From sequence record NZ_CP129890.1: DNA of 46,212 bases; one strand, given 5' to 3'. Shown here piece by piece: positions 1 through 46,212 of the stretch. This DNA is from a plasmid. The stretch's first letter is position 1; every line of letters begins with the position of its first letter. The position numbers and the translations under genes are program-made. The notes beneath the pieces are model-generated. The model ran no database searches. It was not told where the DNA came from and saw only the letters and a program-made list of their open reading frames with translations.

Positions 1-167
1 TGCGGTAATTCACGCCATTGACACCCTGTAGTAAGCGAGTAAAGGATGGCATTGAATACGTCATAAAGATCATAACGACGCGGCCTTGTATGCTTACGGA
101 AGTTTTCTAAATCAGGTTGTATTAACGCAAATTGCGCTCGAGAAATATTGCTTGGATAATCTGGCAT
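1..167 (-). CDS. IS5-family transposase OrfA, N-terminal part (continues at 46059..46212 if circular)
   Basis: ATG at 167 (revcomp). Translation [55 protein letters not shown] matches ORF 39053..39313. Confidence 0.75.
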   Translation of the reverse strand, partial: MPDYPSNISRAQFALIQPDLENFRKHTRPRRYDLYDVFNAILYSLTTGCQWRELP

Positions 168-230
168 GACAAACTCCTCAGTCGGTTTTCCACAATTCTA
201 CCAGATTCAGCAGATACTAGACAGGTTCTA
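1..230 (-). mobile_element. IS5-family (two-ORF, IS427-group-like) insertion sequence, left-end 230 bp; the remaining 629 bp are at 45584..46212, so the element spans the window junction
   Basis: Terminal IR gatactagacaggttct at 213..229 equals the IR of the internal copy (38991.., 39831..39847). orfA N-terminus is near-identical to 39053... Concatenating the revcomp of the window start and window end reproduces the internal copy across the junction (gtgaattaccgca|cgatttcccggaatggca). Confidence 0.8.
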
Positions 231-289
231 AGCACTCCACAACGAACCGGGTTGAATCTTAACCATTGATGGTATCTCAGATCCCTGGG

Positions 290-342
290 TTCAAACAAAA
301 ATAGCGGGCGACCAACGCAGTTTTGTGCGTTAGTCGCCCGCT
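290..342 (-). terminator. Rho-independent terminator (minus strand) downstream of the oxidoreductase transcript
   Basis: 10-bp perfect stem agcgggcgac/gtcgcccgct (303..342) followed on the minus strand by tatttttgtttg. Confidence 0.5.
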
Positions 343-750
343 TTGGTTTCTCTATTAAACACGACACGTGGCCTGAATTTCTGGAGCCCCCGGTAAATAA
401 GCCTCAATATCTGGCGTGTTACGTTGCGTGTAAACCGTTAGTAATGGTTAAAAATACTTAAAGACGTCCAGTTTATTTAATTTTTCCATTTGTACAATAC
501 CAAACCAGATCGTATTAGCCTTTGCGCCTGCCGTTGGTTTTGTGAACAGACTTATTCTTTCGCACCAGCGTGGTAGAGTGGATCTGTTGCTCATCGTGGT
601 TATTGTGTAAAGGTAGATCACAATGCTCAAAGATCTGGTAAACCCGGTCCTTTAGATTAAGGGCATTGTTAATCACATTGCGTAATAATTTTAACGGTGA
701 TTTCTTGATTGTTTCCTCGATTAACTAGTCGGCTTTGTGTTTCTAGTGCG

Positions 751-2100
751 TTAGCTTTTCACAACCGGGGTCTTAAAAAGATCATTCAAGGCTTCAGACA
801 TTGTTGGATGAGTATAGATCATGTCGCGTAATCTTTCGTAAGGTAATTTGGCCTTCATTGCCAATGCAATTAGATTGATGGTTTCATGAGCCTCAGCGGC
901 ATACAATGTTGCCCCTAAAATAAGGTGTGTTTTTTGATCAACGCTTACCTTATAAAGCCCGCGTTGATCCTCCAAGACACGGGCCTTTGGAATCGCCTTG
1001 ACTGATAGCTTGAAGGTTTGTAAATCATAACCTGCACTCTTAGCTTGACGTTCATTTAAGCCGACGTTAGCCAGTGGTGGATTTAGGAACGAAGCAGTCG
1101 GTATCACCATTCGATCGGCCGTTGAGCGATCCCCCTTATCAAACAATTGATCTACAATAATACGAAAATCATCCAATGAGACATAAGTGAACATAGGACC
1201 GCCATTAACGTCGCCCAAAGCCCAAACGTTTTGTACTGTGGTCCTTAAATGATCATCGACCTGAATAGCACCACGACTGGTTAAAGCAATATCGGTATTT
1301 TCTAGCCCTAAACTATTTATATTAGGCCGCCGACCGACTGCAACTAATACCGCATCAAATTCCGCAGTGTTACTTTGATCACCTTGTTGATAATATAATG
1401 TAACCTTCTCACCATTATCTTTTACTTGAGTTAGTTGAGTCTCCGGTTTAATCTCGATCCCTGCGTCAGTCAGATCTGCTACGACCTCGGTCGCAATATC
1501 AGGATCTTCGCGCTCTAACAATCTGGTATGTTGGTCGAAAATCGTTACATGCGTACCAAAGGAATTAAACATTCCAGCAAATTCAAGGCCAATATAACCG
1601 CCACCAATAATTGCTAGTCGTTTCGGTTGTTTCTCCAATTCCATAGCTTCTTTAGACGTAAAAATCCGCTGACCGAATTCTAACCCTGGGATTGATGGCC
1701 AATTTGGAACCGCTCCAGTATTAATGAAGATGCGTTCACCTCTCACCTTCTTAGTTGTTCCATCACTCATTACGACTGCCAAAACATAATTGTCGATAAA
1801 ACGTGCTGACCCATCCCAAATTGTTGCTAGTGGCTCATCAGCCACCATGTGATAGTTTTTGTCTCGCAACTGTCTAGTCATCTCACCACGCTTATTAACT
1901 GCCGTAGTAAAGTCTAAGCCACGTTGACCATTTAAAATTAAATTTTTAGATGGTAGGCAGCCAACATTGATGCAAGTCCCTCCATACATTTGTTTTGACC
2001 GTTCGATCAGAAGCACGGTCTCATCATGCTGCGCCAAGTACTTAGCTAATGTCTTACCCGCCTTACCAAATCCAATAATAATATTTTTAAATTTATCCAT
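751..2100 (-). CDS. FAD-dependent pyridine nucleotide-disulfide oxidoreductase (glutathione reductase / dihydrolipoamide dehydrogenase class)
   Basis: 449 aa. N-terminal GxGxxG (IIGFGKAGK), redox-active disulfide motif GGTCINVGCLPSK, and a second dinucleotide-binding motif IIGGGYIGLE. Confidence 0.8.
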   Translation of the reverse strand: MDKFKNIIIGFGKAGKTLAKYLAQHDETVLLIERSKQMYGGTCINVGCLPSKNLILNGQRGLDFTTAVNKRGEMTRQLRDKNYHMVADEPLATIWDGSARFIDNYVLAVVMSDGTTKKVRGERIFINTGAVPNWPSIPGLEFGQRIFTSKEAMELEKQPKRLAIIGGGYIGLEFAGMFNSFGTHVTIFDQHTRLLEREDPDIATEVVADLTDAGIEIKPETQLTQVKDNGEKVTLYYQQGDQSNTAEFDAVLVAVGRRPNINSLGLENTDIALTSRGAIQVDDHLRTTVQNVWALGDVNGGPMFTYVSLDDFRIIVDQLFDKGDRSTADRMVIPTASFLNPPLANVGLNERQAKSAGYDLQTFKLSVKAIPKARVLEDQRGLYKVSVDQKTHLILGATLYAAEAHETINLIALAMKAKLPYERLRDMIYTHPTMSEALNDLFKTPVVKS

Positions 2101-2439
2101 TGTTTTACCCGCCTTTTACTAGTCATTTGTTACTGCACTTATTATAAGTAAGTAAAGCGTCAAAAGCAAGTTATATGCTCAACTACCTATTTATCTGACT
2201 TGACTTTATCGTCATCATTTCACCATCTTATTTGTCTTTTACCACAGTTTTCCCTCTAGTAGCTGATTTTATGACCTTCTTTACTTTTATAATCGTACTG
2301 TCTGGTAGGGTTTGCGCCCGCTCTTGGACCGCCCTACTGGACGCTTGTTATTTCCCATTGCAGCAGTATTATTAGCCTTGCTTGCTGACCTTGCTAGTGT
2401 TGTAGCTTTCCTTTGCTGTCAAGAGCGGTTTTATTGCTC

Positions 2440-2468
2440 TTGGTTGATTTTTAATTTCCCTGTATAAT
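2440..2468 (+). promoter_or_regulatory. Sigma70-like promoter TTGGTT-17-TATAAT reading into a GC-rich structured region (2475..2760)
   Basis: TTGGTT 2440..2445, 17-nt spacer, TATAAT 2463..2468. Downstream is a strong SD gaggtgagg and a possible 57-codon ORF from ATG 2527. Confidence 0.35.
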
Positions 2469-2993
2469 GGATTGAGCAAGAAGTTTTAAGGGCGGTGGCT
2501 GTCTTTTCCCTTGTGAGGTGAGGCCCATGGGAACATGGAATAATCTTCAGGAAGGTTTCACAGTCAATGAGCGTCTTCCAGACACTCTCGTTGATGTTGC
2601 TGTTTGGCACGTTTTTAATCGCGCTACTCAGCTATATCGACAAGCACCACAAATAAAAAAGCCGCCCTGCGTAACTTTGGTAGGTTACAGGGCGAACTAG
2701 TGTCGTTTTAATATCTGCCACCGCCTTTGAAGCGGCTTGCATGGGAAGTCCTGTTTTCGGCGGGGCTTCCTTTTCTGTTTCTATTATAGCATGTCCTTTA
2801 AAAACTGGCTAACGTTTCATGCTTCGAGATAGCGTCAACCTGCCAAAGTTGAGACGGTTATTTTCAACCATTAATCAAGTAAAACGTTGATTTCATAAGA
2901 TTTGAGGAAAGCAATGCTTCAAAGGTAAACTAAATAAACCTCTTGAAACGTTAATTTTTCAAGATGCTATACTGTCTTCATAGGCTGTATGAG

Positions 2994-3873
2994 TTACTGT
3001 CTTGGTTGAGACACAGTTGGCTCATAACCTTCATTGTTCAAAACTAGGTGGAATATCGTTCTATTTAGACGACTCATAACCGTAACTGCAATCTTCTTGG
3101 TCCCCTTAGACTGAAAGGATTGCTTTTTCATTTGGTAGAAGTCGTTAAAGCGTGTCGGTCGGTATGAGGAAGCGCTGATGATATTGATGACCGTACGATA
3201 CAAGACCTTCCTTGCCAAAGGGTTCCCACGTTTTCGAATATGCTGCTCGGCCGTATAGTCCCCGGATTGGTAAGTAGTTAAATCAACACCAATGTACGCG
3301 TTAATGGCATTGGCACTATGAGATCGCCGAATATCGCCTAATTCCGCGATAATACATAACGTTGATTTAAGCGCAATCCCAGGAATTGTCATTAAAATTG
3401 CAACCTCTGGCAAGCTTGTACCAATTTTAGCCATCTCTTCAATATAAAGATTTTTTTAAGCGGTCGAGACGTTCAACTTCATAAGTTAACTCGGTAACTC
3501 GCTTGAGCGCGTATGAATCAATATCTAATGCTGGTCCAGAGCTCTTGGCCAACTCCAGGAGATGTTCAGCTAAATGCTGAGCCCGTTTGAGGCCCATATT
3601 CTTTGGAGTAGCTTCCAATATAATTGATGTTAATTCAGTGGAACTACGTTGTAACACCAAATGTGGGTGCGGGAATTTCTGGACAATGTGTCAGTATAAG
3701 GAACCTTCGGTCCTACTTAGAAAATGTTCTATTTCCGGGAAAGTAAGCTGTAAAGCGTCCGAAATGGACACAAGGCTACTCTTTTCATTTGGTATCGTGG
3801 TACGCTGGCTTTTACACCATAAGCACCACCTCCAATCTACGGAAGTCGCCACCGCCTTTAACTTTTCTGCCAT
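2994..3873 (-). pseudogene. IS110-family transposase, C-terminal ~60% only, broken into three frames
   Basis: ORFs 3691..3873, 3439..3660 and 2994..3434 align collinearly with residues ~150-409 of the intact IS110-family protein at 28826..30055 (ALQLTFPEIEHFL~LIQLSFPGIEEELDL; MTIPGIALKSTLCIIAELGDIRRS~LSIPNIAENTAVRLVAELGDIRRF). The N-terminal DEDD domain is absent. Confidence 0.7.
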
Positions 3874-4105
3874 GTTTAGTATAGTATATAAACGTCTTTG
3901 TTCCTAGAGGTACAAGGCATACAGCCATATTGCTATCGCAAAAAGACCTCTTCGGCCGAGAAACGTGGGACGCCTGCCCCGCCCACGCGCTTCGGGCATC
4001 TGCCTGTCGCGAGGATTCAATCCGACCTCGGCAACATGATGCAACGGAACGGCAAAACCCAGCCGTTCTCGTTGCCAGCTCGACTGAAACCCAGCAGGTA
4101 GGGCA

Positions 4106-6643
4106 TTACATACTTTGTTCTAGTCCTGCTGCACGTTGCTTTTTATGCTGCTGGGGTTTAACCGGCTGAGTTTGTTGATATTTCTGTTCATCTTCTTTGT
4201 CTACAGCGTTGTAGCCATACTGCTTAATGAGATAGGCGCACTGCTGTGGATCGTTAGCTTCAAAGTAGCCCACAACTTTATCTGGTTGTTTGCGATCAAC
4301 TAGCGAGAATTGATCTTGGCCGTTGGCAATTAGTTTGGCAGTTTGCCCGTCCTTACGACGATAGGTCTTTTCTAACTGCTGATCCATTGTTGCTGGGTGT
4401 TGGGCCAACTTAGCTAACTTATTCCAGTCTTTAGCAATTTTAGACACCGGCAGAATACCATTGTCAGTCTGGTAACGTGTGTTGTAGTAAGAAGATTTTG
4501 CTGCTAAATGGTCGCGGTCATGATCCTCAATACCAGGATTTAATTTTTTCGTAATGGCGTCCCAATTAGGCTTGTTATCATCGGTGCGATTAGCTTTGAT
4601 GAATTTTGCTGCGGTTAGTAAAGCCTCATCTGAATTAAAGTTAGTTTTTCCGGTGTTGATGAGCACGCTGCTTTTGGCAATGGCTTGTGGCAGCGGAAAA
4701 GCCTGCTGGTAGTTCGTTGAAAGGTTGGTTGTTGCTTTAGCTGCTGCTGCCAATTCACGCCAGTCAATGCCCGCTTGATCCGCAGCTTGTTTCAAGCCTT
4801 GGTAAGTTGCCTGAGTGATCGCATTATCCTGTGGGAAAAGCGGCTTAAAGGTAGTTACCTCGGCTTCGGTATTCGCTAAGATGGAGTCTTGCAGCTTGTC
4901 ATAAAGCTGATGACCGGCAGGGTCATTGTCGGAGCCAACATAAATAGTGGCTGGTAATTGCCCTTTTGTTTTATACATATTGACCGCCATATTCACCACA
5001 CTTTCAACTTTGGTACCATCAACTGAGGCAATCATGCAATTCGTTAGCTCTGGGTGTTGTGTCCAGTAACTCAACGCGTCAATTGGTGACTCAAAGACAT
5101 ACAAGTCTTGCGGTTTCCCCAAACTAAAATTGAAACCAAAATCAGATTGCGAGTTTGCGGCGATCTTTTTTTGCGTGCCACGTTTACCGAATTGCTTAAA
5201 GTCAATTTCGGTGCCTTGAATACTAGCGCCAACTGCTTTGCCATTGCGTGCCCATTGAAAGATCAGGTTGTTTTGTGAGTCCTGAAAAATGAGTCCCTTT
5301 TGGTACAGGCGGTCAACGAGATGAGGATTAATCCCTCTGGCAATGGTGAGATAATCCCGCGCTTGATCAAAGCTATCAGCTCGTTTTAAGTAGTTATGAT
5401 AGGCTGCTTTAGGAGCGGTCTGAACCTTCGTTACGTCATAGTGACCAGCGTTAAGAAACTTGACCGCCTGATAGAACCCTTTCTGGTCTAAAAAGGTGGT
5501 GGCGAATTCAATCGCACCACCACCTAAATTCTGGGAGTTCCATTTCCATAGATTCTTTTTTGCATCAATAACTAAGGAGTCGTGATCGACACCGCGGTAG
5601 TAATCGCGGGAATCCTCCTTGAGATCAATGCCAGCGCTACGCGCAATCTCAACTAAGGACAATTTACGCGCACGATCAATTTCAGATTGCGTCAAACGCT
5701 CGCGCTTACCGCTATTGAGGTTTGTTGTTTGTTCCGGAGCATCGTTAAGCGTTGCTTCTGCGGTCTGTGCTTGATCAAAGCCTAAAGTTTGAGCAGCTTG
5801 ATCAGACAACTCGACCGTATGCACACTAGCGTCATTAATTTCCTTGAGGGCTTGTGCCATCACCTTCGGATCTTTCGCCCAAGTGGCTACATATCCTAAT
5901 GAATAGTCACCAGTGTCGATGCCAATGTTTTGCATGGCAATGTAAGCAACAGATTCGGCTTGCGCTTCTTTCCAAGCGCGTGGTCGATCAGCAAATGCCT
6001 GACCAATGCCATGTAACTGACTGTGGCCGTACTCATGGAACAAAGTTTTGAGTTTCATAGCCGCGTCTGTTTCTTGTGGACTAATCACAATTTCTTGTGT
6101 GGACGGCCGAAAGAAACCACGAACCTCCGGTTCATCAATAGGGGCTTCACTGACCTTAACGTGACCTTCGGTATTGATGGCATCAACGACAGCGTGATAT
6201 AAACGATCCACGTTTTGGTGATCACCCAACCGCTCCTTAATAAAATCTGTTGCGGATAGTAAAGCTTTGCCGTTGGTTTGACTGACATCGAATACTGAGC
6301 CGTAGCGATAACCAACAATTGCTCGTTCAGCGGTCGTTTCGTATTTGACCTGTTCCTCTGGCGTGAGCCTCTTAACGATTGGCATGGTGATCTTGATGGC
6401 GTGTTCACCCTTACGAATGTGGCGACCTAATTTGTCCCACTGCTTAAATCCGGCTACCCGCGTTGCATTAGGGTGCTGCATATTAATCAGGAGCACATTA
6501 CGAACAGAGTAGCCATGGAAGGCAGCATTTTGCCGAAGGTATTGCTTAAACTTTTGAGTATCAGCAAGTGCGCTTAATTGTTCTGTGGCTCGCTGCGCCA
6601 TCTGATGTTCCCAGGCTTTGATCTCAGCGTTAGTCCTCGCCAT
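4106..6643 (-). CDS. Multidomain mobilization protein: ArdC-like N-terminal ssDNA-binding domain + HExxH zincin-like metallopeptidase + Toprim (DUF3991-like) domain
   Basis: Start ATGGCGAGG (MARTNAEIKAW) preceded by ggaggagg. N-terminus resembles ArdC (QYLRQNAAFHGYSVRNVLLI...HAIKI). LFHEYGHSQLHG is an HExxH motif. C-terminal half has Toprim-like E...DxD (LYVFESPIDALSYW ... YVGSDNDPAGHQ). Last gene of the mob operon. Confidence 0.75.
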   Translation of the reverse strand: MARTNAEIKAWEHQMAQRATEQLSALADTQKFKQYLRQNAAFHGYSVRNVLLINMQHPNATRVAGFKQWDKLGRHIRKGEHAIKITMPIVKRLTPEEQVKYETTAERAIVGYRYGSVFDVSQTNGKALLSATDFIKERLGDHQNVDRLYHAVVDAINTEGHVKVSEAPIDEPEVRGFFRPSTQEIVISPQETDAAMKLKTLFHEYGHSQLHGIGQAFADRPRAWKEAQAESVAYIAMQNIGIDTGDYSLGYVATWAKDPKVMAQALKEINDASVHTVELSDQAAQTLGFDQAQTAEATLNDAPEQTTNLNSGKRERLTQSEIDRARKLSLVEIARSAGIDLKEDSRDYYRGVDHDSLVIDAKKNLWKWNSQNLGGGAIEFATTFLDQKGFYQAVKFLNAGHYDVTKVQTAPKAAYHNYLKRADSFDQARDYLTIARGINPHLVDRLYQKGLIFQDSQNNLIFQWARNGKAVGASIQGTEIDFKQFGKRGTQKKIAANSQSDFGFNFSLGKPQDLYVFESPIDALSYWTQHPELTNCMIASVDGTKVESVVNMAVNMYKTKGQLPATIYVGSDNDPAGHQLYDKLQDSILANTEAEVTTFKPLFPQDNAITQATYQGLKQAADQAGIDWRELAAAAKATTNLSTNYQQAFPLPQAIAKSSVLINTGKTNFNSDEALLTAAKFIKANRTDDNKPNWDAITKKLNPGIEDHDRDHLAAKSSYYNTRYQTDNGILPVSKIAKDWNKLAKLAQHPATMDQQLEKTYRRKDGQTAKLIANGQDQFSLVDRKQPDKVVGYFEANDPQQCAYLIKQYGYNAVDKEDEQKYQQTQPVKPQQHKKQRAAGLEQSM

Positions 6644-6875
6644 CTTCACCATCCTCCTCCCATGTGACGTTCTCTTCCGCACCAGGAACCGGTTTGATGA
6701 TCGGCTCCAAAGCGTATAACGCTCGATACTGATTGTCGGCAACCTGCTGCCAAGCAACTCGTCTCATTTTGGTGGATGTTGGTTGCAAGCTGACGGTTGG
6801 ATAATCGGCGAGGTTGTCAATCACGGGCAACTCACTGCCGAGCACTTGCATTTCATCTGCGTAAATAGGTGGCAT
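6630..6875 (-). CDS. Hypothetical small acidic protein, translationally coupled to the downstream ArdC-like gene
   Basis: ORF 6630..6908. Probable start at the second ATG (MPPIYADEMQ) after aaaggaag. The 3' end overlaps the next start. C-terminus EEDGEDGED. Confidence 0.4.
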   Translation of the reverse strand: MPPIYADEMQVLGSELPVIDNLADYPTVSLQPTSTKMRRVAWQQVADNQYRALYALEPIIKPVPGAEENVTWEEDGEDGED

Positions 6876-6916
6876 AACCATCTTCCTTTCTATATAGAAG
6901 GTAAACAAAAAACGCC

Positions 6917-8160
6917 CTAGTAAAAGCGCGTCTGCTGTTCCTGCTTCTTCTTGTCTTTTTCACGTTCACGATCCTGATCGGCCTGGCTTCTTTGATACTC
7001 GCGTTTGGCTAATCGCTGTGCCTTGATATCGGCGTTGAAAATCTTTTGTAGGCCATTCAAGTGATTGGCTACTGATGGTTGATGATGAGTTTGAGAAACA
7101 GCTTCTTGTTCGGAACGGTAAGCGGAAATATCTTTTAAAATGCTGTTACCCATCCGAGCATACAGTTCATGCAATTTGTTATCGGTGTAGTCTTGCGCAC
7201 GGTTAGCTTCTTTTGTGCCACTGCCATACAAGGCTTCACGGAAACGTGTTTCTTGTGCGAGTAGTTGTTTAAATTCGCCCAACTCTTCTGGCTTGCAACG
7301 CATCAAATAGTTTCGCGACATGGCATCTAACTGACCGCGATAGGGCTTCATGGCATTGTTGTTGTACTTCCAAAGACGGCGATCACGGGGTAAGCTTTTG
7401 ACCAGCTCTTGATACCTAACAGCAAAGTCTAGGCTGCTCTGATGACGCCATGCAGACCGCTGATCAGGTTGTAGTCGTTGACGAATGAGGTCACTGATCC
7501 GTGCAAGTGAACGATCGCGATCAACCATTTCGTTAGCAAAGGCAGCTTTGAAATGGTTCAATATTTTCTTAGGCACATAACCTTTGCGCTGCCATTCCTG
7601 ATAGGTCTCACCGTGCTTACCTTCGACGGTAACTCGCTTCCATTCACGGGTAGGTTGTGGCTCCACAATGGCAACATGAATATGAATGTTGTCTGTGTTG
7701 CGGTGAATGGCAGCAGACCAAATAGCGGAATGTGTCATACCCATTTTGCCGGTGAAGTCGTTCATGGCGACCCGGGTAGCGTCCCGCAACTTGGCTTCAT
7801 CCAACTGTTTGGTCTTCGGATTGTAGACATTGTTTTCAGCTAGAAAGTCATTTCGGAAACTGAATACGGACTGCCACATGACTGACTGATGCTTTTGTGC
7901 CACGGTGAATTGTTTCTTTAACTCAACGCGTTGTGTTGGTGTTAGATGATCGTATTGATCAGTGAAGATGCCGGAAGACTTTTTCGGATTCTCCATGTAG
8001 TGGTTGTAGCCGTCAACTGACAGAATGTTTTGTTGGTCAAAGTGATCAATCCGAATTGCCTCGTCTCGATCAATGTAGTTGATGTAGCTGCCAAACTTCT
8101 TGGCATGGGCTGCGACAAAATCGGTCACATTGACAATGCCCGGTGATACTCGACTAGTCA
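6917..8160 (-). CDS. Conjugative/mobilization relaxase (MobA/MobL-like)
   Basis: Start ATG at 8160 after gaggtgg. N-terminal YINYIDR (candidate catalytic-Tyr motif) and histidine-triad-like NIHIHVAIV. Overlaps the upstream accessory gene by 7 nt and lies downstream of the oriT-like hairpins. Confidence 0.7.
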
Positions 8161-8591
8161 TCAGCACCACCACCTCGATGGTGTACTTGAGTCGTTTGGT
8201 GACGAATGTACTCCGTCTTAATTTGGTCACTGATAATCCTACGAGCAACCGTAGTTGGCTTCATTGTGTCATCGGGAATGGGTAAGTTATCCCAGCCGTT
8301 TTGAACGACAACACCGTCAAACAGTTTCAACAAGACCAACAAGTTACGGTCAGTCATCGTGACTTTCTTTGTGGTGGGTTTGAGTTGTTCCATAATTCCC
8401 TGGACAATTTCATGGACTAGTTGTTGTTTCTGCGTAACTTGTTGGCTCAGTTGATGGTGTTCATCCATTAAAGACTTGAGGGCAGCACTTAAAGTTTTAA
8501 GATCATTCTGATCCATATATTTTTGAACGTCCTCTGGATTAGCGAAGCCTTCAAGGTTGGTATCCAAAGTCACTGTTTTTCTAATCCTCAT
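8154..8591 (-). CDS. Mobilization accessory protein (hypothetical)
   Basis: 145 aa. Start ATG 8591 after gagg. Overlaps the RHH gene upstream and the relaxase start downstream; operon position typical of a relaxosome accessory factor. Confidence 0.5.
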   Translation of the reverse strand: MRIRKTVTLDTNLEGFANPEDVQKYMDQNDLKTLSAALKSLMDEHHQLSQQVTQKQQLVHEIVQGIMEQLKPTTKKVTMTDRNLLVLLKLFDGVVVQNGWDNLPIPDDTMKPTTVARRIISDQIKTEYIRHQTTQVHHRGGGADD

Positions 8592-8853
8592 TAGGCAACC
8601 TCAACCTCCTAACCGCATCAACAAAATCAAGATAGGCTTTCGTATTTTGCTCAATGATGATTGCCATTTGTCTTGTTAGTTCGCGCAAATCGGACACATC
8701 ACCACTGAGTAAGTGATCGGTTGCGTCATGATGAATGAGTTCGCGAAGATACTCCTCACGTGACAAACGACTACGCTTTGCAGCATCATCCAAGGCAGCT
8801 AAATCTTGTTCAGAAAGATTTCTAATGATGGTTGTATGAGCCAAAAAAATCAA
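8581..8853 (-). CDS. Ribbon-helix-helix (CopG/MobC-like) DNA-binding protein
   Basis: 90 aa. N-terminal TIIRNLSEQDLAALDDAAKRSRLSREEYLRELI matches a beta-strand/helix-helix RHH fold. TTG start with a weak SD. Confidence 0.5.
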   Translation of the reverse strand: MIFLAHTTIIRNLSEQDLAALDDAAKRSRLSREEYLRELIHHDATDHLLSGDVSDLRELTRQMAIIIEQNTKAYLDFVDAVRRLRLPNED

Positions 8854-9050
8854 TCCTTTCTTTTTAATGTTTTATTTTTAAACAGCATGGCCTCCAAAAT
8901 ATTTGATTTGTTGACCTTAAGGTTGTACTTAGCAAGCTCCGGATTTTGATTTAGTTCCCGTTGCTTTTCAGCTACAAGGTGATCCAACTTTGCGATTGCC
9001 TGATCGCTCAAGGTCATCATGACTCGACGTGTTTCGTTTTGTTTATCCAT
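8850..9050 (-). CDS. Ribbon-helix-helix family small protein, first gene of the mob operon
   Basis: Start ATG at 9050 after gaaggagg+7 nt. MDKQNETRRVMMTLSDQAIAKLDHLVAEKQRELNQN is RHH-like. Confidence 0.5.
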   Translation of the reverse strand: MDKQNETRRVMMTLSDQAIAKLDHLVAEKQRELNQNPELAKYNLKVNKSNILEAMLFKNKTLKRKD

Positions 9051-9299
9051 CTCAAAGCCTCCTTCATAGTGATGACAAACTGTCGCCTGGCAAACCCACA
9101 CGGCTTTAAAATCGCGTCACGTTACCGGACGATTTTTGGTAAACAGTTGCGACTACTCTGGTCAAAACGTGAACGTTTTTCACCAGGCAAACGATCAGAA
9201 AAATCTGAGTTGCGAACCAACCGGCCTCAAAAATGGCCCGGTCGAAACAAGCGTATTTTTAGGATGATCTGACACACCCCTAAATAAAGAAAGAGCATA

Positions 9300-9430
9300 A
9301 GGTAAATCTGACCCCAAAAGTGGGGTAAACCGCAGTGCGGTTTGATTTATGGTGGGGTCACGTTCCTAGTGAATTGTTGTATTATGAGATAAAATTCAAC
9401 ATTAGAAAAAAGACGATGTTGAATTTTAGA
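9300..9430. promoter_or_regulatory. Candidate oriT / mob promoter region with three inverted repeats
   Basis: accccaaaagtggggt (9311..9326), aaaccgcagtgcggttt (9327..9343), and a 12-bp stem aaaattcaacat/atgttgaatttt (about 9392..9428), immediately upstream of the relaxase operon. Confidence 0.3.
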
Positions 9431-9436
9431 AGAAAA

Positions 9437-9465
9437 TCCAACACCTAGATTGCATAATTAAAGTT
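9437..9465. repeat. Solo IS30-family right-end inverted repeat (scar)
   Basis: cctagattgcataattaaagttaccaccc is identical to the revcomp of the IRR of the IS30 copies (18358..18386, 32162..32190). Sequence diverges after accc. Confidence 0.7.
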
Positions 9466-10095
9466 ACCACCCAAGTTATCTGTCAAAGCAAATTCGGCAC
9501 CAGCTAAAGCTTTGCCATCCTGATCAACTTTATGGACTTTGATCAGACCAGCAGCCCGTGTCCACTTAGCTTTATTACCAGCTAATAGTGGCTTGACCAC
9601 ACCTGTGACCAGTGAAATACTATCTTGATACTTTTGCGCACCATCGTTGTAAACCACTGGGACAATGGCTTTAATGCTCCCATTGATGTCAAACGTCAGA
9701 TTCCCAGTCGGGGTGCTGTCTGGAATCAACAGTGAGAATGCCTGACCGATTGTAACGGTGTTATTGGCGATCGCATTGCCATTGGCATCAACGACCTTCA
9801 TGCCAGCAACCTGGTTCTTGAAGTTCAAGGTTGCGGTACCAGCCTGATTGCTTTGAACGGTGTAAGTGAACTTGTGATAACCTTGCACGTCAGTCGCCCC
9901 TTGTACTGCTAGGATCATGGTCGTATTGGCGGTATCACTATTATTCATCACATTGTTGTAAACCTTGGTTGCGGCTGCTTTAACCCGGTTAACTGCGGTT
10001 TCACCATAAGGTGCATAAATACCGTCGCCGAAATCACCTGGCTGTGATGCTTGCCAAACAATCTGGTTCCGGCTAAAGTGCCAGCTAAAATTCAA
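9445..10095 (-). pseudogene. Internal fragment of a surface adhesin (Cna-B / isopeptide-domain-like), no signal peptide or LPXTG
   Basis: LIKVHKVDQDGKALAGAEFALTD is Cna-B-like. The last 8 residues (GGNFNYAI*) and the stop codon are encoded by the IS30 IR scar. No secretion signal at the N-terminus. Confidence 0.5.
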
Positions 10096-10128
10096 GAAAC
10101 CGTTTGGGTTGCATACCAGGCTTTCTGA

Positions 10129-10707
10129 TCAGTCAAACCGGAAATTCTTCTGCCGTTGTCGCTCAGTTCTTTGTCCTTGTTTGACTTGCACAGATGAGGC
10201 ATATTGACTTGTGAACTCAATCATAAATTGATCTGGTACAACCCGGCCATCTTGTAATTGGCCATCTTTGCCGCGACCGTGCGCAACTCGCCCTAATGGC
10301 CGATCCGGAATGACTAAATCATCAGGGACTAGCCAATAGTATTTGGTCGGTCGAATGCGCTTAGGCGTCATGAAGTAACCTGCCATCATGGTGTCTTTTC
10401 CCAGCACCTTGACGTGACGATTGCGATGCTGTGTAAAGGTTTTTAACTCAGTATCAGTCTCTGTTTTCCCCCGGTTCAAGCGTTCTTTGACGGCGACATA
10501 GCTGTGCTTTCTAGCTTCTTCCGCTCGTTGATTAGCAGTTTTTTGTGCCTCTGCCAGAATATCCTCTCGTTCATCAGGATCACTCGTTTGAATCATGAGT
10601 AAATGCAGACCGGCACGTTCTGCCTCAGTTAGCTCTTTGAGGTTTTTGAGCGCTACCTCTTCCGGAAAGGCTTCACGTTTTCGTTGATTAAACTCTTTAG
10701 AACTCAT
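10129..10707 (-). CDS. repB: RepB-like replication-associated protein (downstream partner of RepA_N initiators)
   Basis: Start at the second ATG (MSSKEFNQ) after ggagg+8 nt. Overlaps the repA stop. Position and size are typical of repB in lactobacillus theta plasmids. Confidence 0.55.
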   Translation of the reverse strand: MSSKEFNQRKREAFPEEVALKNLKELTEAERAGLHLLMIQTSDPDEREDILAEAQKTANQRAEEARKHSYVAVKERLNRGKTETDTELKTFTQHRNRHVKVLGKDTMMAGYFMTPKRIRPTKYYWLVPDDLVIPDRPLGRVAHGRGKDGQLQDGRVVPDQFMIEFTSQYASSVQVKQGQRTERQRQKNFRFD

Positions 10708-11755
10708 TAGGGCCGCCTCCATTAGCTGTCATGAGTGATTTATTCCAGTATGCCACCAAGGTCTCTTTCATAGCACCAAACAAGTAATTTTCGACGTTGT
10801 TAATTTTTTTACTGTCAGAACGAAGAACATTGAAAAACCGGCGCATAGTCTTGTTGATCATTTCTTGGCACTGCGGATCATCTAGAACAATCGTCGTTCC
10901 TTCATGTTCCTTTTCTACAGCCTTTTTGGCATTTAGGATAATACCCAGGATCCGATGCATCTGTTTTGGAGAATTGCACCAAAGCCCAAGCAGTTCTACC
11001 CCTTCTCTGTTTAAAAAGAGGCCACCATTGGCTGATTCTGTTAAATAGTCTTTCGCTCTTCGCACAAGGTCTTGATTTTGTTTTTGAATGATCTCGGGTG
11101 AATATCGGTTAGTAGAAAAGTTCAGCTTTTCTGTCTCTTTATTGTCTCTAGTATTTGATCTTAAGTTATTATCTAGATCGTCTGTAGAATTTACAGTTCT
11201 GCTTGTAGCAAAGGCATGAGCGTCCTTCGTAACGGTGTCATGCTGAACTGTAGAATTTACAGCTTTGCGCGCAGCAAGGGGTTCAACGGTGTCATGTTGA
11301 ACTGTAGAATTTACAGTTCTGCGCGCAGCAAGGGGTTCAGCCGTTTCTGGCTGCTCGCCACGCAAATAAACATCAGTAGCCTGTACATCGAGGTCAGCAA
11401 GGTAGAGCCGATTTGGCAGCTGTTTACCCGCTTTAGGCTGAAAGCCCATGCGCTTCTGCCGCAGTAGATTAAGACCCTCTAGTTCCTTTTTGGTTTTAAT
11501 CACGGTCTTTTCGGAACAGTTGAATAGTTCCTTGAGTTCAGTATTCGTATAAACAAAGTAGATGTTGCCGTCCTCGTCCACCCAGTTGTTTCTGAGAGAG
11601 TATTCTAGCCGATCCTTTAAAACCATGTAGGCTAATTTAGCCATTGGACTGAGTGCCTTATACTGATCGCCGTACATGAGAATTTTCGGGAATTGGAAGA
11701 AAAGATTGCCATAAACGCTGTCGGCTTTATAGAATTTGAATGAATCCTGTGACAT
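10697..11755 (-). CDS. repA: Theta-replication initiator, RepA_N family
   Basis: N-terminal FYKADSVYGNLFFQFPKILMYGDQYKALSPMAKLAYMVLKDRLEYSLRNNWVDEDGNIYFVYTNTELKELFNCSEKTVIKTKKELEGLNLL is a RepA_N signature. SD aaaacggagg before ATG 11755. Internal 18-aa protein repeats coincide with DNA iterons. Confidence 0.85.
   Translation of the reverse strand: MSQDSFKFYKADSVYGNLFFQFPKILMYGDQYKALSPMAKLAYMVLKDRLEYSLRNNWVDEDGNIYFVYTNTELKELFNCSEKTVIKTKKELEGLNLLRQKRMGFQPKAGKQLPNRLYLADLDVQATDVYLRGEQPETAEPLAARRTVNSTVQHDTVEPLAARKAVNSTVQHDTVTKDAHAFATSRTVNSTDDLDNNLRSNTRDNKETEKLNFSTNRYSPEIIQKQNQDLVRRAKDYLTESANGGLFLNREGVELLGLWCNSPKQMHRILGIILNAKKAVEKEHEGTTIVLDDPQCQEMINKTMRRFFNVLRSDSKKINNVENYLFGAMKETLVAYWNKSLMTANGGGPNEF
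11182..11340. repeat. Iteron-like direct repeats inside repA (probable oriV)
   Basis: 15-bp imperfect palindrome ctgtagaatttacag at 11182, 11248 and 11302, embedded in 54-bp tandem units (11231..11284 and 11285..11338). Confidence 0.6.
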
Positions 11756-11967
11756 AATATGTACCTCCGTTTTAGCTGGTTTATTTGTTCAGTCACACAA
11801 AAAGGACTGAACAGCTTCTCCAGCTACCCAGTCCCTACTCGTTGCTCTCTTGCTTCTCAGCAATTGACTTGCTAAAATGAGCGTAAAGCGAAAACTTGAT
11901 CTGATGCGGCAATTTGACTTGCAGGAAAGATTGTCTGCACCGGTAGCTGGATTAGAGCTACGATGAT

Positions 11968-11997
11968 GCTCCGTCATATGATGACGGAGCTTTTTTG
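11968..11997 (+). terminator. Plus-strand intrinsic terminator in the repA upstream region (possible 3' end of a counter-transcribed RNA)
   Basis: gctccgtcat-atg-atgacggagc followed by tttttt. Only the plus strand has the T-run, and it lies antisense to the repA leader. Confidence 0.45.
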
Positions 11998-12089
11998 TGT
12001 CTAAAAATTTAGTACTAACGTTCAGCGAACGCGTTGATTAAGTTTATTTTCAACCAGTGGCGCCGTTTCGGCAAGCTCTGACGTAAACT

Positions 12090-12260
12090 CAAACATTTAC
12101 CACTTACCATTTACCACTATGTTAATAACATTATGAATTTACCACTATATATAATGCATAATGTTAAATTCATTTACCACTATGTTAATAACATTATACA
12201 TTTAACACAATAGTGCGAATTACTGATTTTCGGCATTTATTTAATTATTGACATTGTGTT
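12090..12260. repeat. Centromere-like (parS/parC) repeat array and parA promoter
   Basis: tttaccact x4 (12097, 12110, 12138, 12172) and atgttaataacattat x2, followed by ttgaca...taggct and SD ggggg. Confidence 0.45.
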
Positions 12261-12300
12261 AATACCATTGTAGGCTTAACGAAAAAGGGGGCGGTACTTT

Positions 12301-13110
12301 ATGGCAACTGTATTGAGTATGGCAAATTTTAAGGGTGGCGTTGGTAAAACGAGTAGTACTGCATTACTGAGCTGGGCATTGGCAAAGAAGGGCTTTAAAG
12401 TTTTAGCAATTGACTTTGATCCTCAGGCCAATTTAACAGAGTTACTTTTAAAGACTGGATCGACCGAAGAAAATATCATCACAGTAAAGACTTCACTAAT
12501 GGCAGCAATCATTACTAATCAGCCATTAAAAGATATTAGAATTAATATAGCGCCAAATTTGGACTTATTACCGGATGGGGTAGACTTTGCCCAATATCCA
12601 CGATTCCTGGACGGACAATTTGAAGGCGAAGCGGAAAAGGTTGGCTTCTTTAAGCAACTGGTTGATCCACTTCGATCAGATTATGATTTCATCTTTATCG
12701 ATGTGCCACCGACGATGAGCTTGCAAAATGATTCGGCGTTTTTTGCTACGGATCAAATTGTTATTGTCCTTCAGACACAGGAAAGAGCACTAACAGGTGC
12801 AGAGAACTTTATTGCCTACCTTCAGAAGACCTTAATCGACGAGTTTAATGCGTCAGTAGATATTCTTGGTGTTTTGCCAGTTCTCTCAAAGCGCCGGGCT
12901 GCAGTTGATCAATCAATTCTGGACGCTGCGACCAAGGAATTCGGCGAAGAAAATATGTTTAAGAATACTGTAATGATCATGGAGCGTATTAAACGATATG
13001 ACATGACAGGTATCACTGACAACATTCACGATGGGTGGGATAAGAAAGTACATAAGGTCTTTTCTGCGGTAGCAGACGAGATCGTTCAGCGTCTAAAGGA
13101 GGCCGATTAA
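12301..13110 (+). CDS. parA: ParA/Soj-family partition ATPase
   Basis: Deviant Walker A KGGVGKTSST. 269 aa. Confidence 0.9.
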   Translation: MATVLSMANFKGGVGKTSSTALLSWALAKKGFKVLAIDFDPQANLTELLLKTGSTEENIITVKTSLMAAIITNQPLKDIRINIAPNLDLLPDGVDFAQYPRFLDGQFEGEAEKVGFFKQLVDPLRSDYDFIFIDVPPTMSLQNDSAFFATDQIVIVLQTQERALTGAENFIAYLQKTLIDEFNASVDILGVLPVLSKRRAAVDQSILDAATKEFGEENMFKNTVMIMERIKRYDMTGITDNIHDGWDKKVHKVFSAVADEIVQRLKEAD

Positions 13111-13111
13111 G

Positions 13112-13510
13112 ATGGCAGGACTGGTGCACCATCATGAGTCTGAAGATAAAAAGGAAGCCGATGGCACAAAGAAAAAACGGCTGCTCAAGCGGGGCCCAAC
13201 TATACAAGTTGAAAATCAGGTTTCCCGAAGTGACGTTACTGGAGAAGAGAAGGGGATAATCAAAAATGTCACCTACCCAGCTAATGTGAGAGTGGACAAT
13301 CACGTCCGCAACCAAATATCAGCGCTTCAAAACCTTGGTTTAGGAAGTTCAGCGAAGGATATTGTGCAGGATCTGTTGGCGGAGAAGGTTGAACAACTAG
13401 ATTCCCCGACCGCCAAACGCTATCAGGAAATGGTTGACATACTCGAACAAATGGATGCTTACAAGCAGACCGAGAAAGTCGATAAAGGGATAAGGGAAAA
13501 CGCAAACTAA
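13112..13510 (+). CDS. Small partition/centromere-binding protein (ParB/ParG-like), hypothetical
   Basis: 132 aa, lysine-rich N-terminus. Stop/start of parA overlaps (taagATGg). Confidence 0.45.
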   Translation: MAGLVHHHESEDKKEADGTKKKRLLKRGPTIQVENQVSRSDVTGEEKGIIKNVTYPANVRVDNHVRNQISALQNLGLGSSAKDIVQDLLAEKVEQLDSPTAKRYQEMVDILEQMDAYKQTEKVDKGIRENAN

Positions 13511-13868
13511 AATAATAATCACTAAGTACAATTGAAAATCACAAATAATGGTGACCGTGAATTAGGTCTTCAAAAATATAAGAATCAGGGTGAATTAAAT
13601 GCCGTGTGTCATGATATTCAACACTTAGGGTTGAATGCTTGGTTAAGGCATCGAGATAGTGTACAGGTCTTTATCGCGGGCAAAGCAGGCAATCTCATAG
13701 CTTTTGCTCAACTTTGCTTTGAACCGCTGCATGTAGATGAAGATGGAGTAGCAGTCTTCAAAGTGGTTATCGACGACAACCAACCAATAACGGGTGTGCG
13801 GCGCACGGGTGAAGTAATGATCGTACTGTGACAGCATGGATTTGATACCAAGTCGAAGTTCGGTTGCT

Positions 13869-14240
13869 TTATCCATGATGACCACCTACCAATCCGGCGC
13901 GATCAATTGCGGTTGCGCCTATTTCTTTTGAGTAACCTCGAACAATGGCTTTGTAGCCATATAGCTGCCGAATCTTATCTATGGTTTGATCTAACAAAAC
14001 GTTTGCTTCCTCCTTCTCTGCTGATTCAAAGAGACTAAGTTGCATTGTACTTGCTTGACTGATGCGATTAACGCGAACTGAGACATTTCTAACGGCGTGT
14101 CCGTTCTACTTACTATGGAGGAGAAAACGAGCAGCGCGAATTAAATCGTCTGTGTGGTTTGTCGGATCAACCTTCATTTGCGCCCCAAAACCAGAAGTGC
14201 CAGCTACTTCTGCATCAGCGTAACCAAAGCCGACACTAAT
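13869..14240 (-). pseudogene. Y-family DNA polymerase (DinB/UmuC-like) C-terminal remnant with an in-frame stop
   Basis: Minus-strand translation ...TDDLIRAARFLLHSK*NGHAVRNVSVRVNRISQASTMQLSLFESAEKEEANVLLDQTIDKIRQLYGYKAIVRG is the typical little-finger/C-terminal signature (QLSLF...LD..ID.IR..YG). The 5' end is cut by the IS30 end scar at 14241. Confidence 0.55.
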
Positions 14241-14345
14241 CCTAGATTGCATAATTAAAGTTACCACCCAGAAAATGTGAAAAAAGACCTGTCCTTCTTT
14301 CTAAATGGCTTGCTATGCAAACACCATTTTAGCAAAAAAGGGCAG
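14241..14345. repeat. IS30-family right-end remnant (54 bp of IRR plus a rearranged internal fragment)
   Basis: cctagattgcataattaaagttaccacccagaaaatgtgaaaaaagacctgtcc equals the revcomp of the IS30 right end. This is followed by tatgcaaacaccattttagcaa, which occurs in the opposite orientation inside the full copies (18306.., 32106..). Confidence 0.6.
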
Positions 14346-14969
14346 ATTTTTTCGTTTTTGGCTAATGGTAGCTCTCAATATGGGTATATACCAATAAGCG
14401 GTGTGCTTTAATTTTATTATTACAAAGTATCGATACAGGTGGAAAGCTCCTTATTAGAATTAAAATTAAGGGTATACCAGTTTAAGACAGCAAAAAATAA
14501 TTTTTTATTGACTATATTATATAAATGCGTTTACAATTGAATGTGTAATCGCTTTTAAAATTCATTTTAGCAACGCGTATAAAGCTATTTTTTTATTGCT
14601 AGACTTTAAACGACCGTTCGTAAATTCTAAGCATGTGAGCTTTTATACTTAAATGGTAAAGAAAATTGGAGTCTCGTATTTTTTTGTCAGTGCTTAACTA
14701 CGGGAATATCCATTTAAAAATGATTACCAGTCACTAACGACGTTGGAATTAATCGACTTCGAGCAAAGCAATGGGAGGTGAGAATTTTTGAAGCTTCGTG
14801 CAAAGACTATCGTAAACAAATACGTTGAAGGTTTCAGGCTTCTTGTTACAATGACGGCGTAAATGGAATCGGGAAGGAATTTCAAAAGTTTTTTATCAAT
14901 TACTGTAGTTCTTGAACACGATGACGTTTGTACTGCTCAACATTCACTAAATAGAAATGGGGACCAGAA

Positions 14970-16895
14970 ATGAAAAAGCTGACAAGGATTATTTTTTGCG
15001 TTATTAGTTGTGTTAGCCTAATAGCCAGTTCAATAGGACTCTATTCAACTCCAAAAATCGTAAAAGCTGATACTACATCAGTGACCGATGCCGATATTAA
15101 TGCCTATATTTCTAATATGACCTTAGATCAAAAGATTGGACAAATGTTTGTGTCTCGAACATTGCAAGATACGGATAAAGCTCGATCTGATATAGCAAAA
15201 TACAACCTTGGTGGGTTGATTGTATATGGAGCTGATTTCACTAGTGTTGAAGGAAAAACAGCTACCGAAGCACAGAATAATTTCAAGATGAAGGTGCAAA
15301 GTTTTCAAAACTCAGCAAGCCTGCCGTTATTGATTGGTGTTGATCAAGAGGGAGGAACAGTTTCACGCTTATCACAAAATCCTCTAATTGCGAATGGTAG
15401 AAGCTTTCCTTCACCACAAACGGCTTATGCTAATGGCGGAATGGCCAATGTAACAAAAGAGGCTAGTGAAGTCGGAACTATTCTAAAAAATCTGGGCATC
15501 AATTGGAACTATGCACCAGTAGCTGACAGCACGCCTGATACTTCTAGTTTTATTTATGGCAGAACTTTTGGTCAAGATTACTTGGCAACTGCAAACTATA
15601 TTACGAATGTGATCCCTGCATGGCAGAATGCTGGTGTTGCAGCAACGCTTAAACATTTTCCGGGTTACGGATCAGCGATTGATACGCATACGGATTTTGC
15701 AGTTGTTACAAAATCTAAGGCGGATTTTGAAAAAGAGGATTTGCTTCCCTTTAAATCCGGTATTACAGCAGGAGCAGATTCAGTAATGATTGCACATATC
15801 GTAATGCAAGCTGTTGACCCAGTATACCCAGCTTCATTATCACGAAAGGTCGTTACAGACTTGTTGCGTAATGAACTTGGTTATAATGGCTTAATCATTA
15901 CCGATGCATTGGAAATGGGAGCTATCAAGCAATTTGCTCAAGAACATGATCAAGTTCCTGTTGATGTTCTTGCTGTTGAAGCAGGAAATGATTGCATCAT
16001 GAATAATGATTATGAAACCGCTATTCCACAGATTCATGCAGCAGTAACTAGCGGCACTATTAAGGAATCAGAAATCAATGAACACGTTTTCCGCATTCTA
16101 GATCTCAAACGCAAGTTAGGGCTGTTAACTAAAGCGCAACTTCAGCAAAAAAAGGTTCGGATTGACAATGTTTCCTACAGCAGTGACAACAAAAAGGCAA
16201 CAGTTAGCGGCACAGTTGTTGATAGTGATTGGCAAGTTGGAGAACCGTTATCGGTTAAAGACTCAACTGGAAAGGTCATTATTACCGCAGACGTCGGGGC
16301 CGGTGGTAAGTTTACTTTCGATATTCCTACTAATTCCCAAGAACAAGTATTAACTCTGACCACTAATCTACCCAATATCGCTGATGCCAAAATAACTATT
16401 AAGGCTGTGAGTTCATCGAATACTAACAAAACTTTGCTAGAAAACTTGATTAAATCTGTTGAAAAATTAGCTAGCAATCAATATACTGTCAAGTCTTGGC
16501 AAGAGTTGCAAGCTAAACTAACTGAATCAAAATCAATTTTAAACAATGATAGTGCTACACAAGATCAAGTAGATGCTTCCGTTAATGCTTTGCAAAGTGC
16601 CCTTAAGCAATTAGTTTCTGCATCAAATAGCGAAAATAATAGTCAAAACTCTAATGATAGCAGTTCCCAAAGTTCATCTAACACTGGTGGACAAGCATCA
16701 TCCAGTACTAGTAATGCTAATGAGACTAATATTGCTAGTAAGGATTTGTCAGGTACAAAGTCGGATAAAGGATCTAAGGACAATCACGGTTTTTTGCCAA
16801 GTACGGGTGAACGCGTGATGGCAGGAATTTCTGTTCTGGGGGTAATTTTAATAGCTTGCGTGACTGTATTATATATTCGAAAAAAAAGGGCATAA
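14970..16895 (+). CDS. Cell-wall-anchored glycoside hydrolase family 3 (beta-N-acetylhexosaminidase / beta-glucosidase-like) with LPXTG sorting signal
   Basis: Signal peptide MKKLTRIIFCVISCVSLIASS. GH3 motifs KIGQMF, GGLIVYG, KHFPGYG. C-terminal LPSTGE + hydrophobic stretch + RKKRA. Confidence 0.85.
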   Translation: MKKLTRIIFCVISCVSLIASSIGLYSTPKIVKADTTSVTDADINAYISNMTLDQKIGQMFVSRTLQDTDKARSDIAKYNLGGLIVYGADFTSVEGKTATEAQNNFKMKVQSFQNSASLPLLIGVDQEGGTVSRLSQNPLIANGRSFPSPQTAYANGGMANVTKEASEVGTILKNLGINWNYAPVADSTPDTSSFIYGRTFGQDYLATANYITNVIPAWQNAGVAATLKHFPGYGSAIDTHTDFAVVTKSKADFEKEDLLPFKSGITAGADSVMIAHIVMQAVDPVYPASLSRKVVTDLLRNELGYNGLIITDALEMGAIKQFAQEHDQVPVDVLAVEAGNDCIMNNDYETAIPQIHAAVTSGTIKESEINEHVFRILDLKRKLGLLTKAQLQQKKVRIDNVSYSSDNKKATVSGTVVDSDWQVGEPLSVKDSTGKVIITADVGAGGKFTFDIPTNSQEQVLTLTTNLPNIADAKITIKAVSSSNTNKTLLENLIKSVEKLASNQYTVKSWQELQAKLTESKSILNNDSATQDQVDASVNALQSALKQLVSASNSENNSQNSNDSSSQSSSNTGGQASSSTSNANETNIASKDLSGTKSDKGSKDNHGFLPSTGERVMAGISVLGVILIACVTVLYIRKKRA

Positions 16896-16931
16896 CTTCT
16901 AATTATTGATTAGTAAAACTCATTAGAGGCC

Positions 16932-16966
16932 GCCAGAACTCACTTGGTTCTGGCAGTCTTTTTTTG
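16932..16966 (+). terminator. Intrinsic terminator of the GH3 gene
   Basis: gccagaac-tcactt-ggttctggc followed by agtcttttttt. Confidence 0.6.
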
Positions 16967-16989
16967 GCTTTACGTCAACTGGTGTTGAA

Positions 16990-17344
16990 GCATAAATTTA
17001 TCTTTGAGGCGGTTCTCCATTTGGGGAGCCGTCTTTGTCATGTTATGCCGTGATTTGGTAGATTCGTTTGAAGAAGTTCAGCTGATTTTTGAAGCCAAAA
17101 CAGGATCGTTTGAGTGACTTGATGAGGCGGTTAACCCCTTCGATCGGACCGTTGGAATAAGAGCTGGTGACAGCGGCGAGAACAGCGACTTTGTGTCGCT
17201 TAAACGTTGTCCATTGCCGTACCCTTTGGCTCGTAAGTAGCTAACAGGTTTGCCAGTTCCGCGGGATGTTTCTTCACCATCAAAGCATCATGAAGCGCTA
17301 AGTAGGTCTCATAGGGTTGCTTGAGCTTGGGCTCAGTATCAAGT
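16990..17344 (-). pseudogene. ISL3-family transposase 3' remnant (frameshifted), truncated by the IS30 copy
   Basis: Minus-strand translation ...HPAELANLLATYEPKGTAMDNV* then, after a frameshift, RHKVAVLAAVTSSYSNGPIEGVNRLIKSLKRSCFGFKNQLNFFKRIYQITA* carries the ISL3 C-terminal motif SNGPIEG.N..IK..KR..GF. Confidence 0.6.
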
Positions 17345-18386
17345 CCTAGATTGCAATAATAAAGTTACCACCTAGAAAGAGGCTTGCTCACTGCTTGAAC
17401 TGGGGTTTGCCAACGAAGACATTTTCTAGGTTTATTATTGATAAACGCTGTGGCTCGTTGAATATTGGCCTCTGAAACCTGATCAAACTGTGTTCCCTTC
17501 GGGAAATAGTAGCGAAGTTCTCGATTGAACCGTTCGTTCGTGCCCCGTTCATTCGGGTGATAGGCATGGCAAAAGTAAACCGGTATCCGATAGCGCTTTG
17601 TAAGCGCCTGATCGCAGGAAAACTCTTTACCGTGATCAACCGTCACTGATTGAACCGGACCCGGAAAGTCTACCATCAGTCTTGCAAAACCCTTGAGAAC
17701 AGCATTTCGTGATAAGTTTTCAAGCTTAGTTGTCGCCATTAAACGTGTGACCCGATCGACAATGGTCAAAACAGCAGCCTTTGACCCGCGAACTGTATCC
17801 ATCTCTAAATGTCCTTTTTCGGTTCGCCGATTAGCTGACTCACTGCAAATCTCAATTGAGGTGCCTACTGCTTGGTTATAGCGCGACCGAAGGTCTTGTC
17901 TTCTTTTATGACGTTTACCGTGATCAAAGAGTTGACTTGGCTGAAAATCGACTTGTCTTTGATAAATCCAGTGGTAAATCGTGTGTGGTGCACAGTGAAC
18001 GGCATAACCGACCATTTCAGGGGACCAACCTAGGGTTAGCCTCTCAGTTACCATCCGCTTCAACTTAGGCGTTAAAATCGAGTGCTGACCACAACGATGC
18101 CGACAAGTATCGGCATGATCCTGAGCTATAATGGCGCAGTAATCGCCTTCAGGGCAACGGTGAAGCTCATGCCTAATAGAAATACGAGAGCGGCCTAAGG
18201 TCGCGGCGATGTATTGAATCGTGTGGTGTTGCATCAGTTCTATCTGAGATCGTTCAATTAAGGTTATAATGGCCATGGGACCTGTACTTCTCTCTAGATG
18301 GTATGTTATGCAAACACCATTTTAGCAAGAACGGACAGGTCTTTTTTCACATTTTCTGGGTGGTAACTTTAATTATGCAATCTAGG
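17345..18386 (-). mobile_element. IS30-family insertion sequence, copy 1 (1042 bp)
   Basis: Imperfect 28-bp terminal IRs cctagattgcaataataaagttaccacc / ggtggtaactttaattatgcaatctagg. ~98% identical to copy 2 at 31140..32190. Flanks carry no target duplication. Confidence 0.85.
17365..18276 (-). CDS. IS30-family transposase
   Basis: 303 aa. N-terminal HTH (IAATLGRSRISIRHEL) and C-terminal DDE region. Confidence 0.85.
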   Translation of the reverse strand: MAIITLIERSQIELMQHHTIQYIAATLGRSRISIRHELHRCPEGDYCAIIAQDHADTCRHRCGQHSILTPKLKRMVTERLTLGWSPEMVGYAVHCAPHTIYHWIYQRQVDFQPSQLFDHGKRHKRRQDLRSRYNQAVGTSIEICSESANRRTEKGHLEMDTVRGSKAAVLTIVDRVTRLMATTKLENLSRNAVLKGFARLMVDFPGPVQSVTVDHGKEFSCDQALTKRYRIPVYFCHAYHPNERGTNERFNRELRYYFPKGTQFDQVSEANIQRATAFINNKPRKCLRWQTPVQAVSKPLSRW

Positions 18387-18538
18387 CATCTTTTCATCTT
18401 TATCTGCGACCCTATTTAGGAGATCAGACAGATTCTTACGAAGATTTGTCGGTGTATATATCTCCATTGGAATTCCTCCCTGTATATATGTACATCATAG
18501 CGCACGCCAATGATAATCACGTTTCGTCTTTAATTTCG

Positions 18539-18554
18539 ATAGGGTGTACCCTAT
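18539..18554. promoter_or_regulatory. Palindrome atagggtgtaccctat upstream of the resolvase (candidate res half-sites/operator)
   Basis: Perfect 7-bp arms with a 2-bp centre, about 65 bp upstream of the resolvase start. Flanked by tgtatatat direct repeats. Confidence 0.3.
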
Positions 18555-18617
18555 TGTAACTAAAGTGAGAAGGGAGTATTATTAGTTACATATAAGTGAC
18601 CCGGAGGCGACCTAGAA

Positions 18618-19268
18618 TTGTCTAAAATCGGTTATGCGCGTGTTAGTACGCGTGATCAAAATCTTGCACGTCAAATTGAGCAGCTACATGATGCCGGTGT
18701 TAATAAAATCTTTCAAGAGAAGCTTTCAGGTAAAAATGCCGATCGTCCTCAACTAAAAGCAATGTTAGACTATATTCGTGATGATGATGAAGTAGTGGTA
18801 TTGAGCCTTGACCGACTTGGTCGCAATTCTCATGATTTGACTGACATCATCGAAACCATTCGGCATCGTGGAGCTCAATTGAATGTTCTAAATCTGCCTA
18901 GCTTTGCAAGTATTGAAGATCCTAACCTTCGTAACTTGATTACGACAATTATTGTCGAACTATATAAGTATATTGCTCAAGAAGAGCGCGAAACTATTAA
19001 GATACGGCAACAACAAGGCATAGAAATTGCCAAACGCCAGGGCAAATATAAAGGCAAAATTCGCGAATATGGTCCTCATTCACCTAATCGTCAAAAACGC
19101 TATATTTATAAAGAAGCCTGTCGCCTTTTAAATAGGAAGAAAGACGGAGATGAAACTCTGACCAAGCGACAAATTGCCCGCATGTTAGGTATTGCACCAG
19201 TAACCTTATATCGCATCGAAAAGTATCAGGCAGAAGATCTAGCAAATGTTCCCCGTAGTGAGAGGTAA
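18618..19268 (+). CDS. Serine recombinase (resolvase/invertase family)
   Basis: TTG start after ggaggcgac. N-terminal IGYARVSTRDQNLARQ with catalytic Ser. C-terminal HTH. Confidence 0.85.
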   Translation: MSKIGYARVSTRDQNLARQIEQLHDAGVNKIFQEKLSGKNADRPQLKAMLDYIRDDDEVVVLSLDRLGRNSHDLTDIIETIRHRGAQLNVLNLPSFASIEDPNLRNLITTIIVELYKYIAQEERETIKIRQQQGIEIAKRQGKYKGKIREYGPHSPNRQKRYIYKEACRLLNRKKDGDETLTKRQIARMLGIAPVTLYRIEKYQAEDLANVPRSER

Positions 19269-19273
19269 ACATC

Positions 19274-19558
19274 ATGATAGATTTAAGGGGCAAACGAATT
19301 CTCTTTACCGGCCGTTTGCGATCTTTTCGTCGTTTCCAGGCACAACAGTTAGCAACTATTCTAGGAGCAAAACCTGTCAACGGGATTGACAAAAATGTCG
19401 ATATCCTTGTGGTTGGTATTATTAGCAAACCCTATGATCAACTACTTACCACTCAAAAGTTAACGTATGCTAGAACCTATGGAATTCCAAAGATTGACGA
19501 ATTAGCCTTTATTTCATGGTGCCAATGGCGATTAGATCAACTGAAAACAACTCTTTAA
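19274..19558 (+). CDS. Standalone BRCT-domain protein
   Basis: KRILFTGRL...AQQLATILGAKPVNGIDKNVDILVVG resembles the C-terminal BRCT domain of NAD-dependent DNA ligases. Confidence 0.45.
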   Translation: MIDLRGKRILFTGRLRSFRRFQAQQLATILGAKPVNGIDKNVDILVVGIISKPYDQLLTTQKLTYARTYGIPKIDELAFISWCQWRLDQLKTTL

Positions 19559-19587
19559 GTACCTTCTTATCAAACGGGGAGATTAGT

Positions 19588-19920
19588 ATGCAAAAGCGTA
19601 TCGATTTGGCCAATCAAACGTTTGGACGACTCACAGTCATTAGTTTTTTGGGAAGCAGTTCCAATGGAAACGCGCTTTGGCTCTGTCAATGTCAATGTGG
19701 AAATAAATGTATTGTTGACAGTCAACGACTTCAAAAAGGATTCATTCGCAGTTGTGGGTGTTTGCGATCAGAAATAAGCAGATCAAACATAAAAGCTAAT
19801 AACCAGACTAAAAAATACATGGGCAATCCCAAGAATTTTCAACTAATTAATCGAACAAATTTAGTTGCTTCTACACTTAAACGATCCAATAACAAATTCG
19901 GCATGATAGGTATTAGTTAG
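19588..19920 (+). CDS. Cys-rich zinc-ribbon protein (phage-associated family, hypothetical)
   Basis: Start ATG 19588 after ggggag. FGRLTVISF...WLCQCQCGNKCIVDSQRLQKGFIRSCGC is a CxC...CGC zinc-ribbon pattern. Confidence 0.45.
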   Translation: MQKRIDLANQTFGRLTVISFLGSSSNGNALWLCQCQCGNKCIVDSQRLQKGFIRSCGCLRSEISRSNIKANNQTKKYMGNPKNFQLINRTNLVASTLKRSNNKFGMIGIS

Positions 19921-20238
19921 GCTAAAACGACTCAAAATTATGTAGCACGACTTCACTTTCAAAGCCATCTTAATAAACCGTGTATATGTTCATGCGGAGG
20001 GTGCAATCGCTGCTCCAAAGACAGCAAAAAAGGATATCATTCCTTTGCAAGAGCAATATAATCAATCACACCAACAAAATTGAACAAATTGATCAGACAA
20101 TCCGAGTAGGCGCAAATCCCATTGCTTATACTGCCGATGAACCTATAGAAAAGGCGCTTCGTCATAAAATGGTTCAGTACTGTAATCCTCCAAATGGCAT
20201 AAATATTAAGACTAGTTTTCAAGAAAGGAAGCCGTAAC

Positions 20239-20610
20239 GTGCGTTTATGGCATCAAGATTTAATTCAGCAACTCCCAAGACAACAATTATTGGGACAGCA
20301 TCGTGAAATCGCGGCGCTTCGCGGTAATGGATGGGGACGGAAACACGCTACCGTTAATTACGTATTTGCACATTCCCCATATAAATTATTTCAATTTCAC
20401 TGTATTGTGTTACGTGAAATGGAAAAACGAGGTTATCATCCAGATCAGAAATGGTATGATCCTCTGTATCGAGGTCAACATTGCCCAGCATACAAACAAC
20501 TCAATCCGGTTGCACTCACAATACCCATCTATCCTGAGCATGACCAACGATATAAACATGTTTGCTTAACCAATTTACAAAACAAGGGAATCTTTTTAAA
20601 CCTTCCGTGA
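20239..20610 (+). CDS. TIGR02328-like protein (pyrimidine-dimer DNA glycosylase / endonuclease V-like family)
   Basis: GTG start after aaaggaag. MRLWHQDLIQQLPRQQLLGQHREIAALRGNGWGRKHATVNYVF... matches the remembered family signature. Identification is from recall, not a search. Confidence 0.45.
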   Translation: MRLWHQDLIQQLPRQQLLGQHREIAALRGNGWGRKHATVNYVFAHSPYKLFQFHCIVLREMEKRGYHPDQKWYDPLYRGQHCPAYKQLNPVALTIPIYPEHDQRYKHVCLTNLQNKGIFLNLP

Positions 20611-20722
20611 TCCTAGTCTGCGATGTTCATCTTGGGACATAGGATTGACAAAATAGTATCTCAACAATATATTTACTAAAAGTAAATAAATAGCCAGTAT
20701 TACGTTGATAGGAGAAAATCAA

Positions 20723-21121
20723 ATGGTAAACCTTACAGAAGAAATGAAAAATATGTTAAAGAATCAGCTCCCCTTTCTAGCAACAACAGGAAAAGATGGC
20801 AAACCTCAAGTTGGTCCCAAGGGTTCACTACATGTCTTAGATGACTCACATTTAATCTACTTTGAGCACACCTTTAGGCAGGCCTATAATAATCTCTCGA
20901 ACAACCATTTGGCGGCGGTTGCGGTTGCTGATAGAGGCGCTCAAAAGGGATTTCGCTTTGAGGGAACGGCTCATATTCATGAAGCAGATGACTTTGCTAA
21001 TCAGATTCTAGATAAAACTAACATCTTTGATCGTTTCCCACGCGCTGGCGTGGTGGTCATTGATGTTGAACGAATCTATAAATTGGATAATACCTTAGAA
21101 GCTGGTATTCAAATCGCCTAG
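20723..21121 (+). CDS. Pyridoxamine 5'-phosphate oxidase-like FMN-binding split-barrel protein
   Basis: Start ATG after taggagaaaatcaa. LPFLATTGKDGKPQVGPKGSLHVLDDSHLIYFE is a PNPOx-family signature. Confidence 0.65.
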   Translation: MVNLTEEMKNMLKNQLPFLATTGKDGKPQVGPKGSLHVLDDSHLIYFEHTFRQAYNNLSNNHLAAVAVADRGAQKGFRFEGTAHIHEADDFANQILDKTNIFDRFPRAGVVVIDVERIYKLDNTLEAGIQIA

Positions 21122-21594
21122 GGTTTTTAAAACAAATTCAACCGAGTAAGTCGAAGAACTTTTTAGTGTCCAAACTCATACAGTGTTTATTTCATGTCAT
21201 TAAGTATTCATTAGCAAGCAGTTTTGTTATACTTTGGTTAGAAGTGATAGAAGTACGTCTAATTCTTAAGAAACCCGTAGCTTACTGTTAACGCCATTAC
21301 TTCGAGCGTGTCGATTTTCGATACGCCTTTTTTTGTGTTATTGGATAAAAATCATCCAATAAAAATGAAATATCAAAAAAGACGACTTCTACTATGGAAA
21401 GTCGTCTCTGATGAACCCGTTTTTCTAATACTCATTCATGTTGCATCGTCTTGCTTCAAATGCTTGAAATATACAGACATAGTGTTTAAATAAGTTGGCC
21501 GGTTTCAGTTTATTAAACTCAATATCAGTCTTAAAATATTGATTCTTTCCTAATTTAAAGTAACCCAAAAAGATATTAGACAAATTTTGAGATC

Positions 21595-22674
21595 CTAATG
21601 ATCTTCTTTTAATTGAAAGCTTTTATCCCGAACTTTTTTGACATAAGCCTTATACTTAGTCTGGCCAAGTGGCGTGACAATTACGACTCGATAATGATTA
21701 CCAGGCAGGCTGATGTCAGTCACCCCAGTTTGATCTGATTTAAAAGAATGTATATGTCGACCTCGTTTCACCACGACCTGTGTGGCTTCAGCCGGTACTT
21801 CCAGCAAATAATGCTTTCGGCCAAGCATCAAACTGCGCATTACGAAACCGATCACGCCTAAAATGATCACCGCGCCTAAAAGTGCGACTATTAGCTTTAA
21901 TTTGTTCCACCAAACCGCCCAACTTGAGGCCTCGTCATCTGCCTTAACGTAAGGAATTCGGCGACCCGTTATCAACAATCGATGAGAATTAATCATATAA
22001 GGCGTGCAGGTCATTAAGGTCACAAGATCCTGTCCCGGCACAATTCTTAGCTGCCGGGTATCACTTGGCTCAATAACCTGGCGCTTAAAGACTTGGTAAG
22101 CCAATTTATGATTGCCTATGCTAATAAAAAACTTGTCGCCTTTTTTTAACGCTGGTACTCGGGTAAAAAGTTCAGCGTTTGGCACACCACGATGCGCTGA
22201 AATGACAGCATGGGTATTTTTACCACCAGTTGGATAACTTGTACCATCCAATAAACAGGCGCCAAATTGTAGAAGCCAATCGCTTGTATGATCAAAAACC
22301 GGCAGACTAAGGCCAATTTTGGGAATCGTCAACTGAGCAACTGTCTGACGAGTCAAGATTTGTTGATTGCGTTTGGCCGCTGTTTTTGCGGTTCCTTGAT
22401 CATTAACGGCATGATTAAAACTGGCAACGCCGGGCACTTGCTGACTTGCTGCCAACTGTTTATTTTTTTGCAAATACTCGTTATATTCCCGCCGCAACAC
22501 CATCTGATTCTTCCGCGCTTCTTGTTGTCGGTACTTGTCGATGACTTGCTGATTTTGGTAAGAAACGTAAGCATCACTTGCAAATGGATAGCATAAAACA
22601 CCAAAACCCGCTAAAAGAAGGCATCCAATCACAATATCAATCAAGCCTAAAGGTCGACGTGTTCGTTTTGTCAC
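21595..22674 (-). CDS. srtC: Class C (pilus-specific) sortase
   Basis: N-terminal TM, catalytic TLMTCTPY (TLxTC) and His/Arg residues, C-terminal TM lid. Last gene of the pilus operon. Confidence 0.85.
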   Translation of the reverse strand: MTKRTRRPLGLIDIVIGCLLLAGFGVLCYPFASDAYVSYQNQQVIDKYRQQEARKNQMVLRREYNEYLQKNKQLAASQQVPGVASFNHAVNDQGTAKTAAKRNQQILTRQTVAQLTIPKIGLSLPVFDHTSDWLLQFGACLLDGTSYPTGGKNTHAVISAHRGVPNAELFTRVPALKKGDKFFISIGNHKLAYQVFKRQVIEPSDTRQLRIVPGQDLVTLMTCTPYMINSHRLLITGRRIPYVKADDEASSWAVWWNKLKLIVALLGAVIILGVIGFVMRSLMLGRKHYLLEVPAEATQVVVKRGRHIHSFKSDQTGVTDISLPGNHYRVVIVTPLGQTKYKAYVKKVRDKSFQLKEDH

Positions 22675-22747
22675 TCTGATTACCTCGCCATATCAAAACA
22701 AGAGCGCCATCGACGCTCTTGCTTGACTCATTTATCTTATTAACTTT

Positions 22748-23752
22748 TTAGAAACCATTGCGGCGCTTGCGATAGGCAACTGCTCCAAATGCAATTAAGG
22801 CAACGCCCAAAATCGCAAAAATGACTGTGCCAGTACCACCAGTGTGTGGCAGAATACCGCTTGGTGCATCTAGAATGTCGCTAGACGAATTATCAGCTTT
22901 AAAGTCTGTATTGGCAGCAGCATCATAACCATCCGGCACTTTTGTTTCAACTGCCGTGTAAGTTGTGGTGTTATCAGCAAATCCATTTAAGCCAAACTTA
23001 CCGCTCTTATCAGACGTGAAAACAGTAGCATCGCTTTCAGCAACCCACGTCAATCGATAGTTATTGGCCAATACATCGATAAATCCTTCGCCGATGCTGA
23101 CGCTTTGACCATCTTTATCTGTCAACTTCAAAAACTTGCCATCACTATTGCTAATCTTAAAGCCGGCTCCTTCAAGCACTTCTTTAGTCTCAGCATCTTT
23201 CTTAACAAAAGTGCGCTCATAGGTGGTCTTTTGAACATTCTTTGGGTAGACATAGACATTCCCGTCGGCTGCTGCCTTGGCTGGTAAGGTTAACCAGAAA
23301 TCGGCAGACGTGTTATAACCAGCTCGCGGATTGGTTTCATGGAAAAGATAGACAGCAGCACGAGTCTTACCGCTGGCATCTGTTGATTGGGTTGGCAATG
23401 CTTGGGTTAGTTGCCCCTCGTCATTAGTCGTTCCGGTTGCGGCAACCGGAGCACTATCAAAACCACCTTTATAATCCTTAGGCGATGCCCAATAATTGGC
23501 TGTCACGTTGTAAATGGTGAAATCAACGCCTTGTAAAGGCTTAGCACCATCGCCGGTCCAAATTTGATCAGTCGCACGATCAATGGCAGTAACATCTTTG
23601 TCAAACCCGTATTTAGTAAGGACAACGTTTTGTGTTGTCGTATCATTCGTATCCGCTTGAACCCGAGTGCCATTAAACCCGAGAACCATCAGTAATGTCA
23701 TTAGGATTGTGCTGGTTAATGTCAGCACTTTCTTGGTAATTGTCTTTTTCAT
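22748..23752 (-). CDS. spaA: Major (backbone) pilin, SpaA-like, 334 aa
   Basis: Start ATG 23752 after gggagag. Signal peptide. Pilin motif VYVYPKN (YPKN). Sorting signal LPHTGG + TM + RKRRNGF. Confidence 0.8.
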   Translation of the reverse strand: MKKTITKKVLTLTSTILMTLLMVLGFNGTRVQADTNDTTTQNVVLTKYGFDKDVTAIDRATDQIWTGDGAKPLQGVDFTIYNVTANYWASPKDYKGGFDSAPVAATGTTNDEGQLTQALPTQSTDASGKTRAAVYLFHETNPRAGYNTSADFWLTLPAKAAADGNVYVYPKNVQKTTYERTFVKKDAETKEVLEGAGFKISNSDGKFLKLTDKDGQSVSIGEGFIDVLANNYRLTWVAESDATVFTSDKSGKFGLNGFADNTTTYTAVETKVPDGYDAAANTDFKADNSSSDILDAPSGILPHTGGTGTVIFAILGVALIAFGAVAYRKRRNGF

Positions 23753-23754
23753 TC

Positions 23755-24480
23755 TTATCTCTCCCACTTATTAATTTTTTGTTTTTTTATGTTAAAAGCA
23801 AGTACTGTCGCGAAGATTATCAACCCGAGCATTGAAAGCCAAGCTGCAACTGTATCACCCGTTTGTGGCAACAATTGATGTGTTTTCTTTGGGACTTTTT
23901 TGGGGACGTCGGTGTGACGACTTACCATTTTGTTCTTAGGAAATAAATCAATGCGTGATTGATTCCCATGTTGAAGGTTGCTTGACATGACAACCACAAG
24001 ATTCTGACTGGCTTCAATATTCTTAGGTGCCGCCGTTTCTTTAAAAAGATAAACCGCAGCATGCTGCCCCTGTCGGAGTGGTAAATCGCCAAAGTACGCT
24101 TCTCCCTGACCAGCCGTCACAACCTGTGCGATAAGGCTGGAGCTAGCAGGCTGATAGCTATCTTGACTCAACGTCGTTTGTGCTGCTTCAATCGCACCGC
24201 CATTTTTGGAGACAAGCTGCCAAAAGTCAGCGGTCACGTCATAAACTGTGAACGTCACACCGTTTAACGGCACATCTGCCTGCGAAAAGTCGGGTTTTGT
24301 TGTCCCGTTATTTGCTTGTTGAGTTGGCAAGGTATCTTTAAACAACAGCTTATGCAACACAACATCAACAGTGGTCGGCACAGTTGCCGCCTGTGTCTGC
24401 TGCAACGTTGTCGTTGCCAAACTGACTAGTAGTGCCAAGCAAAAGGTCAAAATCACTAACGGACGGAAGGATTTAGTCAT
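23755..24480 (-). CDS. spaB: Minor/basal pilin, SpaB-like, 241 aa
   Basis: Signal peptide. LPQTGD sorting signal + TM + KKQK. LFPKNK motif. Start overlaps the spaC stop. Confidence 0.75.
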   Translation of the reverse strand: MTKSFRPLVILTFCLALLVSLATTTLQQTQAATVPTTVDVVLHKLLFKDTLPTQQANNGTTKPDFSQADVPLNGVTFTVYDVTADFWQLVSKNGGAIEAAQTTLSQDSYQPASSSLIAQVVTAGQGEAYFGDLPLRQGQHAAVYLFKETAAPKNIEASQNLVVVMSSNLQHGNQSRIDLFPKNKMVSRHTDVPKKVPKKTHQLLPQTGDTVAAWLSMLGLIIFATVLAFNIKKQKINKWER

Positions 24481-27169
24481 GTTGCTTCACCACCCGTCGC
24501 TTTATCAAAACAACCAGTAATAAAAGGAACGCTGCGCTGATCAATCCCAGTGCGATACCAAGCAATCGCTGATAGCCCTGACCACCTGTATGCGGCAAAA
24601 TTGCAAGTGGCTGATTAATCGCCTGCAAAGTGATCGTGCTGCCATCAATCGCTAATGTGTATCCGTTCTTACTTTCGCCCGGCTTCAATGCCTCACCGTC
24701 AATCGTGACGGTTGCCTCTTTACCAGTCGTAGCTACCTGAATGGCAATCTTGGCAGGATTGCTTTGATAGCCATCTGGTGCTTTTGTTTCTGACATCGTA
24801 TAGGTACCATCTGCAACTAATTTTGTCGCAAACGCTTGTCCCTCAGATGTCGCCGATGATGTTATCGTCTCAGCTTCGCCAGCACTTGGTTGCAGGGTGA
24901 ACGCTGCACCTGCAAGATATTGGCTTTGATTATCCTGTTTGATGACCCGCAAAGTCATGGATGGCTTTGGTTCATCATATTTCGTTAGCGTCAGAATTTG
25001 CTGGTGATCCCCGGTCACCGTAAAATCATCTGACTTATCACCAACAGGATTCAAAGTCTGCTGGCCATTAATAACACTCCCTGATGTCACATTGTCCTTT
25101 GTGCCATGGTATTGCCATTGCCCATCAGACGTTAGCTGAAAAAGATACATTGTCCCATCAAGTTGATAACCTGTAGGTGCTGCAGCTTCCTGAATACCGT
25201 AATACCCCGGCGCTAGTGCCTGCAGATCCGTTGACGTGATGGCGTTGGTTTTGGATACCTGCTGAAAACTGTTATCGCTGTACTGGGTTAAGTTAAACTG
25301 CATGGCCTTCAACTGATCTGCTGATAAATCAGTACCATCGGTTGTTTTTTTCTGAAATTGAAAACCATACTGCTGATTTGTCAAAGTCAACGTTGCTGTT
25401 TGCTGATCCATATTTTGAGAACTGATAAACGAACTCAAATCAATTCCCGAGGCATCTTCACTCTTAACGACATATGAAAAACTTTGACCCTGATTGTTAT
25501 ACGCAGGTGCCGTAAAGCTAGCTTTCCAGTTATCAGCTTTTTTAAGGACTAAGGTCTGTTGCCAATTTGGATCAAGCGAACCGTCAGCCACTTTTCGCTG
25601 CACCGTGACGTTGAGCGTATCCGGTAACGATTGATTGCTTAACTGGCGCCATTGCTTCTGCACATAAACTGTAGTTGCTGGTGCCCTGCCTGAAGGAATC
25701 CCAAAGTCAACAGCGGCAGCGCCCGCTTTTGGTGTCAACAATGTTTCACCATTCATTTGGTACCAAAAATCAGGCTTGAAGCCAGCATCCTCTGTTTTGA
25801 TCCGTACTTGATAATGGATTTGAACTTCCTGATCCTGACCCAAGTTCATGTGATTCACCGTCAATTGACCATCTTGGATCGCCGCACTTGGCAACTCACT
25901 TGCTGGCACAGTTTGCTTGCCGACACTCGTAACGGTCGCCTGGTTGTTTGCATATTGAAATTGCGTACCAATCGGGTCTGTGATCGTGCCATCGGTGACA
26001 GTATTAAAATTTTTGATAATATCCTTTGCCTGATTGTTCAAATAAGCCTCAACAGCGTCGGCACTATCAGCATCTTCGTATAAATCCGGTGAATTGGTAA
26101 TAAGTTGCATGTTTTGGCGTATTTTTTCTTTTGTCATGTATTGGCGGTCGTCAGCCAGTTGAATGCCTAAAGCGTGCACCTCATTACCGCTATCTTTTGC
26201 ATTCTTAGCCTCACCTAATGTTGCGGGCCAAGTATCATATATGGTATTACCTGAACTATCGGTGTACGGCCATCGAAGTTGTGCGGTATCGCTGGGTTCA
26301 TCTCTTCTGGATCCAAAATTAGTGCCATACAATGTGCCATTTATCCACTCTGAATTTATCACCTTGTTAGAAAAAGTCGGCACGCCATCAGTTAACAAAA
26401 TCATCATTTTTTTATTGCCACTGGTGTCCGCATTCAGCATGGCTGATCCTTGCCGCAAACCAATCTGCGTATACGTACCCCCTTGAAACCTTGGATTCAA
26501 TGCACCATTAATCGCTTGTTGCTGGCTGGCATTACCTGCTTTGCCTAATTTGACACTAATATAACCCGATTCGCCACCGATATAACCAGGACTAGAAAAC
26601 CCAATTAAACCAACATTGACGTAATTACCCAGACCGGCGTTTTGAATAGATGTCAAGAAATTCTTAACACCTGTACGAACAGCACCGGCTCGATTCGTGT
26701 TATATCTGTTGAACTCCATTGACCCAGACATATCAACAACTAAGACAATATCTACAGGCTTCACATTTTGCTGTGTATTGCCTTTGACGTTCAAATAAAC
26801 GTCGTACAATCCGGGGGTATTCGTCTCTTTAGCATATTTTCGAATCTGATAATCCGGATTATTGGGGTCACCAAATTTCAGGTAAGAATTCGTGGTATTA
26901 GTCGCATCACCATCCCATGTTGTATTGTTATCCCACCCTGAAACTTGATCCCCGCCGCGTTGATTGATCACATTTTGTTGTCCCGTGACCTGCCACGAAT
27001 TTTCTGGATAGGTACCATTAGCATTGGTTTTATAGGTTGGGCGAATGTTAGCAGTGGCTGTCACAACTGAACTGCCACTTGTCACTAAGCCTGTTAACAT
27101 ACTCATCAAAATCAATAAGACCGCGAACAAATGCCCAGTTCTCGCCACTTTAGCTGTCATCCTCGTCAC
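24473..27169 (-). CDS. spaC: Pilus tip adhesin with von Willebrand factor A domain, SpaC-like, 898 aa
   Basis: GTG start 27169 after ggaggg+7 nt. Signal peptide. MIDAS motif VDIVLVVDMSGSM. C-terminal LPHTGG + TM + KRR. Confidence 0.8.
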   Translation of the reverse strand: MTRMTAKVARTGHLFAVLLILMSMLTGLVTSGSSVVTATANIRPTYKTNANGTYPENSWQVTGQQNVINQRGGDQVSGWDNNTTWDGDATNTTNSYLKFGDPNNPDYQIRKYAKETNTPGLYDVYLNVKGNTQQNVKPVDIVLVVDMSGSMEFNRYNTNRAGAVRTGVKNFLTSIQNAGLGNYVNVGLIGFSSPGYIGGESGYISVKLGKAGNASQQQAINGALNPRFQGGTYTQIGLRQGSAMLNADTSGNKKMMILLTDGVPTFSNKVINSEWINGTLYGTNFGSRRDEPSDTAQLRWPYTDSSGNTIYDTWPATLGEAKNAKDSGNEVHALGIQLADDRQYMTKEKIRQNMQLITNSPDLYEDADSADAVEAYLNNQAKDIIKNFNTVTDGTITDPIGTQFQYANNQATVTSVGKQTVPASELPSAAIQDGQLTVNHMNLGQDQEVQIHYQVRIKTEDAGFKPDFWYQMNGETLLTPKAGAAAVDFGIPSGRAPATTVYVQKQWRQLSNQSLPDTLNVTVQRKVADGSLDPNWQQTLVLKKADNWKASFTAPAYNNQGQSFSYVVKSEDASGIDLSSFISSQNMDQQTATLTLTNQQYGFQFQKKTTDGTDLSADQLKAMQFNLTQYSDNSFQQVSKTNAITSTDLQALAPGYYGIQEAAAPTGYQLDGTMYLFQLTSDGQWQYHGTKDNVTSGSVINGQQTLNPVGDKSDDFTVTGDHQQILTLTKYDEPKPSMTLRVIKQDNQSQYLAGAAFTLQPSAGEAETITSSATSEGQAFATKLVADGTYTMSETKAPDGYQSNPAKIAIQVATTGKEATVTIDGEALKPGESKNGYTLAIDGSTITLQAINQPLAILPHTGGQGYQRLLGIALGLISAAFLLLLVVLIKRRVVKQHD

Positions 27170-27612
27170 ATTTTTACCCTCCTCTCAAGTAAACTTTTGA
27201 CCACTGACAGTGCAATTATTCTTACGCCCACAACTCGAGAAACCTGTTCAACATCCCAATGTAAAAAAATTGAGAAGGCCCCGTCAATTTTCCCTGTGTT
27301 TGAGAGGTCTGCTCCGTGCTGTGAAAAAGTAATGACTATCTTTCTAGTATCTTTCGAAGCAACAGCAGATCCAATTACCTCACCAGACTCATCTTTAATA
27401 TCAAAAGATATATTTCCGGCTAAAGTGAAAACAGTCGGAATATCGGTTGTCATTGTATCTCCCGCATGAAGTCCCACTCCTTCCGGAATAGAAAAATTCC
27501 ATTTTGCTGTAAGATCGTCAGCAATTCCAACTTCAGAAACTGGTTGTCCTTTCACATCAACCAAACTTGCACTAGTAATAAATCGACTCCCATAATCTTC
27601 TGCCGCGGACAC
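27166..27612 (-). pseudogene. Possible remnant of an MSCRAMM-like adhesin N-domain (no signal peptide, GTG start, reads through the spaC promoter)
   Basis: GDTMTTDIPTVFTLAGNISFDIKDESGEVIGSAVA is an adhesin-like beta-sandwich repeat. Adjacent to a 10-bp IS30-IR-like sequence gcaatctagg at 27620. Confidence 0.3.
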
Positions 27613-27835
27613 TATTCAGCAATCTAGGCACATTTTTAATGTTACCCTTCTTAAAGGTTCATTTTTTTCATATTTTGAAAGAATTTCTTGCTAGTTCTGA
27701 ATCAACGGTACTTCCATAATGCAAATTCTGATACGGTTATCCCAGTTGACCAAATCGCTTGGCATCCATCTCACAAGCTGGACAGTTAGAGATCGCGAAC
27801 ATGGTAGTGTGTTTTTATAGTGCTGATCCTTCCCT

Positions 27836-28204
27836 TCAACCTTGGTATGAAGCTTCAGATAATCGTTGAATCAACATGGGTTCATCTATATCTAAATAAG
27901 TTTTTCGACTTGTGTGTAAGGTGTCACCAGTGCGTACCTGTGTATTGATCCAGCGAGTACAGTCCGCGTGATGTTCACCACGAAAGTAGACTTTACCAGA
28001 ATTAAAGCCAATGACCGCAAATTTAGGCTGTACACAAGCAGCCGCCAATTTTTTAAGGGAAGAATCCGAAATACTTTCCTCAGAGTTTAGCAAACGTCGC
28101 ACAGTACGATCATTTATTTTAGCTTGTCTGGCAAGTTCTGGGTTGCTCAGATTGTTCTTGTCGATGTAGTTCTGAACCATTTTACGAACAGAATCACGAT
28201 CCAT
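27836..28204 (-). CDS. XRE-family HTH transcriptional regulator
   Basis: Start ATG 28204 after gaaggag+9 nt. HTH LSNPELARQAKINDRTVRRLL. Confidence 0.65.
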   Translation of the reverse strand: MDRDSVRKMVQNYIDKNNLSNPELARQAKINDRTVRRLLNSEESISDSSLKKLAAACVQPKFAVIGFNSGKVYFRGEHHADCTRWINTQVRTGDTLHTSRKTYLDIDEPMLIQRLSEASYQG

Positions 28205-28416
28205 TAAAACAGACTCCTTCTATTGTAGTAAACCATTATGGCAGTTAATTGTAACCCCGTACTTGCATATTGATGGATGATACTGAGGCGTGTATGTCTA
28301 AAAGCCTATACAGCATAGTCCAAACAAGATACTCAAAGACAAAACCAAGCGTGCTCTTAATTTTATATGGAAGTTCTTTCTCATACATAGTAGAAGCCTT
28401 GCTGATAAAATAACAC

Positions 28417-28640
28417 TCAGTAAGGTTTAGTTTGCCTAGGGGCAGCGGGCCCTAGGCCGACCCGCACGCCCTGGAAACGTCTTGTCGTTTCAGAATAGGT
28501 AACTGGTAAGTCCAGTCTGTACCTAGATCCATTGGTTGCTGATTGTCGGCTACCATGCAGATCATCCAAAACTTGTGCATAAAGCTTGTGGCCTACCGCC
28601 ACGCGGGCAAGCCCGCAGGTGCCTTTTCTACGCCCTGTCA
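28417..28640 (-). ncRNA. GC-rich structured non-coding segment downstream of the IS110-family recombinase (candidate IS110/IS1111-type guide ncRNA or subterminal structure)
   Basis: ~60% GC in a ~42% GC context. Hairpins gcctaggg/ccctaggc and gcgggcaagcccgc. The ORF 28417..28641 has no SD and is arginine/glycine-rich, as expected of a GC artefact. Confidence 0.25.
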
Positions 28641-28825
28641 AGTTTAAATCCCGCTATGTCAATGAATTTGATTTTGAATATCGAAACTTCTTAGCCACAG
28701 GATGCTGAATCCAATCTTAAATTCTGATCTAAAATATCCTTAAATCATATAGTCTGACACCCCAAATAAACCTGCATGCTTTCCAAAATTTGTGCAGATA
28801 TGTACAGTAAGTGTATCGAGTCAGT

Positions 28826-30055
28826 TTATCTTGAACAAGCGAGTTCGTATGAGTATAACTGATTCGTGTTTACAAGGTAGTGAATCGTTTTTAGTAGGCG
28901 ATCCATGCAGGCGACAAGCAGCGGCTTCCTCCGGGAAGCTGTTGCTTGTCGTTTTGCATAAAAGTCACGGATATGACTTGGCTGTGCTCCTGAGCCAATC
29001 ATATTTATAACTGTCCAATACAGTAGCTTTCTAGTGTGAGCATTGCCATGCTTGGTGATCTTCCTTTGTGCCGTATAGTTCCCTGATTGTATCTCTTGCA
29101 AATCAAGACCAATAAAGCTATTGAGTTTCGCTCTGGTTTTAAACCGCCGAATATCCCCCAGCTCTGCAACCAAACGTACAGCGGTGTTTTCCGCGATGTT
29201 TGGAATGCTCAGGAGGATAACGTACTCCGGTGTTCTTTCTGCCAAGCTGACCATGGCTTGTACGGTTTCTTCACGTTCGCTAAGCAACTTTAACGCCTTT
29301 TGAGTCTCATGCTTTACAGCTTGGACAACGAACGAGTTGCCGCTAACAGCTGGATATGACCTGGCTCGAGATCTCCATAGTGCACGTGCTAAATTGCTGG
29401 ATCTGACCGCTCCCACCCCCTTTAAGTGCATATCCAGAATCTGCGTCTTTATATTCTCAAAACTTAATCCAGTCAGTTCTGCCGGGTGAGAAAAAAGAGT
29501 TAGCGTGTGTAAGGCTGATGGCTTTCTCAAATCAAGTTCTTCCTCAATCCCTGGAAATGAGAGCTGTATGAGTCGATGTATCCGATTCTTGGTCCGTTTT
29601 AAGTCCTCCGTTTGCTGATCGTAGTATCGACTAATATCCATCAATTCGCGATATACAGGGTCATAGAAGCTTGGTTTGAACGGCTTGGGGTGTTTGGCAA
29701 ACTCAGTTATTGCTAGCCCGCGGGCATCACGTACATCGTTCTTCCTTGTTCTTGAGCCATCGTCTAACCTTTTCTTAGCGACGAGTGGATTAAGAATATG
29801 ATACGTAATGCTTTCATCCAGTAGGTATCGCTCTAATCGACGTGAGTACACCCCAGTCGCCTCGAACACCACTTCCGCACCGCCATATGAGTCAATGATA
29901 GCCTTAAGACTCGTGAATCCAATCATATCTAGCGTGATATCCCCCTCGTAAACAGTTTTAGCATCAATGGCTACTGACAGTTTAGCCGTTGATTTTGAGA
30001 CATCTATACCGATAATTTTTCGCATTGTTACACTACCTTTCTGAAGCACCATCAC
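28826..30055 (-). CDS. IS110-family (DEDD) transposase/recombinase
   Basis: N-terminal IGIDVSKSTAKL (RuvC-like DEDD). C-terminal IPNIAENTAVRLVAELGDIRRF and helix-hairpin-helix-like KHGNAHTRKLLY. Element boundaries uncertain (about 28400..30300). Confidence 0.85.
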   Translation of the reverse strand: MMVLQKGSVTMRKIIGIDVSKSTAKLSVAIDAKTVYEGDITLDMIGFTSLKAIIDSYGGAEVVFEATGVYSRRLERYLLDESITYHILNPLVAKKRLDDGSRTRKNDVRDARGLAITEFAKHPKPFKPSFYDPVYRELMDISRYYDQQTEDLKRTKNRIHRLIQLSFPGIEEELDLRKPSALHTLTLFSHPAELTGLSFENIKTQILDMHLKGVGAVRSSNLARALWRSRARSYPAVSGNSFVVQAVKHETQKALKLLSEREETVQAMVSLAERTPEYVILLSIPNIAENTAVRLVAELGDIRRFKTRAKLNSFIGLDLQEIQSGNYTAQRKITKHGNAHTRKLLYWTVINMIGSGAQPSHIRDFYAKRQATASRRKPLLVACMDRLLKTIHYLVNTNQLYSYELACSR

Positions 30056-30510
30056 TAAAAATCTTAGTAATCAAGTTTTCAAAACGCGGTCTCTCGGACC
30101 AATCTACTTTGAGCGAATTTGCTAAGACAAATGAAGTAGCCACTTTCTACTACGGCTTCAAAGAGCCAAAAGGCAACCCGCGGCTTCTGCTTCAATACCA
30201 CTATAAAGTAATAGAGGCGTACATGGACCCCGTCGGGTATCATGTACGCCTTTAAGCTTAGTGGATTTCTACTGCCGGTTTTTGCCTGGCTTTGATTTCG
30301 CATTCAACCAGCAACAAAGCCGCTAAGAAACAAGTTTCTAAGCGGCTCTAGCAGAAAAAACAAGGGCCGGCCAAAATTTTGCTCCGCCAAGTCCGCTACA
30401 CAAATTTTTGTCACTCTCGCTGCGCTCACCCTTGCATTTTCTGCCGTGGCTGGTGTGCCTGTTACATCAAAGGCGGCTTCAAAAAACCGCCAGTAGAAAG
30501 GGTGACAACC

Positions 30511-30957
30511 ATGCCAAAGTTACCATTTTACCTGCCAATGATTGAAGACGATGAAGAGGGCGTTTTTGAAACTTGGCCAAACGGACAGCGAATGTACGAC
30601 AAATTGAGTGAAGGGTTACACTCGTACATTCAAGAAATTGCTGTTAAAAGTCAAACGACCAGCCAAATTGAGAGAGACCGTTACGGCAATCAACGCCTAG
30701 CCTTTTATGCCAACGGTTGCGAAACACCTTATTACGTTACCGATGATTTCCTGCTTGCGCCTAATCAAACTCACGATGCAAAGAAGCTGTTAGTGACAGC
30801 ACTGATGCTAGGCGATAGCAAGCTGACGGCGGTTGTATCTGACCTGTTACTAGCTCAACTTTCTCCGAAGACCCGCGTATTTGCTAAATATCAGCTCATC
30901 AATCAACCAGCACAACAATTTATGGACGAACACATCAGCGTTCAATTCATCAAATAG
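30511..30957 (+). CDS. Hypothetical protein
   Basis: Start MPKLPFYLPM after aaaggg. 148 aa, no recognisable motif. Confidence 0.4.
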   Translation: MPKLPFYLPMIEDDEEGVFETWPNGQRMYDKLSEGLHSYIQEIAVKSQTTSQIERDRYGNQRLAFYANGCETPYYVTDDFLLAPNQTHDAKKLLVTALMLGDSKLTAVVSDLLLAQLSPKTRVFAKYQLINQPAQQFMDEHISVQFIK

Positions 30958-31139
30958 GAGGCATAACTAATGAAAAAAGGAAAAATGTATCAGGTCAGCA
31001 TTGACGAAATCGAATATCAACCACACTTCATTATGGTTTACGCCAGTGAAGACGCGAAGGACGAAGACCTACAGCGACTCGCAACAGATTTCATTTTGAG
31101 CCAAAATCCTGACTTGCGCGAGAGTGATTTAGTCGATAG

Positions 31140-32190
31140 CCTAGATTGCAATAATAAAGTTACCACCTAGAAAGAGGCTTGCTCACTGCTTGAACTGGGG
31201 TTTGCCAACGGAGACATTTTCTAGGTTTGTTATTGATAAGCGCTGTGGCTTGTTGAATATCGGTCTCTGAAACCTGATCAAACTGTGTTCCCTTCGGGAA
31301 ATAGTAGCGAAGTTCTCGATTGAACCGTTCATTTGTGCCCCGTTCATTCGGGTGATAGGCGTGGCAAAAGTAAACCGGTATCCGATAGCGCTTTGTAAGC
31401 GCCTGATCGCAGGGAAACTCTTTACCGTGATCAACCGTCACTGATCGAACCGGACCCGGAAAGTCCACCATCAGTCTTGCAAATCCCTTAAGAACAGCAT
31501 TTTGTGATAAGTTTTCAAGCTTAGTTGTCGCCATTAAACGTGTCACCCGATCGACAATGGTCAAAACAGCAGCCTTTGACCCGCGACCACCGCGAACTGT
31601 ATCCATCTCTAAATGTCCTTTTTCGGTTCGCCGATTAGCTGACTCACTGCGAATCTCAATTGAGGTGCCTACTGCTTGGTTATAGCGCGACCGAAGGTCT
31701 TGTCTTCTTTTATGACGTTTACCGTGATCAAAGAGTTGGCTTGGCTGAAAATCGACTTGTCTTTGATAAATCCAGTGGTAAATCGTGTGTGGCGCACAGT
31801 GAACGGCATAACCGACCATTTCAGGGGACCAACCTAGGTTTAGCTTCTCAGTTACCATCCGCTTCAACTTAGGCGTTAAAATCGAGTGCCGACCACAACG
31901 ATGCCGACAAGTATCGGCATGATCCTGAGCTATAATGGCGCAGTAATCACCTTCAGGGCAACGGTGAAGCTCATGCCTAATAGAAATACGAGAGCGGCCT
32001 AAGGTCGCGGCGCTGTATTGAATCGTGTGGTGTTGCATTAGTTCTATCTGAGATCGTTCAATTAAGGTTATAATGGCCATGGGACCTGTCCTTCTCTCTA
32101 GATGGTATGTTATGCAAACACCATTTTAGCAAGAACGGACAGGTCTTTTTTCACATTTTCTGGGTGGTAACTTTAATTATGCAATCTAGG
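31140..32190 (-). mobile_element. IS30-family insertion sequence, copy 2 (1051 bp), simple insertion with 4-bp target duplication ATAG
   Basis: Same IRs as copy 1. ATAG at 31136..31139 and 32191..32194. 9-bp internal duplication (ccgcgacca) relative to copy 1. Confidence 0.85.
31160..32080 (-). CDS. IS30-family transposase (306 aa)
   Basis: Near-identical to 17365..18276, with a 3-aa insertion (GGRGSKAAV). Confidence 0.85.
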   Translation of the reverse strand: MAIITLIERSQIELMQHHTIQYSAATLGRSRISIRHELHRCPEGDYCAIIAQDHADTCRHRCGRHSILTPKLKRMVTEKLNLGWSPEMVGYAVHCAPHTIYHWIYQRQVDFQPSQLFDHGKRHKRRQDLRSRYNQAVGTSIEIRSESANRRTEKGHLEMDTVRGGRGSKAAVLTIVDRVTRLMATTKLENLSQNAVLKGFARLMVDFPGPVRSVTVDHGKEFPCDQALTKRYRIPVYFCHAYHPNERGTNERFNRELRYYFPKGTQFDQVSETDIQQATALINNKPRKCLRWQTPVQAVSKPLSRW

Positions 32191-32466
32191 ATAGTGTCAT
32201 TGTTGAACCAGGTGACCCGAACGAGAAACCAGACGTTGTGGCCGAGGGACTGCACGTCCCAACGCCCGCGTGGGGAGTCAAAATGGGCTTGCTGTACGCA
32301 CAGGCGGTTCACCATGCTACCTACGATGATGATGAGTTTGATGAGGTGGCTTACGTTCGGGACGAAACACAGGCGAAACGATTTGAAACCGAGGCCGCCG
32401 CAAAAGAATTTGCTAAATGGCTCAACCCGAACTGTGAAGTTGTTCCACTGGAAGAAGGTGACGACC

Positions 32467-33210
32467 ATGATTAAGGACTCAATACTTGATTATCCAAGCC
32501 GTGGACACTGGGGTAAGGCGTCCTACCGTGGTAACCGTACAGGTTACTTGATTAAAGATCTGTTAGAGAAGTACCAACCTAAGCAGTTTGTGGAAGTCTT
32601 TTCTGGTGGCGGCACTGGTCAAGACGTAGCAAAAGAGCTTGGGCTTACTAACAGCGTGCATTTAGACCTACTGACGGGCTGGGACGCTCTCAAAGACGAC
32701 ATACCTGTTCAGCCTGACTTTGTATTTTCGCACCCGCCGTACTGGGACATTATCAAGTACAAGGATATGCGCGGACAATATGACGCTGACGATTTATCAA
32801 ACCCAGTAGACTACCCTGACTTTATCCGTATGCTTGATAAGGTGAACGAGAAAATCTATGCCAGCCTTATCAACGGTGGACGACACGCGTTTTTAATGGG
32901 CGATGTTCGCAAGCGGGTCAATGACCATTATCAATACTATTCAATCATCAAAGATATGGCATGGTTTGGCGATTTGGAAAGCCACCTCGTTAAGGTACAG
33001 CACAACGTGACCAGTGGCCGAAAAGGCTACCATGGTAGTTTTATTCCGATTATGCACGAACATCTCCTTATCTTCATTAAGCGTTCAATCTGGCAACTCG
33101 GCATTAAATATACTAAGACGTTTATTCGTGATTTGAGACAGTTACAGCAAGTTACTTGGCGCGACTTGGTACGCGTCGCTGTTGAACAGCACGGCGGAAG
33201 AGCTTCCTGA
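32467..33210 (+). CDS. Putative DNA methyltransferase (orphan; no restriction enzyme gene nearby)
   Basis: SAM-binding motif I FVEVFSGGGTGQDVAKELG, followed by FSHPPYW (motif IV-like PPY). Start ATG 32467 is coupled to the upstream stop. Confidence 0.5.
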   Translation: MIKDSILDYPSRGHWGKASYRGNRTGYLIKDLLEKYQPKQFVEVFSGGGTGQDVAKELGLTNSVHLDLLTGWDALKDDIPVQPDFVFSHPPYWDIIKYKDMRGQYDADDLSNPVDYPDFIRMLDKVNEKIYASLINGGRHAFLMGDVRKRVNDHYQYYSIIKDMAWFGDLESHLVKVQHNVTSGRKGYHGSFIPIMHEHLLIFIKRSIWQLGIKYTKTFIRDLRQLQQVTWRDLVRVAVEQHGGRAS

Positions 33211-33732
33211 AAGACCTGTACGAAACCCTCGATGGGGCTAAAAAAGCGGTCAACAACGATCACTGGCGCGAACAAATACGGGCAGTGGTACAGCGCTATC
33301 CCGAGTTTGAACGTATTCAAAGTGGAGTTTACGCGGTTGCATAGCGCTAAAAACCTCAAAACGAAAAAAACCGCCTACTGACGGTACAGCAGACGGCGTA
33401 GCACTTAGCCACTCACAAGTTAAGTGTACCGTATCTTGGTAATCCATATTGGCTACAAATGTTTTTAAATTCCCCTTTATACCAATAAAAGCTAGAAAAT
33501 GTTTCACTGGTCATACTTTTATTAAATTTAGGACGCACTGTCATATCTATTCTCACTCCTTTTTTGCATATTACCAAAAGACCTGTCTGATAGGTTTATT
33601 TGGACAGTTCTAATGAACATCTGTAATTCCTAGTAAAGCACAGAAATAAAAACGGCCATTAGGGTATACCCTAGTGGCCTTTTTGATTTCTATTTTTCAA
33701 GTGTAACTTCAAGAAACTCCTCAATTTTCAAG

Positions 33733-34884
33733 TCAAGTGCAACGATGATAACGAATTCTTGATAGTGGTCTAGGCTGTTACGCCATGCATCGGTAGTAAT
33801 CGCATGGGCGAAGATAGTTCAGAATACGTCTGGGACGATGGTTCAGTGCGGATTGGACTGCTTGAATTTCAACCAGGGTAACTGCTCTGAGAGACTTCCC
33901 TTTCGGGAAGAATTCCCTAAGCAGTCCATTGGCGTTCTCGTTTGTGCCACGCTCCCAAGGCGAGTACGGATGTGCGAAGTAAATCTGGGTTCCAACAATC
34001 TCTGATAACTTGGCAAACTCGGAACCATTGTCAAAAGTGATACTCTCAAATTCCTTGGCCCCGTAGTCGTCGATCGTGTCCTGCAAGGCTTTAAGGCAGG
34101 TGTCCGCATGATAGTCAGGAATCTTGACGATGATCTCAGTCCGGCTGTACCGTTCTGTGAGCGTCATTAATGCTGGCTCATCAGCTAAGCGAATACCTTT
34201 GACCAAGTCGCCTTCCCAATGTCCCACGCCTGTGCGGTCATTCACGTCCGCAGGACGCAACTCGATTGAGTCGCCGTATATCTTCTTATTCTTGCGCTTG
34301 TGGGCGTTCTTATAGCCTTTGATGCGGCATCGGAGCTTCTTGGGAAGTGTCATGTTGTCTAGCTCAAGCAGCCCGGCGTCGATGTAGCGATACACAGTTG
34401 TCGTTGAAGGGCAAGCCTTGCCCTGGTCGCGATAGAAGTGTACGAAGCTATCAACGCTGTGTACGCGCGGCTTACGAGTAAGCTCCCTGGCGAGAGCCTT
34501 GAAGAACGCACGGCCGGTCTTAAGAAAGGCGTAGTGACCGGTTCTATCGCGTTTACGGTCGTGCATGGCTTGGGCAGTTTCCGCAAGATAGACTTGATGC
34601 GAGTGACGCTTCGAGTCGAGCTGAGTTACAGATCCACGCGTGATTTCTCGTGAGATTGTCGCTTTACTGCGATGAAGCTTCTGTGCAATCACGGTCGCGG
34701 TGTCACCAGCAGCCTGAAGGGCCTGAATTGTAGCACGGTCGCTAAAACTGAGTTGTTGGTAATGCTTGTGGGTGTTAGTCTGAGAGTGGGTCATGAAGAT
34801 TCCTGCTTTCTTGTTTAGCTAGCACTAACAAGAATAGGTCTTCATGGCCTTTATGGTCTAGTCGTCAGGGTGTTGCACTTGAAT
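33733..34884 (-). mobile_element. Second, distinct IS30-family insertion sequence (about 1.15 kb)
   Basis: Terminal inverted repeat core tcaagtgcaac (33734..33744) / gttgcacttga (34872..34882). 338-aa IS30-type transposase inside. Confidence 0.55.
33778..34794 (-). CDS. IS30-family transposase (338 aa)
   Basis: N-terminal HTH LSFSDRATIQALQAAGDTATVIAQKLHRSKATISREI. DDE core DFESITFDNGSEF...YSPWERGTNEN. Confidence 0.8.
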   Translation of the reverse strand: MTHSQTNTHKHYQQLSFSDRATIQALQAAGDTATVIAQKLHRSKATISREITRGSVTQLDSKRHSHQVYLAETAQAMHDRKRDRTGHYAFLKTGRAFFKALARELTRKPRVHSVDSFVHFYRDQGKACPSTTTVYRYIDAGLLELDNMTLPKKLRCRIKGYKNAHKRKNKKIYGDSIELRPADVNDRTGVGHWEGDLVKGIRLADEPALMTLTERYSRTEIIVKIPDYHADTCLKALQDTIDDYGAKEFESITFDNGSEFAKLSEIVGTQIYFAHPYSPWERGTNENANGLLREFFPKGKSLRAVTLVEIQAVQSALNHRPRRILNYLRPCDYYRCMA

Positions 34885-34909
34885 TGTAAACTGGGGAACT
34901 TCAAGAAAC

Positions 34910-35605
34910 TTATTTTGTTTTGTTGATGGAATTGGAGTTTAGATTATTTTTTAATTTTTCCATATCCAAGTCTTTGCCTATAGGGTCCTGATAATCAATC
35001 TTTAAGCCAAACACCTTTATTTTTCCGGCTATAGTTTGATGCATAAAGTACATATAGACTGGCTTTCTATTAACAAAGTTCTTTAATGCCCTACGATTGT
35101 CACTTAGTCTCTGGTCAATATGATTCAGAAATTCTTTCCTGTCAATAACGATGGGGCGTACTTCATGACTTTTGATTGAAAAAAAATTGAGCTTTTGGCG
35201 TTCTTTATCATCTTGAATATCTATCATTTGGTCATAAGGAAATATTTTGTCAGCATATTTAGTATGTTTAATCAACCAGGGTAGCAACATCTTTCTATAA
35301 CAGTAGTTCTTTTTTGTTGTAACTAATATTCCCATGAAACGAGAGGACTCGGTTCCAAGGCTGTCATTATATACTGTAATAGTGGTTTTAAAATCATGCG
35401 TAGGAGATGAATATTCGAATTGTTGAAGTAACTTTTTATGATTATTTCTTGTAAAAGCCAATAAGGCCACACCGAATGATAACCAACCAACTGATATATG
35501 AGTGCTAGTCCAGTGTAGAACAGCAAAAACTAATTTCCATGCCTGGCCTATAAAAATCGTTATATTTTCCCACATTATAAAATCTTCTTTCAAATTTATT
35601 TTCAT
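34910..35605 (-). CDS. AT-rich hypothetical protein with an N-terminal transmembrane region
   Basis: 231 aa. ~30% GC, much lower than the surrounding DNA. Hydrophobic N-terminus (ITIFIGQAWKLVFAVLHW...VGWLSFGVALLAF). No recognisable domain. Confidence 0.5.
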   Translation of the reverse strand: MKINLKEDFIMWENITIFIGQAWKLVFAVLHWTSTHISVGWLSFGVALLAFTRNNHKKLLQQFEYSSPTHDFKTTITVYNDSLGTESSRFMGILVTTKKNYCYRKMLLPWLIKHTKYADKIFPYDQMIDIQDDKERQKLNFFSIKSHEVRPIVIDRKEFLNHIDQRLSDNRRALKNFVNRKPVYMYFMHQTIAGKIKVFGLKIDYQDPIGKDLDMEKLKNNLNSNSINKTK

Positions 35606-35861
35606 TATTATGAAGCTTATCTAGTGCTCAATTATTCTATGTCAAGAATATTGTAAAACCTCCTTTCAGAATCCGTCTACGTTCTATTAGTAATATAAGG
35701 ATTAACCTTAGAATTAATCTTTTTAAATTGGTTCTCACTAGTAATATAGCGATCAAGCGAATTTGTTTTAAAGCTTGGATTGGATGTAAGCCGAGCTGAC
35801 ATATTTTGTGACAGATTAATAGAATTTCCCAGCAATTTATCATTTTATTTCTTAAAAATCC

Positions 35862-35890
35862 TTGACACTTCCACTGGGATTATGTATGTT
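35862..35890 (+). promoter_or_regulatory. Sigma70-like promoter of the cysK-ctl-cysE operon (TTGACA-17-TATGTT)
   Basis: TTGACA 35862..35867, 17-nt spacer, TATGTT 35885..35890. Confidence 0.5.
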
Positions 35891-35921
35891 TATGGCAACA
35901 AAAAATTTCGGAGGTGTCACT

Positions 35922-35996
35922 ATGACTCAATCAATGTTTAATGCGATTAATTGTTGCTGTCGAACAACGCGTTTTTGGCGATGTTCGGCCTGTTAG
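35922..35996 (+). CDS. Candidate Cys-rich leader peptide (24 aa) MTQSMFNAINCCCRTTRFWRCSAC
   Basis: SD GGAGG 35910..35914, 7 nt before ATG 35922. Codons 11-13 are TGT-TGC-TGT (35952..35960). Two more Cys at codons 21 and 24. Stop TAG 35994..35996. Located between the promoter and the intrinsic terminator. Confidence 0.45.
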   Translation: MTQSMFNAINCCCRTTRFWRCSAC

Positions 35997-36063
35997 CATT
36001 GACATTTTTTGAGGAATAATGACCTTAAAGAAGTTCAATGTCCACTTGGCTGGAATTGAACTA

Positions 36064-36106
36064 AGGGCGCGAGAATTCTGATTTTTCAGAGTTTCGCGCC
36101 CTTTTT
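36064..36106 (+). terminator. Leader intrinsic terminator (attenuator) upstream of cysK
   Basis: agggcgcgagaattctg-atttt-cagagtttcgcgccc followed by ttttt. Preceded by an 8-bp-stem hairpin agttcaat...attgaact (36032..36062). About 100 nt before the cysK start. Confidence 0.6.
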
Positions 36107-36205
36107 CTATTCACTGCAGCCAACCGGCCATTTAACATCGCCAAAGATCATCTTTCCTGAATCGCAGTCTAACAGCTAAAACAACTATTCAGAAAGGATC
36201 TTACC

Positions 36206-37117
36206 ATGCTTATTCAATCCGTTTCCCAACTCATTGGCCATACCCCGATGATCGACCTACAAATTAACGTTCCTCACCACAGTCATATTTACGCCAAACT
36301 TGAAATGTTTAATCCCGGCGGCAGCATCAAGGACCGCTTGGGTCAGTACATGATTCAAGACGCCATCGACCACGGTAAAGTGACTGAAGGAAAAACCACC
36401 ATTATTGAACCCACCGCCGGCAATACCGGCATTGGGGTGGCCCTGGCCGCCCAACAGCACCGCTTGCCAACTATCCTCGTCGTCCCTGAAAAGTTTAGTT
36501 TTGAAAAACAACAGCTGATGAAGGCTCTCGGGGCGACTCTCATCAACACGCCGAGCGACCAAGGAATCAAAGGCGCCATCCAAAAAGCGCGCGAGTTGGC
36601 AGCGAAGACCCCAAACAGTTTTGTGCCGATGCAGTTTGAAAATCCGGCTAATCCAGCGACTTATTACCACACCTTGGCGCCGGAGTTAGTAGCAGACGTC
36701 CCTGCTCAAATTAACGCGTTCGTTGCTGGCGCGGGCAGTGGCGGGACATTTGCCGGCATCGCCCGATATCTGAAAGAACAGAATTCAGCAACCCGGACCG
36801 TCGTCGTTGAACCCGAAGGCTCCATTCTAAATGGTGGCCCGGCTCATCTTCACAAAACGGAAGGGATTGGTGTCGAATTTATTCCGCCCTTCTTCAAAGA
36901 CGTCCAAATTGATGAAACCCTCACCATTTCTGACAACGACGCGTTTGATCAGGTTAAACAAATGGCCAAAACACAAGGGCTCTTCATTGGCAGTTCCAGC
37001 GGGGCCGCGTTAGCAGCTAGTCTTAAAGTAGCCAATGAATTGCCAGAAAACAGTTCAATCGTCACAGTTTTTCCAGACAGCAGCGAGCGTTACATGAGTG
37101 AAAACATTTACAACTAA
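36206..37117 (+). CDS. cysK: Cysteine synthase / O-acetylserine (thiol)-lyase family (PLP-dependent)
   Basis: PLP-binding [13 protein letters not shown] and GTGGT motifs. SD gaaagga. Confidence 0.85.
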
Positions 37118-37158
37118 TCAACTTAAATCTAACAACTAAAAAAGTGAGGTCAATGATT

Positions 37159-46062: not shown

Positions 46063-46212
46063 AAACGACGTTCGGGCCGATCGGCCCTGTGCAAAACGAT
46101 AGGAAGCGACAGTTTTTTTAAAAGCCTTTCTAATAGCGAATCAGCTGTCGGGTCTGGTTTATCTCGCCACATATCGTAATAGCGGTAGACGGTATGCCAT
46201 TCCGGGAAATCG
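46059..46212 (-). CDS. IS5-family transposase OrfA, C-terminal part (N-terminal part at 1..167)
   Basis: Continuation of the frame from the window start. ~103 aa in total in this copy. Confidence 0.6.
   Translation of the reverse strand, partial: DFPEWHTVYRYYDMWRDKPDPTADSLLERLLKKLSLPIVLHRADRPERRL

Follow-up and report, generated by a model that had tools for sequence, protein, structure and literature searches.

The window analysed here, a 46,212-nt stretch of a plasmid (NZ_CP129890.1), carries the operon cysK-ctl-cysE, whose genes were assigned by Pfam search (Table 1). The operon is 99.9% identical to the L. paracasei / L. rhamnosus plasmid cysK-ctl-cysE cluster and constitutes a mobile module flanked by IS. 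A Pfam search of the locus showed no regulator gene adjoining the module or travelling with it. Upstream of cysK lie a sigma-70-type promoter, with 10 of 12 matches to consensus in its two boxes, a Shine-Dalgarno (SD) sequence, a short leader ORF (uORF) and an intrinsic terminator (T). Cys accounts for 5 of the 24 uORF residues, three of them in a tandem run and the others at codons 21 and 24. A sequence-only reading of this DNA had noted the promoter, the GGAGG, the 24-codon uORF with its Cys triplet and two further Cys codons, a hairpin and the terminator, all of which lie where it placed them; it put cysK ~100 nt beyond the terminator, and the measured distance is 103 nt.

Table 1. Coordinates of the leader elements, predicted RNA pairings and genes at the cysK-ctl-cysE locus
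Feature	Position	Strand	Details
Promoter, sigma-70-type	35862..35890	+	-35 TTGACA 35862-35867; -10 TATGTT 35885-35890; spacer 17 nt
SD of leader ORF	35910..35914	+	GGAGG, 7 nt 5' of ATG; SD-like sequence also before the in-frame ATG in related leaders
Leader ORF (uORF)	35922..35996	+	24 codons + stop; translation MTQSMFNAINCCCRTTRFWRCSAC*; ORF kept in 22/22 related loci
Cys codon run	35952..35960	+	TGT-TGC-TGT, codons 11-13; tandem Cys in every relative
P0, long-range helix (terminator state)	35912..36026	+	SD/AUG and first codons (35912-35944) pair with 35996-36026, just 3' of the uORF stop
Hairpin H1 (segments 1:2, anti-antiterminator)	35959..35989	+	GUCGAACAACGC / GCGAUGUUCGGC; -16 kcal/mol; compensatory changes by RNAalifold
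Antiterminator (AT) superhairpin	35968..36071	+	-43.5 kcal/mol
AT pairing 1	35968-78 with 36061-71	+	partner is terminator 5' arm
AT pairing 2	35979-90 with 36048-58	+	partner is hairpin B 3' arm
AT pairing 3	35996-36002 with 36035-41	+	partner is hairpin B 5' arm
AT pairing 4	36005-14 with 36023-32	+	within AT superhairpin
Hairpin B (terminator state)	36032..36062	+	12 bp; both arms are AT-state partners of the uORF 3' region
Intrinsic terminator T	36063..36108	+	stem 36063-36081 / 36086-36103, 18 bp, -26.9 kcal/mol, then UUUUUCU
Operon cysK-ctl-cysE	36206..38866	+	Pfam search
cysK	36206-37117	+	PALP (Pfam); ATG at 36206
ctl	37144-38343	+	Cys_Met_Meta_PP (Pfam)
cysE	38309-38866	+	hexapeptide transferase (Pfam)

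Conservation of the leader ORF

In one sequence alone, the Cys triplet is statistically unremarkable. TGYTGYTGY occurs 9 times in the whole window, compared to 4.7 +/- 2.3 expected, and CCC is encoded by 1 of 86 SD-preceded short ORFs in the window, namely the leader ORF. We therefore rely on related loci, where the comparative evidence can be regarded as decisive for the leader's significance, unlike the single sequence. Our sample comprised 22 loci of Lactobacillaceae and Enterococcaceae, from about ten genera (Lacticaseibacillus, Lentilactobacillus, Secundilactobacillus, Lactiplantibacillus, Loigolactobacillus, Paucilactobacillus, Companilactobacillus, Limosilactobacillus, Oenococcus, Tetragenococcus, Enterococcus). 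An SD-preceded short ORF with CC or CCC stands directly 5' of the cysK homologue at all 22, and such ORFs occur elsewhere just twice in ~280 kb of strand sequence.

The architecture shared by the 22 loci consists of a TTGACA promoter, a ribosome-binding site, an in-frame ATG, 2–3 tandem Cys codons and a terminator. Of 19 related leaders, 18 have a perfect TTGACA with a spacer of 16–18 nt, and ~30 nt separate the end of the -10 box from the uORF ATG. The tandem Cys codons fall at approximately codons 11–17 and begin at codon 11–14, or 15 in E. faecalis. Terminators, sought in sequence 3' of the stop codon, were found in all relatives, with a different hairpin and U-tract swapped in at one locus (L020). 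CysK homologues of Bacillales are without this leader architecture.

[quoted passage not shown] Between genera the peptide is unconserved except for the Cys run, and the leader peptides match no family in Pfam or NCBIfam. The earlier reading had looked to homologues for retention of the uORF, the SD and the Cys codons; all three are indeed kept at 22 of 22 loci while the rest of the peptide drifts. Cys codons 21 and 24 probably arise as a side effect of RNA structure; they lie within the 3' arm of hairpin H1 and the C-terminal Cys is missing from short-family leaders. An E. faecalis ‘hypothetical protein’ (WP_002355203.1) is probably one of these leader peptides.

Two variants of the cluster provide a closer comparison. 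Their leaders are 91% identical, compared to 77.7% for the cluster overall, suggesting that the leader is constrained more strongly than the genes. The conserved block extends from just 5' of the SD to just 3' of the terminator, and within it the uORF body is 100% identical.

Alternative structures of the leader RNA

The 219-nt leader folds at -80.9 kcal/mol (z = -8.1 versus shuffled sequence). In the predicted terminator state, helix P0 sequesters the leader's own ribosome-binding site, H1 has a 5' arm that starts within the last Cys codon, and hairpins B and T follow. A simple terminator scan of the window returned 0 sites; the ~18-bp stem of T is long for the criteria of that scan, and hence folding was used instead. 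Compensatory changes identified by RNAalifold affect 8 of 31 predicted pairs of H1 and T in the long family and 7 of 20 in the short family. Hairpin B has compensatory changes in 4 of 9 pairs (seven leaders). T corresponds to what Liu et al. 2012 listed as a ‘palindromic motif’ and to what Wuthrich et al. 2018 identified as a rho-independent terminator, going by the passages of PMC6004538 that describe them.

The sequence-only reading had suggested that folding might uncover mutually exclusive pairings, having itself missed an antiterminator. Folding yielded one, the AT superhairpin, which is conserved and covarying and whose pairings cannot coexist with those of T, B, H1 or part of P0. In 19 of 19 leaders, the sequence that extends from Cys1+13 to the 5' arm of T forms a single hairpin, and the first paired base of AT falls at Cys1+13 to +16 in all 16 representative leaders scored (z-scores -2.6 to -6.6). 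Cognate partners are favored over non-cognate ones both for the AT strands (p ~5e-5) and for the P0 duplexes (mean -15.5 versus -10.2 kcal/mol; p ~5e-5), with the caveat that these permutation p-values are not strict probabilities because the sequences are phylogenetically related.

In the short family, the AT base helix is 97.6% paired and includes 3 compensatory pairs, compared to 28–50% pairing in slid controls. For the long family, a covariance-model alignment, which was fitted to the AT structure, gave pairing in 89.9% of cells and compensatory changes at 15 of 41 pairs, values that 0 of 500 shuffles equalled. When the long family is aligned with MAFFT alone (A4), the ungapped base helix is 77% paired and 28 of 500 shuffles match it, which is not significant; a +2 slide still leaves 69% paired, due to CGCG periodicity. 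RNAalifold did not recover AT from a MAFFT alignment of truncated long-family leaders, because the variable middle is misaligned. At loci L014 and L043, a single chain of positions covaries over three alternative helices (alignment A6, columns 23-17, 17-115 and 115-145). These comparisons demonstrate, at the level of the alignments, that alternative structures exist and covary, and that the geometry ties the Cys run to AT.

We also folded leaders with a ribosome mask. A mask placed at Cys1 leads to pairing between the uORF and the 5' arm of T in 18 of 19 leaders. Before the 3' arm of T is made, the two folds are nearly isoenergetic (-56.1 versus -52.6 kcal/mol). In the truncated transcript with no ribosome, AT is already the minimum free energy (MFE) structure in about half of the leaders, and thermodynamic folding of free versus stalled leaders does not separate the states in many short-family members. 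With the ribosome at the stop codon, the window's 9–11 bp AT base helix is still possible in the MFE structure. As folding alone often fails to separate the states, the model below leans on co-transcriptional kinetics, with H1 forming first.

Interpretation and alternatives

We consider it likely, with good confidence, that the leader attenuates transcription in the classical ribosome-mediated (leader-peptide) manner, with charged tRNA-Cys as the signal sensed. It has a short ORF with an SD and start, a run of cognate codons, a terminator, an exclusive antiterminator and a geometry in which a ribosome would mask pairing 1:2. This mechanism, of the trpL/hisL type, is the one that the sequence-only reading put forward, and the computational tests all favor it. 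On this model, the leader most likely signals cysteine scarcity to the cell.

Transcription would start ~25 nt 5' of the leader ORF, and the GGAGG/ATG would load a ribosome. With plentiful cysteine, the ribosome would read all three Cys codons and reach the stop codon, and the 5' strand of AT would be covered by the ribosome or recaptured by H1. Hairpin B and then T could form, RNA polymerase would stop at ~36106, and P0 would additionally shut the leader's ribosome-binding site. For an untranslated leader, termination is predicted to be the default outcome. With Cys-tRNA scarce, the ribosome would stall with Cys codon 1 or 2 in the A site. In the masking model, the ribosome footprint is assumed to reach ~12–13 nt downstream, where it would cover the 5' arm of H1 and leave the strand from Cys1+13 to +16 onward free. 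This strand would then pair with the emerging 3' arm of B and 5' arm of T to give one long antiterminator hairpin, T would be blocked, and cysK-ctl-cysE would be transcribed. We infer, then, that stalling at the Cys codons chooses between the two folds.

Published data fit an attenuator in direction. In strain FAM18149 (locus L001), whose leader is 91% identical to that of the window, the operon is ~8-fold higher in Cys-free than in Met-free medium (PMC6004538). [quoted passage not shown] The same study found no T-box or S-box for the operon and described the mechanism, in 2018, as ‘yet to be discovered’ (PMC6004538). The palindrome made its first appearance as a ‘potential regulatory motif’ in Liu et al. 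2012 (quoted in PMC6004538).

A switch between terminator and antiterminator could be real and yet be set by a trans-acting RNA-binding protein, by uncharged tRNA or by a metabolite (cysteine, O-acetylserine), with the uORF incidental or modulatory. The pronounced structure of the leader (z = -8.1) would suit such a factor, as would the conservation 3' of the Cys run, which, given the identical uORF body in two variants, goes beyond the possible need of a simple attenuator; moreover, T-boxes or riboswitches are usual for such operons in Firmicutes. We nonetheless judge this explanation quite unlikely. Down to E = 10, the window's leader has no match to any Rfam family, T-box and SAM among them, nor does any family reach its gathering score in 20 related loci. 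Specifically, the whole window at gathering score gave RatA and rli28 only, both outside the leader; the region 35600-36300 gave no relevant match at E <= 10; and 40 related loci gave no match at the leader. The T-box model RF00230 (specifier loop, T-box sequence) likewise found nothing in the leader, and the only T-boxes among related loci lie 2.7 kb away, 3' of the operon (L006 and L008). These searches agree with the sequence-only reading, which saw no T-box or S-box, and a riboswitch or protein regulator, which it had named as a competing explanation, gains no support from Rfam or from adjacent genes. The IS-flanked module moves without a regulator gene, the in-frame SD-ATG and Cys run persist in 22 of 22 loci with synonymous variation as other residues drift, and AT starts at about the edge of a ribosome stalled at Cys1; all of this argues against a trans-acting factor.

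Other readings assign the conserved elements to different roles. That the uORF acts via translational coupling, Rho-dependent polarity or mRNA stability is very unlikely. Its mycobacterial poly-Cys counterparts do affect translation rather than termination (bioRxiv 10.1101/834739), and P0 does sequester a ribosome-binding site; however, that site is the leader's, not that of cysK, whose SD lies ~100 nt past the terminator and is unpaired with the Cys run. Every relative also has a strong intrinsic terminator, with the Cys-proximal strand pairing with its 5' arm. It is extremely unlikely that the GC-rich palindrome at 36063-36103 is a DNA operator for a dimeric sulfur-metabolism transcription factor, despite the conserved inverted repeat 5' of cystathionine synthase / lyase genes in lactobacilli to which passages of PMC6004538 refer. 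A U-tract invariably comes after the palindrome, which lies ~170 nt 3' of the conserved promoter. The loop varies in length and sequence, whereas stem pairing is kept through G-U and compensatory changes, which are relevant only to RNA. Transcripts pile up 5' of it in RNA-seq (PMC6004538), and it pairs alternatively with the uORF. We give equally scant credence to the idea that the 24-residue peptide is a functional small protein, metal- or redox-active, whose place 5' of cysK is operonic and not regulatory. The 5/24 Cys content, a weak, sub-threshold metallothionein-like match for one relative (E = 0.003) and the hypothetical-protein annotation of the E. faecalis version would fit, but the peptide is unconserved between genera save for the Cys run, the C-terminal Cys residues overlap RNA helices and are absent from short-family leaders, and no Pfam or NCBIfam family matches.

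The attenuator is apparently undescribed for cysK-ctl-cysE. In full-text searches of the openly accessible literature, we found no Cys leader peptide for lactobacilli, Lactobacillales or Firmicutes. On balance, we lean towards seeing in this leader the type member of a ‘Cys leader’ family new to the literature. It would then be the first attenuator specific for cysteine to possess all the classical parts of a terminator/antiterminator switch, would be widespread in Lactobacillaceae/Enterococcaceae, and would travel as a self-contained sensor on the module, with P0 added. If true, this would displace the view of the palindrome as a possible transcription-factor site and answer the question left in 2018. 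Closing of the leader's ribosome-binding site by P0 might limit the readout to the first ribosome. As the sensor moves with an IS-flanked, plasmid-borne module, a new host would need no dedicated regulator; ribosomes and tRNA-Cys would suffice, which would explain how regulation is kept after horizontal transfer. cysK-ctl-cysE decides cysteine synthesis from methionine and the sulfur flavour compounds in cheese/dairy lactobacilli, and the leader could find use as a compact cysteine-responsive expression switch in lactic acid bacteria. Cysteine would join the short list of amino acids under classical attenuation, and would do so in Firmicutes, where T-boxes were thought dominant. Annotators would also gain a signature for leader peptides.

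Comparison with known systems

Cys-specific T-boxes, such as those of glnP2 on the L. paracasei FAM18149 plasmid and of C. perfringens cysK, resemble the proposed attenuator in that low charging of tRNA-Cys relieves premature termination, and they share both its host organisms and its sulfur regulon. They differ in reading uncharged tRNA directly by RNA-RNA contacts, with translation not needed, and the present leader has no T-box match.

In mycobacteria, leaderless polycysteine sORFs (Canestrari et al., bioRxiv 10.1101/834739) likewise have consecutive Cys codons and precede cysteine-biosynthesis genes, and ribosome stalling there reads Cys-tRNA availability. Those sORFs carry the Cys run at their 3' end and unmask the SD of the next gene, and termination is not used (bioRxiv 10.1101/834739). 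The present uORF, in contrast, has an SD, a ~25 nt 5' leader, a mid-ORF Cys run and an intrinsic terminator, which places it outside that class. In Actinobacteria, candidate Cys leader peptides are similar in being short ORFs with Cys runs 5' of cys/cbs genes (Seliverstov et al. 2005, PMC1262725); that study found neither terminators nor antiterminators for them and stated their mode of action to be unknown. Also similar is uORFC-8-2, 5' of cysS in Rhodobacterales, a predicted ribosome-mediated attenuator with two tandem Cys codons at ~14–15 followed by a terminator (Brewer et al. 2021, PMC8632094). It belongs to Alphaproteobacteria, precedes a Cys-tRNA synthetase gene rather than biosynthesis genes, is unrelated in sequence and is itself only predicted.

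Among attenuators that sense other amino acids, none of the Rfam leader families (Trp_leader, His_leader, Leu_leader, Thr_leader, Leu/phe leader and others) gave a covariance-model match in the window or in 20 related loci. The Leu/Phe leader of Lactococcus lactis, which we take to be a case of leader-peptide attenuation within Lactobacillales, differs from the present leader in amino acid, operon and sequence and has no Rfam match here. Close parallels in design are the enterobacterial attenuators trpL, hisL, pheL, thrL, leuL and ilvL. Like them, the leader has a promoter-proximal SD, a short ORF in which codons for the end product follow one another, and alternative pairings 1:2, 2:3 and 3:4 that end in an intrinsic terminator. 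In both, stalling would free the antiterminator strand, and termination is the predicted default without translation. Here, cysteine would be the amino acid sensed, the host belongs to Lactobacillales (Firmicutes), and there is no sequence or covariance-model similarity to the enterobacterial leaders. The present leader further differs in its extra hairpin B, in P0 covering the leader's SD, and in a single, very long composite antiterminator hairpin.

Leader anatomy, conservation and coding character

Reading 35700-36400 confirmed every element that the sequence-only reading had named: promoter, Shine-Dalgarno (SD) sequence, 24-codon ORF, Cys run, hairpin and terminator. A promoter scan gave 10/12 consensus matches upstream of the leader ORF (uORF), and the 219-nt leader has a folding energy of -80.9 kcal/mol (z = -8.1 versus dinucleotide shuffles).

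Features of the cysK leader and its surroundings
Feature	Position	Strand	Detail
-35 box TTGACA	35862-67	+	sequence reading of 35700-36400
-10 box TATGTT	35885-90	+	17-nt spacer after -35 box
SD GGAGG	35910-14	+	7 nt 5' of ATG
uORF MTQSMFNAINCCCRTTRFWRCSAC	ATG 35922, TAG 35994-96	+	24 codons
Cys codons TGT-TGC-TGT	35952-60	+	tandem, inside uORF
Helix P0	35912-44 with 35996-36026	+	long-range; SD/AUG region with sequence just 3' of uORF stop
Hairpin H1	35959-70 with 35978-89	+	-16 kcal/mol; begins inside last Cys codon
Hairpin B	36032-62	+	12 bp
Terminator T	36063-81 with 36086-103, then UUUUUCU	+	GC-rich stem, 18 bp, -26.9 kcal/mol
Antiterminator pairing 1	CGCGUUUUUGG 35968-78 with CUAAGGGCGCG 36061-71	+	partner is T 5' arm plus three bases 5' of it
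Antiterminator pairing 2	35979-90 with B 3' arm	+	
Antiterminator pairing 3	35996-36002 with B 5' arm	+	
Antiterminator pairing 4	36005-14 with 36023-32	+	
cysK (gene 1)	start 36206	+	sequence reading; PALP family, cysteine synthase or cystathionine beta-synthase-like
ctl (gene 2)		+	Cys/Met-metabolism PLP lyase
cysE (gene 3)		+	hexapeptide acetyltransferase
IS30-type transposase	33778-34794	-	HTH_38 + rve; upstream of operon
DDE transposase	39461-39838	+	truncated fragment; downstream of operon
6-phospho-beta-glucosidase	40755-42179	-	GH1; downstream of operon

Judged from the window alone, the Cys run is weakly beyond chance: TGYTGYTGY occurs 9 times, versus 4.7 +/- 2.3 expected, and of the 86 SD-preceded short ORFs there, the uORF alone contains three tandem Cys codons. 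The main weight of evidence for the leader lies in comparison with other loci. A CysK protein scan, with one genome per species, yielded 80 loci; loci of E. faecalis and L. fermentum were taken separately from plasmid records. In every Lactobacillaceae and Tetragenococcus locus of the scan, a 24-28-codon ORF behind an SD lies 100-420 nt 5' of the cysK homologue; its two or three tandem Cys codons begin at codons 11-14. Comparable ORFs are present in E. faecalis (45 codons) and L. fermentum (30 codons). Examples of the peptide are MTQLTSNALNNCCCRTARLLRCSAC (L. plantarum), MLLAHTQLNNCCCGSRLTRPTDWCA (Loigolactobacillus), MVLAPAYLNSCCCEPRLTRFTGCCV (O. oeni), MENNYFVNANICCCESRLMRLTFWYTHF (L. reuteri), MSQLIITLTDTCCRMSRLSDIGLICHEC (Tetragenococcus) and, at its start, MTKKQASPFLETESCCCMV... 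(E. faecalis). An SD-preceded short ORF with tandem Cys codons occupies the leader position in 22/22 loci, which hold two further such ORFs in ~280 kb of strand sequence. The comparison proposed in the sequence-only reading thus bore it out, with uORF, SD and Cys run conserved in all 22 while Cys codons drift between TGT and TGC. CysK homologue loci of Bacillales, Paenibacillus and Brevibacillus had neither a Cys-run ORF nor an Rfam element. The leader is conserved over at least ten genera and travels with a mobile operon.

The uORF is coding sequence and not merely an RNA motif. A frame-blind search found a single SD-ATG within 75 nt 5' of the Cys run in 15/16 leaders, and in 15/15 this lone SD-ATG is in frame with the run with no intervening stop. 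Synonymous versions of the run occur (TGT-TGC-TGT, TGT-TGT-TGC, TGC-TGC-TGT, TGT-TGT-TGT), and the N-terminal 10-13 residues vary freely in sequence and length, by whole codons only. A perfect TTGACA box with a 16-18 nt spacer is present in 18/19 leaders, and across leaders the -10 box ends ~30 nt 5' of the ATG. Two cluster variants are 77.7% identical overall, compared to 91% in the leader; the 91% block extends from just 5' of the SD to just 3' of the terminator, and identity collapses directly beyond.

Alternative folds of the leader

In the terminator state, folding predicts P0 and H1, followed by hairpin B and then T. RNAalifold found compensatory changes in H1 and T at 8/31 predicted pairs in the long-leader family, which includes the window's leader, and at 7/20 in the short-leader family; for B the count is 4/9. 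Among related leaders, cognate P0 duplexes average -15.5 versus -10.2 kcal/mol for non-cognate ones (permutation p ~5e-5). P0 is conserved through covariation in all related leaders, and may allow only the first ribosome to translate the leader.

A mutually exclusive antiterminator, which had eluded folding by hand, was found by computation and pairs part of the uORF with the T 5' arm. Its four pairings build a single hairpin (-43.5 kcal/mol) incompatible with H1, B, T and part of P0, and the two folds are near-isoenergetic (-56.1 vs -52.6 kcal/mol) until the T 3' arm is transcribed. The superhairpin is predicted in 19/19 leaders. Across all 16 representative leaders that were scored, its pairing begins 13-16 nt past the first base of the leading Cys codon (Cys1), and z-scores range from -2.6 to -6.6. 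The H1 loop is lineage-specific and is matched in each lineage by the bases preceding the terminator: UCUUA with GUAAGG (short family), UCAAUUA with GUAAUUGG (L. fermentum), CCUCA with UGAGG (locus L012) and UUUGAG with CUCAAG (Tetragenococcus). Shuffled partner assignments never equalled the observed complementarity of the antiterminator strands (p ~5e-5).

When the short family is aligned with MAFFT, pairing in the 10-bp antiterminator base helix reaches 97.6%, with compensatory changes at three pairs, compared to 28-50% for slid controls. At two related loci, L014 and L043, one G-to-A change in the uORF is matched by three compensating changes: at its H1 partner, at its T 5' arm partner and at the T 3' arm partner of the latter base. 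Such threefold compensation is what 1:2, 2:3 and 3:4 alternatives should leave. In a plain MAFFT alignment of the long family, the antiterminator base helix is 77% paired, a value matched by 28/500 shuffles. Aligning that family under a covariance model of the antiterminator fold, which makes the alignment lean to that model, gave 89.9% paired cells and 15/41 compensatory pairs (slid controls 29-48%; 0/500 shuffles as good).

Two extra Cys codons, at positions 21 and 24 (35982-35993), fall within the H1 3' arm and the antiterminator strand. Since their conservation is confined to the long-leader family, they probably result from constraint on RNA structure and not from a role as added sensors.

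Several related loci carry variant leaders. In E. faecalis NZ_CP143580 (L083), the product of the uORF at 2274-2411, listed as hypothetical protein WP_002355203.1, is probably a Cys leader peptide; a terminator, whose 5' arm pairs with the 3' arm of H1, a cysK-like gene and a cystathionine gamma-synthase gene follow. In Limosilactobacillus reuteri 105k (L020, 2752-3000), a ~190-nt insert with another hairpin and U-tract supplants the native terminator from 'AAGGCG' on, placing cysK 176 nt farther than in sister strain L018; this natural terminator swap retains the antiterminator overlap. Two Secundilactobacillus loci (L005, 2774-3000; L006, 2780-3000) have ~220 nt extra between terminator and cysK, containing a long inverted repeat; the additional stretch may represent an insertion or a further layer of regulation.

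Proposed cysteine-dependent switching

Given the usual ribosome footprint, a ribosome whose A site holds Cys1 should protect ~12-13 nt downstream. The footprint of one stalled there would cover the base of the H1 5' arm and end exactly where the antiterminator strand starts. With this region masked, the T 5' arm pairs with uORF nucleotides in 18/19 leaders; without the mask, clean long-family leaders form H1 and leave the T arm free. From these folds, stalling at Cys codons would favour the antiterminator and hence read-through. A ribosome reaching the stop codon, or none at all, would favour H1, B, T and P0, and hence termination. Two points weaken the model. In silico, a ribosome placed at the stop codon still allows a short antiterminator base helix, and many short-family leaders, when truncated, have the antiterminator as their thermodynamic optimum even without a ribosome, so the switch must be kinetic.

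The analysis shows the anatomy of the leader, how it is conserved, that it is coding, and the alternative pairings with their geometry; from these we infer that stalling at Cys codons selects the fold. The initial proposal of a ribosome-mediated cysteine attenuator is supported by the conservation, the in-frame SD-ATG, the alternative pairings and the spacing of Cys codons and antiterminator.

Published RNA-seq agrees in direction with attenuation. In strain FAM18149 (L001), whose leader is 91% identical to that of the window, expression of cysK2-ctl1-cysE2 without cysteine exceeded that in methionine-free medium ~8-fold, with very high 5'-UTR coverage (PMC6004538). The authors noticed a rho-independent terminator, found neither T-box nor S-box, and considered that the mechanism 'is yet to be discovered' (PMC6004538). 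An attenuator would resolve this explicitly open question, and is directly testable.

Mobile context and known systems

The operon and its leader look like an IS-flanked mobile module without a linked regulator; domain annotation revealed no regulator gene among the neighbours. The module shares 99.9% identity with the cysK-ctl-cysE cluster of L. paracasei and L. rhamnosus plasmids. Elsewhere in the window, matches to RatA (type I toxin-antitoxin antitoxin RNA; 2696-2786 (-), 53.7 bits) and rli28 (Listeria sRNA; 3706-3893 (-), 46.8 bits), both just over the Rfam gathering score, suggest a type I toxin-antitoxin locus.

Rfam leader, T-box and SAM models matched neither the window's leader, in line with the sequence-only reading, nor those of the related loci examined. 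T-boxes at L006 5802-6062 and L008 5691-5925 and an FMN riboswitch at L014 5160-5290 lie outside the leader, ~2.2-2.9 kb downstream of the cysK start, and control neighbouring genes. The leader peptides matched no Pfam or NCBIfam family. A full-text search of openly accessible literature found no description of the Lactobacillales uORF, Cys run or antiterminator; the terminator stem had been reported earlier as a palindrome and 'potential regulatory motif' (Liu 2012, as quoted in PMC6004538).

Cys-codon uORFs were known earlier from three settings. Those predicted as leader peptides in Actinobacteria lack terminators (PMC1262725). In mycobacteria, experiments showed translational attenuation by leaderless poly-Cys sORFs, and the authors were aware of no earlier Cys attenuator (10.1101/834739). 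In Rhodobacterales, a terminator-type Cys-codon motif has been predicted 5' of cysS (PMC8632094). Attenuation of this kind is well known. The Cys leader has every structural hallmark of the leader-peptide attenuator class, and is predicted to switch as the leaders of trp, his, leu, thr and phe do.
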